Both the position numbers and the translations under genes were made by a program. Below are positions 1 to 54,782 of a DNA stretch of 54,782 bases, one piece after another. Source of the DNA: an archaeon. Lineage in GTDB: Archaea; Nanobdellota; Nanobdellia; Parvarchaeales; Parvarchaeaceae. Within the stretch, counting starts at the first letter, position 1; the number at the start of each line of letters is the position of its first letter. The stretch spans positions 1 through 54,782 of the forward strand of contig JBBIPE010000003.1 of NCBI GenBank assembly GCA_037443005.1, given 5' to 3'. The notes beneath the pieces are model-generated. The model did not search any database. It saw only the letters and a program-made list of their open reading frames with translations, and was not told the DNA's origin.

Positions 1-364
1 ATATTAATATAACAACGACTATCACAACGGCGGCCACTCCCGCCACTGCCGGTATCAGAATTTTGCTGTTTTTGCCTTTGGATCCGTTTTTCTTTGGTAA
101 TACATCTTCTCCTTTTGACAGCTTTTCGTTCTCTTCCCTTAATCTTTTAAGTTCCTTTAATCTCTCGTTTTCCTTCCTGAGTCTTTCAAGCCTATCATCC
201 TTTGCTTCCTTGTTTTTATCCGAAGCTTGCTGATTTGGATTAGAAGAAGCATTAGTATTGTTTATCGGCTGTGTGTTGTTTTGAACATTTGCCACGGAAT
301 CTATACTTTTCCTTATATTTTCGGAATTGGAATCCCTTTTTTCAGTGTTGTTCTCATCCTGCAT
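1..364 (-). CDS. partial CDS (C-terminus runs off the window): K/E-rich coiled-coil protein with hydrophobic C-terminal segment
   Basis: ATG at 364-362 (complement) opens a frame that stays open to base 1: MQDENNTEKRDSNSEN...RLERLRKENERLKELKRLREENEKL...ILIPAVAGVAAVVIVVVILI. It is absent from the ORF track because no stop lies in the window. Confidence 0.45.
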   Translation of the reverse strand, partial: MQDENNTEKRDSNSENIRKSIDSVANVQNNTQPINNTNASSNPNQQASDKNKEAKDDRLERLRKENERLKELKRLREENEKLSKGEDVLPKKNGSKGKNSKILIPAVAGVAAVVIVVVILI

Positions 365-397
365 TTTTATGGTATTATCTCCCCACTTAAATAAACT

Positions 398-677
398 GCG
401 GTATTGAATAGCCCGTTTTTTGTCGTCTCTCCGCCTAGTTCAAGGCTTCGCTGTAAGACGCAACAACATTCGACTAAGCGCCGGAATACCGGTTTGCACC
501 CTGAAGGACTGCCGTTTCATCCCTATTTAAAGCAATCAGCTTGCGCATCATCTCTTCCGCTCTAACAAGGTATCGTTTCTGCTCAGTTGCCTGCCATTTA
601 CGGCAATGCATTACTGCACTTCAGTTTTTTAGGTGAACGGACTTCCTCCTTTTATGGTCTGTTGTATACAATACCGC
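398..677 (-). ncRNA. rnpB: RNase P RNA
   Basis: A GC-enriched block without an ORF. The minus strand reads AGGAGGAAGUCCG (CR-I/P4-like), GGGAUGAAACGGCAG and GCAAACCGG...GGCGCUUAG (CR-V-like). A 9-bp terminal helix joins GCGGUAUUG (677-669) to CAAUACCGC (406-398). Confidence 0.8.
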
Positions 678-714
678 TATTTTATATATTGCAGACAGTA
701 TTTAATAATTTAAT

Positions 715-1032
715 ATGGAGATAGTGCTTCTGGATGAAAAGAATCTAAAGAAGGATGAAAGACTTTATATCAAAGCAATAAGGCTGATAAACTCCGTTAA
801 ACTGGATTACGGCACGGAAAAGCACCTTTCATTTCTGGTAAAGGGCGATGAGAATACTCATAATGTGATGTATTTCAATGAAAAGAAATCCGAAAAGAGG
901 TGGCAGTGCGACTGCAAATGGTATACTTTGCAGGACAAACTCTGTTCACACATAATAGCAGTAAACCTTGCGCTTATAAACCACAAGATAAATCTGCCTA
1001 ATAATAAAGAGAAAGATATGAAGGAAGATTAG
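715..1032 (+). CDS. small SWIM-type zinc-finger protein
   Basis: The CxC-x(n)-CxH signature is present: WQCDCKWYTLQDKLCSHIIAV. Confidence 0.6.
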   Translation: MEIVLLDEKNLKKDERLYIKAIRLINSVKLDYGTEKHLSFLVKGDENTHNVMYFNEKKSEKRWQCDCKWYTLQDKLCSHIIAVNLALINHKINLPNNKEKDMKED

Positions 1033-1717
1033 GTCCACTGCCGAATCTGTTCACTACTAATTTGCCTTCTTTTAATTTGTTATTATGCCAGTAATCTATC
1101 GCAAGCATGAAAGCTATTATATTCGTATTACTGTCTTTTTCAATCATAGTTAGTCCTTTTCCCTTGTCAAGCAGATATAGCCTTGAGCCAATTACATTAT
1201 TGTCTTTTACTGTTTGCCGGTATACTATTGTAATTCCTCTGCCAAACTTTTTACTGTAAAGCCTTGCAGTAAGCGTCTTGTTCAGGTTTTCCTTTTCTTC
1301 CTTATAAGGATATTCTAGATACCTTTGTGATTTTACAAGAGAATAATCATCTAGTTTTGTGGTTTCTCCCTTGTGATTTATCTGCATGTTCAGCCGGCTT
1401 ATATCTGGTATTGATTCACTTTTAGAGAAGTTCTCTACTGAAAGATCATTTTCTATAGAATAGGAATTACTTGTTTGCTTGAGCTTCTCTCTATCGACAA
1501 GAAACAAGTCAAGGTTTTCAACCAATCTCATAATGTTTTTCGGTTTTGCCATTGAAAGTATGCTCTCTGTTTTTCCTTTATTTTGTAGCCAGTTATAGGT
1601 ATCACTTGACTGTATAATCTTTAGATCCTCATTGTTATAAACCAAATTTAATATTTCACGGTCCGATTCAGTTAAATATTCACTATTTAGTAGCTTTTCA
1701 ATTGATGACATTTCCAT
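998..1717 (-). CDS. hypothetical protein
   Basis: A 239-aa ORF with no motif I recognise. Its 3' end overlaps the convergent SWIM gene by 35 nt. Confidence 0.5.
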   Translation of the reverse strand: MEMSSIEKLLNSEYLTESDREILNLVYNNEDLKIIQSSDTYNWLQNKGKTESILSMAKPKNIMRLVENLDLFLVDREKLKQTSNSYSIENDLSVENFSKSESIPDISRLNMQINHKGETTKLDDYSLVKSQRYLEYPYKEEKENLNKTLTARLYSKKFGRGITIVYRQTVKDNNVIGSRLYLLDKGKGLTMIEKDSNTNIIAFMLAIDYWHNNKLKEGKLVVNRFGSGPNLPSYLSLYY

Positions 1718-1751
1718 GTTAAAAAATAGAATAAAACTAGTATAAATAGGT

Positions 1752-2216
1752 TTATTTCAGCGAATTGTTTCTAAGTACTTTACATATCCAGCCCTGTGAT
1801 GCGGATGCATGTTTAACCTCTTCTAGAAGAAGACTTGCCTGCTTTTCTGGATCAAGTTTATCAAGCTCAAGGTATATATAACCCTCTTCTGCCTCGTTAT
1901 GCCCTTTGAGTACACGCATTACGGCTTCTGTTTTCTTTTTTGCATCTTCGATCTGATTCATATCAACAAGCCTTTCTACCTCATTTAATAATTTGATTAT
2001 CGCCCCATGCTCGGCCTCTAACCCTCTTATCCGTAATCCATTATTCTCATATATTTCTGGAAACAGATAATCCTCTTCCCAGAACATATGGTTTGTTAAT
2101 GAGTCTTTTATAATTGATAGTTTTTCAGTATCAGGTTTTGTAGATAAAGATTCAAGAAAATCCTTCAAGTAAACATCTATCCTGCTATGATCCTTAGTAA
2201 GTACACTGTCCAGCAT
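1752..2216 (-). CDS. hemerythrin-like (HHE cation-binding) domain protein
   Basis: Spaced H/E motifs are present: NHMFWEEDYLFPEI, LEAEHGAI, KGHNEAEE. Confidence 0.65.
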   Translation of the reverse strand: MLDSVLTKDHSRIDVYLKDFLESLSTKPDTEKLSIIKDSLTNHMFWEEDYLFPEIYENNGLRIRGLEAEHGAIIKLLNEVERLVDMNQIEDAKKKTEAVMRVLKGHNEAEEGYIYLELDKLDPEKQASLLLEEVKHASASQGWICKVLRNNSLK

Positions 2217-2416
2217 TATTTATTTTAATTAAAGATTGTATTTAAGACTTAATAAGAACTACAGTGTAAAAAAAAGAATGTTTTCTTATGTACAATATAA
2301 AAAATACAAGTAATCTTTTTTAGATTAGTTATACCAAAAGTTACTAACAAATAATATTAGTTTACTAAAAATAGTCAATAATAAAAAAGAAACTATAAAT
2401 AACCTAATTAATACGG

Positions 2417-2626
2417 CGTATAAGATATCTAATTATTAGAAGGACTCTCCTTATAAAACCGCGAAGAAAAACATAACCCTTGTCTAAGCTATAGCTTAAT
2501 AATACAGAGGTAATCCGGGAGTCATTTGGGAGTAAAGCGGGATTAATCTGCGATTTATTGGTGGTAAAACTCACTAATTAGGCAGATAGGAAAAGGAAAA
2601 AAACTGGGATATCGGGATTGCCTTAG
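2417..2626 (+). repeat. copy A of the ~210-bp conserved non-coding module (no adjacent tRNA)
   Basis: It aligns block by block with 23034-23258 and 49873-50088 through GGACTCT..., CTAAGCTATAGCTTAA, GGGAGTCATTTGGGAGTAAAG, GGTAAAACTCACTAATTAGGCAG and GGGATATCGGGATTGCCTTA. Confidence 0.7.
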
Positions 2627-2766
2627 ATTGATAATAAGATTTATACAAATTGTACTCAAAGTAAACATTATCTATTTGTCTTACGGAATATTGATTATAT
2701 GCAATATTTATTATAAAAAATTTTACAAAACCAAATATCTATGCATACTTGAATGTATCAGTTTCT

Positions 2767-4380
2767 TTATAGAGGAATGACGTAATTCTCGCCATTTTCT
2801 TCAGTCTCCATATATCCCTCAGTATCAAGCTTCAATCTGATCTGTACAGGCTTCAGGTTGTATTTAGATGAAATATATTGTATGAATTTATTAGGTGTCT
2901 CATTAAAAGCGCTGTTACCTAATATTATCTCTTTGCACCCATATTCTTTAGCTCTATAACGGATATCCTCATATACCTTGTCGAAAATCTTTTTATCTCT
3001 GAAATCACGGCTTCCCTCTACTGAATCAACAAGAAACTTGTTCCCTTCCTTATAGCATATTGCACTGCCGGCAGCCTTTCCATCCAGATCATATCTGACA
3101 AGTATTACATTGGAATCATTGCAGTACTCGACGATACCTCCATCCACTGGCCCAGGGAAATAAACGCATGCCATCTGAACATTACGGTTGTAATCAAGCG
3201 GGTTCTTGCTTTCTACTGCGGACATTTTATGGGAATTATATGGAAGAATGTTCCCTCCTGCATCAAACATGTTCATCACTTTGCCGATGTATCCGTCTTT
3301 TACGTCTTTAAGGGTGGATACTGCAGTGTCATAATCTCCGTCTTTCATTGCCTTTATCAATTTAGGGATAACATCTCTGTGTTTGGTATAAAGCGCGTTT
3401 TTAGCACTATTTACAGCCTTTTCCCCGACAATGGAAGATACTACTGAGAAAGCTTCCTTGTACTTGATCTCATCCCTAGAGCCAAGTACGGATATCACCG
3501 CATATCCTTTCATTTCCTCGCTTGACAATTCAACGTTTTTGCTCCCAATAATATCTTCCAGTTTATTCCTGGTAGTATTTTCCAGTTTATACTCCTTTCG
3601 CCGCTCTTCCCTAGCATTATTCACGAGTTCTATTATTTCTTTTATATAATACGTATCATGCTTATCAAGTACCGCAAGCATCATCATCTGATCAAGGTTA
3701 AGCACCTTATGTACCCCATATCCTTCCATAAATCTATTTCTGGCAGTATCAATGTAACTTTTCATAGTGTCTTTAGTAGGCTTTGGCAGACCTAGTTTAT
3801 CACCAAAATTCAGATACAGCGAAACAGCATACAATCCGTCCATATCTGTTATCACTTCATCCAGACCCTCATTTATCACCGAAATCATCTTCGAATAATC
3901 TAAAATCATGGTGGCCGCTCTGCCTACTCTGTTTATCAGATTTGCACCCCTAAGTGTTTTATATTTGTCTCTGGTTTTATAAGCTATCCACCCAAGCTGA
4001 TTTGCTATCTCTGCTGCAGCATTATCAGAATACTTCCCAACAGTCTTAACTATCTCATTAAGACTTAGGATTTTACTTACATCTAAGACAGACTTTTTGT
4101 TTTTGGTTTGATCAACTATCTCCCTAAGCCAAAGTGCTATATCTGCTGCAGCATCACCATTATACCTTCCTATTGTTCTAGCACATTCAATAACTGTCTC
4201 TTGGTCTTGGATTTTATTAAATATCAACCCGAGATAATTAGCTATATCCTTAGAGGTAGGTACCTTATACTTAATTAATATCTCAACAACTTTCTTTTTG
4301 GCTTTAGGATCAAGAGAATTAAGCTGATTAAAAGTAGAATCAGTCGTTATTTTTCTAAGAATTTCATCAAGTTTTTCCAT
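2767..4380 (-). CDS. hypothetical 537-aa protein with N-terminal helical (HEAT-like) repeats and a possible acetyltransferase-like C-terminal domain
   Basis: A motif recurs three times: DIANYLGLIF, AADIALWLREIV, AAEIANQLGWIAY. The C-terminal region VDSVEGSRDFRDKKIFDKVYEDIRYRAKEYGCKEIILG resembles the beta4-alpha3 region of GNAT proteins but lacks a clean RxxGxG. Confidence 0.5.
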   Translation of the reverse strand: MEKLDEILRKITTDSTFNQLNSLDPKAKKKVVEILIKYKVPTSKDIANYLGLIFNKIQDQETVIECARTIGRYNGDAAADIALWLREIVDQTKNKKSVLDVSKILSLNEIVKTVGKYSDNAAAEIANQLGWIAYKTRDKYKTLRGANLINRVGRAATMILDYSKMISVINEGLDEVITDMDGLYAVSLYLNFGDKLGLPKPTKDTMKSYIDTARNRFMEGYGVHKVLNLDQMMMLAVLDKHDTYYIKEIIELVNNAREERRKEYKLENTTRNKLEDIIGSKNVELSSEEMKGYAVISVLGSRDEIKYKEAFSVVSSIVGEKAVNSAKNALYTKHRDVIPKLIKAMKDGDYDTAVSTLKDVKDGYIGKVMNMFDAGGNILPYNSHKMSAVESKNPLDYNRNVQMACVYFPGPVDGGIVEYCNDSNVILVRYDLDGKAAGSAICYKEGNKFLVDSVEGSRDFRDKKIFDKVYEDIRYRAKEYGCKEIILGNSAFNETPNKFIQYISSKYNLKPVQIRLKLDTEGYMETEENGENYVIPL

Positions 4381-4967
4381 ATTTTATGCTTAAATTATTA
4401 TGATAGAAAAGAACTAGTATATAAACTTTTCTTTACTATAGAATCATAAATAATACAATATTATGGGATTATCCAATTATAGAGAAGATGTAAGTTAGGA
4501 AGCGAATCGAAAACTCTTTAATGTTCTCTTTGGCAGCAAACAATTAATGAAGCAGAATGTTTACCAATAAATACTGAATTATTTTACTAGATATGGAAAC
4601 TACCAAAAAAGGATTTTAGGAGTTTTTTAAGTCTGACTTAGTATTTTCGGAGTAATCGCTCTGATTTATTTTTATCGAGAACGTTTCAAAATCATTTTTA
4701 GTAGCATCGACTATATTCTTGTTCAGAATTTCACTAATAGCTATCAGATAGCAAACGTATTTGTGTATTTGATCTTATGAATGGTTATTCATTTAAAGAG
4801 TTTTAAGGAAATTAAGTATATCCTTTACATGGCAGGATCTGCTTCCTTAAGTTTTATTAAGCCGTTCTTTGTCAGATTCCCATACTTATACAATTCATTT
4901 TCCACAGTTTTTTGTTCACCCTCCTAAGTCATATAGACGTTTAAGAAGAGCATTACCGAATGTGACA

Positions 4968-5041
4968 TGCCCTCGCCAGGATTTGAACCTGGGTGCCCGG
5001 TTTAGGAAACCGGTATTCTGTCCAAGCTAAACTACGAGAGC
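4968..5041 (-). tRNA. tRNA-Arg (anticodon CCT)
   Basis: The reverse complement folds as a cloverleaf: acceptor GCTCTCG/CGAGGGC, anticodon arm CCGGT-TTCCTAA-ACCGG, T arm CCAGG-TTCAAAT-CCTGG. Confidence 0.9.
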
Positions 5042-5119
5042 ATAGTCAAAAAAGACTTTTTGAGCTTAAATTAGTTTATGTTAAAGCTATAAATAGTATA
5101 CTTTATCATCTTATTTCTT

Positions 5120-5782
5120 ATGGCAAGTTATAATCCGTTTATAAGTATTACCTATTCAAAAGATGATACTATTGTCGATAGGGTAAACGAACGCATAGAA
5201 CTTTTGATACTTTTAAACGAAGCCATGGACCATGGAGGGGTAATAATCCTGAAAGGCGCTCCTGGGATGGGGAAAAGCACGCTGATAGGGGCAGTGCAAA
5301 ATGAACTAGAAAAATCTAGCAGAATTAATATAATCAAAGAGGAATTCACTCCTACAGTTTATAATGAAATAAGGGGTATAGAGAATAGCCCAGAAAAGAA
5401 AACGCTGATTATATTGGATGATTTCAACAATATAGAGATGCTTGACAGACTGAGCCAGCAGAAGGTTATAGATATGGTTTATAAAATAAGCCAGAATATC
5501 GCCGTAATGCTTATTGAGAATAGAGATGAGGGTGTGGAGAAGGAACTTGAAACCCAGGGGAAACTCTTTAAAAAATTAACTCTCGGGGGCCTGTCAAAAG
5601 AGGATATAAAGCAGGTTATACTTAACAGGTTAAACATCGCGAGAAAAACAAAATCTGATTCACTTAGCCCATTTAATCCAATTGAACTGGACAAAATATA
5701 CAAGAAAGCTAAGGGAAACCCAAGAATAACACTGCTTATCTGCTCGGCATTATACGACCAAAAAACAAATACTATAATATAA
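5120..5782 (+). CDS. AAA-type ATPase (archaeal ATPase / ORC-like P-loop NTPase)
   Basis: Walker A is GAPGMGKST and Walker B-like is LIILDDF. Confidence 0.6.
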   Translation: MASYNPFISITYSKDDTIVDRVNERIELLILLNEAMDHGGVIILKGAPGMGKSTLIGAVQNELEKSSRINIIKEEFTPTVYNEIRGIENSPEKKTLIILDDFNNIEMLDRLSQQKVIDMVYKISQNIAVMLIENRDEGVEKELETQGKLFKKLTLGGLSKEDIKQVILNRLNIARKTKSDSLSPFNPIELDKIYKKAKGNPRITLLICSALYDQKTNTII

Positions 5783-5804
5783 GCAGCGGTTTTTATACAG
5801 TATT

Positions 5805-6686
5805 ATGAAAACAAATGCTAAACTAGCGATTATCCTTTTGGTTATATTTACAGCTGTTCTTATAACAAGCCAGTTTTTTGCCGGCCTTAACCTGAGACTT
5901 TTCTCTGCTATATCCGCACAAACCGGCATAAATTATAACAGCGGGATAGGATCTCCCTTTGATTACCTTGTTTATATAATACTGGCAGGACTTATAGTAC
6001 CAACTGCTATAATACTGCTGCTGATTAAATACAAAAAGCTTAGGATTATAAACCTCGTTATAATAGCTCTTTTCATCTTTGTAATGTATGCATTCTCGGA
6101 TCTTTTAATGCTAGATATATATGTATTCGGACTACACGGCAATCTTAACTCAACCAATAGCGTTATTGCCATATTCTCTCTAATGGTTTATGTACTTCCG
6201 ATTGTATTAACTGTTTACTACTTCAAATACGCTGGAAAATACGGAAAGGATGTATTGAATGTTATCCTATTTGTTTCCATATCTGCAGTAATCTCTCTGT
6301 ATCTTAACATATTAACTGCATTGATACTTATCGCCGTAATAAGTATATATGATTATATCTCGGTTTTTATAACAAAGCATATGATTACTTTAGCTAAAGC
6401 CTTCTCTGACAGCTCATTTGGAGGTATATCTTTAATGGCCAAGAAAGTTAAAAAAGATGTAGTCTTTTTAGGAGGAGGTGATATGGCTTTTCCTGCCATA
6501 CTTGCGGATGAATTCTTTTTGCATTATAATGTTTTATCTGGAGTATTCGCAATAATTGGGGCTATAATTGGTTTATCAATAATATTGTTCTTCGGCAAAA
6601 AAGGGAAGGCATACCCTGCAATGGCTGCGATAGGGCCGATGCAGTTTGCAATGCTTGGGCTTTATTTTCTGATAAGATTTATCTGA
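5805..6686 (+). CDS. presenilin / signal-peptide-peptidase-like intramembrane aspartyl protease
   Basis: A polytopic membrane protein carrying YD (SIYDYISVF), GxGD (LGGGDMAFP) and a PAL-like motif (YPAMAAIGP) in the canonical order. Confidence 0.65.
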   Translation: MKTNAKLAIILLVIFTAVLITSQFFAGLNLRLFSAISAQTGINYNSGIGSPFDYLVYIILAGLIVPTAIILLLIKYKKLRIINLVIIALFIFVMYAFSDLLMLDIYVFGLHGNLNSTNSVIAIFSLMVYVLPIVLTVYYFKYAGKYGKDVLNVILFVSISAVISLYLNILTALILIAVISIYDYISVFITKHMITLAKAFSDSSFGGISLMAKKVKKDVVFLGGGDMAFPAILADEFFLHYNVLSGVFAIIGAIIGLSIILFFGKKGKAYPAMAAIGPMQFAMLGLYFLIRFI

Positions 6687-6733
6687 ATATAACAGCGTTA
6701 TAAATATTTAAATGATTAAAATTAAAATTATAG

Positions 6734-7039
6734 GTGGAAGTATCAGTAAAGGAAGAAGATGTAATGAAAGGGCTTAAGCAGTGCTATGACCCAGAGATAC
6801 CTGCAAACATCTATGATTTGGGACTGATATATAAGATAGAGATAAACGGAACGGAGGTTAAGATACTTATGACATTAACTTCACCGTTCTGTCCAGTAAC
6901 TGATTATCTTATAGAGGACATAAAAGGTAAAGTGATGGATTTCTCTGGAGCTACAAAAGTAGATTTAGATATAACCTTTGATCCGCCATGGACAAAGGAC
7001 AGGATGACAGATGAAGCTAGAGCAGAGCTTGGAATCTAA
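6734..7039 (+). CDS. DUF59 / MIP18-family Fe-S cluster assembly protein
   Basis: CYDPEIPANIYDLGLIY and TLTSPFCPV are typical of the family. The ORF-track start is GTG, and an ATG lies 10 codons downstream. Confidence 0.7.
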   Translation: MEVSVKEEDVMKGLKQCYDPEIPANIYDLGLIYKIEINGTEVKILMTLTSPFCPVTDYLIEDIKGKVMDFSGATKVDLDITFDPPWTKDRMTDEARAELGI

Positions 7040-7079
7040 TCATTAAGATTTGAAATACAACTAGAATCCTGAGTTACTA

Positions 7080-8183
7080 TCAATCAAGGAAATCCTTATC
7101 CTTCAGCTTTTCAGGCAGGTAAGTCTCAGTCATAAAAGAAAGACCTTTTGCAGTAAACGCATCAAGCTCCACTTTCGCACCTAGTTTTTCCATTCTGTCA
7201 AGCTCTTCCATCCATTTCTTGTTTGTCTTAAACCATTCATAATTCTTTATCTGCTTTATTCTTGCTATGTCTACATCCTTGAATTTTATAAGGTGCCTTC
7301 TTAATCCGTATTTATCTATATCTCCCATAGTCAACCCCATGAACTTCGCTTCCGGAAGAGAAAGCTTATCAGATACATGTGCAAGAGCAATCGAACCGAA
7401 CTTTATCGCTGAGTATATATAAACTCCCCAGATATCTCCATCAGTCAAAACATATACAGGAAGGTTATGCTCTCTGCTTAGCCTCTGCAGCAGCCTCCTT
7501 ATTCCCCTGGTTGCCTGTCCTTGGCTTGCGATTATTACGCAGTGAAGTTTTCTCCATGCCTTATCCTCATTAAGTCTGTCCCATATTGTGGCTTTTTCCA
7601 TGTATATGATGAATTTTGCTTCTACTTTTTTGAAGATAATTTCTTCTACATTGCTTGGAACGGCCCATCCGCCGCTTCCCATCTTTGACCAGTCTATGAT
7701 ATCTCCCCTGTCCTCAACCACAACTTCACCGGCTACCGCTCCATTCTTATTTGCATTTATGTTAAGCTGCTCCCTTGTTAAATCAGTTATAAGCTCAAGA
7801 TCTTCTATTGCCTTGTTTGTTTCTGTCTGATCATCAACAATGTCTATCTTCGTACCGGGTATAGTCCTCCTGACCTGGTAGAATGCAGATCTTAAACTAG
7901 TATGCTTGTCGTTTTTTATCAGCTCCCTACTTACTGCAGCCATTGCCATTGTCTGTGTGAACTTTCTTACATGTCCTACATTTAGGAAATACCTTCTTGA
8001 CATACCACTCCCGAGAGTTATCATCCTGTTTTCCTCATCGTATTTCACGTTTGATAATCCTCTTACAGGCAATGTTAGGTAGGGGTTTTCTCCTTTTTCA
8101 ATCTGCTTGTATACCTCTTTACCTAGATTTTCCAAGGTATCTAGCCTGTTCTTCCTTAACTGTTCAATTTCCTTATTATCCAT
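7080..8183 (-). CDS. top6A: DNA topoisomerase VI subunit A
   Basis: Spo11/Top6A-like sequence (AFYQVRRT region, Toprim LTDGDIWGVYI) lying directly downstream of top6B. Confidence 0.92.
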   Translation of the reverse strand: MDNKEIEQLRKNRLDTLENLGKEVYKQIEKGENPYLTLPVRGLSNVKYDEENRMITLGSGMSRRYFLNVGHVRKFTQTMAMAAVSRELIKNDKHTSLRSAFYQVRRTIPGTKIDIVDDQTETNKAIEDLELITDLTREQLNINANKNGAVAGEVVVEDRGDIIDWSKMGSGGWAVPSNVEEIIFKKVEAKFIIYMEKATIWDRLNEDKAWRKLHCVIIASQGQATRGIRRLLQRLSREHNLPVYVLTDGDIWGVYIYSAIKFGSIALAHVSDKLSLPEAKFMGLTMGDIDKYGLRRHLIKFKDVDIARIKQIKNYEWFKTNKKWMEELDRMEKLGAKVELDAFTAKGLSFMTETYLPEKLKDKDFLD

Positions 8184-8185
8184 AC

Positions 8186-10051
8186 TTATTCCTCCTCTCC
8201 CGAAGACGTATCCGATTCTATCTTACTGGATATTACGTCTCCCTTGCTAAGGCTCTCTTCAACATTGGCTTTTACTTCCTCTTTTTTCTTTTCAAGCATA
8301 CTGTCTATCTTTGCCTTTATTTTCTTCTCTTCCATATCAGTAAGTCTTGAAAGAGAGTATGCTAGCTCTATACCATATTTATCGAAAAGGCTTATTCTTT
8401 CCTGAAACAGGCTGCTTTTGTGCTTCCTGTTTAGGAATACAGACATATTTCTTACAAGTTCCTGAAGCGCAAGCTTTATTTCCTTGATTATTACAGTGTA
8501 ACTGGCAACTGAGTTCTTGCTCTCATTTGTGTAAGGAACCCACACCGATGCAATATGTATAATAAAGACCATTGGCCCGGACGGAACCTTATTTTCTACT
8601 TTCAAACCGTATCTCGAATAGTCAACGCTGACAAAACTCTGTGTGAGGGCGCATGATGAGGAATCAAAAAGCAGGGGTATTTTATTTGCATATCTCATAA
8701 GCGTTGCTTTATCAGATTGTATATTCCCGCCGTAGGCAGCCGCGACCTCTATCTGAAATGGCATACCCCTATAAACTTCCGGCTTTCTTGTAACGGATTT
8801 CACAAATTCCGGAGAATACTCCTTTTTAAGACTCTTCTCAAGTTCCTCTCCACCTATGGGAGAAAGACAATCAGTCTGCGGCCTCATTAAATCAAGGGAC
8901 TGCAAAGCCTTTAGTATTGAATTCGCCTGTGCTCTGTCAATATCCTGAGGCTTCCCTTTCGGATCTATACCAACGCTTTTAAGGACCTGCTCCGCGACAG
9001 CGTGACTTACCCTTGAAAGCTCGTTCTCAAGCACGGAAGCTACTGTTCTTTCTGTAGAATTCTTGAGTATACGCATGAATATCCCCATCTCCAGTCCTTC
9101 TGGATGCGGCTTGATTGATACGGGCTCTTTAGGAAGCGAATCTATAACCCTTTTGTAGGTTATCTTCTCCCCATTTGGATTATAATAAAACAATGTGGCG
9201 TGCGGATTTACAAGTGCTGTTCTTCTCACATATTCATCCAGACCCTTGTTTCCGCTGATATAAATCCCTTCTATCTCCAGTTCTATGCTTGTTCCTGATT
9301 CATAAAAGAAATCCTCATCCGCTTCTTCCAGGATTTCAGGCTCATTCTTTAGTATATTTATCTGTACCTTCATCATCTTTGCCTTTTTTGCGCTTTTTAT
9401 CTTTGATACTATCTTTGCCGGCCTTCCTGTAGTAAGCTGAGAATACAGAACAGCAGAGTGTATTCCTATCCCCTGCTGTCCTCTGCTCTGACGCATTGAC
9501 TGAAACTTGCTTCCGTAAAGCATCCTACCAAATATATCCGGGATTTTCGAAGGCAATATCCCTGGCCCATTGTCCGTTATCTTTATAAGAAATATCGGGG
9601 CGTTCTTCTTCAGCCTCAACTGATTACCATTCATTATGACTGTCAATTTTCCGTTATTTTCCGATATATCGAAGCTTGCATCATCAAATGAAATAGAAAG
9701 CTTGCCTCCACGGATCTGCTTGGATTCACTCTTTCCCTTGTACATAACTGTAAACTCATTCTTCTTCACTATAAGCTGGCCAATACTCTGCTTTTCGTCT
9801 GATAACTGATAATTATCACTTAAGGCCTTGACTTCTATTGTTATCTCCGGCAAAGCTACTTTCTCTTTGTTCTTTTCCTGCATGTGGCCCATCTCCTCAC
9901 ATGCATCCAACGAATTGTCAACTGCCTCCTTTACACATGTCAGCAGCGCTTTCTGCTTGTTATCAAAACCAAGTAAATGCCTGTTCTTCTCAAAGAATTC
10001 AGTAACACTTATTGCTCTCTGCCCTTTTGCAAGTTCCTCAGCGATTTCCAT
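8186..10051 (-). CDS. top6B: DNA topoisomerase VI subunit B
   Basis: GHKL ATPase motifs are present: EAVDNSLDACEE, DNGPGI, GQQGIG. The stop lies 2 nt from the top6A start. Confidence 0.92.
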   Translation of the reverse strand: MEIAEELAKGQRAISVTEFFEKNRHLLGFDNKQKALLTCVKEAVDNSLDACEEMGHMQEKNKEKVALPEITIEVKALSDNYQLSDEKQSIGQLIVKKNEFTVMYKGKSESKQIRGGKLSISFDDASFDISENNGKLTVIMNGNQLRLKKNAPIFLIKITDNGPGILPSKIPDIFGRMLYGSKFQSMRQSRGQQGIGIHSAVLYSQLTTGRPAKIVSKIKSAKKAKMMKVQINILKNEPEILEEADEDFFYESGTSIELEIEGIYISGNKGLDEYVRRTALVNPHATLFYYNPNGEKITYKRVIDSLPKEPVSIKPHPEGLEMGIFMRILKNSTERTVASVLENELSRVSHAVAEQVLKSVGIDPKGKPQDIDRAQANSILKALQSLDLMRPQTDCLSPIGGEELEKSLKKEYSPEFVKSVTRKPEVYRGMPFQIEVAAAYGGNIQSDKATLMRYANKIPLLFDSSSCALTQSFVSVDYSRYGLKVENKVPSGPMVFIIHIASVWVPYTNESKNSVASYTVIIKEIKLALQELVRNMSVFLNRKHKSSLFQERISLFDKYGIELAYSLSRLTDMEEKKIKAKIDSMLEKKKEEVKANVEESLSKGDVISSKIESDTSSGEEE

Positions 10052-10553
10052 TGATATACACCTCTGCTTTTTTCCTGTTTATCATCAAAAACACATTATC
10101 ATGTTTTGCACCATTTAAAATCATTTCTACTGCCGATTTCGCGATGGATAGATTTTCTATCTGTCCAATAATACTTATAGTTTTCCCGTATATGTTTATA
10201 TAGCATTCTGTTTCCCTCATAAGCCTTTTCTTTATCATCCCTCGAGTTCCGATTACTCTGCCCTTAAGCTGAACTGCTCTTTTCTCGGAACCTGTATAAT
10301 CCCTCAAGCTTACAACAATTAAATCATAGTCGTCGTCAAGCAGCAATGCCGCTATGTCTGAATCAAAACCTCTGTTGAATGCGGTTATAACATTTTTGAC
10401 AGACATTAATTCCAGGGCGCTTTCACTGCTTATAATAGTATTATTGCCTTCAAATTCCAGGTTAACGCCATGCAGTTTTATCTTCTGCAGAAGCTTCTTC
10501 TGCCTTTCCAGCTCCCTTGCTTTTCTACCATTCATTAATATTTCATCTTCCAT
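10038..10553 (-). CDS. KH-domain RNA-binding protein (Dim2/Pno1-like)
   Basis: A KH GxxG-type segment GRVIGTRGMIKKRLMRETECYINIYGKTISIIG is present. I chose the start at the MEDEILMNG Met (10553), which removes the overlap with elp3; the ORF track extends to 10598. Confidence 0.65.
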   Translation of the reverse strand: MEDEILMNGRKARELERQKKLLQKIKLHGVNLEFEGNNTIISSESALELMSVKNVITAFNRGFDSDIAALLLDDDYDLIVVSLRDYTGSEKRAVQLKGRVIGTRGMIKKRLMRETECYINIYGKTISIIGQIENLSIAKSAVEMILNGAKHDNVFLMINRKKAEVYINGNR

Positions 10554-10554
10554 T

Positions 10555-12156
10555 TTATAGCTCCTTTGACATATACCATTTATTCCTGCTGTAACCAAGA
10601 TTTCTATAGTATTCCCTCACGCCTATACCAGATATTACATTTATCCTTTTAATTGAATACTCTTGCTTTGAAATCCTTTCTGCTTCCATAAGTAAAGCCT
10701 TTCCAAAACCTTTATGCTGAAATGCGTTTTCACTGTTTTCGTTTATATTGAGCTCATTCCCATAGACATGAAGCTCCCTTACAAATGACTCTTTTGAATT
10801 ATCTGCTACTCTAAGCCTTAAAAATGCAATTATAGCGTTGTTATTTACGTCCTCAAAACTTAAAAAGATTTCATCACCACCTGATGCCCTGTAATTTTCC
10901 CTTTTAAGTTCAGTTTTTACAGGTTTTTCGATTTTGACATGGCCTATTTCTCTGCTCCTTATATCATTAGCTTTCTTTCCAAGTGATTTGAGCCTTTCAT
11001 CTACAAGCTGTCTTAGATTCGTCGTTTTTATCCCGTTCTCTATAAAAGTAGAAGGTATGTCTCTCTCTATCCTCATTATTCTCATCCACTTTGGAGAATT
11101 TATTTCGGCTTCCGCTATAAGCTCTACAACATTCTCTACTGGATAAGCTGTGTACTTTCCACGTTTCCACATTTCATATAGCCCTGTTCCTCTTATCACA
11201 AGCGTAGGGTATATCTTTATGGCATCTGGCTTGAAATCCTCGTTTGTGTAGATATGCTTTATCGTTTCCCTGTCCTTGTCAATATCCGAAAATGGAAGGT
11301 TAAGCATTATATGATAGTCTACCTTATAGCTATAGTTTCTTAATCTCTTTGTTGAATCTGCAACATCATTTATAGTATGACCTCTGTTCGTTTTAGTCAA
11401 TACCTCATCATAAACGCTCTGCACACCCATTTCCACTCTAGTTATACCTAAATTCAGCATTCTCTCTATATCTTCATCACTGCATCTTTCAGGCTTGGTT
11501 TCTGCAGCAAATGCAACGCACCTTATTCTTGCGGTTTCATTGAATTTCTGCTGCTCCTCCAAATTCCCTTCAACCTTTTCGCCATAGAATTCATTCATTG
11601 CCCTATAAATGTCCGTGACATAATTATGAACATAGTCCTTTGGTAGCGTTGTAAAAGTTCCTCCTATAACTATTATTTCTATCTTCTGAGGCGCGTATCC
11701 CATAAAAAAGTAATGCATTAATCTTGCTCTTACCTGACTGTAAGGATCATAATTATTCATTATAGCTCTTCTGGCAGCAGGCTCAAAACCTGTATAGCTC
11801 TGTGGAGTGTTAAACTTTGTTCCTCCCGGACAGAAGATGCATGTCCCATGCGGGCAGTCATAAGGTTTTGTCATTAATGCGACGACATTTACTCCTGAAA
11901 GCACCCTTACAGGCTTTGATATCAGTAACTTGGAATATTTTTTCCTTTCAGTTTCCGTAAGGTAACTTAATATCTCACCGTTCTTTGGTATATCTCTCAT
12001 ACCTATACTGCTACATACTTCTCTTTTTATGTGCTGTATCTCCTTTTTATTTATGTCATTAACTCCTTCAAGTCTTCCAACAAAAAGAGGTATAAACTCC
12101 ACCATCTTGCTTTGATTTTTAAAATAGTCCATATTATAAACTATAAAAGCAAGCAT
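10555..12156 (-). CDS. elp3: Elp3-type radical SAM / GNAT tRNA uridine(34) acetyltransferase
   Basis: A radical-SAM Cys cluster (CPHGTCIFCPGG) is followed by a C-terminal GNAT motif (QHKGFGKALL). Confidence 0.9.
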   Translation of the reverse strand: MLAFIVYNMDYFKNQSKMVEFIPLFVGRLEGVNDINKKEIQHIKREVCSSIGMRDIPKNGEILSYLTETERKKYSKLLISKPVRVLSGVNVVALMTKPYDCPHGTCIFCPGGTKFNTPQSYTGFEPAARRAIMNNYDPYSQVRARLMHYFFMGYAPQKIEIIVIGGTFTTLPKDYVHNYVTDIYRAMNEFYGEKVEGNLEEQQKFNETARIRCVAFAAETKPERCSDEDIERMLNLGITRVEMGVQSVYDEVLTKTNRGHTINDVADSTKRLRNYSYKVDYHIMLNLPFSDIDKDRETIKHIYTNEDFKPDAIKIYPTLVIRGTGLYEMWKRGKYTAYPVENVVELIAEAEINSPKWMRIMRIERDIPSTFIENGIKTTNLRQLVDERLKSLGKKANDIRSREIGHVKIEKPVKTELKRENYRASGGDEIFLSFEDVNNNAIIAFLRLRVADNSKESFVRELHVYGNELNINENSENAFQHKGFGKALLMEAERISKQEYSIKRINVISGIGVREYYRNLGYSRNKWYMSKEL

Positions 12157-12173
12157 ATAAAATAAATTACTAT

Positions 12174-13406
12174 ATGAAAGGCCAGATGGTGACTATATTT
12201 TTTTCGTTCTTCCTTATACTTGCAATTATAAGCATAATAGGGATAGAATCCGCAAATCTACAGACAAACCAGAATGTGAATTCGCTTATACAAAACTATA
12301 ATACACCTAAACTTGAGTATTATAATTTTCTTAATGCATTATCAGAGGTAGATTCTATACAGGTCTCAAACGGCACTTTAAACATAATTAATTCGACTTT
12401 TAATAGCTTATACCAGCAGGACTTTAATAACATCAATATCTCAGAGATCGCTCTAAACACTTCAAACACAATAATTATGATGCCGAAAAAGCCGGCTGAT
12501 ATAATTAGTTATATGCCTGTAATAATCTCAAATTCGCAAGATACAGCAACTGCATCTCCATTTCAACAAATGATAAATGCGCCAGATACAGTGTATGGAA
12601 ATTATAGTAATTCTGCTCTTGACAATGTGGAGTTCTTTTATTATAATGGAACAATAATACCCTCCTGGTTAGAGAGTTATACCGCAAACAATGCAGTCTG
12701 GTGGCTGAAGATAAGCAGTATACCTGCCTCATCATCAATAACAGTATATATGGGCTTCGCACCAAAAACTACAAATCTGTTCAACACAGTAAATGTAGGT
12801 GAAGCTCCAGAACTATCAAATCTATACGGAGAATACGATGACGGTGCTAACGTTTTCAATTTCTATAGTAATTTTGCAGGGACTTCTTTGAATACAAGCA
12901 AGTGGGATTTAATAAGCGGAAATATAAAGGTTGATAACGGACTTTTTGTCACGAATTCCACACATCTTATAAGCAATTCATTTTATTATCCCGGCATATT
13001 AGAGGAGAACAATACTGTAAGTTCAAACATTGCAGGTGATGGGCTAACTTATTCAATTAATTCATCGTATTCCATACAGGAGAACAACCAGCCTTATTGG
13101 GGACATGGAAATGTTTATGAGGTTGATGATAACACAGAGAAAAACCTAAATACAAACCTTAATTATTATGATAGCGGTATTTTTGGCTTGGAATGGTATG
13201 ATAATAGCATAATAGGCTATCATGATTATAGTGATATGGGTTCAACAACATCAACATTCCCCATAACTAACTCGCAGATTGAAATTTATTATTATACAAA
13301 GTCTAATGACGGAACTGGAACGGCTTACTTGAATTGGGTTCGTCTAAGAGCAGTTCCTCCTAACAATGTAATGCCAGATATTTACTTCACTCAGAATTTA
13401 CCATAG
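12174..13406 (+). CDS. secreted DUF2341-like / lectin-fold protein
   Basis: An N-terminal TM segment is followed by VEFFYYNGTIIPSWLESYTANNAVWWLKISSIPA...ITVYMGFA, which matches the DUF2341 pattern. Confidence 0.5.
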   Translation: MKGQMVTIFFSFFLILAIISIIGIESANLQTNQNVNSLIQNYNTPKLEYYNFLNALSEVDSIQVSNGTLNIINSTFNSLYQQDFNNINISEIALNTSNTIIMMPKKPADIISYMPVIISNSQDTATASPFQQMINAPDTVYGNYSNSALDNVEFFYYNGTIIPSWLESYTANNAVWWLKISSIPASSSITVYMGFAPKTTNLFNTVNVGEAPELSNLYGEYDDGANVFNFYSNFAGTSLNTSKWDLISGNIKVDNGLFVTNSTHLISNSFYYPGILEENNTVSSNIAGDGLTYSINSSYSIQENNQPYWGHGNVYEVDDNTEKNLNTNLNYYDSGIFGLEWYDNSIIGYHDYSDMGSTTSTFPITNSQIEIYYYTKSNDGTGTAYLNWVRLRAVPPNNVMPDIYFTQNLP

Positions 13407-13456
13407 TCTAATATAATAAAATAAGAATAACATAGCTGAAGTACTAAATGAAAAAA

Positions 13457-14635
13457 CTAGCTACCTAAAATAAATTCTGCAGTCCTTACTTTATCAAAAG
13501 GAATGAGATCCTTATATTCCTGCCCTGTTCCCAAGAAAAGTATGGGCTTCTTAGTCACATAGGATATTGAAAGCACTGCTCCGCCCTTTTTGTCAACATC
13601 GGCTTTTGAAAGGATATTGAAGTCTATCCCTATTTCTTTGTCAAAGATTTCCGCCTGCTTGACAACGTCATTTCCTGTCAAAGCATCGCCTATGAATATT
13701 GTCATATCTGGTTTGCTTACCCTCTTCACTTTTTTCAATTCCTCAATAAGATTCTTGTTTATATCACTTCTCCCCGCTGTGTCTATCAACACAACATCAT
13801 CCTTATCGGAAACTGCATGTTTTACCGCATCAAATGCGACAGCGGCGGGATCAGCGCCATATGTATGCTTTACAACTTCAACGCGAAGCCGTTTAGCATG
13901 TACTTCAATCTGCTCAATTGACGCAGCACGAAAAGTATCCGCAGCAGCTATCACTGGTTTAATTTTCTTTTCAATAAAAAAGTTGCATAACTTGGCTATC
14001 GTTGTTGTCTTGCCTGCCCCATTTACCCCTATAATGAGTATAACAAAGGGTTTTTTGCTTTTTACCTTCGAGATAAACTCCTCGATATCATAGTCTATAA
14101 GTATATCTTTTATGCTGTTCCTTACGGCTTCCTCTACTTGTTTTCTGCTATTGAGCATAGAAACGCTTTTTCCGATTAATTCTATTTTTAGGTCTTCATG
14201 TATTTTATCAAGAACCGAAATAGCCGCATTGTTCTCAAGCAATGCCGATTTTATGCCTAAATAGATTGAATCGACGTCCTTTTCATCTATAATATGGGAA
14301 AAAATAGGCTTCTTCCCGCCTTCTTTTGATTTGTACTTTATTGTATGCTCTTTTTTAGTCTGGTTTTTGTTTTCATTTATAGTAATTTCATTTTTCTCCT
14401 CTTTCTTTTCCTCATTACTAAGCTCCTTGATCTCCTTATCTACTTCCTTTATCTCTTCTTTTAACTCTCTTTTATCTTCTATTATTATATCCTTTTTTAT
14501 CTCTTTTTTATCCTGGTCTAGAATTTCCTCCTCTTTTTTAATGTCTTCTTTTATCTCACTTTTTTCTTCCTTCAAAAACCTATTCTGTATAGAGTTTAGA
14601 GAATCCTTTATTTTCTTTTTTATAGAATCAAACAT
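13457..14635 (-). CDS. ftsY: signal recognition particle receptor FtsY
   Basis: A K/E-rich N-terminal domain precedes an SRP-GTPase NG domain (GVNGAGKTTT, DTAGR, SKADVD). Confidence 0.92.
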   Translation of the reverse strand: MFDSIKKKIKDSLNSIQNRFLKEEKSEIKEDIKKEEEILDQDKKEIKKDIIIEDKRELKEEIKEVDKEIKELSNEEKKEEKNEITINENKNQTKKEHTIKYKSKEGGKKPIFSHIIDEKDVDSIYLGIKSALLENNAAISVLDKIHEDLKIELIGKSVSMLNSRKQVEEAVRNSIKDILIDYDIEEFISKVKSKKPFVILIIGVNGAGKTTTIAKLCNFFIEKKIKPVIAAADTFRAASIEQIEVHAKRLRVEVVKHTYGADPAAVAFDAVKHAVSDKDDVVLIDTAGRSDINKNLIEELKKVKRVSKPDMTIFIGDALTGNDVVKQAEIFDKEIGIDFNILSKADVDKKGGAVLSISYVTKKPILFLGTGQEYKDLIPFDKVRTAEFILGS

Positions 14636-14636
14636 A

Positions 14637-15059
14637 TTATTTCAGTGAGTTCTGATAACTTTCATAAAGCTGGTTTGTTTCTTCTTCAAGTCTTGCTCCC
14701 TTCTCCTGCAAGGTCTGTATAGTCTGCGCTATGCTGTTTATGTTGCTTGTTATATCTTTGAAATCATTTTCCAGTTTTTCCTTAAGCTCTTTTATGGAAA
14801 ATGATTTGAATATGCCACTGCCTATTCCGACTATCGCGCTGCCTGCATCGTTGATTTTTCCCTTTATGAATATATCCTGCGCATATGGTATCAATACATC
14901 ACTGTTTGATTCCAAACCTGATATGCCATCCAAGGCTCTTGCTATATTATCCTGTGTTACTTGAAGATTATTCAAAACAGAGATATAGTTTTCAAGCTCT
15001 CTTCTAATATACTCTATCTCCATTAGCTGATTGCTCAGTTTTTCCTCGTCTATTTCCAT
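14637..15059 (-). CDS. pfdA: prefoldin alpha subunit
   Basis: A coil / beta-hairpin / coil layout of ~140 aa, in the conserved position upstream of ftsY. Confidence 0.75.
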   Translation of the reverse strand: MEIDEEKLSNQLMEIEYIRRELENYISVLNNLQVTQDNIARALDGISGLESNSDVLIPYAQDIFIKGKINDAGSAIVGIGSGIFKSFSIKELKEKLENDFKDITSNINSIAQTIQTLQEKGARLEEETNQLYESYQNSLK

Positions 15060-15323
15060 CTATTGCCCCTGTTTTATTAGATTGACTGTTACTACTTTCT
15101 TATCATCTTTTGAGCACATCACTCTTATCTTTGTTTTTGGGTCTTTCATCCCTCTGGAAAATACCTCGTCGTTAACATCCTGCATTATCTTGACTTCTTC
15201 TGCTTTCATGTGCCTTTTCACAAACGCCTTAAGATATTTTACACCGGCTGCGGCTCTCTTATAAGGCGGAACCTTTTCCATCCCCCTGCGCATATTCACC
15301 GTAATTATTTTCTGTTCTGCCAT
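15060..15323 (-). CDS. rpl31e: ribosomal protein L31e
   Basis: MAEQKIITVNMRRG...VPPYKRAAAGVKYLKAFV. The start is set at the MAEQK Met because the upstream 15 nt belong to rpl39e. Confidence 0.85.
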   Translation of the reverse strand: MAEQKIITVNMRRGMEKVPPYKRAAAGVKYLKAFVKRHMKAEEVKIMQDVNDEVFSRGMKDPKTKIRVMCSKDDKKVVTVNLIKQGQ

Positions 15324-15324
15324 T

Positions 15325-15471
15325 TTACCTTCCAACATTCTTGTTCATTCTTGACCTGTCGATCTTTCTCGTACCGTATTTTCTTATCTGCGCAAAAACC
15401 GGCGGACGACTTGTCTTTCTTGCATGTCTTATCAATGCCCTCTTCGTATCAGCTGATTTATTCCTTGCCAT
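15325..15471 (-). CDS. rpl39e: ribosomal protein L39e (48 aa, not in the ORF track)
   Basis: My translation of the minus strand is MARNKSADTKRALIRHARKTSRPPVFAQIRKYGTRKIDRSRMNKNVGR*. The gene sits 1 nt upstream of rpl31e. Confidence 0.85.
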   Translation of the reverse strand: MARNKSADTKRALIRHARKTSRPPVFAQIRKYGTRKIDRSRMNKNVGR

Positions 15472-15473
15472 AT

Positions 15474-15758
15474 TCACTTGTTTTCAAACTTTATCTTCTG
15501 CTCCCTTTTAGGTTGTGAAAGCGCCTGTAAAAGCTCTTTAAGCTTTTGATCATCAATAACCGCCTTTATTCTGCCGGTTAACGCAGATTGTACAAGCATA
15601 CTCTCCACTTCTTCTGCTAATTCAGGATGGCCGTATCTTATATTACCGAGCCTTTCACGTGCATCTTTTGTAAGGAACTTTGCAAGAACTTCCTGCTTTA
15701 ACTGCTCCTCTCGTTTCCTCTGCTCTATTTCATCAATGCTGTTTTTACCGTATTCCAT
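15474..15758 (-). CDS. PDCD5/TFAR19-family DNA-binding protein
   Basis: ILAKFLTKDARERLGNIRYGHPELAEEVESMLVQ matches the family, in the conserved position between rps19e and rpl39e. Confidence 0.75.
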   Translation of the reverse strand: MEYGKNSIDEIEQRKREEQLKQEVLAKFLTKDARERLGNIRYGHPELAEEVESMLVQSALTGRIKAVIDDQKLKELLQALSQPKREQKIKFENK

Positions 15759-15759
15759 T

Positions 15760-16185
15760 TTATTTTATTTCCTTTGCAACTTTATCAGTAAGCGATATTC
15801 CTCCAGGTGTCAACACTCTTCCAAAATGATTCTGCACCCGTACCTTTTTTATCAATCCTGCCTGCTCTAACTGCTGAAGTATATGCCTTATTATCGCACC
15901 TCCTGCAGGTCTGAAGTGCTGTCCGCTGTATCTGTTCTTTTCCTTGTCCCCATATATGACTTTCAAACGGTTTACTCCTATGGGTTCTTTATTTATGTAC
16001 ATCCTTCTCATTATGCTTGCTGCCCTTAAATACCACCAATTATTTTGTAGTGGAACCCTGTCCTTTGAAGCGCCAGTTTTAACAAATTTAGACCATTCCA
16101 AGGGTGTTATAAGCTTGTCTTTCTCAAGTTTATCAGCAAGCTTGTTCACGAGTTCAATCTGATTTACATCATATCCTCTTATCAT
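15760..16185 (-). CDS. rps19e: ribosomal protein S19e
   Basis: PLEWSKFVKTGASKDRVPLQNNWWYLRAASIMRRMY. Confidence 0.88.
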   Translation of the reverse strand: MIRGYDVNQIELVNKLADKLEKDKLITPLEWSKFVKTGASKDRVPLQNNWWYLRAASIMRRMYINKEPIGVNRLKVIYGDKEKNRYSGQHFRPAGGAIIRHILQQLEQAGLIKKVRVQNHFGRVLTPGGISLTDKVAKEIK

Positions 16186-16489
16186 ATTTTACCTTCTTAG
16201 CATTTCCACAATTTAAACATTTATAGGTTAAAAAGCCTTTGCTTAACCTTACCTGGCAGTTATTACCTGGCACAAGTAATTTATTACATTTTTTGCATAT
16301 TAAAAACTTTTCTGCCTTGTTTAATTTTACTTTCTTCGATTTTACCAGCCGATATGCAATGTAAGAATATCTGTCTGATCGCTTGCTATCATTCCTGGCC
16401 AGCCCTATCAATATATTAAAATCCCTTTTAAAAGAGCCGGCCTTTTTTGCTGAAATCATATTTATATATACAAAAGATAAAAGTGACAT
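16169..16489 (-). CDS. rnp4: RNase P protein component 4 (Rpp21/Rpr2)
   Basis: A zinc ribbon CKKCNKLLVPGNNCQVRL...YKCLNCG follows a basic helical N-terminus. Met11 (16459) is an alternative start, and the first 10 codons overlap the IS relic. Confidence 0.75.
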   Translation of the reverse strand: MSLLSFVYINMISAKKAGSFKRDFNILIGLARNDSKRSDRYSYIAYRLVKSKKVKLNKAEKFLICKKCNKLLVPGNNCQVRLSKGFLTYKCLNCGNAKKVKYDKRI

Positions 16490-16830
16490 CCTCCCAACCG
16501 CTAAAGCGTGTGGGCTTCCCTGCTATTGCAGGACATGTTCTCAGTTCTTTGATTCCTGCCTCCTTTTGAGGGCTTACTGAATCTCCCTGAGCGTTACTTC
16601 TACTTTGTCCAAAAGTAGCTCTTTTGAGTATGTTTATTGCTGCATTTACATCTCTATCCATCTGCAATCCGCATCTAGTATAGTAGTATACTCTTTCAGA
16701 TAGCGGATAGATTATAAATTTGTATGCTCTCATTATCTCCATTATTTCTGTTTTATCATTTCATTGTTATATACTTTTTCTAGGTTCGCTTTCATCCCAC
16801 GATTCAATAGTGGGTTTTTCCGCTCATATT
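16480..16830 (-). mobile_element. internally deleted IS200/IS605-family (tnpB-only) relic, MITE-like
   Basis: ORF 16428-16742 fuses a TnpB N-terminus (MRAYKFIIYP) directly to a TnpB C-terminus (CGLQMDRDVNAAINILKRA). Hairpins lie at both ends, CCCAAC..GTGGG at 16493-16514 and CCCAC-N9-GTGGG at 16796-16814. Confidence 0.65.
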
Positions 16831-16961
16831 GTTAAAAGTTATTTCACTCTCTTTAAAAGTTAAAAATATTACAAGTTTATCCAAAATAGAAAGATTTATA
16901 AATAAAATATATCTCTTAAAATAAAGCGCTGGGAAACCACGCAAAAAAATTGGGAGGTAGT

Positions 16962-17090
16962 ATGACCAAAAACAAAAAAGTTGAAGACGACGACGAAATC
17001 ATCGATGAGAATGATGTAGATGGAATAGATGACGAAGATATAGAAGATGATGATTTCGATGACGATTCGGAAGAAAGCGACTTCGAGTAA
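16962..17090 (+). CDS. 42-aa extremely acidic peptide (not in the ORF track)
   Basis: GGGAGGT lies 5 nt upstream of the ATG. The product is MTKNKKVEDDDEIIDENDVDGIDDEDIEDDDFDDDSEESDFE*. Confidence 0.4.
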   Translation: MTKNKKVEDDDEIIDENDVDGIDDEDIEDDDFDDDSEESDFE

Positions 17091-17122
17091 TAACACGAAG
17101 TAAAAACAAATAATTATAATTT

Positions 17123-17614
17123 TTAATTTATTTTCTTTAAAACAAGAACAAGATTCTCATTTGCAAACTCTTCGGATATTACATTCTGTTTTTTGTCTCT
17201 TCTTAATATCTTAAGATAAAGCTTATCACCGTTCTTTGCCCTTATTTCTATAGAATTCTGCATACGGTTTATATTTATATCGCTCTTGTTTTTTACGCCG
17301 GGCAGACTTATCGCATGCACTATAGTATTCCCGTGTTTGGATATTAAATCCTGCGGCTCTATTATCTCCTTTGCCGTAAAATCCGGCTTCGCATAGCTTT
17401 CCCTCTTTGGCTTTTCAGCATAATCCTGGAATATAGAGCCGTTAAGAGCGCCGTTTAAAACCTGTGGGATTATCTCCTGCACCATTTTTGTAACATCTAT
17501 ATTTATACCGCTTACGTTTATTCCCTGAGATTTAAGCGGCCTTCCGCACTGAGGACAGAAGCTCCACGCTCTCTCTATAGGAAAACCACAGAATTGACAA
17601 ACCTTTCGTTGCAT
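17123..17614 (-). CDS. zinc-ribbon / Hsp20 (alpha-crystallin-like) fusion protein
   Basis: The N-terminus is CQFCGFPIERAWSFCPQCG. The C-terminus ISLPGVKNKSDININRMQNSIEIRAKNG resembles the ACD core. Confidence 0.55.
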   Translation of the reverse strand: MQRKVCQFCGFPIERAWSFCPQCGRPLKSQGINVSGINIDVTKMVQEIIPQVLNGALNGSIFQDYAEKPKRESYAKPDFTAKEIIEPQDLISKHGNTIVHAISLPGVKNKSDININRMQNSIEIRAKNGDKLYLKILRRDKKQNVISEEFANENLVLVLKKIN

Positions 17615-17696
17615 AAACCAATATTTAAGTTATCCAATATATAATTTTCTATGTTGCTAGGAAAGGGTTATATTTACAGGAAATCTAATAAAATAT

Positions 17697-17918
17697 ATGA
17701 TAAAATCGCTGTTTTTAATAGGAGTTATCATATTATTAATCGGAGTGATAGACTTCTTAGGAATAACAATAAAGATAATAAGTGCTTACGTAAGCAAGAT
17801 ATTCTCTTATATACCGCTGCCACAGCAGTATTCCGCAATAATATTTATAGTCGTAGGTTTCATAATCATGGGACTTAGTTTTTATCCTAAGATGGGGAAA
17901 TACTACAAATATTATTAA
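17697..17918 (+). CDS. small membrane protein
   Basis: Two hydrophobic spans are present. It is preferred over the overlapping 17651-17878 frame, which is basic and of low complexity. Confidence 0.35.
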   Translation: MIKSLFLIGVIILLIGVIDFLGITIKIISAYVSKIFSYIPLPQQYSAIIFIVVGFIIMGLSFYPKMGKYYKYY

Positions 17919-18106
17919 AAATTTAATAAAAAATAACAAATATCGAGATAAATACACAGAAGAAATTTATATCTCATTAGCAAATGCCTGTCTTATTATT
18001 CTTACAATTATATCTATATCCTAAAAGTGATAGCAGAGATCTATTGATTGATATAAAAGCTTGACTATATCATAAAATATCTCAAAGAAAACAAATACTT
18101 TATTTC

Positions 18107-18502
18107 CTATCTGTAGCTTGTCTGTTTAAGTGATCTTGCGGAGCTTCTGTATGGTTTCTGTGCTTCAGCCTGTCTTTTGTCATCTACGAGCATAGCCCTG
18201 TCATACTCAAGGAACTTTTTCCTCAGCCCTTTCTCTTTTTTTACAAGACATTTCGCTATTGCGGATCTAACGGCCTGTGCTCTTGCATTGTACCCTCCGC
18301 CATGTATGTCTATTATTATATCATATTTAAGATAAGAATTATCAGATAGCTCTAAAGGCTCGGATGCTATCTGCCTGAAAAGCCTGTCGTTGAAAGAATC
18401 TAAAGACTTCCTGTTTATGAATACTTTGCCCTTGCCTTCCTTTATCATCGCGTTTACTATTGCGGTCTTTCTTTTTGCAACAACAGCTGTATTCTTCTTC
18501 AT
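18107..18502 (-). CDS. rps9: ribosomal protein S9 (uS9)
   Basis: HGGGYNARAQAVRSAIAKCL...SARSLKQTSYR C-terminus. Confidence 0.92.
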   Translation of the reverse strand: MKKNTAVVAKRKTAIVNAMIKEGKGKVFINRKSLDSFNDRLFRQIASEPLELSDNSYLKYDIIIDIHGGGYNARAQAVRSAIAKCLVKKEKGLRKKFLEYDRAMLVDDKRQAEAQKPYRSSARSLKQTSYR

Positions 18503-18912
18503 ATTCTCCTCTCTTTGAGTATATTTGCAAGCTCTCCTATTTTAATCTTATGTATAGGCCTGTCTATTCTGACTTTTGCTATTTCAATCATATCTTTCCC
18601 TTTCATTTCCTCAGGAAGGCCCTCAAAAACCTTTATTTTTCCAAATGCTTCCCTGCCATGATATCTCTTGTTTTTTATCATTCCTCTAACTGCCCTTCTT
18701 ACTATCCCTTTGGTATCTCTTGGAAAGAAAGGACCTTTTGACATAGTTCCTATCCTTCTTCTTTCAAGGTATTTGTGCAGTATGCTGCTCTTGTTTCCAA
18801 TTATAACTATATCATCAGCGTTTACTATATCTACATCCTCACCTTCCAAAGCTGATTTTGCAGCAAAAGTCGCAAGTCTTCCAAGAACAGAGTCTTTTCC
18901 GTCAATTATCAT
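18499..18912 (-). CDS. rpl13: ribosomal protein L13 (uL13)
   Basis: IDGKDSVLGRLATFAAKSALEG; it overlaps rps9 by 4 nt. Confidence 0.92.
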   Translation of the reverse strand: MIIDGKDSVLGRLATFAAKSALEGEDVDIVNADDIVIIGNKSSILHKYLERRRIGTMSKGPFFPRDTKGIVRRAVRGMIKNKRYHGREAFGKIKVFEGLPEEMKGKDMIEIAKVRIDRPIHKIKIGELANILKERRI

Positions 18913-19144
18913 CTTTAAATAGAAAACATCTCTAAATTTAAAACTATCGTTATTATATTTATTCAGCAGCTTGCTTATGCTATTTTATTATTCCGTTGCC
19001 AGCTTCTATTAAATCAGGTTTATTCCAACCTTTTTAGGATATTCTTATACTATGAATAATACAGTAAACTACCAATATTTCTTAATTGTGAAAAACTAAC
19101 GGCAGAAATACACGGCTGACTATATCTTGTCCAATTCTATTCAT

Positions 19145-19564
19145 TCAATTTTCTCTAAAAAACGAGTAAACAAACAGCAGCCCAATCAATATAATAAAAG
19201 CTAGATCAACGTAAAGGTTAATTGGTTTATAGTAGTTGCTTAGGTTATAGTAATGGCCTATGCTTATAAGAAAATTTGCTTCGTCGGTTATAAGCCCCGC
19301 CCCAAATCCGAAAATAAATCCCAAAATATTCATGAATTTCCTGTTTTTATGGATATAATCATTAAATGAGAAGAAGACCATCCCGCTTACAAGCACTATT
19401 ATTATACCAAGAAAAATATGATGAAATGTTATGCCATCGTACCCAAGGCTTAGATTTCCACCCAAGTAAACATACAACCTCGCGAGAAGTATTGCGGAGA
19501 CTGCACCGAGCAGTACATAAAACCCCGTATTCCGGAAGAGCTTATCCTTTTTATTCTTGTGCAT
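19145..19564 (-). CDS. membrane protein
   Basis: Four predicted hydrophobic spans. Confidence 0.5.
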   Translation of the reverse strand: MHKNKKDKLFRNTGFYVLLGAVSAILLARLYVYLGGNLSLGYDGITFHHIFLGIIIVLVSGMVFFSFNDYIHKNRKFMNILGFIFGFGAGLITDEANFLISIGHYYNLSNYYKPINLYVDLAFIILIGLLFVYSFFREN

Positions 19565-19605
19565 AAATTATTATAAATATTACAGATGCTGCTTATAAAG
19601 GATAT

Positions 19606-19677
19606 GGGCCGGTGGTCTAATGGCATGACATCACGTTCGCATCGTGAAGGCTCCGAGTTCAAATCTCGGCCGGTCCA
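19606..19677 (+). tRNA. tRNA-Ala (anticodon CGC)
   Basis: Acceptor GGGCCGG/CCGGTCC carries the G3:U70 identity pair. The anticodon arm is TCACG-TTCGCAT-CGTGA. Confidence 0.9.
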
Positions 19678-19694
19678 TAGATTCTAAATCAGTG

Positions 19695-20708
19695 TTATAT
19701 GAACACTCTTTTATGGTTGCCTTTTCCCCAGATTATGCGATTTGTCGTCAAAAGCGAAGCAAATGAAACCAGTATTATGGAGAACGTTGAGATGATAGCA
19801 AAGTTTGCTCTACCAAACATTATCAGATAGCGGGATATCACGCTTATAATAAGGATGTCGAAGCCGACAACACCGAGAATAAACGCATTAAATTTACCGA
19901 AACGGTATGCAGAACTAAGAAAACCCTTGTTCCTGAAATTGAATTTTTCATTCACTATAAAATTTGAAAGGCCGCTGATCTCTCCTCCTATAAGGACTGC
20001 AATAGGATAAAAGAAGCCAAGGCTTAAACTTGTGTAAACCATCATTATATTCACCATATACGAAAGTGAGGATATAAGGCTGTAGTTTATAGAAGTCTTG
20101 TTGAAGCTTTTTATTATTGATTCCGCCATCTCAGATATGTTTATTTTCTTTTTGTCCTTTCCACGATCCTTCATTATCACCTCGGTGGTGTTTATTCCAT
20201 GAGAATTAAGCACGTTTATTGATTCAACAAGAAAGGATTTGCTGTTAAGTTTTGTGTTTGCTAGAAGACTGGCTGCTTCCTTTGTAAGTATTCTGTTAAA
20301 TGAAAATTTATTGTAGACATTACCAAATGACAGTACGTTTGAAATCTCCGTCACGAGCATTTCCCTGAAGTTTCTCCTGCTGCTTTCTATAAGATTTCCG
20401 CCATTTATATAATCCAGGAACCATACCGCGTTGTCCTCTGTATAATTTTCAAATGTAACGACTTTTTCAGATCCCATATTAAGAGCAGCAGAGAGCCCTA
20501 CTCTAAAGCTACTACCGAAATTTTTGCCGCCAGAAAACCTAACTATAAGCAGATTAGACCATTTCTCTTCCTCTTTTTCAGTTGAATCCAAAATAACAAG
20601 GGATCCTTTGGGTGCAATATCATTAAGCTTAGAAAGAAAGGCAATTCTCTGGTTGCTTCTTTGACCATTAAAGGATGGCAAAAGAAAAGCTATGCTCGGA
20701 CTATTCAT
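19695..20708 (-). CDS. GT2-like domain fused to a GtrA-like membrane domain
   Basis: The N-terminus (IAFLLPSFNG, LVILDST, KNFGSSFRVGLSAAL) follows the GT2 pattern, but the DxD position reads TFENYTED. The C-terminus has four TM spans. Confidence 0.45.
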   Translation of the reverse strand: MNSPSIAFLLPSFNGQRSNQRIAFLSKLNDIAPKGSLVILDSTEKEEEKWSNLLIVRFSGGKNFGSSFRVGLSAALNMGSEKVVTFENYTEDNAVWFLDYINGGNLIESSRRNFREMLVTEISNVLSFGNVYNKFSFNRILTKEAASLLANTKLNSKSFLVESINVLNSHGINTTEVIMKDRGKDKKKINISEMAESIIKSFNKTSINYSLISSLSYMVNIMMVYTSLSLGFFYPIAVLIGGEISGLSNFIVNEKFNFRNKGFLSSAYRFGKFNAFILGVVGFDILIISVISRYLIMFGRANFAIISTFSIILVSFASLLTTNRIIWGKGNHKRVFI

Positions 20709-20772
20709 TAATAAATAGAATACTATCAGATATTAAAGCTTAACTTCTACCTTTTAAGGGTAACCAAGAATA

Positions 20773-21765
20773 TCAATCACTTGTAAATTTTACAATAATT
20801 CCACCAAAATTTACCAGCTGAGCAAGTGAATCGTCATTTTCATCAAAAAGTGCTATGCTGCAGCCGGCTAAATCCAATTTTTCCATTGTTTCTCTGTTTT
20901 TAAGGATATAATCTTTGGAAACTATTGCCTGGATTGGCTGATTTACCACAAGAGATTCTTTTATGTGTTCATCGCCGTAGATATATCTAGGATCATTTCT
21001 TGATATACCTGATAAATACTCCTCCATTAGACTACGCTGGACAGACAGTCTTGCTTTTGAAAGCGCAGAATTGATGCTGTCCTTTGAGAGCAGTTCCCTG
21101 AGGCCTGTATCCGCATATGATATTGTTTCGTATTCCACATTTATTCCGTTCAGGTACTCTCTCCGTAATTCCTCATTTTCTATTGCTTTGCCGGCTACTA
21201 TAAAAACGGAATACTTTTTTTTGTATTCCTTCTGAAGCAGCCCAGAAAGATTGGAAAGAAAAACTTTCCTGCTCTCGTTATTGAATCTTTTCCCGCTGAC
21301 ATTTTTTCTTAATTCCATTTTTTTCTTTATTCTATAATCAGACATACTGTAGAATATTGCATAGCCCATTTCATATACACAGATAAATACCTTCGGAGCC
21401 GATTCCACAGTTTGCCGTAGTATCTTCACTTGAAAATTCATCATCTTTTGCTTTTTCAAAACGAACCCAGTCCCGATTTTTAGTGTTATAGTGTGGTATT
21501 TATGCAGCGGCACGTTTTCATCCGAGGAATAAACTATTCTGCCAGAAACATTCAGAGAGGTTTCATCTAGGTCTACTTTATCTATTTCCAGCCCTATCTT
21601 GATGGTTTTTACCTCCTGAGATTTTCCAATAGTTATCTTTCTGTGCGAATAGGCGATTATCTCATCCTCTTTATCCAAAATATATTGTAGAGATATGAGA
21701 TCGCTGTAAGACTTTACTATGGCTTTTATTATCCCTTTCCTCACATTTAATTTTACAAGTCTCAT
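20773..21765 (-). CDS. pelota / Dom34 mRNA surveillance protein
   Basis: The length and eRF1-like domain layout fit, and the N-terminal MRLVKLNVRKGIIKAIVKSYSDL is typical of archaeal pelota. Confidence 0.85.
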   Translation of the reverse strand: MRLVKLNVRKGIIKAIVKSYSDLISLQYILDKEDEIIAYSHRKITIGKSQEVKTIKIGLEIDKVDLDETSLNVSGRIVYSSDENVPLHKYHTITLKIGTGFVLKKQKMMNFQVKILRQTVESAPKVFICVYEMGYAIFYSMSDYRIKKKMELRKNVSGKRFNNESRKVFLSNLSGLLQKEYKKKYSVFIVAGKAIENEELRREYLNGINVEYETISYADTGLRELLSKDSINSALSKARLSVQRSLMEEYLSGISRNDPRYIYGDEHIKESLVVNQPIQAIVSKDYILKNRETMEKLDLAGCSIALFDENDDSLAQLVNFGGIIVKFTSD

Positions 21766-22871
21766 ATGGCCATATAAAGCGTGTATGTCAGACCGATTAC
21801 CATTACTATGGCAGTGAAGAAAATCGCCACATTCCCGCCAGGAACAAGATATTTTATCTTTTTAACACCACGTCTCTTCCTCTCCAGGTATACCGCAAAG
21901 AGAACCATTATTGCCAGTAATGATATGAAAATTCCACCGGTTATATTAAGTACTTTCTCAAAGCCCAGATCAAACAATGCAATGACAAAAGGAACTGCAA
22001 CGGATAAAAACATGCTCACTTTCCTAGAAATATGAAAATCATAGGTAAATGAGTCGGCAAGCACAAGACCTAATGCAATATATGGTGTAAGCAGAATGAA
22101 AAGGGTTGTTATTGAAAAAATCGCTTCATAATATAAGGAATGTATCCCGTCTGTTGCAACAGCGGATACAGAAGGGCCGAAAGCTCCTATAAACGCAAAA
22201 GTGAACAGAATATAGATTAATATAGCTATAATATATGAGACTATTATCACGCTTGTAAGTTTTTTTATGTCTCCTAGCTCCTGTTTAACCTCTGGTATAA
22301 CAGTGTAGCCTGTCAGGGAGAAAAGGATTATACCAAATGGGCTGAAAATATTTGTTAGATTCAGGGCATAAAGATTTGTCACTCTTATAAGATTAAAAAC
22401 AGAAAGCGATGCAACAACTACCAATGCAATCTTTATGAACAGCATCGGGGTTTCGGCATCTTCTACAAACTTGTATCCCTTGTATATTAACGGCAAGGTA
22501 AGAAGGAAAATCAAAGTCAATGCAATAGTATAAGGTATATGGAAAAGGAAAACTAGGACTATTGATATCCCTGTAAGATAAGCTATCTGCGCACCGTATA
22601 TCGTCAGTACCTGGAACAGCAGTATTAAAAACCTAGTTTTTTTGCTTGTGTAATGACTTATCATTATGGGAAGCTGATGAAGTTTCTTGAAATGGCTGGA
22701 TAGTTCGCCTGTGTACATTGTAATAAGTATAGAGGCTATGCCCAGGATAACAAGCAAAACTATGCCCTCAAAAAAACCGCTTTTCTCCACTGCATAGGGA
22801 AGCGCAAGTATCCCGCCACCCATTATTGTGCCTACGGTTGTACTCAGTGCAGCAAGATACCTAATATTCAT
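21762..22871 (-). CDS. amino-acid permease (APC-superfamily-like)
   Basis: About 11 TM spans, with the N-terminal motif TVGTIMGGGILALPYA. Confidence 0.7.
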   Translation of the reverse strand: MNIRYLAALSTTVGTIMGGGILALPYAVEKSGFFEGIVLLVILGIASILITMYTGELSSHFKKLHQLPIMISHYTSKKTRFLILLFQVLTIYGAQIAYLTGISIVLVFLFHIPYTIALTLIFLLTLPLIYKGYKFVEDAETPMLFIKIALVVVASLSVFNLIRVTNLYALNLTNIFSPFGIILFSLTGYTVIPEVKQELGDIKKLTSVIIVSYIIAILIYILFTFAFIGAFGPSVSAVATDGIHSLYYEAIFSITTLFILLTPYIALGLVLADSFTYDFHISRKVSMFLSVAVPFVIALFDLGFEKVLNITGGIFISLLAIMVLFAVYLERKRRGVKKIKYLVPGGNVAIFFTAIVMVIGLTYTLYMAI

Positions 22872-22952
22872 ATATTAAATAAATGCGCTTTGCTAATAAA
22901 AGTGGTGTTTATGTATAATTTATTAATATACCGCATCTATATTATCTATACT

Positions 22953-23025
22953 GCTCTCGTAGTCTAGCGGCCAAGGACAGTGGCCTCTCGAGTCACTGAC
23001 CCGGGTTCAAATCCCGGCGGGAGCA
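22953..23025 (+). tRNA. tRNA-Glu (anticodon CTC)
   Basis: Acceptor GCTCTCG/CGGGAGC, anticodon arm GTGGC-CTCTCGA-GTCAC, T arm CCGGG-TTCAAAT-CCCGG. Confidence 0.9.
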
Positions 23026-23033
23026 TTTTAAAT

Positions 23034-23258
23034 TTTGGTATATAATGTCTCTTTCTTAAACGGACTCTTATCCCCAAAACCCCAAAGTAAAGCCCAATCC
23101 ATACCTAAATCATAGCCTAAACCTGCAGAGGTAATCTGGGAGTCATTTGGGAGTAGAGTGGGAGTAAAGTGGGATTCATTGGGGGTAAAACTCACTAATT
23201 AGGCAGCTGGGAAAAAGGGAAAAACTCGGGAAATCGGGATCGGCTTAAAAGTTTAAAG
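23034..23258 (+). repeat. copy B of the ~210-bp conserved non-coding module, starting ~8 nt after tRNA-Glu
   Basis: It has the same ordered blocks as copies A and C. GGGAGT-type units start at 23138, 23149, 23160, 23171 and 23181. Confidence 0.75.
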
Positions 23259-23277
23259 AATATTTAAATAAAAAAAT

Positions 23278-23964
23278 ATGAGTTTAGTTATGGAAAGCGA
23301 AAAGCAAAAATATCGCCAGATGTTAGGTTTCTTTTCTGAGTGGATAACCACAAGATATTTCTTGTACAACAGGAACTTTGTTGTATCCTTTAATCATCAC
23401 TATATAAAACGTTGGGATGGTGCAGAAAAATTTAGAAAAACGCTAAAAAACTTACTGAATTTAATCAGAAAATCTGAACTTTTTCATGAATATTACCAAG
23501 ATATAATTGAAAAAAACGATGAATTTGAAGCATTTGATTTATTTGCACAATTAAATGTAATAGAGTTTCTAAGGGTTGAAAATAAGAACATCATAATAAG
23601 CGAAATAAAGAGCAAATATTACTTTGACAAAACCAGTTATTACGTACAACCTACAAAAATTCAAATTAAAAAACTGATAGAACTGTCCAAAATCGGCATC
23701 GATACTTCAATTATTTTGGTTATAATGATGGAAAAACCTAAATTCTTAGAGATACCTTTTACAAAATTTAGAATCCCATTAAACTTAGAAGAAAAAGCTG
23801 ATGATAAAATAAAATTAAGGATACCACCCGAGTATAGAAGACTGTCATTATTTAAGGAAATCGAACCTGAGGTTTATTATCCTTTCAATTGGTCGTCATT
23901 AGAGGAACTTATAGGACAAATTATTAAATTTAAAAATCCTGATTTTAATAAAGGGATATCGTAA
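23278..23964 (+). CDS. hypothetical protein with Hjc-like PD-(D/E)xK nuclease core
   Basis: FDLFAQ...IIISEIKSK...QIKKLIELSKIGIDTSIILVIM follows the D...E-x-K plus helix plus beta layout of archaeal Holliday-junction resolvases. Confidence 0.4.
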   Translation: MSLVMESEKQKYRQMLGFFSEWITTRYFLYNRNFVVSFNHHYIKRWDGAEKFRKTLKNLLNLIRKSELFHEYYQDIIEKNDEFEAFDLFAQLNVIEFLRVENKNIIISEIKSKYYFDKTSYYVQPTKIQIKKLIELSKIGIDTSIILVIMMEKPKFLEIPFTKFRIPLNLEEKADDKIKLRIPPEYRRLSLFKEIEPEVYYPFNWSSLEELIGQIIKFKNPDFNKGIS

Positions 23965-24130
23965 ATAGATTGAGATTTAAGAGGCGAAGGATCCGAAAAT
24001 AATGCATTTGATAAGAAACTACCAATATCCAATATGGGCGTAATGAGTGTACACCTAAGAACTAGATAGAGAAAAACTCAAGCGGACTACTTCTATTTCA
24101 TATTAAAGAGCTTTCAATGGTTTATGAATA

Positions 24131-24400
24131 TTGCTGCAATTAAAATACCTATTTTTAACTTTTTATATGGATCTCTCGCCAGATCTAACCATTAAAAGTG
24201 ATGAATACTACGACGCGCTGAAAAAGATGTCGGAATATGGCGTAATAAAAGCCAATAATTACAGGACTATGGTGCCTTTTAGCAAGTTCTGTGTTTACTG
24301 CGCTGACAAGCTGAGAAACATAAAATACTTGCCAATGAAGGATCTAAACCATGACGTTATCCTGCGTTTCAGCAACGTAGATGTCATGAAAAACCGCTAA
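24131..24400 (+). CDS. hypothetical protein
   Basis: An ORF only, with no motif recognised. The true start may be the internal MDLSPDL Met. Confidence 0.3.
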   Translation: MLQLKYLFLTFYMDLSPDLTIKSDEYYDALKKMSEYGVIKANNYRTMVPFSKFCVYCADKLRNIKYLPMKDLNHDVILRFSNVDVMKNR

Positions 24401-24504
24401 AAAGATAGACCCTGAACTGGCGTTTGCAAAACAAAAAAAGGATTATATGACCAGGTTAATATAGACTGTATAAATTCGCCAATAGACAAAAAACTAGAGG
24501 TAGA

Positions 24505-24650
24505 ATGAGAAAGAAAGCTACAAAGACATAACTTTACCGAATGAGACATGGAGAAAACTGACCCAATTTAAGCTTGACAAAGGCAAGAAGAGTATGGAGT
24601 AGGTAATCGAAGAAACCCTTTCGATTTACAATGCCACTAGAAAGACTTAA
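24505..24650 (+). pseudogene. decayed ribbon-helix-helix (VapB/DUF217-like) antitoxin gene
   Basis: MRKKATK is followed by a frameshift, then DITLPNETWRKLTQFKLDKGKKSME, an in-frame TAG, and VIEETLSIYNATRKT*. Confidence 0.35.
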
Positions 24651-25059
24651 AATAGAGCTCCAAATACTGTAAAGGCATTGTCGATTGCTGACGAAAGCTG
24701 GATCTCAGAGAAGGAAAAGGAATCTGAGGGTATACTTAAAGGGTGGAATTAACTATATCCATAAACTTCGGCTCGCTGTGTGCTTTCGCCCTAAGATTCA
24801 AGATTATTCTCTAGCTTTGTCTGAAAGTTTTAGCACATTCTGGATCATTTCTGATGACAACAGGTATGTCTTTTATATCCGACTCTATAATCTAATATGT
24901 TATTTTTAAGGATAGGTATATCACGGATGGTATCATAGGTTTAGGAAAATAATAAGAAAGCGGCCTGGCCCAGGTACCATTACCGAAAGCAAGGATAACG
25001 CCTCTATTTATTTTATCTAACATGGAATAATATTAATGTAAACTTGTTTAAATTTGATT

Positions 25060-25719
25060 TTAGGCGAGTGTACTTCCTCTAATTTTACTATTCTGCTTCT
25101 TAATGGCCATTAAGGATAGAGGGTATGCGATTATTATTATGAAATCAAAAAAGTATGATATATATGGAATTAGGCTCATTACTAACAGTATCAGGGAAAG
25201 AATAAAAAACAGTAAAAAGAGATACCACCAGTTTCCATTCGATATGCCCCAGCTTCTTTTTATTGCTTCTATTGGAGATTTATTCTCTGTGACTGAAGAA
25301 ACAGGGGCAAGCAAAAGCTTAAATGATAGGTATATTCCAGGGATTACGAAAGCTATAAGCCCTAAGGAAACTATCGCTCCGACGAGCAATGAAGTAACAA
25401 TAAAGTAAGGAAATCTTTTTGCTGCCTTTTTGACAGTTGATATAACATCCGTCTTCTTTTTGTATATCCTTATGAATGCGATGCTGGTTATAAACCCCGT
25501 CAAAAGGAAAAAGATTACAAGGTAAACAATAAGTTCTGTTATTTCTGTAAATGTAAAACTCACTTTTGAAATAATGGAAGGGGAAAAATTAAACGAATCC
25601 ACTAAAAGCCCCAAGAAAAAAGAGAGTGCAGTGTAGATTATAGCTAACGCAAGCACAAAATAATCTGAAAAAAGTAAGGTAAAATCCTGCTTTATCACAG
25701 AAATAACGTCAAATGCCAT
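25060..25719 (-). CDS. membrane protein
   Basis: Five to six hydrophobic spans. Confidence 0.55.
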   Translation of the reverse strand: MAFDVISVIKQDFTLLFSDYFVLALAIIYTALSFFLGLLVDSFNFSPSIISKVSFTFTEITELIVYLVIFFLLTGFITSIAFIRIYKKKTDVISTVKKAAKRFPYFIVTSLLVGAIVSLGLIAFVIPGIYLSFKLLLAPVSSVTENKSPIEAIKRSWGISNGNWWYLFLLFFILSLILLVMSLIPYISYFFDFIIIIAYPLSLMAIKKQNSKIRGSTLA

Positions 25720-25785
25720 TTTAATTTATAAATTCTGTAAATAAATAAACTACAAAGATAAATAAACCGAGAAACTAATAGTAGA

Positions 25786-26127
25786 ATGGAAGACCTATTG
25801 CACATGATATACGGAACGCATCCAAAAAGCAGAAAACTTTATGATGACGCCGAAAAGATAATAAATTTTATAAGAGAGAGGGGGGAAGTGAATAGGAATG
25901 ACTTGGCAAATATGCTTGGTATAGACCTGAATTCGCAGAATGGAAAAAAGCATTTTTATAATCTTATATCTCCAATGTTCAACATAATATTGATATCTGA
26001 AAGACGCGGAAAATCCGTATATTACAGGCTTTCATATGATTTGTTCAGAGTTTACATTGACGGGATAAGAAGAAAGGCCAAGTATTACCTGCTTAAAAAC
26101 GTAGAAAACGAAAAAGAAGAAGATTAG
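25786..26127 (+). CDS. winged-helix DNA-binding protein
   Basis: INFIRERGEVNRNDLANMLGI...GKSVYYRLS (HTH plus wing). Confidence 0.5.
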   Translation: MEDLLHMIYGTHPKSRKLYDDAEKIINFIRERGEVNRNDLANMLGIDLNSQNGKKHFYNLISPMFNIILISERRGKSVYYRLSYDLFRVYIDGIRRKAKYYLLKNVENEKEED

Positions 26128-26129
26128 CA

Positions 26130-26657
26130 ATGAAATATTATACAGGAAGGGGGGATGACGGGGAAACAGACAAAGCCAGCGGAAGAATAAAAAAAGACGA
26201 CAAAATTATAGAGCTTGTAGGTTCCTTGGATGAGCTTAATGCCTTTCTAGGCTATGCAATCTCAAAAAGCGAGTATGATGATGTAAAAAATGCGCTTAGA
26301 GATATAGAAAAAAGGATATATAAGATCAGCGCGATTGTGACAGGATACTCTGAAAAGATAAAAAACAGGGAGATATCCATAAAAAATGAGGATATTAAAG
26401 AGCTTGAACGTAAAATAGATGCTTTTTCGGTTGAGACTCCAGACCTGATAAAATTTATATATCCCAATGGGAGCGAAGCTGCATGCACAATAAATATATG
26501 CAGAACACTCGCAAGAAAAGCGGAAAGAAAAGCCGTGATGTGCGAAGTTAAAGACAGTAATGTGCTTTCTTATCTCAATAGAGTTTCTTCTCTTTTATTC
26601 GTGCTTTTCAGGGTAATGAATAAGAGAAACGGGTATACCGAAGAAAAATTTGATTAA
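26130..26657 (+). CDS. PduO-type ATP:cob(I)alamin adenosyltransferase
   Basis: YTGRGDDGETD N-terminal signature, and LDELNAFLGYA. Confidence 0.85.
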   Translation: MKYYTGRGDDGETDKASGRIKKDDKIIELVGSLDELNAFLGYAISKSEYDDVKNALRDIEKRIYKISAIVTGYSEKIKNREISIKNEDIKELERKIDAFSVETPDLIKFIYPNGSEAACTINICRTLARKAERKAVMCEVKDSNVLSYLNRVSSLLFVLFRVMNKRNGYTEEKFD

Positions 26658-27169
26658 ATGACGATTACCCTGGTCTTTATGCCGAGTTTCTTGCCCATTT
26701 TCAATGCTGCGTCTTTTGCAAAATTAATATTGGATTTATCTACATGTATCTCAAACAAACGTGATCCTGCATTCAACCTGGCTGCCAGCCCTATTGGTTT
26801 ACCAAACGATTTCTGCATACCTGATGAAAAACGGTCAGCACCGGCACCAGTTGCCAGTTTATGCTCTCTCAAAACCTGGTGTGGATAAGCGACTACCACT
26901 ATATGAAAATTCTGATCAGTTATGCTGTCTGTAAGATACTTATTAGCGACTATTCTTGCAGACTCTAGAGCGTTATCCCTTATCTGGAAAGCTCTTTCAG
27001 ATAAAAGAAAAACCTTGCTGTCGAATTCTCTCTTTGTATTTCCCGAGTGATACTGGGTTATCTTCGGCCTCTGCGCTATCTTTATATAGTTCTTCGTCTT
27101 ATACTTGGATTTCCTTGTGTATGGGATCTTGTATTCACGGTATGCCCTTCCAGGCCTCATTTTTGCCAT
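26654..27169 (-). CDS. rpl10e: ribosomal protein L10e (uL16)
   Basis: MRPGRAYREYKIPYTRKS...GAGADRFSSGMQKSFGKP. Confidence 0.9.
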   Translation of the reverse strand: MAKMRPGRAYREYKIPYTRKSKYKTKNYIKIAQRPKITQYHSGNTKREFDSKVFLLSERAFQIRDNALESARIVANKYLTDSITDQNFHIVVVAYPHQVLREHKLATGAGADRFSSGMQKSFGKPIGLAARLNAGSRLFEIHVDKSNINFAKDAALKMGKKLGIKTRVIVI

Positions 27170-27171
27170 AT

Positions 27172-27372
27172 TTACCTTTTATCACCCTTTGATTTTGAGA
27201 AGTCTATGGTTACCTTACCCGATAACTTTATAGGCTGGCTTATGTTTGGAAGTTTTATTTCGAGGTTATCCAAATTAAACGAGAATTTCTTGTTTCTCCC
27301 GCCGATCATTCCCAATAACATCTGGGGCAGCATCCCAAATAGTTTATTATTATCGTTATTATCTTTCTCCAT
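27172..27372 (-). CDS. small protein, paralog 1 of a tandem pair
   Basis: It shares NLxNLEIxxxxxxxPIKLSxxVxxDFS with the 27443-27667 product. Confidence 0.5.
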   Translation of the reverse strand: MEKDNNDNNKLFGMLPQMLLGMIGGRNKKFSFNLDNLEIKLPNISQPIKLSGKVTIDFSKSKGDKR

Positions 27373-27442
27373 AGAATAATTATATAATTACAGGCATTTA
27401 TAAAGATTTACCCTGCTTGAAAGTTATAAACAATCTCAATAA

Positions 27443-27667
27443 TTACTTTGCAGCAGGTTTATCGTCCTTACTTTTACCGGAAAAATCCAAATCTACCCTT
27501 GCGGATAATTTTATTGGATACTTTAAACCAGACATGCTAATCTCAAGATTCGATAGATTTATAGAGACTTTCCTTTGTTTGGCTTTCTGTTCCAGCATAT
27601 TATCTTTTATTACCTTTGCTATCCCGGTAATTGCATTGTATATTACATCATCTTCTTTCTTTTCCAT
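27443..27667 (-). CDS. small protein, paralog 2 of a tandem pair
   Basis: VSINLSNLEISMSGLKYPIKLSARVDLDFSGKSKDDK compares with FSFNLDNLEIKLPNISQPIKLSGKVTIDFSKSKGDK in the neighbour. Confidence 0.5.
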   Translation of the reverse strand: MEKKEDDVIYNAITGIAKVIKDNMLEQKAKQRKVSINLSNLEISMSGLKYPIKLSARVDLDFSGKSKDDKPAAK

Positions 27668-27715
27668 ATTATTACTATAGTTTCTTCTTTTTATATAGTT
27701 TTAAAATACAAAAAT

Positions 27716-27798
27716 CGTCGGGAGTGGGATTCGAACCCACGCAGGCTTTCGCCAACACGCTTAGCAGGCGTGCCTCGTAACCGCTTGAGTATCCCGAC
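27716..27798 (-). tRNA. tRNA-Ser (anticodon GCT), long variable arm
   Basis: Reverse-complement cloverleaf: acceptor GTCGGGA/TCCCGAC, anticodon arm CACGC-CTGCTAA-GCGTG, T arm GTGGG-TTCGAAT-CCCAC. Confidence 0.9.
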
Positions 27799-27880
27799 AT
27801 CAAACAGATTAAAGTAGTTTAGATATTTTAAGCTATGCCATATAGCTACGACAACAAAGAATTTACTAATTTAAAACAAT

Positions 27881-28143
27881 GACAGGCCGTGGCCTCGAAA
27901 CAGCTATCCATATAGAGAGTAACAACATTTTCTCCTCACAGTTTACCTACAAGCACATCCCAGTTTAATTACGGTTGCTCCCTTCCGGGCCTGGCCGGGT
28001 TTTCAAACCAAGACATCCTATAGGGCTGTGAATCTACGATAGCTTTGCTACTATGTACAGAATCACTGTCCCTCAGCCACGCTTCACCGCGCCTAAAGTC
28101 CATTTGCGCTGCAGGGAGGGACTGACTCCCCGGCTAGCCTGTC
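27881..28143 (-). ncRNA. signal recognition particle (7S) RNA
   Basis: The minus strand contains the helix-8 signature CCAGGCCCGGAAGGGAGCAACCG. The 5' end GACAGGCUAGCCGGGG pairs with the 3' end GCCUGUC. Confidence 0.85.
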
Positions 28144-28335
28144 AGTATAATCTGAATATTCATAGATTAAATAAGTTTAATATATATAGCAAAAACTAAA
28201 ATCCGCTCATAATTTTAATGCCAATTATATATACTATGAGATATAAATTTTCCAAAATAAGCGCAGGTTTAAGACAGATATATTAAAAAACACAAAAATT
28301 ATATTAATATTATAATAAAAAGAGATAAAACTGCT

Positions 28336-29028
28336 ATGTCAAAAGAAAACACGGAAATTTTCGATCAAATTGCCGATAAATATGACAGGATTAACCATAT
28401 TTTTAGCCTTGGGATAGATAATATTTGGAGATGGCAGGCTGCAAAAAGCGCAATAATAGATCGGAAAAGCTACTCACTTCTTGATATAGCTACCGGCACA
28501 GGAGACCTTGTATTTAACATAGCCGAAATAGCAAAAAAACGCAATAAAAACATTGACATTACTGGAATTGACCTGAGTAGCAAAATGCTTAGGGTAGCAA
28601 AAAAAAGAGCGGAAGAAAAAAACATGAAAATTAAATTCGAGATAGGAGACGCGATGAAACTCAAATATAAGAATAATACATTTGATGTGGTTTCAAATTC
28701 AATGGCGCTGAGAAATTTTGACAGCGTTGAAAACTTTTTTGCCGAAGCATATAGAGTTCTTAAAACAGGAGGCAAGCTTATACTTGCAGACACGGCATAT
28801 CCTACTAAGATTTATTCAAAAGTAGGATTCTATTTATATTCTCGTATTATCTTAATGGAAGGTTCTATTGTAAATAAGAAGGGATATTCCTTTATGGTAA
28901 ATAGTATATTAAAATCCGATAGAGACAAAGTTAAAAGAATCTGTAGCGATTCTGGATTCAAATGTATTTCCATGAGGGATATGTTTACTGGGATACCTTT
29001 CCTATTAACTGCATATAAAACTAAATAA
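28336..29028 (+). CDS. UbiE/MenG-family SAM-dependent methyltransferase
   Basis: KYDRINHIFSLGIDNIWRW is the family N-terminal signature, and LLDIATGTGD is motif I. Confidence 0.8.
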   Translation: MSKENTEIFDQIADKYDRINHIFSLGIDNIWRWQAAKSAIIDRKSYSLLDIATGTGDLVFNIAEIAKKRNKNIDITGIDLSSKMLRVAKKRAEEKNMKIKFEIGDAMKLKYKNNTFDVVSNSMALRNFDSVENFFAEAYRVLKTGGKLILADTAYPTKIYSKVGFYLYSRIILMEGSIVNKKGYSFMVNSILKSDRDKVKRICSDSGFKCISMRDMFTGIPFLLTAYKTK

Positions 29029-29037
29029 ATGTAGGAT

Positions 29038-31392
29038 TTATATCACGGGAAATTCCCAGTCCTTTTCATGCTCGTCCTTCTGTTTAAGGTCCTTCTCCAG
29101 CTCGATCTTTTTCTCTATCGAAGCTACAAGCTCTCTTACATGGTCAACGGTGTCAGGATTCACAGAAATATCATCTATATCCGATCTTACTAGAAAATCG
29201 ACTATCTCATCGTATTCCGACGGCGCCTGTCCACATATGGAAACAGTCTTTCCGTCCCTGTGTGCGACCTTTATAAGATACCTTATCATCCTAAGTACGG
29301 CAAGGTTCCTTTCATCGTATATGCTGCTAAGTGTATCATTGTTCCTATCTGCACCCAAGACAAGCATCGTGAGATCATTTGAACCTATGGAATATCCGTC
29401 TATGTACCTGTTGAATTTATCGGCAAGTATTATATTGCTTGGTATCTCTGCCATCAGGAATATCTTGAAATCCTCATTTCTCTCCAGCCCGTTTTCTTTT
29501 AGTATCTCTAGAACCTTTTTAAGCTCATCAACTGTTCTTGTAAACGGAACCATTACATGGAGGTTCTTTAAATGAAAATCATTCCTGACCTTCTTTACCG
29601 CTTTCAGTTCCAAAACAAAAGCATCCTTATATTTCGGATCGTAGTATCTTGAAGACCCTCTCCATCCGAGCAATGGACTGCTCTCCTTCGGTTCGAACTG
29701 CTCTCCTCCTTCTAGATGGGAATACTCATCTGTTTTGAAATCGCTGAATCTCAGGATAACTGGTCTTGGATTGAAAGCAGAGCATACTTTTCTTATCCCG
29801 TCTGCAAGCGTATCAACGAGCATGTCCGCTTTGCCCTGCTGAAGGAGATACAAAGGATGCTTTCCTATATTCGCCCATATGAACTCCTCGCGCATCAAGC
29901 CTACACCGTCTACATGTAGTTTTGCAGTTTTATCGGCTAAATCCGGCTCTCCTAAATTTACCAGAATTTTTGTTCCAGTTATTATCATTCCGCCACTGGT
30001 TGATATAGGAGTGTTTCTCTCTTTTTCCTTATCTTCCTCTGCTTTTAATTCTCCATTATAGACCAGTCCGTTCTTTGAATCCACTGTTATTATCTGCCCG
30101 GTCTTTACAGTTTCAGTCGCTTTATTTCCCCTGCCGCCTGTTCCTACTATGCATGGCACTCCGAGTTCCCTGGAAACTATCGCAGCGTGCGATGTTATAC
30201 CGCCCTCATCCGTGACTATCGCCTTTGCTTTTTTCATTGCCGGAACCCAATCCGGGCTTGTCATCACAGTTATCAATATCTCCCCTGACTTGAACTTGTC
30301 TATGTCTTTCACGTCGAGTATAACATGAACAGGCCCTGAAACAAACCCTGGAGATGCAGGTAAACCAGACAAAATTATGTTTTCCTTGCTTTCTACGGTT
30401 TTTATCTTGTCCTTGTTAGACCAAACGGTTTCCGCCCTCGCCTGCACTATATATATTTTACCATCTTCGTCCTTTGCCCATTCTATATCCATTGGGTGAT
30501 TATAATGCTGCTCTATTTTCATGCCGTAACCAGCCAATTCCAAAACTTCCTTGTCAGTGAGACATTGCTTCTTAGCTTCCTCATCGCTTAGCTTTACATC
30601 CTTTGTGCCGCCATCTTTTAGTCTTAAAAGTTCTCTATCCTTATTTTCTATTATCCTCTTCTTTATCTGGATAGTTTTCTTATCTATGTAAAACAGATCA
30701 GGAGTTACTATACCACCCACAATATACTCTCCTAAGCCATAACTGGCTTCAACAACTATTACAGAGGTATCTCCATTGGAGACATCCAGTGTAAACATTA
30801 CCCCAGATTCTACGGAGAATATCTGTTTCTGTATCACGACTGCAAGCGCTACTGTCTTTGTGTCTATATTGTTCTTTGCTCGATAGTATATCGCCCTCTC
30901 ATTGAAAAGACTTGCGTAGCATTCCTTGACTTTTTCTATTAGCTCATCGTCGCCGTGAATGTTCAGATATGTATCCTGCTGGCCAGCAAAACTTGCATCC
31001 GGCAGATCCTCAGCAGTTGCAGATGACCTCACTGCTACAAATTCTGCATTCTCTTCCTTTACAAGCTTATGGTAATTCTCCAGCAAATCGCTTACAAGCC
31101 GCTTTGGAAGCTCGGCAGCCATTATAGTGCTTTTTATGTCAGAACTGGCCTTTTTAAGATCGCTTTCCGACTCAACATCTATATTTTTAACTGCGCTTTC
31201 TATCTTTTCCCTGAGTTTATTGCTGTCTAGAAACTCATTGAAAGCAAAGGAAGTAGTAGAAAAGCCAGGCGGTATTGGAACCTGCACATAATTAAACATC
31301 TCACCAAGATTAGCAGACTTTCCTCCTATCAGCGGAACATCCTCTTTTTTTATATCCTTAAACCATAAAACCATCTGTTTTTCCTTTTCCAT
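29038..31392 (-). CDS. ppsA: phosphoenolpyruvate synthase
   Basis: The product has an ATP-grasp N-terminus, a phosphohistidine swivel (GGITSHAAIVSRELGVPC) and a PEP-utilising C-terminus. Confidence 0.93.
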   Translation of the reverse strand: MEKEKQMVLWFKDIKKEDVPLIGGKSANLGEMFNYVQVPIPPGFSTTSFAFNEFLDSNKLREKIESAVKNIDVESESDLKKASSDIKSTIMAAELPKRLVSDLLENYHKLVKEENAEFVAVRSSATAEDLPDASFAGQQDTYLNIHGDDELIEKVKECYASLFNERAIYYRAKNNIDTKTVALAVVIQKQIFSVESGVMFTLDVSNGDTSVIVVEASYGLGEYIVGGIVTPDLFYIDKKTIQIKKRIIENKDRELLRLKDGGTKDVKLSDEEAKKQCLTDKEVLELAGYGMKIEQHYNHPMDIEWAKDEDGKIYIVQARAETVWSNKDKIKTVESKENIILSGLPASPGFVSGPVHVILDVKDIDKFKSGEILITVMTSPDWVPAMKKAKAIVTDEGGITSHAAIVSRELGVPCIVGTGGRGNKATETVKTGQIITVDSKNGLVYNGELKAEEDKEKERNTPISTSGGMIITGTKILVNLGEPDLADKTAKLHVDGVGLMREEFIWANIGKHPLYLLQQGKADMLVDTLADGIRKVCSAFNPRPVILRFSDFKTDEYSHLEGGEQFEPKESSPLLGWRGSSRYYDPKYKDAFVLELKAVKKVRNDFHLKNLHVMVPFTRTVDELKKVLEILKENGLERNEDFKIFLMAEIPSNIILADKFNRYIDGYSIGSNDLTMLVLGADRNNDTLSSIYDERNLAVLRMIRYLIKVAHRDGKTVSICGQAPSEYDEIVDFLVRSDIDDISVNPDTVDHVRELVASIEKKIELEKDLKQKDEHEKDWEFPVI

Positions 31393-31450
31393 ATAATTAA
31401 GAGAAATTTACAAGATTAATACCTTAATCCGCCAGCAGATGGCTTTTAAC

Positions 31451-31909
31451 TTAGCTAGTGTAATTATAAGTTGAATTCGAGGCAAGCACATTAAAGCCAA
31501 GCAAATTAGAATATGCCTGCAGCTTTATCACACCGTGCTTTAGGCCTTTCACCTCGACTACACCGAATTTTGCCGCAGGAATCACTGTCCCATTATCAAG
31601 CACAGTTACGGACTGATTATCCAAAGAAACCTTAAAACCATCTATTGAAACCAGATCTGCATTGAATACTATTATATTGGTTGTATTGTCTACACCGCTG
31701 GAAACACCCACTATATTAGGCCCGAAATTGACCGGAAGGCTGAAGCCAGGTAATCCTATTATTGGTGTAGAATGGAATATCAGCGCACTGCCGACAAATA
31801 TGAGAATTATAATTACTATGCCTTCAAGTGCAGGTTTTAATATGCGGATAAAGGTTATAACAGCTACTACGACTATTACTATACCTAGAATCAATTCTAT
31901 ATCAATCAT
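31451..31909 (-). CDS. membrane-anchored beta-rich protein
   Basis: Two N-terminal hydrophobic spans are followed by an S/N/V-rich domain. Confidence 0.45.
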   Translation of the reverse strand: MIDIELILGIVIVVVAVITFIRILKPALEGIVIIILIFVGSALIFHSTPIIGLPGFSLPVNFGPNIVGVSSGVDNTTNIIVFNADLVSIDGFKVSLDNQSVTVLDNGTVIPAAKFGVVEVKGLKHGVIKLQAYSNLLGFNVLASNSTYNYTS

Positions 31910-31966
31910 AAGATAATATCACATTAAAAGAATAAAAAGGTTAAAAATAAAAAAAATAAAAACCTT

Positions 31967-32146
31967 TTAGAAGTCGTGTGCTCTAAGTGTCTTTCTTCCG
32001 TCTGCCTTTGCCCTTGCCACTGCTTTGGCTATGGACTCTTTGACAAACTTGTCAAGACCTTCTATTGTGTCATCAGGGCAACGCATGTCCTTTCCGACTT
32101 TCTTGACTTCTACTTTTACTGAACTTTTTCTTACAAAATCTGCCAT
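31967..32146 (-). CDS. 59-aa histone-fold-like small protein (DUF1931-like; not in the ORF track)
   Basis: GGAGGT lies 5 nt upstream of the ATG. The product is MADFVRKSSVKVEVKKVGKDMRCPDDTIEGLDKFVKESIAKAVARAKADGRKTLRAHDF*. Confidence 0.55.
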   Translation of the reverse strand: MADFVRKSSVKVEVKKVGKDMRCPDDTIEGLDKFVKESIAKAVARAKADGRKTLRAHDF

Positions 32147-32550
32147 AATACCTCCAATTATACATTATTTAAGCAAATGGCACTTTAAAAAGCTGTTTAT
32201 GGCACAAATGGCTTTATATGACACTCTCAACCACTTAGGCATAGGTATTATGCCTATTTAGGATATGCTTAAAATTCTTCAATTTATGAATACTTTTTAG
32301 ATATTATTGAATCTCTCCATATTTTCTTCCATTATTGCTTTCCTGAATTCATTGAACTTTAACTGAATAGTTTATCGTTTTCATATTATTATATTTATCA
32401 AACAGCTTTTTGTATAATCTTTACACAAAAATTAGCATGTCGTTTATTTCTAGCTGCTTGTTTATTTACGAATAAAATCCGAATTTATTACATTCTCTTA
32501 TTGTCTTAATATTTCTTTATATTGTATTCCATACTAATATATTTATCCAA

Positions 32551-32598
32551 GGTTTGCTTTCATCCACCTCTATAAGGTGTATGATTTCCAGCTCGCCT
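32551..32598 (-). repeat. solo IS200/IS605-end-like hairpin fragment
   Basis: GGTTTGCTTTCATCCACCTCTATAAGGTG parallels GGTTCGCTTTCATCCCACGATTCAATAGTGGG at 16782-16814, with a compensated stem (CACC/GGTG versus CCCAC/GTGGG). Confidence 0.4.
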
Positions 32599-32620
32599 TT
32601 GTCAATAAAACGGAATAAAT

Positions 32621-34303
32621 ATGATAGATGAAGAAGAAATAAAAAAAACAGCATTAAAAAATGCGTTTATTCATGATGGAAAGGCGAGAACATCGTCTGT
32701 GATATCAGAAATGCTTGGTAAGGATAAGAACCTAATAAAGGAGATCCAGGAACTGAAAAGTCTTTCGGAAAAATACGTTGAAGAGGTAAACTCAATGAAA
32801 CCGGAAGAAATAAAGGAACTAGTTGATTCTCTTGGCATAATTGAAAAGAAAGAAAAGGAAAGCAAAGGCCTGAAGCCTCTGCCTGATGCTGATAAAGGTG
32901 TTGTTCTACGTCTGCCACCTGAACCTTCAGGTTATATGCACTGGGGGCATGCGCTGTCATTTATGATAAACTATCTTTACAAAGAAAGATACAATGGGAA
33001 GTTATGGCTGAGATTTGAAGATACAAATCCAAATCTGGTAAGAGAGGAATTTGTCAAAAACTTTGAGGAAAGTATAGCCTGGCTCGGCATAAAATACGAT
33101 GAAAAAAAGTTCATAAGCGAGGATATGCCGGTAATATATGAATTTGCTGATAAGCTGATAAATAAAGGCAGAATGTACGCATGCACATGCACTATAGATG
33201 AGATAAAACAAAACAGAGAGAACATGAAAGAATGCATACACCGAAATAACACAGTAGACGAGAACATGAGGTTATGGAATGATGCAAAGAAGGGCAAGTT
33301 CAAGGACGGGGAGATAATATTCAGGTTCAAAGGAAACATGGAGGATAAGGATGCCGCATTGAGAGACCCAAACCTGATGCGTATTATAATCACAAAATAT
33401 AAGCCATATTATGTATGGCCGCTTTATGATTTTGCAAGTGTTATAGAGGATGAAATCTGCGGTATAACGCATGTACTAAGAAGCAATGAATTCAAAACTA
33501 CACTTCAAACCGCATTGAGGAGAGAATTCGGATTCAGAGAGCCTCATATTATACAATTCAGCAGATTTAATTTTCACGGTACTCTTACATCGAAAAGAAA
33601 AGTAAGAGAGTTAATACAAAAGGGATATATTAAGGATTGGCAGGATATACGGCTTGCAACCATAAATTCCATGAAGCGCAGGGGGATACAGCCGGAGGCG
33701 ATAAAGGAATTTCTCACAGAAGTAGGATACTCATCTTCTGAACATGAATACAGTATTGAGATGCTGCTTACCTTCAACAGGAGAATAATAGATAAAGAAG
33801 CCAAAAGGCTTTTTTTCGTGCCAAATCCTGTAAAGCTTCTTGTACAGGATGCTCCTGCGATTAAAGCCAAACTGCAGTTCCATCCATCGAATGACCTTGG
33901 ATTTAGAGAAGTGCAGACTAACGGCACTTTCTTTGTTGATATAGAGGATATGGCTTCCGCAGATATAGGAGATATAATAAGACTTAAAGAACTTTACAGT
34001 GTCGAGATAGTGGATAAGGAAAATAAACTTATAACTTGCAGAATGCACAGCATAGAGCACAAAGAAGGCGAAAAAATAATACAATGGGTCACCGAGCAGA
34101 ATATACCTGTTTCAGTTACAAAAGTCGGGGATTTGCTGAATGAAGATGAGACATTTAACAGCAAAAGCCTTACTAAGATAGAGGGGATTGCGGAAAAAGC
34201 CACGGAAAACGTGGAAAACGGACAGATTGTGCAGTTTGAACGTTTTGGATTCTGCAGAATGGACAACAAAGAGGAGAAAAAGCTGATATTCATAAGTAGA
34301 TAA
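32621..34303 (+). CDS. gltX: glutamyl-tRNA synthetase (archaeal type)
   Basis: A HIGH-type motif (PSGYMHWGHA) and a class I Glx catalytic core (VLRSNEF) are present. Confidence 0.92.
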   Translation: MIDEEEIKKTALKNAFIHDGKARTSSVISEMLGKDKNLIKEIQELKSLSEKYVEEVNSMKPEEIKELVDSLGIIEKKEKESKGLKPLPDADKGVVLRLPPEPSGYMHWGHALSFMINYLYKERYNGKLWLRFEDTNPNLVREEFVKNFEESIAWLGIKYDEKKFISEDMPVIYEFADKLINKGRMYACTCTIDEIKQNRENMKECIHRNNTVDENMRLWNDAKKGKFKDGEIIFRFKGNMEDKDAALRDPNLMRIIITKYKPYYVWPLYDFASVIEDEICGITHVLRSNEFKTTLQTALRREFGFREPHIIQFSRFNFHGTLTSKRKVRELIQKGYIKDWQDIRLATINSMKRRGIQPEAIKEFLTEVGYSSSEHEYSIEMLLTFNRRIIDKEAKRLFFVPNPVKLLVQDAPAIKAKLQFHPSNDLGFREVQTNGTFFVDIEDMASADIGDIIRLKELYSVEIVDKENKLITCRMHSIEHKEGEKIIQWVTEQNIPVSVTKVGDLLNEDETFNSKSLTKIEGIAEKATENVENGQIVQFERFGFCRMDNKEEKKLIFISR

Positions 34304-34334
34304 ATTTTTATAACTTGTATATTCTCTATAAAAA

Positions 34335-35111
34335 ATGAAAAACAAGAATATCGTGATTTGGGACCTGGATTCTACGCTGATAGACACAGATTCTGTTTTT
34401 CAGGAAGCACAGAAAAAACTTATTAAAAACCTTTCCATACCGCTTGAGACATTCAATGTAAAAATAGACTCAGAAGATGAAAATGAAATTAAAACATTGA
34501 GAGATACAGACTATGAAGGCATAAAAATAAGAGGGCATATGGGCTATGATAAACCATATCAGCTGCCTCTGTCACTCCTGAACATTTATTTGGAAAGGTC
34601 TGATTCGCTGGCATACAGAAAAGCTGCATGGCTGTCAAACACAGGATTAAGTATAGCGGAATATGAAGGAAATGAATATTTAAAATCCCTGGAGAAAATA
34701 CCACAGAAATTTGATGGAATAGAAAGAGTCCTTGAAAAATCCAGTGACAATTATAACTTGCTTTTTACCGAGTATTATGATAGCCGAGAGAGACAATACA
34801 AAAAGATACACGAGAACAATCTCGAGAAGTACTTTGATCATATTATAATGACGGAAAAAAAGGACAGCCTATCAATAATGTCAACAGTAGAATACGCCAA
34901 ACTTGAGAATAACGCTAAAAATGTTGATGCTCTAAAAATAATATATTTAGATGATAGAAGCGAGTATCTAAGAATCGCAAAGGAAGCTTATCCGAAATGC
35001 TGTACTGTAAATGTCCTTTTTAAGGGGAAGGAGATATTCAATCAAATCGGTTCTGCTGATATAATGATAAAAAATGTGGCTGACCTCGAAAAGCTAATAG
35101 AAAGGATATAA
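34335..35111 (+). CDS. HAD-superfamily hydrolase
   Basis: Motif I is IWDLDSTLIDTD (DxDxT). Confidence 0.6.
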   Translation: MKNKNIVIWDLDSTLIDTDSVFQEAQKKLIKNLSIPLETFNVKIDSEDENEIKTLRDTDYEGIKIRGHMGYDKPYQLPLSLLNIYLERSDSLAYRKAAWLSNTGLSIAEYEGNEYLKSLEKIPQKFDGIERVLEKSSDNYNLLFTEYYDSRERQYKKIHENNLEKYFDHIIMTEKKDSLSIMSTVEYAKLENNAKNVDALKIIYLDDRSEYLRIAKEAYPKCCTVNVLFKGKEIFNQIGSADIMIKNVADLEKLIERI

Positions 35112-35117
35112 AGATAT

Positions 35118-35239
35118 GTCCCTGCGGCCGGATTCGAACCCGCAACCTACCGGTTTCTACAGCTGAAACTCTTCATCGCACTGACAAACAGCACTTGGTA
35201 ATTCTACAGCCGGTCGCTCTACCATTGGGCTACGCAGGG
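35118..35239 (-). tRNA. tRNA-Tyr (anticodon GTA) with a 49-nt intron at the canonical 37/38 position
   Basis: Acceptor CCCTGCG/CGCAGGG has the C1:G72 archaeal Tyr identity pair. The anticodon stem ACCGG/CCGGT is interrupted after CTGTAG. Gene length of 122 nt minus 73 nt mature tRNA gives the intron size. Confidence 0.85.
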
Positions 35240-35282
35240 TATTAAAATCTTAAACGAAAGAAATTAATAAAGCTTACTATGT

Positions 35283-35561
35283 TTAAGCTCCCACACTTTC
35301 CTTTATTATATTATCAATCTGAGATTTAATTGACTCGCTTATCTTCGCAAGAGTTCCTCCAAGATTGCCTTCTAGCTTCCTGTAATCATCTTCGCACATA
35401 TATCCATTATATATCTGCATCCTCTGCCCAAACCTTAAACCAACATCGACTGCAAACGACTTTACATCTGCTTCACATAAGTCTTTTCCACATACAGGGC
35501 ATGTCTTTGTTGCAATTTTCTGCTTGCACACATCACATATTGTAACAGTAACTTTTGCCAT
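35283..35561 (-). CDS. zinc-ribbon protein
   Basis: CDVCKQKIATKTCPVCGKDLC. Confidence 0.5.
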   Translation of the reverse strand: MAKVTVTICDVCKQKIATKTCPVCGKDLCEADVKSFAVDVGLRFGQRMQIYNGYMCEDDYRKLEGNLGGTLAKISESIKSQIDNIIKESVGA

Positions 35562-35661
35562 AATTCACCAGCGGCATTATCCGTCCGTTGGGACGACGCA
35601 ATGCCAGCGTTATTCAATAATTATTGCATTTTGCTTAATTTAAATGTTAATTTTGCTAAAA

Positions 35662-36975
35662 TCAGCATGAAGTAGAGAAGTTTATTGAAACGAACTGGCC
35701 CTGTGCAGCACTTCCGCTTGATGGATTCGGACACATAGTTAGAGATACTGCACTGTGACCTTCGTAAATAGTTCCATGCGAATTCGGTACGGAAAAACTG
35801 TAGCTACCTGAAGGTACGGAAAACATTAATGTGTTTCCGCCACCGCTAGAATTTATTTTACTACTTTCAGTCTTTCTATTATATGTAACACTCCATGAGA
35901 AATCAGAAAAGAGGCCAGTCTCTTCAAAAACAGTCCGATCTATTGTGGATGAACTTAGAAGTTGCTCAGGATATGAGTTCACTATCTGCAGGTCATTAAC
36001 TCCGGACTGTACACCAAAAAAAGTGTAAGAACCCCCATATAAACCGAGAAACGGCCTGTTGCTCTGATCAGTAAGCATAAATGAGTGGCCGCCGCAGCTT
36101 ATCGGCATGCATACAATACTGCCAGTACTTATCGCGCCCTCAGATACAAGAGAAGGTAGCTTGGTGCACTGCTGAAATAAAAATTTCTGTGCTTGGTTTG
36201 AATCCGAAACAGCGGTTAAATTTATCTGGTAATAAAAAGGCCCTGCAGTAACAGGAGTTATCTCTATGGTTATATTATTTATATTCTCTTGACACGGCGG
36301 CACAATAGAAAGGGAAACTGTGCCGGATTCATCTGAATATCCAAGGGAGCATGTTGGTAAACCATTGAAATAAACCTGCATATTCACAGTAGTATTGGAG
36401 TACTGGTCTATATCAAATGTATAATCGCTTGGATTTATTTGAGTTTTGGGATTTAGTATTAATGAAAAGCTGCTTGAGGAATTAACTTCAACACCACTTG
36501 TAAGTATTTGGTTGTTTATAGCATCATAGGAAAGGTTACCTGAATTAGGTATCTGGTTCTCCTTCAAAAGATTAAAGTTTATATTGTCCGCAGACGACTG
36601 CTGGAAATAATATTGATTGCCGCTTGAGATCCCAATAGCTGCGGGATTACTTACATTTGCATAACAAAGAGCGTAACCTCCTTCCAGCGATGATAGTGCT
36701 GATGATTTAGGTGAGAATATATTTGAATTTGAACTAAGCACGGAATTGCAGCTAGAGTTATCATAAAACTGAAATACAAATATCTCCGGAGATGAAAACT
36801 GTACATTTGATGCACTCTGAATTGATGTGCATGCTGAACTTGTCATTCCGACAAAAGTATTGTAATAATCTATTGATGTCTTCGGAGCGAAAAATACCGA
36901 ATATTCATATACAACAAAAATAAGTATTATGGCCATCATTATGGCAATCAGTATACCCTCAAGCAGTAGATCCAT
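35662..36975 (-). CDS. S/N/T-rich secreted protein with N-terminal hydrophobic anchor (pilin/adhesin-like)
   Basis: The N-terminus is MDLLLEGILIAIMMAIILIFVV. Composition is polar and Cys-containing. The start lies 1 nt after the upstream gene's stop. Confidence 0.5.
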   Translation of the reverse strand: MDLLLEGILIAIMMAIILIFVVYEYSVFFAPKTSIDYYNTFVGMTSSACTSIQSASNVQFSSPEIFVFQFYDNSSCNSVLSSNSNIFSPKSSALSSLEGGYALCYANVSNPAAIGISSGNQYYFQQSSADNINFNLLKENQIPNSGNLSYDAINNQILTSGVEVNSSSSFSLILNPKTQINPSDYTFDIDQYSNTTVNMQVYFNGLPTCSLGYSDESGTVSLSIVPPCQENINNITIEITPVTAGPFYYQINLTAVSDSNQAQKFLFQQCTKLPSLVSEGAISTGSIVCMPISCGGHSFMLTDQSNRPFLGLYGGSYTFFGVQSGVNDLQIVNSYPEQLLSSSTIDRTVFEETGLFSDFSWSVTYNRKTESSKINSSGGGNTLMFSVPSGSYSFSVPNSHGTIYEGHSAVSLTMCPNPSSGSAAQGQFVSINFSTSC

Positions 36976-36976
36976 A

Positions 36977-37792
36977 TCAGCTTATAGTGAACTTGCACTG
37001 AAGCCCATTACCCCCACTATAACTACATTCCTGGAGTGTTATATAGCCAGGATTACCATATAAAAATGCCACCGGATTACTGCCACATACACCGGAGCAT
37101 GAAGGCGGTATTACACTTATTAATGCCGTTTTATTATTGTAAGTCAATGGAGCGCATGTTATGGTTTTTATATAAGCGCCTGGCTGTCCATATCCATAAT
37201 TAACGGTTGAAGCATTGAAGAAATTAACACATGACTGTGAAAGTGTATTCTGCGGATTTGATGGCGTTATAAAGTAAGACAAAGTTCCTTCCGACCCGCT
37301 TACTCCTGATGCAATCGTGCTTGATTCTGAATTATAATTCCCAACGTCTGGAAACCATGTCGGAAAAGAGGCATTATTAGCTCCTGTTGTAGGAAGAAAG
37401 TTCCATGCCGATTCCGATGTAGTTATAGCTGACGGACTGTAAGTCCCTATACATACAAAGTAAACATTTGAAAGCGTAGATGGATTTGATGGTGAAATTA
37501 GTATAGCTTCCCTAGAAAGCTGGTCGATATAACTGATGCAAGAATCACTTCCGTAGAACTGGCCCATAAATGTATGTTTTGGAAGATTCGGTGTAACCGG
37601 TGGCAGCGCAACGGAGTTACCTGTCTGCATTGCCGTCATGATTGTTGAAACATAAAGCGAAACGGACTCGGAAGATGAGACAACTTTATTTGCTCCTGCG
37701 GTTATTATAAAATAAGCTATTACTGCTATCGGAATAAGTATTATTATAGACAGTATAAATGCAAGGAACTCCGTTATTCCTTTGTTTTTCAT
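36977..37792 (-). CDS. type IV pilin-like (class III signal peptide) secreted protein
   Basis: MKNKG/ITEFLAFILSIIILIPIAV resembles a prepilin-peptidase substrate: basic residues, Gly, then a hydrophobic helix. Confidence 0.5.
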   Translation of the reverse strand: MKNKGITEFLAFILSIIILIPIAVIAYFIITAGANKVVSSSESVSLYVSTIMTAMQTGNSVALPPVTPNLPKHTFMGQFYGSDSCISYIDQLSREAILISPSNPSTLSNVYFVCIGTYSPSAITTSESAWNFLPTTGANNASFPTWFPDVGNYNSESSTIASGVSGSEGTLSYFITPSNPQNTLSQSCVNFFNASTVNYGYGQPGAYIKTITCAPLTYNNKTALISVIPPSCSGVCGSNPVAFLYGNPGYITLQECSYSGGNGLQCKFTIS

Positions 37793-37821
37793 TAAATTTA
37801 TAGCAATTCAAAGAATAAATC

Positions 37822-37989
37822 TTATTTGCTTTTATTTTTTACTGCCCATTTGAATTTTCTAGGGTCTTTCTTCATTATTGTGTATTCCTTGCAGCGTCTG
37901 CTACAGAAATTGTAAACAGTTCCGTCTATCTTGGCATATACCAATCCTGTGCCTTTTTTAATCTCAGAACCACAAAAACTGCATTTCAT
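37822..37989 (-). CDS. rpl24e: ribosomal protein L24e (55 aa, not in the ORF track)
   Basis: My translation is MKCSFCGSEIKKGTGLVYAKIDGTVYNFCSRRCKEYTIMKKDPRKFKWAVKNKSK*. The gene completes the conserved L7Ae-S28e-L24e operon. Confidence 0.85.
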   Translation of the reverse strand: MKCSFCGSEIKKGTGLVYAKIDGTVYNFCSRRCKEYTIMKKDPRKFKWAVKNKSK

Positions 37990-37990
37990 A

Positions 37991-38248
37991 TTATCTTATT
38001 GGCATTGCCTCCATTTCAGTTTCCTTAAGCATTAAGATATCTCCTATGACAACTGGCCCGCGGATATTTCTCCGTATGATCTTGTCCTTATCCATTCCAG
38101 CGAGAACCTTGCACCTAACCTGCGTGACTTCTCCTGCAACGCCGTGTCTACCAACTATCTCTATAACTTCCGAAGGATAAGCATCCATAAACTTCTGTTC
38201 GATGCCTTCTCCTGCCTTTTGCCCAGTCTGCTTCTGCTGTTTTTTCAT
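37991..38248 (-). CDS. rps28e: ribosomal protein S28e
   Basis: [22 protein letters not shown]...[18 protein letters not shown]. Confidence 0.88.
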
Positions 38249-38592
38249 AAGTTCTTTATCTTTCCTATTAATTCTTCCATAGCATGAGATTCCTCACCGG
38301 GATTTACTATAGCTATGGCCGAAGTTCCTATACCCATGCCGCACGCCTTGCCTAATTCAACTTTGCTGCTTACTGCAACGCAAGGAACATTCTTATCCTT
38401 TGAAAGAAGCGGGATATGCATTATTATCTCCTTTGGAGAAACATCCTGTGCATAAACAACCAATCTTGCCTGGCCTCTCTCAAGAACCTTTGTAACCTCG
38501 TTTATTCCCTTTTTTATAGAACCGTCTTTTGCTCTTATTCTCTCTATAACAGAGAAAACTTGACTATCTAATCCTTTAGCTTCATCTACCAT
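38245..38592 (-). CDS. rpl7ae: ribosomal protein L7Ae
   Basis: [30 protein letters not shown]...[13 protein letters not shown]. Confidence 0.92.
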
Positions 38593-38842
38593 AAATCAGC
38601 TTACCTCCAATTATTATAGCTTTATATGTAAACTTGTATTTATAAATGTGACGTTCCCGCAAAGGCATTCGGATTTGGCCTGTTATTGAGAGTATATCTC
38701 AAGTTATTTATTACTGTCTATTTTGAGGTACTGCCGAAATATCCTTATATTTACTGGTAAAATGTAAAGTTTATTCTTTATTAAGGATAAAATGCAAAGC
38801 TGGAAAAAAGCTTAAATACTCACGGAAGTTCTTAATAGGAAT

Positions 38843-39151
38843 ATGCAAAAAGCCAGGATAAAATTGACATCCACTGACGCAGAGAAGCTAGAGGTAGTAT
38901 GCAATGATATAATTGAGATATCAAAGAAATTAGGTACTGCAATATCCGGTCCAATACCTTTTCCGACTAAGAAAATAAAAGTTACGACCAGGAGAGCACC
39001 GAATGGCGCCGGCAGAGAAAGCTATGAAACATGGGAATTAAGACTGCATAAAAGAGTTATAGACATGCAAGCCGATCCAAAAGCACTGCATCTTATAATG
39101 AAAACTGCCGTTCCAAAAGAAGTAAACATAGAAATGGAAATAAAAGAGTAG
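38843..39151 (+). CDS. rps10: ribosomal protein S10 (uS10)
   Basis: MQKARIKLTSTD...GPIPFPTKKIKVTTRRAPNG...WELRLHKRVID. Confidence 0.92.
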   Translation: MQKARIKLTSTDAEKLEVVCNDIIEISKKLGTAISGPIPFPTKKIKVTTRRAPNGAGRESYETWELRLHKRVIDMQADPKALHLIMKTAVPKEVNIEMEIKE

Positions 39152-39221
39152 TAATTTTTATATTTCTGGGATATAGTGCAGAATTAACATTATAATATAC
39201 TGGATTTTACTATTATATGAT

Positions 39222-39929
39222 ATGGACCAGATGCATGAAAACGGGCAGAAACTAGTAGTTGCCGCGATAGTTCTTTTAATGATTTTTGTGATAATAACAG
39301 TTTTGATATCAGAGGATGAAAGGATAGGTTTTTTATCAGCCGTTTCTGCGGTTGGAATAGCGCTTGAGACATTTCATTTTGATTCCAATTTTGGTATACT
39401 GCTTCTTTTCTTCTCGCTTTTTTTGGGTGTTTTTGCGGTTTACCTTTTGGAATTTATGGTATCTTTTGTGAGAAACGAGTTTGGAGGTGTTATCTATATG
39501 GCAAAGGGACTTAGATTCAGGAACCACTACATAATATGTGGTGGCGGCAGGATAGGAGAGAGGGTCGCAAGCCTTCTCAAGGAAAAGGGGAAAAAGGTTC
39601 TTATAATCGAGAATGACGATGTAAGATCGATGGAGCTGAAGAAGCTCGGCTTCAATGTGATAAGGGAGAACGCCCTTGATGAGCGTACATTTAAGATGGC
39701 AAATGCACAGAGAGCCATCGGTTTATTTGCTGCCCTTGGGCAGGATGTGGACAATTTCATTGTTGTCCTGAACGCAAAGGAAGCAAATAAAACAATTAAA
39801 ATAATAACAAGATGCAATATGCTGAAAAACGTGAATAAATTCAAGGAGCTTGGCGCAGATGAGGTTGTGTTGCCAGAGATAGTGGGAGCAGACAGGATGG
39901 TCTATCTTTCAGATAAACATGAAAAGTGA
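39222..39929 (+). CDS. membrane-anchored TrkA-N/RCK (NAD-binding) domain protein
   Basis: N-terminal TM spans are followed by IICGGGRIGERVA (a Rossmann GxGxxG motif). No GYG pore signature was seen. Confidence 0.6.
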   Translation: MDQMHENGQKLVVAAIVLLMIFVIITVLISEDERIGFLSAVSAVGIALETFHFDSNFGILLLFFSLFLGVFAVYLLEFMVSFVRNEFGGVIYMAKGLRFRNHYIICGGGRIGERVASLLKEKGKKVLIIENDDVRSMELKKLGFNVIRENALDERTFKMANAQRAIGLFAALGQDVDNFIVVLNAKEANKTIKIITRCNMLKNVNKFKELGADEVVLPEIVGADRMVYLSDKHEK

Positions 39930-40380
39930 TTACTTCAAAAGGTTTTCCTTCCTTGTGGAGAGATACCCTATAGAGGTTTTTACATTTGAGATACTGTTAG
40001 GGATAATCATAGAACCTACATTCAGATTCGCTTTCCTCCTTTTTGCAGGAGTTTTTCTGACTGCAACGGTATCAGAGTCAATGAAGTTTATTTTCAAGGA
40101 GAAAAGACCCGAAGAGGCACTTAGGAGGGATTTTTACAAAAAAAACTTTAAGTTGAACAGAAGGAGCTTCCCTTCCAGTCATTCTGCAGTTGTGGCGTTC
40201 TTTCCAACCGTGTTTTTTGGCAGCATCCTTTTTATCCCGTTCCTTTTATTCGCGCTGCTTGTGATGTACAGCAGGCTGTACATAAAATCCCATCATCCAA
40301 GAGATGTTATTGCAGGAGCTTTTCTTGGGGTATTTATCGGCTTGTTTCTAGTTTACCTTATAGATAATTTAAGGATATAA
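39919..40380 (+). CDS. PAP2-family phosphatase
   Basis: All three PAP2 motifs are present: KEKRPEE, PSSHS, SRLYIKSHHPRDV. Confidence 0.75.
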   Translation: MKSDYFKRFSFLVERYPIEVFTFEILLGIIIEPTFRFAFLLFAGVFLTATVSESMKFIFKEKRPEEALRRDFYKKNFKLNRRSFPSSHSAVVAFFPTVFFGSILFIPFLLFALLVMYSRLYIKSHHPRDVIAGAFLGVFIGLFLVYLIDNLRI

Positions 40381-40443
40381 ACTCAAAAAGTTTAATAACA
40401 TCAAAGCATAAAATGTAGTTATTGAACGTGTTTTGGTGATATT

Positions 40444-42474
40444 ATGAAAAATGAACTTGATGAGATAATAAGCAATTTTGTAACCAAAAGGCTTTCGGAC
40501 AGAATAAAAGAGGTTCTTACAACAAACAAAGATGCAATTGTCCTTGATTTCAATGATATAGACCAGTTCTCCCCAGAGCTTGGCGACAAATTACTAAAGG
40601 AGCCGGAGGAGACGCTTGACACGATAAAATTCTTCGTAAATGAGATATCGATTCCGCATAAGAGCCTTGATATAGAGATAAGAGTGAAAAACCTCCCGAA
40701 GAACGCACAGATGCTTATAAGGGAGATAAGAAGCAAACATATAGGCCTTTTCATACAGATGCAGGGTTTAATAAAAACAGCAGCCAGCGTAAGGCCAGTT
40801 GCGAGCGCTATAGATTTCGAATGCCAAAGCTGCGGGCATATAACAAAGGTCGAGCAGAAGGAGATGACGCAGAAGGGCCCTTCAATCTGCACAAACTGTG
40901 GAAAAAAAGGAAAATTCAAAATTGTCAAAAAGTATCTGGTGGACACACAGAGGATAATGCTTGAAGAAGCGCCTGAGGATTTAGAAGGCGGAGAACAGCC
41001 GGAGCATATAAATGTAGTGCTGAAAAAGGATCTTGTAGACCCTAAATTTGAAAGGAATATAATACCTGGAAATAAAGTCATAGTTTCGGGAGTAGTCAAC
41101 GAGAATGCAATATATTATCCTAGCGGCAAGAGATCAAACACCTCAGACACATTTATACTAGCATCATTTGTAGAGGCCGTAGAGCAGGGCTATGAAGATA
41201 TAGTTGTCACAAAAGAGGAGGAGCTGGCCATAAGGGAGCTGGCAAATGATAAGATGATATACAACAAATTCAAGGGCTCCATCGCCCCAAATATATACGG
41301 GCATGACAACATAAAAGAAGCGATAGTATTGCAGCTTTTTGGAGGTGTGAGGAAAATAGCTGAGATGGGAAACAGCGTTATAAGAGGAGATATACATATA
41401 CTTCTTGTTGGAGACCCAGGTACATCAAAAAGCTCGATTCTAAAATATATCACCGGAATAGCACCTAAGGCAAGATACGTTGTCGGAATGGGGTCAAGTG
41501 CAGCAGGCTTGACTGCAACCATAATAAAAGATGACCAGACAAGAAGCTATATACTTGAAGCCGGTGCCCTTCCACTTACAAATAAAGGACTGTTGATGAT
41601 AGATGAGCTTGACAAGATGAACAAAGATGATAGAGTGGCAATGCATGAGGCACTAGAGCAGCAGACAATAAGTATATCGAAAGCCAATATACATGCAACG
41701 CTTACCGCACAGACAAGTGTTCTTGCAGCAGCAAACCCTAAGTTCGGCCGATTCAATCCGTTTGATGTTATATCCTCACAGATAGAGCTGCCCCCTACTC
41801 TTATAAACCGTTTTGATCTTATCTTTATATTAAAGGACAGACCGGACAAAGAGATTGACGCCCTTGTAGCGCAGAGAATATTAGAGGCAAACAGAGACAT
41901 AAACAAGAACAAGCCTGAGATACCGCCAAACATAATGAAAAAGTATATTGCTTACGCAAAGCAGAACGTAAAACCAAAACTATCCGTGGAGGCTATGAAG
42001 ATAATAGAAGAGTTTTATCTTAAATTAAGATTGCAGTACTCTAATGAAGGAGAGGAAGTAAAACCGATACCTATATCGGCAAGACAGCTTGAGGCAGTAG
42101 TCAGGCTAACAGAAGCCAGCGCAAAGGTAAGACTGTCGAGTTACGCAACAGCGGAGGATGCCAAAAGGGCTTTGGATCTTATGATGTCATATCTCGGTGA
42201 TGTCGGCGTGGACAGCAGCACAGGGGAACTTGACATTGACAGAATTATAACAGGAATACCGTCTTCGCAGAGAAACGCAGTGTTTACTGTGAAGGCAATG
42301 ATAAAAAGTGAGACAGATGCGATGCCTATGGGAAGCTCTGTTCCACTTTCAAAAATATATGAGGACGCAGAAAAAGCAGGTATAGACACTGATAAAGTGG
42401 ACTCGGTAATATCCGTGCTTAAGAGGGAAGGGGAGATATTTGAACCTAAGCCGTCGTTCATAAAACTTCTTTGA
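40444..42474 (+). CDS. mcm: MCM replicative helicase
   Basis: The product has a zinc motif (CQSCGH...CTNCG), Walker A (GDPGTSKS), Walker B (IDELDKM) and an arginine finger region (SRFDL-like, NRFDLIF). Confidence 0.93.
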   Translation: MKNELDEIISNFVTKRLSDRIKEVLTTNKDAIVLDFNDIDQFSPELGDKLLKEPEETLDTIKFFVNEISIPHKSLDIEIRVKNLPKNAQMLIREIRSKHIGLFIQMQGLIKTAASVRPVASAIDFECQSCGHITKVEQKEMTQKGPSICTNCGKKGKFKIVKKYLVDTQRIMLEEAPEDLEGGEQPEHINVVLKKDLVDPKFERNIIPGNKVIVSGVVNENAIYYPSGKRSNTSDTFILASFVEAVEQGYEDIVVTKEEELAIRELANDKMIYNKFKGSIAPNIYGHDNIKEAIVLQLFGGVRKIAEMGNSVIRGDIHILLVGDPGTSKSSILKYITGIAPKARYVVGMGSSAAGLTATIIKDDQTRSYILEAGALPLTNKGLLMIDELDKMNKDDRVAMHEALEQQTISISKANIHATLTAQTSVLAAANPKFGRFNPFDVISSQIELPPTLINRFDLIFILKDRPDKEIDALVAQRILEANRDINKNKPEIPPNIMKKYIAYAKQNVKPKLSVEAMKIIEEFYLKLRLQYSNEGEEVKPIPISARQLEAVVRLTEASAKVRLSSYATAEDAKRALDLMMSYLGDVGVDSSTGELDIDRIITGIPSSQRNAVFTVKAMIKSETDAMPMGSSVPLSKIYEDAEKAGIDTDKVDSVISVLKREGEIFEPKPSFIKLL

Positions 42475-42475
42475 T

Positions 42476-42880
42476 ATGGACTACACTTATTTTATGCTGC
42501 CTTTGAGTATATTGAAAGACGCGGAGAAGGGAAGCGATGGCAGCGGAAGCTTCATTATCCATGGACAGGCAAAAATTTACAGAATGCACTTAGTAGGGTC
42601 AATTGCCGCGATCGAGATAAACGCAGAAACAAAAGGAGGTTATCTTATACTTGATGATACTTTTTCAACGGTATTGGTCCACTTTCAGAGTAGCTTATTC
42701 AGGAATATAGACAGATTTAAGAAAGGGGATTTAGTAGAGGTGATTGGGGACATAGACACATATAATGAGACAGTTACAGTGAGCATGACAAACATAAAAA
42801 AGATAAACCTTGACAGGTACTGCTTCAACAAGATTGAAAGCATAAAAAACCTGATAGTATTAGATAAAGATGGAATATGA
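42476..42880 (+). CDS. OB-fold nucleic-acid-binding protein (RPA32 / RPA-associated-like)
   Basis: LVGSIAAIEINAETKGGYLILDDTFSTVLVHF...GDLVEVIGDID follows the OB pattern. The start lies 1 nt after the mcm stop. Confidence 0.45.
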   Translation: MDYTYFMLPLSILKDAEKGSDGSGSFIIHGQAKIYRMHLVGSIAAIEINAETKGGYLILDDTFSTVLVHFQSSLFRNIDRFKKGDLVEVIGDIDTYNETVTVSMTNIKKINLDRYCFNKIESIKNLIVLDKDGI

Positions 42881-43271
42881 TGATCTTGTAAATAAAATAT
42901 TAAAAGAGAAAAAGGAAAACAAGGCAGATAGATTCAATCCACCTGAAGTAGATGCACAGCAGGTTGGGCAGAGAACTGTTGTATTCCTTGAAAAACTTTC
43001 GAAATATATAAACAGGCCGGTTAACCATATCTCAAAATACCTTATGCATGAGCTTACCGCTTCCGGACAGATAGATGAAGGCGGGAAGGTGACTCTTGGT
43101 GGAAGATTCTCAAGGAAGATGGTAAATGACAAAATAAAACAGTACATAAAGGAGTTTGTAGTCTGCAAACAGTGCGGTTCACCGGATACTCAGATGAGTA
43201 AAGTCGACAAGAACTACTTTGTGAAATGTCTGGGCTGTGGAGCGGAATACCCTGTTGGAAGAATAAAGTAA
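42870..43271 (+). CDS. eif2b: translation initiation factor aIF2 beta
   Basis: A C-terminal zinc ribbon VVCKQCGSPDT...VKCLGCGAEY is present, and the length is typical. Confidence 0.9.
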   Translation: MEYDDLVNKILKEKKENKADRFNPPEVDAQQVGQRTVVFLEKLSKYINRPVNHISKYLMHELTASGQIDEGGKVTLGGRFSRKMVNDKIKQYIKEFVVCKQCGSPDTQMSKVDKNYFVKCLGCGAEYPVGRIK

Positions 43272-43577
43272 ATGGAATTTTCAATGTTGATACATGAAAA
43301 AGGTACGCAGAACGAGATAATCGCGGCATGCGACAGTGAGCTTATAGGGATGACAATAAGCGATGAAGAAAAGGAGATAGAATTCACTGTATCCCCTGAA
43401 TTCTATGGAAACGAGAAACTCAAATGGGAGGATATCAGAGAAAAGATAATCAATGGGAGAAATGTAAATATAATTGGAAATGAGATTATTGATATGGCAG
43501 TAAAAGACGGAATTATAAACCCGTCAAACACAATAGAGATCAACGGCGTAAAGCATGCCCAGATATACGCAATCTGA
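43272..43577 (+). CDS. DUF424-family protein
   Basis: IIAACDSELIGM matches the family's AaCDeeLlG core. The start follows the eif2b stop with no gap. Confidence 0.55.
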   Translation: MEFSMLIHEKGTQNEIIAACDSELIGMTISDEEKEIEFTVSPEFYGNEKLKWEDIREKIINGRNVNIIGNEIIDMAVKDGIINPSNTIEINGVKHAQIYAI

Positions 43578-43616
43578 GTAAACATTTATAACCTATAAAA
43601 TCACATTCTTAATATT

Positions 43617-43910
43617 ATGACAGAAGTCCCTAGATTTAGATATCCTAAAAACGATGAAATGCTTGGTTATGTAAACCAGATGCTAGGATTCGGCAGGATG
43701 TATGTTAAGTGTGCAGATGACAAGATAAGACTATGCCAGGTAAAGGGAAGCCTGAGCAGGTACCTCTGGATAAATGAAGGTGACATAGTCTTAATAAAAC
43801 CATGGCAAGTAGAGCATGAAAAGAAGGCCGACGTTCTTTACAAATACAGAAAAAATGAGTGGGATTCACTCAAGGCAAAGGGCTATCTCAAGGACAGCCT
43901 CCTTAACTGA
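43617..43910 (+). CDS. eif1a: translation initiation factor aIF1A
   Basis: An S1-like OB fold: GYVNQMLGFGRMYVKCADDKIRLCQVKGSL...GDIVLIKPW. Confidence 0.9.
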   Translation: MTEVPRFRYPKNDEMLGYVNQMLGFGRMYVKCADDKIRLCQVKGSLSRYLWINEGDIVLIKPWQVEHEKKADVLYKYRKNEWDSLKAKGYLKDSLLN

Positions 43911-44334
43911 GTTTTATTCCACTTTCTGATATAAGCTTTGAAAAGAAATTAAGGGTATACTGCTGTTTTTCCGCGGAAATCTCTCCAGCATAAAAAATCT
44001 TTACGCTGCTAACGCTGTCTGAAATCAGACATCTGTACGGCAGATGTATGTTAAAGTACTTGCTGTCAACAGTGTATTCAGCGTTGATTGTTATTTCCGA
44101 GCTTTTAGTGTAAAGCTTTATTGACGTTATATTTATGTTGCCCGCTGCAGATTTTTGAAGATCCACATAAGTACCTGCGGCAGTGCATGAAAAACCGGTC
44201 ACTGAAAGAGGCTGCGGATTGATACTTACTATACCACTGCCGACAAGAACTGAAAATATTACAACAAGGAGTATAACAAGGAACAGGAGAAAGATAGAAA
44301 GTAAGTATAATGCATCCAGTCTGTTTCTTTTCAT
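43903..44334 (-). CDS. small secreted/anchored protein (pilin-like N-terminus)
   Basis: MKRNRLDALYLLSIFLLFLVILLVVIF is followed by a beta-rich domain. Confidence 0.4.
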   Translation of the reverse strand: MKRNRLDALYLLSIFLLFLVILLVVIFSVLVGSGIVSINPQPLSVTGFSCTAAGTYVDLQKSAAGNINITSIKLYTKSSEITINAEYTVDSKYFNIHLPYRCLISDSVSSVKIFYAGEISAEKQQYTLNFFSKLISESGIKLS

Positions 44335-44375
44335 TAGGATAGTAGTTTATTGTAGGATAAAAGTATTCAACTATA

Positions 44376-45122
44376 TCATGCTTTTTCAGATATTACTTTT
44401 ACCTCATTCTCCAGAACTGAGATAGCTTCGGAGAATATGTCCTTTACGCTGAGCTGACCCCAGCTTTCTATCCCAAATATTATCTTATCCGCTTCCGATG
44501 ATACGCTTATTATATCCGAGCCTGCATAATCCTCACATGCTTTGCAGAGTATGCACTCGGAAAGCTTCCCTTTCTTGACTGAAAGAGTATCCTTTTCACC
44601 CTCAAGTATATCAACCGGGCATAGAGAAGCTATCTTTGAAGCTCCCTTTACCTTACTGTTTGGTATTGTTATCTTAGGATAAAAATGGTAAAAGACATGC
44701 GCAGGCGTAAATTTGGAATGCTCAGCACCATTGCCCCACATTGTTTCTGCATCAAGCCATATCGATTCTCCCTCTTTTAGGTTTATTATCAACATATCCG
44801 GTATCGCAGGTACTACATCCTTGTCTGATGGAACAAGATCAGAGGCGTGAACCGCTTTCGGCCCCATCTCCTTAAGTTTGAATGAGAATTTGCCCTTACC
44901 CTTCAGTTCTATTGGCGTTTTCAGAGGTATAAGCCCAAGCCTTGCAGCCAAAACATCATCATACATCCAGCTAGTGTTTTTGTAAACAGTTACATCCTCT
45001 ATTGCAAGTGTCATAACACCGTTTATTATAGTCCTTCTTATCGCGTTTGCAAGTCCTATACTGCAGTCCTTAAGCAGCAGCGTTGCCTCATTTTCCTTTT
45101 CCTCAAGCACTTCGACTTTCAT
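44376..45122 (-). CDS. rpoD: DNA-directed RNA polymerase subunit D (Rpo3)
   Basis: GLANAIRRTIINGV, and a ferredoxin-like Cys cluster CPVD...CILCKAC. The start is set at MKVEVLEE, 2 nt after the rps11 stop; the ORF track extends to 45164. Confidence 0.88.
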   Translation of the reverse strand: MKVEVLEEKENEATLLLKDCSIGLANAIRRTIINGVMTLAIEDVTVYKNTSWMYDDVLAARLGLIPLKTPIELKGKGKFSFKLKEMGPKAVHASDLVPSDKDVVPAIPDMLIINLKEGESIWLDAETMWGNGAEHSKFTPAHVFYHFYPKITIPNSKVKGASKIASLCPVDILEGEKDTLSVKKGKLSECILCKACEDYAGSDIISVSSEADKIIFGIESWGQLSVKDIFSEAISVLENEVKVISEKA

Positions 45123-45124
45123 AT

Positions 45125-45511
45125 TTACATTCTTCTCCCTTTTCTTCCGCCTTTTCTCTTGCACCCATCATGAGGTACAGGAGTGACATTTTCAACATTC
45201 AGTATCCTTACTCCACTCCTTTCCAGCGCTTTTATAGCAGGCCTTGCTCCTGGACCGGTAGTCTTTGATCCTATTCCGCCTACGGCTCTTATTTTAACGT
45301 AAACATCTCTTATACCCTTTGCAGTTATCTCTTCTGCTATTTTCTTCGCCGCATCCATTGCCGCTCTCGGCGAGGATCCCAATCTGTCAGCTTTTACCTG
45401 CGAACCTCCGCTTTTTATTGAAAAAGTATGCGCATTACTTATATCTGTAACATGTATTATCGTGTTATTCATTGTAGCGTATATATGTACTATTCCAACT
45501 CTGTTTTCCAT
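45125..45511 (-). CDS. rps11: ribosomal protein S11 (uS11)
   Basis: GIVHIYATMNNTIIHVTD...PGARPAIKALERSGVRI. Confidence 0.92.
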   Translation of the reverse strand: MENRVGIVHIYATMNNTIIHVTDISNAHTFSIKSGGSQVKADRLGSSPRAAMDAAKKIAEEITAKGIRDVYVKIRAVGGIGSKTTGPGARPAIKALERSGVRILNVENVTPVPHDGCKRKGGRKGRRM

Positions 45512-45514
45512 GAT

Positions 45515-46048
45515 TTATTTATGCTCCTCCTCCTTTTTAGCTCTTATCGGATGATTCGGCGAGGATAAAGAAGAGCCCTCTGCATAATCTATCTTGTCCT
45601 CTTCGTCTTTTTTCACCATGTAGCTTGGACTGTCTATTATTTTGCCATCGACCACTATATGCCTGTGTGTTATCACCTGCCTTGCCTCCTTTATGCTTCT
45701 TGCCATCTCTTTCCTAAGCACAAAAGTCTGCAGCCGCCTGTCAAGCAAATTTTCAAGGTTTAACTCCAAAACATCATCTACAGTTGCGCCTTCTTTTACC
45801 AGTCCTCTCTTGTAAAGAGTCACTATGAATTCCTTCTCCTCTTCCTGTCCTAAATTAAGAGCTTTAAGACCTACAAGCTCTCTTGCTCTTAACCTGAGGT
45901 TTCTTAAAACAGACTCTACTTTCCACAGCTCCTTCTTGTTCTTGAACCCATACTTTTTCCTAAGAGCCTTATCCCTCTCTATTCGTGGCTTATCCCAGAT
46001 TCTAAGCGGTGATTTGTATTTTCTTGAAGGTCTTTTCGCTGTTCCCAT
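45515..46048 (-). CDS. rps4: ribosomal protein S4 (uS4)
   Basis: RPSRKYKSPLRIWDK...RRLQTFVLRK...HRHIVVDGK. Confidence 0.92.
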   Translation of the reverse strand: MGTAKRPSRKYKSPLRIWDKPRIERDKALRKKYGFKNKKELWKVESVLRNLRLRARELVGLKALNLGQEEEKEFIVTLYKRGLVKEGATVDDVLELNLENLLDRRLQTFVLRKEMARSIKEARQVITHRHIVVDGKIIDSPSYMVKKDEEDKIDYAEGSSLSSPNHPIRAKKEEEHK

Positions 46049-46050
46049 AT

Positions 46051-46590
46051 TTATTTACCAGATCCAGCCTGAGGCTGCTTCTTCTTTATTACTCCAAGAG
46101 AGCTTCCAACTCTTCCATGGAAATTCGCTCCTCTTGATTTGACTTTCTGCCCTCTTAACTTATAATTAAACGAATGCCTGTATCCGCGGTATGATCTGCT
46201 TGTCTTTATATCTTGTATATGCATAGTAATCTTTGACCTAAGATCATTACTTAGAAGATGATAATCCAAGCCTGTTGCCTCATCTTTCCTCCAATTAAAC
46301 ATCCAGTGTGGTATCTTGTATTTGAACGGATCCGAGAATGCCTCTTTCAACTCTGTTAATTCTTTCTCATTTAAGTCCTGTAATTTCTTGTCATCGGATA
46401 TGTTTAAAACCTTCATCAAAGCATTTGCATATGAAAAACTTATGCCGGTTATCGAGCGCAATAAATCTTTAACTTTCCTGCTTCCATCTAAATCTGTATC
46501 AGCTATTCTTACTATTCTTCTTTCCTGCGTATCTACCGCTTTTTTCTGCGGTTCTTTTACAGGTTTTGCCGTGCGTTTTATTCCTTGCAT
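46051..46590 (-). CDS. rps13: ribosomal protein S13 (uS13)
   Basis: IVRIADTDLDG...SYRGYRHSFNYKLRGQKVKS. Confidence 0.92.
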   Translation of the reverse strand: MQGIKRTAKPVKEPQKKAVDTQERRIVRIADTDLDGSRKVKDLLRSITGISFSYANALMKVLNISDDKKLQDLNEKELTELKEAFSDPFKYKIPHWMFNWRKDEATGLDYHLLSNDLRSKITMHIQDIKTSRSYRGYRHSFNYKLRGQKVKSRGANFHGRVGSSLGVIKKKQPQAGSGK

Positions 46591-46639
46591 AAACGAATAA
46601 GATACTCAATAAAGTATTTAAGCTTTTTTAAATATAAGT

Positions 46640-46750
46640 GTAGCGCCAACTTACTTTCCCTCTTTTACGAAGTACTCATAAGACGCACCAGCGATTATCT
46701 TCCGTGTTCGAAATGGGAACGGGATTTGCCGCTGGCCTATGGACGCTATC
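46640..46750 (-). rRNA. 5S rRNA (stand-alone gene)
   Basis: The minus strand contains CCCGUUCCCAUUUCGAACACGGAAG (loop B / helix III signature) and GAGUACU...GGGAA. The terminal helix pairs UAGCGUC with GGCGCUA. The ends are approximate. Confidence 0.75.
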
Positions 46751-46841
46751 AACTCTATTTAGAAAACCTTCATTTAAAAAGCTTTATTTTCCGGTAGTGG
46801 GTATCTATTTAAAGAGGTACCCATCAATAGTATAGCTAGGA

Positions 46842-47417
46842 ATGAAAAGACGAAACAACAAAAGACATATAAGTCTTAGCCGCGCTAAGTCCAACGCAGT
46901 GTTCTTAATGGCAATGGTGGCGATGGCATTTATTATATATGCCTTGGATTTTATCTCATCTGGATCATTGCTCCAGGACTATGCGTTCATTATCGGCACA
47001 ATTGGCTTATTATTCGCTGCCCTGTTTAATAGACAGAAAAACCTTATTGCCATGGAGATTACGGTGATTGTTGGTATATTGCTGTCGATTTTTTCCAGAA
47101 GTATTTTTATGACTGCAGCGATTATAGCCACTGCTGTAATCTTGCTAGTTGTTTACCTATCATTAATAGGTTATTATAAACAGGAAAATATTGGAGTTAT
47201 CGGCAGTGTCGGTTTTGCCCTACTTGCAGTAGGATATGCATTAAACACTGGCAACATACGACTGCTAATGGATATTGCATTTGCGCTCGGCTCTATAGTC
47301 ATAGTGATATACTCATCTCTGTCACTGTTTCTGTACAAGGTGCGTATACAAATCCCGTGGATAATCCTAAATGTAGCTTTCGCTATAGGCCCCCTGATAT
47401 ATATAGTATCACATTAG
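46842..47417 (+). CDS. membrane protein
   Basis: Six hydrophobic spans. Confidence 0.5.
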   Translation: MKRRNNKRHISLSRAKSNAVFLMAMVAMAFIIYALDFISSGSLLQDYAFIIGTIGLLFAALFNRQKNLIAMEITVIVGILLSIFSRSIFMTAAIIATAVILLVVYLSLIGYYKQENIGVIGSVGFALLAVGYALNTGNIRLLMDIAFALGSIVIVIYSSLSLFLYKVRIQIPWIILNVAFAIGPLIYIVSH

Positions 47418-47467
47418 TTTTATTGAAGTAAACTAATAGAACAAACAACCTTAAAATTTAATGCACT

Positions 47468-47746
47468 CTAAGTTTTATTAGGGAGCTGCTTTGATTCATT
47501 GTAGATAGAATTCCTTGCCTTTTCCAAAGGGAGGTACATTGCTTTATTCTTTTTACATCCAAGATCTAAAACCTCGCACGTTTCTGTGTAAAGCTTTTTG
47601 GTTTTGTTATATAATGAAAGCTTGTCAATGCCTGGATTACTCATCTCTACGGCTTCTTCCAGCCTTTTATATAAACCTTCAAATGTATTTTCATTCAAGC
47701 CATTCTTTATATCTTCAGACTCAAGCAATTTCTTCAGAAAATTCAT
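47468..47746 (-). CDS. hypothetical protein
   Basis: An ORF only. Confidence 0.4.
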   Translation of the reverse strand: MNFLKKLLESEDIKNGLNENTFEGLYKRLEEAVEMSNPGIDKLSLYNKTKKLYTETCEVLDLGCKKNKAMYLPLEKARNSIYNESKQLPNKT

Positions 47747-47850
47747 AAAGCACCAATAATGTGAATGACTATCAATAAGCCAGCATCTACACCGCGATTC
47801 ATTGTGTATTTACGCATATTTTTATTAAAGAATATCCTAATATATAAGCC

Positions 47851-48489
47851 TTATTTTTTGTTATCGTTTGAATTAAGCGCGTCTATATAAAGCTGGTAAA
47901 TAGGCAGCAATTCCTCCTCCTTGATGCTGTACAATCTACGCAGTATCGCGAGCATATCATCTTTATCATTTTCCATCTTGTATAACATGGCTCTGTATAC
48001 TTCCTTACCTTTCTTTGTAAGTTTTGTACCGAAAATTCCTTTATGTATATACCCTTTACTCTCAAGCGTTGAAATTATCTCATCCCCTATGCCACCATCT
48101 CTTTCTATTTCTGGCTGCATGCCCGTATCCTTTTTCAAAAGCTGGTAGACTATGAAACCGAGCTTCTTTACCTTCGAATCTGAGGATGGCTTTTCTCCGC
48201 AGGAGATTATACCTATCTTTTCCTTTTCCTCCAGCTTATTCAATTTATCAATGTAATAATCTATCTTTTCCTGTGTCTTCTTCTCCTTCATTGATTCATA
48301 TATTGTAAGCCCTAATGTAACTAGATCAATGCCGATGGCATCCAAAAGACCCTTTGTGCCATAGGAGAAATAAGCCAAAAAGTTCCCAGCTGTGAAAGTA
48401 CCGGCTATTGCTGCGTAATATTTTTTATAGTCTCTCCCCTTTTTTCTATCCTTCTTTGAAAGTATATCCTCCAGATCCGATTTCGCCAT
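47851..48489 (-). CDS. membrane-anchored protein with C-terminal winged-helix-like domain
   Basis: A basic N-terminus and TM region (YYAAIAGTFTAGNFLAYF...) precede a coiled coil, then DEIISTLESKGYIHKGIFGTKLTKKGKEVY (a MarR-like recognition helix plus wing). Confidence 0.45.
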   Translation of the reverse strand: MAKSDLEDILSKKDRKKGRDYKKYYAAIAGTFTAGNFLAYFSYGTKGLLDAIGIDLVTLGLTIYESMKEKKTQEKIDYYIDKLNKLEEKEKIGIISCGEKPSSDSKVKKLGFIVYQLLKKDTGMQPEIERDGGIGDEIISTLESKGYIHKGIFGTKLTKKGKEVYRAMLYKMENDKDDMLAILRRLYSIKEEELLPIYQLYIDALNSNDNKK

Positions 48490-48635
48490 TTCCTCCCCCC
48501 ATGATAATTTCTATCAAAATAAGTATTAAAAGAAAATTTAGATATTACATAAGTATTACTTATTTATTTTGAGGAGAGCATTTTATTACTTGATATCACC
48601 AAAAGATATAAATATGATAATAAATTAACAAAAAG

Positions 48636-49139
48636 ATGGAAATGAAACAGACAGACGATTTTCCCGAAACATTCTACGCAATGATAGAAATACCAATGGG
48701 AAGCAATTGCAAATATGAATACAAAGAGGATTTAGAGGCAATAGCGCTTGACAGAGTGCTTTTCACATCGATGGCTTACCCAGCTAATTACGGTTTCATA
48801 CTACAGACTGAAGGAAAAGACGGAGATCCTTTGGATGTATTAGTATACTCATCTGTTCCCATAAATCCAGGTATAATTGTAAAATGCCGTGCGATAGGCA
48901 TAGCTGAGATGAGCGATGAGGAGGGAGAAGACAATAAGGTTATAGCCGTGCCAGTCGACAAGGTTGATCCTGCATCATCTTCGATTAAAACCGAGGCAGA
49001 TCTGCCGGAATACCAGAAAAACAAGCTAAAGCACTTCTTTGAACATTACAAGGAATTAGAGAAAGGGAAGCACATGGAGTTCCACAGCTTCAAAGGGAAA
49101 GAAGAAGCCTTAAAGCAGATAAAAGAAGCAAAAGTTTAA
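48636..49139 (+). CDS. ppa: inorganic pyrophosphatase (family I)
   Basis: The signature DGDPLDVLV is present, along with EIPMGSNCKYEY. Confidence 0.92.
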   Translation: MEMKQTDDFPETFYAMIEIPMGSNCKYEYKEDLEAIALDRVLFTSMAYPANYGFILQTEGKDGDPLDVLVYSSVPINPGIIVKCRAIGIAEMSDEEGEDNKVIAVPVDKVDPASSSIKTEADLPEYQKNKLKHFFEHYKELEKGKHMEFHSFKGKEEALKQIKEAKV

Positions 49140-49185
49140 TCTTTTTCAGTTGCTTTTCTTAAAATTCTGAATAGACACAGCTTTT

Positions 49186-49659
49186 TTACTGTTTTGTATA
49201 ATTTTTAGGATCTGCACTATCTTTTTCATATTTATTATAGAAATCTATAACCTTTTCCTTCAGACTGTCTTTGGATATTTCAGTTAGGAGCATATCAGAG
49301 ACCTGATTGTATGTCTTTTGAATACCAAGACGTGAAGAAATAGACCCTGCTATTAAAGTCGGGAAAAACACACCTAAAATTAAATCAACAACTGAAAAAT
49401 TACCAGTAGCATACAAAGCACCCGTAGTGCCTACTGCCACTGCCAATGGTATGTAAGGGTATATTCCCAGTCTGTTTTTTCTGTGATTTTCATTCTTATC
49501 CATGCTGTTGTAATGTTCATATACTAGGTATTCAAAGAAATCTGCTTTTGCTTCCGGATTTACCTCTATATAGTTTACTATATTTTCCGTTTTTTCATCT
49601 TTTATACTTTCCAGCCGCCTATCAACCTCAGTGAGCATATCTTCTATGCTATTTTTCAT
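49186..49659 (-). CDS. membrane protein
   Basis: An acidic N-terminal domain is followed by two hydrophobic spans. Confidence 0.45.
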   Translation of the reverse strand: MKNSIEDMLTEVDRRLESIKDEKTENIVNYIEVNPEAKADFFEYLVYEHYNSMDKNENHRKNRLGIYPYIPLAVAVGTTGALYATGNFSVVDLILGVFFPTLIAGSISSRLGIQKTYNQVSDMLLTEISKDSLKEKVIDFYNKYEKDSADPKNYTKQ

Positions 49660-49793
49660 TGATTTTTAATGAATAACACCAGATTTAAGCTTTTTAAGTG
49701 ACTGAGATTAGATAAACTGAGAAAAACAGGATTAATAAGTTAAAAAAGATTAGTAACTATTAAATAAATTGCAAACGCTTTAATAGTTATTAT

Positions 49794-49865
49794 AGCCCCT
49801 TAGTCTAGCGGCAAGGACGACAGGCTCTGGACCTGTAAACACCGGTTCAAATCCGATAGGGGCTA
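49794..49865 (+). tRNA. tRNA-Gln (anticodon CTG)
   Basis: Acceptor AGCCCCT/AGGGGCT has A1:U72 (the archaeal Gln feature). The anticodon arm is ACAGG-CTCTGGA-CCTGT. The T stem shows one C-A mismatch as I fold it. Confidence 0.85.
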
Positions 49866-49872
49866 CTTCTTA

Positions 49873-50088
49873 TTTGGGGTATATGATATCTCATTATTAA
49901 AAGGACTCTTATCCCCAAAACCCCAAAGGAAAGCCCAATCCCTGTCTAAGCTATGGCCTAAGCATGCGGGAGTAATGTGGGAGTCATTTGGGAGTAGAGT
50001 GGGATTCGTTGGGAGTAAAACTCACTAATTGGGGAGTCTGGGAAAAGGGGGAAAATTCGGGATATCAGGATTGCTTTAAAAGTTTAAA
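49873..50088 (+). repeat. copy C of the ~210-bp conserved non-coding module, starting ~8 nt after tRNA-Gln
   Basis: It has the same ordered blocks as copies A and B. GGGAGT-type units start at 49968, 49979, 49990, 50001 and 50011. Confidence 0.75.
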
Positions 50089-50213
50089 AAAAATATTATA
50101 TAATAGATAATATATGGTTAAAAATGATGATAAAGAAAGCAAAAAGGAAAAGCCGATCTTATCTAAACAGAATTTTAAAAATATAATATGATACAAATAT
50201 AGTACACAAACAT

Positions 50214-50699
50214 ATGGAAAATATCAAAATAGTACGGCCCAAAAGAACCGATGCAAAGGACATATTTAGGCTGCAGAAAGAGTTCGATGCGTATTTACAA
50301 AGCCTTACAAAGAAGAAACGCAAAGACCACGCTTTGAAACGCGAAAAGGCTTTCATGCGCTATGGTTTTGGCAAGAACCGGTTGTTCTATACATTGATAG
50401 CCAAAAAGAATAGAGTGGCCGTAGGTTATATCTGTTACCATCTCGGATATGATCCCGATGAAATGCAGGGGCCGGTAATCCATGTAATTGATATATTTGT
50501 TAGCTCGTCTGCGCGTGGACATGGTATAGGCAAATCGCTTATGAAAGCGGTTGCTGAAGTCTGTAAAAGAAAGGGCGGTTTTGCACTTTATTTTGCCGTG
50601 TGGAATAAGAATAAATCGGCAATAAAATTCTATAAGAAACTCGGTGCTGACTGGGAGAGAGAAGTGCCGTTCATGCATTGGTTTTTAGACGGCAGATGA
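50214..50699 (+). CDS. GNAT-family N-acetyltransferase
   Basis: Motif A is IFVSSSARGHGIGKSLM. Confidence 0.8.
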   Translation: MENIKIVRPKRTDAKDIFRLQKEFDAYLQSLTKKKRKDHALKREKAFMRYGFGKNRLFYTLIAKKNRVAVGYICYHLGYDPDEMQGPVIHVIDIFVSSSARGHGIGKSLMKAVAEVCKRKGGFALYFAVWNKNKSAIKFYKKLGADWEREVPFMHWFLDGR

Positions 50700-50869
50700 G
50701 AAGTTATTGGGCAGGTATTATAAATTACAATTTATTCTGCCCTATAATTTCCAAAGTCATGAAAAGAAACATGAAAGAAGACATTTTAGGAAAGTAAATT
50801 ATAACTAATAACAATTTAGTTGCGTGGCGGTAGCTAAAAAACTAGGAAGAAAAACATGAACTTATTTGC

Positions 50870-51184
50870 TTGTTATTAACATCTTTGGTTGTAGTGCTAA
50901 TTTTTTGTTTTGCTCTGCTACTGATGATTAATTACAGGGTAAATTTCCTCTTTGCTGTGCCAATTTGGATTGTCTTATCACTATTTTATATTGTAACAAT
51001 AAAAAGATATTTAGAAAGAGAGGCCGATATCATCGCTGCCCGTAAAGTTGGCAAGGATGTTTTTAAGAAGTCATTACAAAAATTATCGAAAATTGGTATG
51101 CCCAATGACTGTTTGTTCCATGGTACTTTCTCTTTTAGAATTAAAAGAATAGAAAAAATTAACCTATCAAAAATTAGTCGTTAA
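50870..51184 (+). pseudogene. M48/HtpX-like peptidase remnant lacking HExxH
   Basis: The tail READIIAARKVGKDVFKKSLQKL resembles the third-ligand / C-terminal helix of M48 peptidases. No HExxH is present. The ORF starts at TTG, and an upstream ATG (50856) is out of frame and stops after 7 codons. Confidence 0.35.
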
Positions 51185-53907
51185 TTATCTTTTAAACTAT
51201 CCTCAATTATTTTCTTTTCTTCTTCTGTTATTCCGTAAATTTTGTATACAAGACTATCAATTATGTTTCCTATGCCCATTATCTCGTTCTCTAATTTTGC
51301 GTTGGTATCGGTTCTCTTATCAAGGGACTTATTAAGTTGCTTCTGTAATAATAATCTTTTATCGACAAGTTCTACAATTTCTTTTTGCTCGTTCTTTGAG
51401 ATTATCTTTATTGGTAGAGCTCGTATATTATTAGGATAAACATGCAATCCCGAGCCAATAAAAGTTTTGAAATAAAATTTCATAAGTTTTGAGTTAAAAA
51501 TCGCTAGTATGTAACGTATGTCGTATCTTTTAGACTCAGTTATTTGCTCTTTAGTTAACGTTAGCCCCCTCCTTTTTATTCCAAAGAGCTCAAAAAATGG
51601 TAAGCATATTGACAAAGTATGTTCGACATAATAATTTTCAGTATCTAATGTAGCTTTTATACCTCCCTTTGCGTTTACATCTCTAATGATTATTTTTGGA
51701 TTTTCAAAAAGCTCTTTAAACATTGGGTTATATAATTTTTTTATATCATACAACAGGTATTTTCCATCATAGTTTATTGTGTATCTATCAATATCTCTAC
51801 CATCTAACATCGGTTTACAAAGATCATTTATTTTTTGTTTTAAAACAAAATTTTTAATATCCCCACTTCTAGCCCCCCAATTTACATAACATATATCTTT
51901 TACTAAAACTGAATTTGTTTCAATTTTTTGTTTTAGCTTCATTTTTGTTGGGTTTATATCAATTCTAAATAGAGTTTGTTTATCATCAGAATACATAGAT
52001 TGTTTTATCTCTAATATATTTTCCTCAATTATATTTTTGTTTTTTGGGTCTTCTGTTGGTCTTACAATCTTGATTTTATTTTTATCTCTTTTTACCTTAT
52101 CTTTATTTTTTCTAAGAACTATAATTATATTATCAACTGTTGCATCTGCGAATATTTTATAGTTAGTTAAGTCAACAATTTTAATTATACAACAATTTTC
52201 GGTGATATATTTTCTTATCATTTCACCGTATGGCTGTAATAAAAATTTATCGGGCACTATAAAACTAAAGTATCCACCTTCTCTTAAAAGTTTTGTTGCT
52301 CTTTCTATGAATAATACATACAAATCGAATTTCTTATGAGCACTGAAATAGATTTTTTGGTAGTAGTCTATTTCTTTTTTATTTTTAGACAGCAGATAAA
52401 TGTTGACATAAGGCGGATTCCCGATTACAATATAAAATCCACCTTCCTTGATTATTCCTGGGAATTGTTCTTCCCATTTGAAAGCTTTATCACCTACAAT
52501 TTTCGGGTCGTCTATCAAAGAGTTCCCAACTTTCAAGTTATCCCTTAGAACTGGTAATAATTCTCCCTTTGATAGAGAATTACTTTTCGATAGAGTTAAT
52601 ACAGTTAGATAGATATTGAGTTCAGCGATTTTTATGGCCTTCCCATCCAAATCTACACCAAAAACATTATTCTTTATTACTTCCAATTTTTGTTTTGGAG
52701 AAAAATTCTCATAGTCTTCGTAATTTTCGGTATAATATTCATCTAAAACTCTAACTGCTGCAATTAGAAACGAACCCGAACCACATGCCGGATCTAATAT
52801 TTTTAGTTTTTTAACTTCATTAAGTTTTGCAGTTTTAAGCTTTTCTCCTAAAGTATTTTCTATTATGTAATCTACGATATACTTAGGAGTATAGTAAATA
52901 CCCTGAGCTTTCCTTTGTGCGTTTCCTCCCGATAGTTTTATGCCTTTTTGGATATAAGATAGGTAGTTCTCATACATGCTTCCGAGTATATCCTGGTCTA
53001 TAGCAGCAAAGTTGTAGGATAGTTTACTATTAACTGGGTGAGATATTGTAGACAATACATCATTAATTACATCATCGCTTATTTCTAAATTTTCTACCTC
53101 AGATTTCTCTTCTGGCTTCCCAAATATGTCACTGTCATATTCTTCTCTGTAGTACTCAAATATCTTCTTAAGATTATAATAAACATTTGACTTATCACGT
53201 CTTATCAAAGGCTCAAGCTGTTTTTCCTCAAGAAGTTCAGCTTCTATCTTCTTTATGAATATTAGCCTGTTTATTATACCTTGGGTAAGTTCTTCATATT
53301 CATCATTAGAGTATTTAGTTTTATACTCTCTTTTTAGATAGTTATTAAGTTTCTCTCTAATTAAATTAATACTTAAAGTAAGCTCACTAGATATGTCTAT
53401 CTGCCCGGTCTTTATGCCTCTTCTTTTGGCCTCTTCTTCTATCCCTCCGTTTAATATATTGTCATTTCTAAACCACTTTAGCTGGCTTTCGATGTTATCT
53501 AAGCTGTAAGAAGTAAGCTCAATATCACAGAAAGGGGATATCTTGCCGTCGCTTCCTATATACCAGGCTTTGAACCATCTGAAATTGGTTAAAATTGCTA
53601 TGTTTACAGCCTTATTGTAAGCGTACTCCAGTACTTGATCATCATAATTGGAAGTGGATAAATCGACCCCTAATTTCTTTGCCTCTACAATAACCTTTGG
53701 TACCCTAAGGTACCAGTAGTCCGGTCTCTTAATGCTCTCTTTAGTCTCTACGGAAGCTTCCCTCCTTATGTTATCTTCATCCCAGCCTAGGACTTCTGTC
53801 AATAAAGGATCTATAAGCTTAGCTTTTGTATCATTTTCACTTAAAGTTTTATCTGATAAGAGCCTTTTACATTTCTCTATAAGCTCCTTCAGTCTTTCTA
53901 TTTGCAT
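51181..53907 (-). CDS. type IIG restriction-modification enzyme (fused PD-(D/E)xK nuclease, N6-adenine methyltransferase and target-recognition domain)
   Basis: The N-terminal HSDR_N-like nuclease reads AKLIDPLLTEVLGW...RPDYWY...VIVEAKK. Methyltransferase motif I is LDPACGSGSFL and motif IV is GNPPYV. A C-terminal TRD follows. Confidence 0.85.
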   Translation of the reverse strand: MQIERLKELIEKCKRLLSDKTLSENDTKAKLIDPLLTEVLGWDEDNIRREASVETKESIKRPDYWYLRVPKVIVEAKKLGVDLSTSNYDDQVLEYAYNKAVNIAILTNFRWFKAWYIGSDGKISPFCDIELTSYSLDNIESQLKWFRNDNILNGGIEEEAKRRGIKTGQIDISSELTLSINLIREKLNNYLKREYKTKYSNDEYEELTQGIINRLIFIKKIEAELLEEKQLEPLIRRDKSNVYYNLKKIFEYYREEYDSDIFGKPEEKSEVENLEISDDVINDVLSTISHPVNSKLSYNFAAIDQDILGSMYENYLSYIQKGIKLSGGNAQRKAQGIYYTPKYIVDYIIENTLGEKLKTAKLNEVKKLKILDPACGSGSFLIAAVRVLDEYYTENYEDYENFSPKQKLEVIKNNVFGVDLDGKAIKIAELNIYLTVLTLSKSNSLSKGELLPVLRDNLKVGNSLIDDPKIVGDKAFKWEEQFPGIIKEGGFYIVIGNPPYVNIYLLSKNKKEIDYYQKIYFSAHKKFDLYVLFIERATKLLREGGYFSFIVPDKFLLQPYGEMIRKYITENCCIIKIVDLTNYKIFADATVDNIIIVLRKNKDKVKRDKNKIKIVRPTEDPKNKNIIEENILEIKQSMYSDDKQTLFRIDINPTKMKLKQKIETNSVLVKDICYVNWGARSGDIKNFVLKQKINDLCKPMLDGRDIDRYTINYDGKYLLYDIKKLYNPMFKELFENPKIIIRDVNAKGGIKATLDTENYYVEHTLSICLPFFELFGIKRRGLTLTKEQITESKRYDIRYILAIFNSKLMKFYFKTFIGSGLHVYPNNIRALPIKIISKNEQKEIVELVDKRLLLQKQLNKSLDKRTDTNAKLENEIMGIGNIIDSLVYKIYGITEEEKKIIEDSLKDN

Positions 53908-54116
53908 ATTAGATAGTAAATATCCTGCTTAATAAAATTATGTAACTTTGTAGATGTTATAGTAAAAACTAGGCTGATTAATTTTAGGATATCCATAGTT
54001 TAGCTCTTTATTTCCAATTATACTATCTTTTCAAGTAATATTTTTCACGAAAGGTTTGTTGACTTTTTTTAAAAAGTCTTAAATAGAAAGATTACAACTA
54101 CTATTTATCTTAATAT

Positions 54117-54341
54117 ATGAATAACAAGGAAGAATTTGAGAGAGCTGTTAATAAAGCCAAATCGTATAAAGATGTAGAAGAAAAGCGACTGAGAGTACTT
54201 CAAAAATATAGAAGAGATTTTTGCATTTTATTGATTAATTCTTCCATTTTTTATCTTTACTGGTCTACTTATGGTAATCTACGAGGTTTTACGCCAAATT
54301 TACTATACAAATTTCCAATTCCAGAGTATATGTTAAAATAA
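54117..54341 (+). pseudogene. fragment resembling the C-terminal part of a methyltransferase/TRD
   Basis: ILLINSSIFYLYWSTYGNLRGFTPNLLYKFPIP parallels AIFNSKLMKFYFKTFIGSGLHVYPNNIRALPIK in the 908-aa enzyme. Confidence 0.35.
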
Positions 54342-54342
54342 T

Positions 54343-54782
54343 ATGAATCTGTTGTTAATTTTATTGATAGTGATAATAATAATTCTGGTTATTATGATAA
54401 GTTTACTTATGTTAATTCTAATATCAATGATAGCAACTGCTTTAATAATCAAGTTTTTTCCGGAGTATCTAAAAGGCAAGTTTAATAATAAAAAACCAAC
54501 AGTGCTGATTTTAGTTTGTATACGTGAAAAATCAGGGTTGAAAAGTATATACGATAATATATTATATTATGGGAGTGGAATAGCTATTTTAATTACAATT
54601 TTAAGATTCAAGAAAGCAAATTATGAAACCGTATTTGTTGAGACAAAGCATGCATTTAAGAAGACATTATTAACCAGAGAATTTAGTACAGTTTTTATAT
54701 TTGGTCATGGAAGAGAATATGGTGTAATCCTAACAGATGGAATATACAGATACAAAAATATAGTAAAAAAGATCGGAAGAGC
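54343..54782 (+). CDS. partial CDS: membrane-anchored protein with an FGHG motif (runs off the window)
   Basis: ATG at 54343. A long hydrophobic N-terminus precedes KPTVLILVCIREK...FSTVFIFGHGREYGVILTDG, and the frame stays open to the window end. Confidence 0.45.
   Translation, partial: MNLLLILLIVIIIILVIMISLLMLILISMIATALIIKFFPEYLKGKFNNKKPTVLILVCIREKSGLKSIYDNILYYGSGIAILITILRFKKANYETVFVETKHAFKKTLLTREFSTVFIFGHGREYGVILTDGIYRYKNIVKKIGR

Follow-up and report, generated by a model that had tools for sequence, protein, structure and literature searches.

A tRNA-flanking non-coding module as the probable long end of small casposon-like elements in a Parvarchaeota-like DPANN archaeon

Our analysis of a 54,782-nt window (the whole stretch of DNA examined here) suggests that small transposon-like elements of casposon-like character, which carry cargo genes, are present in a Parvarchaeota-like DPANN archaeon, and that a non-coding module repeated within the window is their long, asymmetric terminal region, a reading to which we give a probability of about 0.6. 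Casposons, rare transposons thought to be the source of CRISPR spacer capture, are central to ideas on the origin of CRISPR adaptation and are known mainly from in vitro work and one in vivo study in Methanosarcina mazei. The elements described here are small and display the exact target geometry of a casposase but encode no casposase.

The ~215-nt module occurs in three copies, all on the + strand: the Glu copy at 23036-23250, with its 5' terminus beside tRNA-Glu; the Gln copy at 49876-50088, beside tRNA-Gln and with the terminus GGGGTATATGATATCTCATTATTAA; and copy c at 2415-2626, with no tRNA upstream. Each would represent the long end of an element. A profile search with nhmmer returned exactly three matches in the window (E 1e-76 to 1e-84; next E>1), and the module is the only substantial repeat family of these 55 kb. 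This bears out the preliminary description of a conserved ~210-bp module present three times in 55 kb, whose ordered sequence blocks are indeed there, although a fourth, partial copy after tRNA-Arg (4957-4930, minus strand) had been missed. Pairwise identities are 83.5% (Glu-Gln), 75% (Glu-c) and 78% (Gln-c), copy c being the most diverged. Minus-strand ORFs of 52-57 codons are present in each copy. A coding function was nevertheless rejected, because 11-nt and 1-nt indels break the ORF register and substitutions show no codon-position bias (8/9/10 over the three positions), in agreement with the non-coding nature claimed earlier; the translated minus-strand pseudo-ORFs gave 0 matches in the protein database. 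Considered by itself, the module does not begin and end with inverted repeats.

The architecture of a complete element is preserved in a relative. L016/L017, the same locus in two samples and the only case with both ends and the duplication intact, contain a homologue of the module (nhmmer E 5e-9). In L016 this homologue makes up one end of a self-contained element of 2,194 bp, which carries two genes and lies 3' of tRNA-Glu. The element's terminal inverted repeats of ~31 nt (GGRGTATA..ATATCTC.TTCTTAA) match at 27/31 positions, with 36 matches across a 42-nt alignment, and the perfect 14-bp direct repeat ATCATTAAAATGCT, found at 2504-2517 and 4711-4724 in L016, covers the last 4 nt of tRNA-Glu. 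Once the element and one copy of the repeat are taken out, tRNA-Glu and the ATG of the next gene are 75 nt apart, and in the element-free relative L006 the gap from tRNA-Glu to the gene is also 75 nt. The insertions at tRNA-Glu have opposed orientations, the long end adjoining the tRNA in the window and the short end in L016. A MITE, which would be non-coding and under ~0.8 kb, was considered and discarded in view of the 2,194 bp, the two genes and the 14-bp duplication.

A third genome with the module, L020, conserves the terminus at 24-25/31 positions, at a site that has no TCAAATC; candidate terminal remnants after tRNA-Glu in L005 and L019 were not significant. The cargo is unrelated between elements and has a GC content of 28-31%, vs 37-38% in the core. 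Pattern scans for the module found none in representative genomes or viral contigs, those of JGI metagenomes and one viral scan gave chance matches only, blastn searches of plasmid and phage records were negative, and a pelota-anchored locus search in representative genomes confirmed no related locus. Because the module was absent from these pattern scans of public collections, the sample consists of four genomes of one clade. Exact protein matches located this organism only in Logan assemblies of SRR11582165, whose contigs break inside the module.

One link to casposons comes from the target. The A. boonei casposon produces a 14-15-bp duplication with a 5-bp overlap with tRNA-Pro (PMC5137440), its family-2 casposase depends on a TCAAATC motif placed 8 bp before the duplicated segment (PMC6614799), other euryarchaeal casposons overlap the 4-7 3'-terminal nt of tRNA genes (PMC4046053), and at the tRNA-Leu of Methanosarcina mazei casposons occur in both orientations (PMC4779613). 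Here, the order TCAAATC, 8 nt, 14 nt and element terminus is exact at L016 tRNA-Glu and at tRNA-Gln and tRNA-Arg in the window, and window tRNA-Glu follows it within 1 nt (terminus 22-23 nt past TCAAATC). The geometry is found at four junctions involving three tRNA species in two genomes, all of them obeying the family-2 rule of a 4-7-nt tRNA overlap with the duplicated segment starting 8 bp past TCAAATC. Among the tRNAs of the window, three of the four with TCAAATC have an element end and neither of the two with TCGAATC does; tRNA-Ala has TCAAATC and no insertion. The junction 14-mers at tRNA-Glu, tRNA-Gln and tRNA-Arg are unrelated to each other and homology among the element termini extends as far as the junction; therefore, the 14-bp repeat derives from the target and is not encoded by the element. 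By the same homology, the start of the module, previously placed ~8 nt past the discriminator base, moves to 10 nt (10-11 for the Glu copy).

The agreement at the nucleotides flanking the junction is partial. The 3' ends of the terminal repeats read ACCCC (Gln), ACTCC (L016) and ACGCC (copy c), the C at -3 that is essential in A. boonei being present only in the Gln copy, and the duplicated segments begin with AG, GC and GG, vs a CC border in A. boonei. The border CC and the terminal TCCCC motif, whose C residues at -3 and -4 matter in A. boonei, may be enzyme-specific. When the A. boonei terminal oligonucleotide GGGGATATATATACATCCCCTCTTAA was aligned to six ends, anchored at the terminus, 4/6 gave p <= 0.002 and the summed score was exceeded in 0/3000 mononucleotide shuffles, a significance that is overstated because such shuffles destroy the (TA)n run.

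At the first locus, the insertion target is tRNA-Glu(CUC) at 22953-23025 (+), whose sequence is identical in relatives and whose T-loop carries TCAAATC at 23007-23013. Positions 23022-23035 (+) form the 14-nt segment AGCATTTTAAATTT, made up of the final 4 tRNA nucleotides and 10 nt of trailer; by homology this segment holds the position of the L016 target duplication AGCATTTTAATGAT. Next, at 23036-23066 (+), comes the terminal repeat (T)GGTATATAATGTCTCTTTCTTAAACGG, which shares homology with the inverted repeats bounding the L016 element and aligns with the terminal repeat of the A. boonei casposon. The cargo gene ORF228 (23278-23964, +, start possibly 23290, 28% GC) had been taken for an Hjc-like nuclease, but it is an orphan in which no resemblance to Hjc or to nucleases could be detected; like ORF537 described below, it has no homologues and no Pfam, PHROGs or PDB match, and its AlphaFold model was unusable (pLDDT 37). 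The rest of the inserted DNA (23965-24822) is decayed and non-coding, its distal element end is missing, and it is followed by a remnant of the ancestral NTP-transferase gene (24823-25023, minus strand, residues 1-68), recognized by synteny and tblastn (53% identity, E 3e-14). This remnant marks the deletion of the far end of the element, a GalT/HIT-like gene and most of the NTP-transferase gene. The Glu element replaces genes that are conserved in relatives.

The second target, tRNA-Gln(CUG), lies at 49794-49865 (+), with TCAAATC occupying 49847-49853; the 14-nt segment GCTACTTCTTATTT (49862-49875, +) lies between the spacer that follows the motif and the element terminus. Its cargo region (50214-53907, GC 31%, the far end lying beyond the contig) contains a GNAT acetyltransferase (50214-50699, +), a 104-aa ORF and a type IIG restriction-modification enzyme (51181-53907, minus strand). 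Both this last gene and a 537-aa orphan had been recognized in the preliminary description and could be confirmed. The orphan, ORF537 (2767-4380, minus strand), belongs to the third locus, whose target is tRNA-Arg(CCU) at 4968-5041 (minus strand), with TCAAATC at 4986-4980 and the 14-nt segment GGCATGTCACATTC at 4971-4958 (minus strand). Directly after this tRNA, a short-end remnant of about 25 nt, GGTAATGCTCTTCTTAAACG (4930-4957, minus strand), resembles the 5' terminus of the module, with a local alignment score of 30 vs 13.7 +/- 2.3 for shuffled sequences (exceeded in 0/300). ORF537 is located between this short end and copy c, which is inverted with respect to tRNA-Arg, 2.3 kb from the short end and with its terminus facing outward; its outer junction shows neither the target motif nor a duplicated 14-mer. 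The far ends of the Glu and Gln islands in the window were searched for a second copy of the junction 14-mer and for a short terminal repeat, and neither was found; a second copy of its 14-mer is absent from all three window islands.

The comparison with family-2 casposons (AciBoo-C1, M. mazei) extends over many traits. Insertion occurs directly 3' of a tRNA that is left intact, the duplication measures 14 bp here and 14-15 bp there, and the tRNA overlap is 4 nt vs 4-7. As in A. boonei, the duplicated segment begins 8 bp past TCAAATC and the element starts 10 nt past the tRNA end (15-5 = 10 there). Both orientations are found at one tRNA, and restriction-modification, methyltransferase and acetyltransferase genes are among the cargo, as in casposons. 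Terminal inverted repeats, of ~31-42 nt here vs 25-602 in casposons, are present in the L016 element and, in the window, in the Arg island as the short end and the inverted long end; as in AciBoo-C1, the termini combine GGRG, a TA-rich run and CC(Y)TCTTAA. The target duplication itself is seen in L016, with no second copy surviving in the window. By contrast, the core genes of casposons (Cas1 casposase, PolB, HNH and HTH) are absent, the intact element has 2.2 kb instead of 8-20 kb, the host is a DPANN archaeon, and the border dinucleotide and terminal TCCCC of A. boonei are only partly matched. The extra module of ~215-250 bp at one end, with its phased 11-bp units, palindromic block and inward promoter, is undescribed for casposons. 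Searches of Pfam, NCBIfam and PHROGs with the ORFs of every island, the cargo genes of L016 and the majority of the ORFs in the window gave no match to Cas1 or PolB; none of the window, the L016 element and the flanks of the L020 module yielded a cas1, polB or recombinase gene of any kind, and the visible elements carry neither the Cas1 integrase nor the family B DNA polymerase that define casposons. Our literature search found no description of non-autonomous casposons or of casposons in DPANN.

Non-autonomous transposons whose ends are asymmetric and multi-site (MITE-like derivatives, and the end design of Tn7 and Mu) also combine terminal inverted repeats with a target duplication, and share with the present elements the lack of a transposase of their own and several subterminal repeats at one end; Tn7 also inserts site-specifically downstream of a conserved gene. 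However, their duplications measure 2-9 bp vs 14 bp here, MITE-like elements are miniature whereas these carry genes, and we found neither similarity to known IS ends nor Tn7-like genes. The refuting condition set in the preliminary description, that the module be simply the end of a transposable element, came out positive, though not for a catalogued IS or MITE.

Among the alternatives, the one that survives best, although we consider it unlikely, is that the module is the arm or att region of elements that recombine at tRNA 3' ends by means of a tyrosine or SSV-type integrase, the 14-bp repeat being the att core and the inverted repeats core-type integrase binding sites. tRNA 3' ends are the classic site of integrase elements, the islands of which also have low-GC accessory or defence cargo and a flanking direct repeat, the direct repeat here contains tRNA nucleotides, and the tandem 11-bp repeats presumably look like arm-type sites; an integrase gene could have belonged to the portion deleted from the Glu island, or could lie past the contig end in the Gln island. 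Nonetheless, no integrase is encoded in the window or in the intact 2.2-kb L016 element, and no att core identical to a tRNA 3' segment accompanies the module; only 4 tRNA nt fall within the repeat. The junction 14-mers at tRNA-Glu, tRNA-Gln and tRNA-Arg are unrelated, the element termini are homologous and the terminal inverted repeats are long; both orientations occur at one tRNA, at odds with the fixed orientation of integrase elements; no partial tRNA copies exist elsewhere in the window; and the intact relative, with its inverted terminal repeats and 14-bp duplication, bears a casposon-type signature. The preliminary description had listed a part of a tRNA-targeting integrative element as its first option and had advised looking for an integrase and a direct repeat of the tRNA 3' segment. 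Neither was found in the window, so that the option holds for a mobile-element end at the tRNA 3' flank but not for an integrase att arm.

The interior of the module offers further elements of judgement. In the Glu copy, six phased 11-bp units (23127-23192, +), each with a GGGAGT core and 5 variable nt, run into the most conserved internal block, GTAAAACTCACTAATTAGG (23185-23203, +), a part-palindrome that we infer to be an operator-like protein-binding site; in L020 the equivalent site forms a 24-bp palindrome without mismatches. The Gln copy is shorter by exactly one 11-bp unit, and the homologues in L016 and L020 preserve these repeats poorly. Of the 17 GGGAGT hexamers in the window, counted on both strands, 10 are inside modules. 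At the inner edge, a promoter matrix built from upstream regions of this genome picks out a promoter-like BRE/TATA element that points into the cargo in the Glu copy (23247-23270, +), and in the Gln copy the promoter-like AAAAGTTTAAAAA (50078-50090, +) lies 37 nt upstream of a 24-codon ORF; in copy c the inner-edge promoter is decayed and no gene follows on the same strand. The 5' 'TATA-like' box of the module scored below 5 on this matrix and is not of promoter grade.

This last result bears on the improbable idea that the module is a ~170-200-nt non-coding RNA with its own promoter, an option of the preliminary description, or a tRNA trailer released by RNase Z, perhaps borne by the element. 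In two copies the strand is that of the upstream tRNA, copy c is preceded at 36 nt by a promoter-like GAAACTATAAATA (score 8.9), the folding z-score of copy c is -2.0, and two-sided pair changes number 4 vs 1.3 expected from shuffles, counted on an RNAalifold structure derived from the same three module sequences. Folding is otherwise weak (z-scores +0.3, -1.1 and -2.0, mean about -0.9) and the consensus fold energy reaches 0.43 of the mean single-sequence energy, with an unfavourable covariation term. Moreover, the module can do without an entire 11-nt unit and lacks an oligo-T terminator, Rfam 15 gave nothing at gathering score and nothing on the module at E<=10, and in L016 and at tRNA-Arg the module is distant from the tRNA and inverted.

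Still less probable is the remaining option listed earlier, a replication origin of iteron type from a plasmid or virus that integrates at tRNAs. The five or six phased 11-bp direct repeats, its sole real support, are joined by a central palindrome, TAAGCTATAGCTTA, and by a switch in strand composition between the module halves, but the module has neither an adjacent cognate rep gene nor any linked gene for Rep, a primase or a helicase, the repeats are poorly kept in the L016 and L020 homologues, plasmid and phage records contain no match, and an element of 2.2 kb that has inverted terminal repeats and duplicates 14 bp of target has no need of an origin. Finally, a duplicated host regulatory region unrelated to mobility, made up of a promoter and upstream operators, would agree with the promoter-like element at the 3' edge, at a spacing right for leaderless starts, and with the conserved palindromic block upstream of it, but is scarcely credible given that copy c has a decayed promoter and no downstream gene on its strand, that the module starts at a fixed distance from tRNAs, and that the L016 architecture, bounded by inverted repeats and a target duplication, fits it poorly.

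In the casposon-like interpretation that we favour, the intact element (one example, ~2.2 kb) would be bounded by ~31-nt terminal inverted repeats of the form GGRGTATAnnATATCTCnTTCTTAA, with the ~215-250-bp module behind one terminus only and a cargo of one to a few unrelated accessory genes. Insertion, possible in both orientations, would take place 10 nt beyond the end of a tRNA gene and duplicate 14 bp of target, 4 nt of them from the tRNA end and 10 nt from the trailer. The enzyme would read the T-loop TCAAATC and cut 8 bp and 22 bp downstream, which is the rule shown experimentally for the A. boonei family-2 casposase. Because they encode no casposase, the elements would be non-autonomous and moved in trans. 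The phased GGGAGT units and the palindromic TCACTAATTAGTGA block may be protein-binding sites serving either the assembly of the transposition complex or regulation, and the inner module edge a promoter reading into the cargo. The window copies would then be relics of decayed elements: those of Glu and Gln with the long end abutting the tRNA, the Glu far end having been lost in a deletion together with two host genes, and that of Arg with a short-end remnant at the tRNA and the long end inverted and 2.3 kb off.

We advance more tentatively, at slightly less than even odds, that these are the first natural non-autonomous casposons: DPANN cargo shuttles that borrow a family-2-type casposase, the module being an asymmetric end that recruits or regulates it and drives the cargo. 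The borrowed casposase would take the T-loop TCAAATC of the tRNA as its 'leader' and duplicate 14 bp. Were this true, casposase activity would extend to ultra-small symbiotic archaea, and cas1-less elements would parasitize casposon integration in a way resembling the step proposed to have led from casposons to CRISPR arrays. Confirmation of casposon-like mobility would likewise imply that casposase-type integration operates in DPANN archaea, that foreign cargo (here a restriction-modification enzyme and an acetyltransferase) is mobilized in trans, and that element ends can be strongly asymmetric. The elements and their tRNAs offer a ready natural substrate/target pair for biochemical tests. 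The slot 3' of tRNA-Glu is different in every relative examined, and element insertion there would explain why this flank is hypervariable in such reduced genomes. The host itself is a tiny acid-mine archaeon of the Parvarchaeota-like DPANN.

A profile of the repeated non-coding module matches, within the window, only the three copies that the preliminary description had claimed (E 1e-76 to 1e-84), one after tRNA-Glu (23036-23250, +), one after tRNA-Gln (49876-50088, +) and a third, copy c (2415-2626, +). Their pairwise identities are 83.5%, 75% and 78%, and they form the sole substantial repeat family within the window. The sequence is indeed non-coding, as 11-nt and 1-nt indels disrupt all frames and substitutions fall 8/9/10 by codon position. 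The contig carrying it is archaeal and chromosomal (54.8 kb, GC 36.6%), with RNase P RNA, SRP RNA, 5S rRNA, six tRNA genes and protein genes for core functions (ribosomal proteins, MCM, topoisomerase VI, PEP synthase, pelota, GlnRS/GluRS). Acid-mine-drainage-type metagenomes are the source of the nearest pelota homologues (63-72% identity), some of which are labelled ‘Candidatus Parvarchaeota archaeon’, and the host is therefore a Parvarchaeota-like DPANN archaeon.

Comparison of the pelota neighbourhood among relatives shows that tRNA-Glu and its promoter are kept, and that the sequence 3' of this gene is different in each lineage. Both flanks are syntenic in all the related loci (L005, L006-L010 and L016-L020) and the contents of the slot vary: no insert in L006-L010, where a GalT/HIT-like gene begins 75 nt on, a phosphoribosyltransferase gene in L018, a 371-aa orphan in L019, TauE plus a module homologue in L020, another gene in L005, and a 2.2-kb insert in L016/L017. 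In this clade, the slot immediately 3' of tRNA-Glu is an insertion hot spot. The window has lost the GalT/HIT-like gene, and the neighbouring NTP-transferase, intact in relatives, is reduced to its first 68 codons (pseudogene remnant at 24823-25023, -; 53% identity, E 3e-14); their place is taken by the module, by ORF228, an orphan with 28% GC, and by some 860 bp of junk. This replacement, together with the low GC content of the islands (28-31%; core 37-38%, modules 38-44%), implies that the module marks imported DNA at the hot spot.

An intact element was found at one locus only, present in two samples (L016/L017), where the module profile matches nearly full length (2516-2762, E 5e-9). On the plus strand of L016, host DNA is followed by ATCATTAAAATGCT, GGAGTACAATATATTTCCTTCTTAATTTCA and the remaining module homologue, and then by a 263-aa gene, a 253-aa DUF483 gene, TGAAATTAAGAAGGAGATATACTATACTCC, ATCATTAAAATGCT again and the reverse complement of tRNA-Glu. 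This is a discrete element of 2,194 bp. Its inverted terminal repeats of about 31 nt agree at 27/31 positions (36 matches in an alignment of 42 nt), and on either side of it stands a copy of a perfect 14-bp direct repeat, which comprises the final 4 nt of the tRNA and the 10 nt that follow. When the element and one repeat copy are removed in silico, 75 nt separate tRNA-Glu from the GalT/HIT-like start codon, the same gap as in the element-free L006. From this architecture, the module makes up the inner portion of one of the two ends of a transposon-like element (hereafter the long end), its first ~30 nt being the terminal repeat, and the other, short end is the terminal repeat alone.

In an alignment of five module copies from three genomes, four features are conserved: the terminal repeat, a block AAAA(C/A)TCA(C/G)TAATT, which in L020 is a perfect 24-bp palindrome (AAAAATCACTAATTAGTGATTTTT), a purine-rich stretch, and, at the inner edge, a promoter-like AAAGTTTAAA. 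Only in the window's lineage is there a clear array of 11-bp units that share a conserved GGGAGT core, five or six per copy and exactly one fewer in the Gln copy (10 of the 17 GGGAGT occurrences in the window lie inside modules); in L020 the terminal motif GGTATAGTA is repeated twice internally instead. These conserved features lead us to propose protein binding as the role of the module, which would act as a platform. In this view, its subterminal repeats and a putative dimer-binding operator would set the two ends functionally apart, and its inward promoter would serve cargo expression. Much less probably, the module is an element-borne small RNA. On a consensus structure derived from the same three sequences, two-sided pair changes number 4 versus 1.3 in shuffles, a weak signal, but Rfam gives no match on the module even at E<=10, and its folding energies are not better than those of dinucleotide shuffles (z-scores +0.3, -1.1 and -2.0 on the plus strand, about 0 on the minus strand); moreover, the consensus fold reaches -23 kcal/mol versus a mean single-sequence energy of -53, with an unfavourable covariation term. 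The previously described 5' ‘TATA-like’ box scores below 5 in all copies with a matrix built from 39 upstream regions of the window genome (consensus ~AAAGCTTTAAATA, ending ~24 nt before start codons). The sites that do score well (AAAAGTTTAAAAA at 50078, 10.7; 23247/23258, 6.8/8.5) are at the module's 3' edge and point toward downstream genes.

A remnant of the terminus, GGTAATGCTCTTCTTAAACG, lies directly after tRNA-Arg on the minus strand (score 30 versus 13.7 +/- 2.3 in shuffles, exceeded in 0/300); no such similarity was found after tRNA-Ala, tRNA-Ser, the intron-containing tRNA, 5S, SRP or RNase P. Copy c lies 2.3 kb from this remnant, inverted and with its terminus outward, so that the tRNA-Arg island is laid out as in L016, with the short end at the tRNA, then the cargo (ORF537), then the long end. 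Since the long end adjoins tRNA-Glu and tRNA-Gln in the window, both orientations occur, and at tRNA-Glu the window is opposite to L016. The geometry of four junctions is constant, with the T-loop motif TCAAATC, 8 nt, 14 nt and the terminus: CCGGCGGG, AGCATTTTAATGAT and GGAG... at tRNA-Glu of L016; CGATAGGG, GCTACTTCTTATTT and GGGG... at tRNA-Gln; CTGGCGAG, GGCATGTCACATTC and GGTA... at tRNA-Arg; and, within 1 nt, CCGGCGGG, AGCATTTTAAATT(T) and (T)GGTA... at tRNA-Glu of the window. The 14-mers are mutually unrelated and the termini homologous, so the duplicated segment is target DNA, which rules out an element-borne att core as its source. Element ends stand at three of the four TCAAATC-bearing tRNAs in the window and at neither of the two with TCGAATC. 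The far ends or duplications of the three window islands have been lost, and canonical targets are absent from two sites, the outer junction of copy c and that of the L020 module.

This junction geometry matches that of family-2 casposons. Integration of the Aciduliprofundum boonei casposon duplicates 14-15 bp, overlapping the 3' end of tRNA-Pro by 5 bp (PMC5137440), and its casposase needs the motif TCAAATC, with 8 bp between it and the segment that is duplicated downstream (PMC6614799); other euryarchaeal casposons overlap tRNA genes by 4-7 terminal nucleotides and have terminal repeats of 25 to 602 nt (PMC4046053), and those of M. mazei at tRNA-Leu occur in both orientations with 14-bp duplications (PMC4779613). 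Starting at the very terminus, the terminal oligonucleotide of A. boonei, GGGGATATATATACATCCCCTCTTAA (PMC6614799, supplement), can be aligned with the ends described here (GGRG, a TA-rich run, CC(Y)TCTTAA), with p <= 0.002 for 4/6 ends and a summed score reached in 0/3000 mononucleotide shuffles, which somewhat overstate the significance. The intact L016 element, the window and the DNA beside the L020 module contain no gene for Cas1 or PolB, and the elements are therefore not classifiable as casposons. Their cargo genes are unrelated from element to element. The simplest reading is that the family is non-autonomous and is mobilised in trans by a putative casposase encoded elsewhere, perhaps in the part of the Gln island past the end of the contig. 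In the searchable literature we came across no account of casposons that are non-autonomous or that occur in DPANN, a gap that is not proof of novelty.

The cargo at tRNA-Gln comprises a GNAT acetyltransferase (50214-50699, +) and a type IIG (Eco57I/MmeI-like) restriction-modification enzyme (51181-53907, -), which represent an accessory gene and a defence gene delivered by the element. ORF537 (2767-4380, -) is an orphan whose N-terminal part gives weak HEAT/ARM-repeat hints (E ~0.09); an HTH-HEAT protein is among the core of family-2 casposons (PMC4779613), a candidate likeness that we regard as a lead. The diverged module of the third genome, L020 (GCA_013285365.1, JABEBX010017819.1, 690-982, -), has a conserved terminus, and downstream of its promoter stands an orphan gene of 223 aa; tRNA-Glu is about 1 kb distant, the module lying behind the TauE gene and with no TCAAATC target, a position that could reflect tandem or older insertions.

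The BRE/TATA consensus AAAGCTTTAAATA is strong throughout the window, at a fixed ~-35 to -37 from most start codons and RNA genes, implying that transcripts in this organism are mostly leaderless. A 24-codon ORF (MVKNDDKESKKEKPILSKQNFKNII, 50115-50189, +) begins exactly 37 nt past the promoter-like site of the Gln module, upstream of the GNAT gene, and may represent a leaderless micro-ORF or no more than a 5' leader. Another promoter-like sequence, GAAACTATAAATA (2389-2401, +, score 8.9), precedes the outer terminus of copy c by 36 nt, with no annotated gene for it. The intron-containing tRNA (35119-35239, -; Rfam 48.6 bits), missed by ARAGORN, has the T-loop TCGAATC and no element after it. 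Public collections were searched by exact-pattern scans, in which the module was absent; besides the window's own assembly, the organism is present only in Logan assemblies of SRR11582165. Three contigs of these independent Logan assemblies (L003, L014 and L004) end inside the module, at 31-mers common to the copies (window 23082, 23053-24211 and 50021); 5 positions distinguish L004 from the window, and a second, slightly different strain or sample therefore exists.

Follow-up and report, generated by a model that had tools for sequence, protein, structure and literature searches.

Why does a short G-rich repeat recur at the pitch of the DNA helix in three non-coding segments of an archaeal chromosome, and what might it bind? 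The window considered here (the whole stretch of DNA analysed, 54,782 nucleotides) is archaeal chromosomal DNA of about 36–37% GC that encodes RNase P RNA, SRP RNA, 5S rRNA, tRNAs, topoisomerase VI, MCM and ribosomal proteins. The host is a DPANN archaeon of the acid-mine, Parvarchaeum/ARMAN-like type. Among named organisms, Candidatus Parvarchaeum/ARMAN-5 and other Parvarchaeota stand nearest to it (82% identity for a presenilin-like protease and 63–72% for Pelota), and a genome scan guided by Pelota found no close relative. The repeats lie within a non-coding module of about 210 bp with sharp borders, of which an nhmmer profile detects three plus-strand copies, and no others, in the window, with 79–83% identity between them. 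The copies, as delimited by alignment, nhmmer and the conservation profile, are:

2416 to 2626, plus strand: module copy A, solo and degenerate, with no tRNA, downstream promoter or ORF
23037 to 23257, plus strand: module copy B, starting about 11 nt past tRNA-Glu
49878 to 50089, plus strand: module copy C, starting about 12 nt past tRNA-Gln

From 5' to 3', the module is made up of a TATA-like GTATA(T/A)(A/G)AT, a GGACTCT, a C-tract arm, the array of repeats, the box GTAAAACTCACTAATT, a set of G/A tracts and the promoter-like GCTTAAAAGTTTAAA. The elements that surround the array are:

23062 to 23068, plus strand (2442 to 2448 in copy A, 49903 to 49909 in copy C): invariant GGACTCT on the 5' side, an inverted near-copy of the unit core, from alignment and conservation profile
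23069 to 23125, plus strand (counterpart in copy C at 49910 to 49966): C-tract arm (TATCCCCAAAACCCCAAAGTAAAGCCCAATCC..., also written CCCCAAAACCCC...), from alignment and conservation profile
23185 to 23200, plus strand (2564 to 2579 in copy A, 50015 to 50030 in copy C): invariant box GTAAAACTCACTAATT, identical at 16 of 16 positions in the three copies, from copy comparison and conservation profile
23207 to 23242, plus strand (counterpart in copy C at 50038 to 50072): G/A-tract region CTGGGAAAAAGGGAAAAACTCGGGAAATCGGGATCG, from alignment

The TATA-like sequence is conserved about 25 nt before GGACTCT, with A/T-rich boxes further upstream that are provided by the flank, and a further A/T-rich stretch adjoins the module on its 3' side. 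Two blocks, GGGAGTCATTTGGGAGTA and GTAAAACTCACTAATT, show no difference among the three copies, whose background identity is about 80%, and G and C tracts are retained in the modules despite a genome GC content of about 36%. These features bear on whether the module is merely a non-functional relic, that is, a decaying dispersed repeat left by past insertions, whose periodicity arose as a by-product of tandem-repeat slippage. The divergence between the copies is consistent with such decay, as is the condition of copy A, which has lost most of its G and C tracts and lacks both promoter and ORF, whereas the invariant blocks and the retained tracts argue against it.

The arrays themselves are laid out as follows:

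2505 to 2569, plus strand: array A, six slots, three of them intact, CAGAGGTAATC CGGGAGTCATT TGGGAGTAAAG CGGGATTAATC TGCGATTTAT TGGTGGTAAAA, from the unit table
23126 to 23190, plus strand: array B, six slots, CAGAGGTAATC TGGGAGTCATT TGGGAGTAGAG TGGGAGTAAAG TGGGATTCAT TGGGGGTAAAA, from pattern search, unit table and Tandem Repeats Finder
49967 to 50020, plus strand: array C, five slots with slot 3 deleted, CGGGAGTAATG TGGGAGTCATT TGGGAGTAGAG TGGGATTCGT TGGGAGTAAAA, the span first reported, from alignment, pattern search, unit table and Tandem Repeats Finder

The GGG of successive units starts at 49968, 49979, 49990, 50001 and 50011 in copy C, at 23138, 23149, 23160, 23171 and 23181 in copy B, and at 2517, 2528 and 2539 in copy A, in which degenerate units follow at 2550 (GCGATT) and 2560 (GGTGGT). 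An earlier sequence-only reading had given these coordinates exactly in all three copies, and its spacing of 11-11-11-10 bp also holds throughout, the mean of 10.75 bp placing the sites on approximately one face of B-DNA. Its count of five units in every copy is correct for B and C but not for A, where only three are intact, and the five units do not share a register as it had supposed. Rather, the copy alignment and the unit table resolve the array into six unit slots, of which copy B fills slots 1–5, with the degenerate CAGAGGTAATC in slot 0, while copy C fills slots 0, 1, 2, 4 and 5, slot 3 having gone in an exact 11-bp deletion. Slot 0 is a good unit in copy C and degenerate in A and B. 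This one exact 11-bp unit is the sole length change between the copies and leaves the phase intact; the spacing is therefore kept in all copies because change occurs in whole units. The ACTCAC of the GTAAAACTCACTAATT box is an inverted near-copy of the unit core, and in copy C slot 5 and the box together make up a GAGT-AAA-ACTC dyad.

As a consensus, the units read YGGGAGT plus an A/T-rich 4-nt spacer, with T7 present in 17 of 17 units, G3 in 16 of 17, and A5 also conserved. With up to two mismatches allowed, the double unit TGGGAGTNNNNTGGGAGT (TGGGAGTN4TGGGAGT) matches eight times where 0.18 matches are expected, always within the three modules, and the exact TGGGAGT occurs eight times in 54.8 kb, seven of them in modules. 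Tandem Repeats Finder independently called a period of 11 in copies B and C. The phased array is real and far above chance. Since the motif is essentially confined to the modules, it is not an operator scattered across the genome. Between copies, the rate of change in the spacer is similar to that in the core (counted from the unit table, on very few sites), as would be expected of a relic, and no partner genes were found in the searches described below; however, copies B and C have each retained five good units although their slots have different histories, and we consider a non-functional relic improbable.

Runs of G could also matter in their own right, if G tracts rather than GGGAGT formed DNA or RNA quadruplexes that influence transcription, replication or recombination. 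When a quadruplex motif is defined as four G3+ tracts with loops of up to 12 nt on either strand, all five non-overlapping motifs in the 54.8-kb window fall in modules B and C (23138–23238 and 49913–50061), compared with an expectation of 0.35 and a maximum of 2 in 200 shuffles, and there are none in about 110 kb of relatives' loci. However, copy A has no such motif, and all loops within the array are 8 nt long, a length that makes for weak quadruplexes. Moreover, T7 (17/17), A5 and the A/T-rich spacer are conserved although loops have no need of them, and this conservation of non-G positions suggests that sequence-specific recognition matters, not G tracts alone. A role as quadruplexes is therefore highly improbable.

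If the module were transcribed, it could act as plus-strand RNA, either as a non-coding RNA of about 190 nt or as the long 5' leader of the gene downstream, with the GGGAGU repeats either paired to the C-tract arm or recognised by an RNA-binding protein. The C-rich 5' half and G-rich 3' half of the module would suit such pairing, and the TATA-like GTATA(T/A)(A/G)AT before GGACTCT, together with the A/T-rich boxes further upstream, would suit its transcription. A hairpin that pairs the C-arm with the array is 86% paired across the three copies compared with 33–57% for slid controls, with many G-U pairs and with a structure derived from one of the compared sequences (copy B). Against this, Rfam returned no family match to the module at either the gathering threshold or an E-value of 10, only tRNA being found, and the module folds no better than shuffled sequence (z = -0.27, 0.03 and -0.79). 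Consensus folds are weak on both strands, and covariation equals that of the shuffle control (two double changes versus 1.7 in shuffles, from three copies only). In addition, no change in the other arm compensates for the 11-nt deletion in copy C, the module has neither an oligo-T nor a hairpin terminator, and the left TATA-like box is unlike the local GCTT-TAAATA consensus. Function as a plus-strand RNA is thus unlikely. A coding origin was also considered and rejected: a minus-strand ORF of 55–56 aa runs over A and B, but the 11-bp deletion breaks its frame in C and it is not in the protein collection.

The 3' end of the module connects the array to a gene, through the following features:

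23243 to 23257, plus strand (counterpart in copy C at 50073 to 50089): promoter-like GCTTAAAAGTTTAAA, absent in copy A and followed after 35 nt by the ATG at 23278, from a match to the local consensus
23278 to 23964, plus strand: 228-aa ORFan directly downstream of module B, a candidate binder, from the ORF list and homology and domain searches
50090 to 50151, plus strand: remnant in copy C of the sequence that follows module B, comprising the spacer and the start of the 228-aa ORF (about 12 codons), from local alignment of 23245–23309 with 50076–50151

A GCTT followed by an A/T run is found 31–35 nt before six gene or RNA starts in the window, and the local promoter consensus is apparently (A)AGCTT plus a TAAATA-like A/T stretch at that distance from start codons or RNA 5' ends (20739, 38810, 46623, 46782 and others). 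Promoters this close to start codons imply that transcripts in the host are mostly leaderless. GCTTAAAAGTTTAAA fits this consensus in both position and sequence. Copies B and C share about 65 nt past the module, including the start of the ORF, so that what was duplicated was an ancestor made up of module and gene together. In copy C the array is intact and the ORF gone, and copy A has neither promoter nor ORF. For the 228-aa product, no homologue, domain (Pfam, NCBIfam, PHROGs) or PDB sequence match was found, and AlphaFold2 gave no usable model (pLDDT 37).

The position of the modules along the chromosome is best seen at the tRNA loci that adjoin them, which include:

22952 to 23026, plus strand: tRNA-Glu(CTC), at whose 3' end homology with relatives ends
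49794 to 49866, plus strand: tRNA-Gln(CTG), immediately upstream of module C
4967 to 5042, minus strand: tRNA-Arg(CCT), whose 3' end is the exact start of a variable segment with module A at its far end
24823 to 25023, minus strand: pseudogene remnant of an NTP-transferase gene that marks where island B ends on its far side, with the first 68 codons kept and 53% identical to the gene in relatives, from homology and gene order

At the tRNA-Glu locus, relatives carry the permease, tRNA-Glu and downstream genes in the same order without the module, and the DNA beyond the tRNA-Glu 3' end varies by lineage. Module B thus stands at the edge of DNA that the relatives lack, an island of about 1.8 kb (23027 to about 24822) that is largely non-coding. 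In the relatives an intact NTP-transferase gene lies beside the UPF0259 gene. Island B truncated this neighbouring gene, leaving in the window a remnant that marks a deletion, and hence took the place of about 2 kb. At locus A, tRNA-Arg of ARMAN-5-like contigs is preceded by hemerythrin and then a LamG-domain gene. In their place the window carries module A, the gene for a 537-aa protein and a 590-nt non-coding stretch, and homology resumes exactly at the tRNA-Arg 3' end. Module A lies at the tRNA-distal edge of this variable segment and faces inward, toward the tRNA, a geometry opposite to that of B and C.

The 537-aa protein (2767–4380, minus strand) has HEAT-like N-terminal repeats and no Pfam, NCBIfam or PHROG match, and belongs to an unannotated family of about 106 cluster representatives (61 at E<1e-30, lengths 500–900 aa) that has no link to the module; its gene is absent from this locus in ARMAN-5-like relatives. 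The approximately 590 nt between it and tRNA-Arg (4381–4966) contain no convincing ORF and have no homology to the ARMAN-5 locus. Past module C the cargo consists of a GNAT acetyltransferase (50214–50699, plus strand) and a type IIG restriction-modification enzyme (51181–53907, minus strand; Eco57I/MmeI-like, 908 aa), in a region of about 32% GC, lower than the roughly 37% of the whole window. One T-arm string, GGTTCAAATCC, is common to the three tRNAs next to module-bearing variable segments (Arg 4967–5042, Glu 22952–23026 and Gln 49794–49866), while three tRNAs without modules (19605–19678, 27715–27799 and 35119–35239) carry AGTTCAAATCT or GGTTCGAATCC, a three-versus-three split that is only suggestive. 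The last of these (35119–35239, minus strand) is an intron-containing tRNA gene of 121 nt that matches Rfam and has no ARAGORN call.

This setting raises the possibility that the repeats are arm-type sites, the module being one att arm left beside a tRNA by a tyrosine-recombinase element, with the repeats bound by the arm-binding domain of the recombinase or by a directionality factor. Several observations agree with this. Copies B and C lie directly past tRNA 3' ends, the relatives' homology breaks exactly at the 3' ends of tRNA-Glu and tRNA-Arg, and the variable cargo comprises the ORFan, the GNAT acetyltransferase and the type IIG enzyme. As contiguous direct repeats of 10–11 bp, arrays B and C, which lie 100–165 bp past a tRNA 3' end, resemble P'1–P'3 of phage lambda. 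Direct repeats of about 10–11 bp within some 200 bp of a core, at a border with foreign DNA, are therefore present in B and C, although copy A, tRNA-distal and facing its tRNA, lacks this geometry. Other observations disagree: searches with Pfam, NCBIfam and PHROGs around every copy (locus C as far as the window end) recognised no integrase or transposase and no gene of the Rep, partition, ParA/ParM or ribbon-helix-helix kinds, and one and the same module stands behind two different tRNAs. No tRNA 18-mer recurs outside the tRNA genes of the whole window at up to two mismatches, so that there is no partial tRNA duplicate and no second att site. According to a review (PMC8371274), moreover, characterised archaeal recombinases use simple att sites, with lambda-type arms an exception. 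We judge an origin as arm-type sites to be quite unlikely. A classical attL/attR pair was also sought and rejected, as no tRNA 3' segment is duplicated in the window, and a MITE or transposon end was set aside because the three copies share no inverted repeat and all lie on the plus strand without an inverted partner.

Integrated plasmids or viruses could leave a similar array in the form of iterons or a centromere-like site, bound by an initiator or a partition adaptor and serving replication or segregation as well as autoregulation of the adjacent gene. The R1 parC/ParR, ParG and omega arrays have a like layout, with 5–6 contiguous repeats upstream of a promoter and gene, and the A/T-rich stretch past the module is in keeping with an origin. 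Partition centromeres of types Ib and II comprise at least five short, helically spaced repeats, as found here, but the motor (ParA/ParM) and adaptor genes that should adjoin them were not found, nor was any Rep or ribbon-helix-helix gene recognised. Classical iterons, at 17–22 bp, are longer than the 11-bp unit and are spaced at about two helical turns, whereas the units here are contiguous. Furthermore, island B spans only about 1.8 kb and is largely non-coding, and an active origin is not expected as three co-oriented copies in 50 kb of chromosome. An iteron or centromere role is accordingly very unlikely, and a chromosomal origin was rejected, given that the module is absent at the relatives' syntenic sites and no Orc1/Cdc6 was recognised. 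Of what the sequence-only reading proposed, the general idea of a DNA-site array is favoured by the whole-unit indel, the lack of RNA signal and the location at tRNA edges, but its specific labels of iteron and arm-type site are not supported, as no integrase, Rep or partition gene was recognised near the copies, no second att site was found in the window, the unit is only 11 bp long and the 228-aa candidate binder is an ORFan with no usable model.

Searches for further copies covered a range of collections. A strict pattern search of IMG/VR and the GTDB representative genomes found no module, the same type of pattern gave only two chance matches in JGI metagenomes, and two further module patterns gave chance-level or zero matches in IMG/VR, none of them homologous by nhmmer. 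Similarly, no module was found by blastn in phage and plasmid collections, or by nhmmer with a three-copy profile in about 110 kb of relatives' loci. The module is thus present in three copies in this archaeon and in no other collection searched. Logan contigs from the same population (SRR11582165) match the window almost exactly and break off within the modules, with contigs L001, L150 and L117 ending or starting at window positions 23082, 23053 and 50021, which hints at branching of the assembly graph caused by more copies, or by strain variants, elsewhere in the sample.

Arrays of the TGGGAGT type with 11-bp spacing are also present in unrelated phage contigs, where they occupy intergenic control regions. 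For example, phage contig L019 (IMGVR_UViG_2721755557_000002) has five TGGGAGT-type units at 11-bp spacing (2549–2600), between a late transcriptional activator gene (phrog_248) and HNH/terminase genes. A second phage family (L090, L052, L080, L011, L048 and L013) carries GCGGGAGTTGTGGGGGAGTTATGTGGGATTTGTGGGG between divergent genes, and no function is assigned to the genes around this array.

The reading that we tentatively prefer is that the repeats form a cooperative protein-binding DNA array within the upstream control region of an island-borne gene, in what remains of an integrative element. From three copies only, we infer that the array is bound by protein and controls the adjacent promoter, possibly also serving maintenance of the element, with a binder that the element itself encodes. 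Five to six same-face sites, each YGGGAGT plus an A/T-rich 4-nt spacer, would be bound cooperatively by one sequence-specific protein, about 85–150 bp upstream of the local-consensus promoter at the module 3' end. This promoter would drive a leaderless island gene, in copy B the 228-aa ORFan, whose product may be the element-encoded binder and could act in trans on copy C. On this view, the 210-bp module would represent both the end and the control region of a remnant left by a small integrative element that settled, in this lineage, in the 3' flank of tRNA genes.

Several lines of evidence point to such a control array, namely the non-chance phasing, the confinement of the motif to modules, the whole-unit indel and the conserved core. 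The promoter 35 nt before the ATG, the duplication of module together with gene, the lack of the module at relatives' loci, the truncation of a neighbouring gene by island B, the lack of RNA signal and the phage arrays of similar type are also in its favour. However, the candidate 228-aa binder has no homologue, domain or usable model, copy C keeps its array intact without the ORF, and copy A has neither promoter nor ORF. Similar rates of change in core and spacer (on very few sites) also weigh against it, as does the 86% pairing of the copy-B hairpin in three copies, which would suit RNA or cruciform pairing, and with three copies only, conservation may reflect common descent.

A bolder proposal is that the module is the recognition end of previously unknown small integrative elements in Parvarchaeum-like DPANN archaea, which would occupy tRNA 3' flanks without a recognisable integrase, the array being the assembly site of a novel binding or recombination protein, possibly the 228-aa ORFan. 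We think this rather unlikely, but if true, it would give archaeal elements their first described higher-order site of the arm-type or iteron-like sort; an arm-type array would be new in archaea because the characterised archaeal recombinases use simple att sites, with lambda-type arms treated as an exception (PMC8371274). Very little is known of gene regulation or of mobile elements in DPANN archaea, whose genomes are tiny. The module offers a handle for their study, in the form of a 60-bp probe and a candidate ORFan, and may lead to a new archaeal DNA-binding protein or a new route of insertion at tRNA flanks. Even if it were only a decaying relic, it would still mark three recent rearrangement points in the lineage.

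Known systems resemble the module in part. Like lambda attP (P'1–P'3) and tRNA-integrating islands, it has direct repeats of 10–11 bp on one face of the helix, within about 200 bp of a tRNA 3' end and at the border of variable DNA, but unlike them it has no integrase, core duplication or second arm, and one copy has the opposite geometry. By analogy, it may also be compared with R1 parC/ParR (11-bp repeats), the ACTC boxes of TP228 ParG and the heptads of pSM19035 omega, all of which have at least five short, contiguous, near-helical repeats by a promoter. The unit of R1 parC is likewise 11 bp, and ribbon-helix-helix adaptors bind such arrays. In contrast to these centromeres, the module has no ParM, ParA or ribbon-helix-helix gene as a neighbour, is chromosomal, occurs in three copies and has no sequence homology to them. 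With the iterons of Rep-dependent theta replicons it shares direct repeats upstream of a gene, followed by an A/T-rich stretch, but its unit is 11 bp rather than 17–22 bp and no Rep is recognisable.

Archaeal Lrp-type regulators bind helically phased boxes upstream of BRE/TATA promoters, usually two to three palindromic boxes of 13–15 bp. The helical phasing upstream of an archaeal promoter may be analogous in the module, although its sites are five to six contiguous direct 11-mers and no such regulator gene is adjacent. The phage TGGGAGT arrays (L019 at 2549–2600 and the L090/L052/L080 family) share the unit core, the 11-bp spacing and the intergenic location, but they have no homology to the module beyond the motif by which they were selected and come from bacterial phages, so that they serve as an analogy only. 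In its architecture, the array is of a known kind, that of phased direct repeats, placed in a new, lineage-specific setting.
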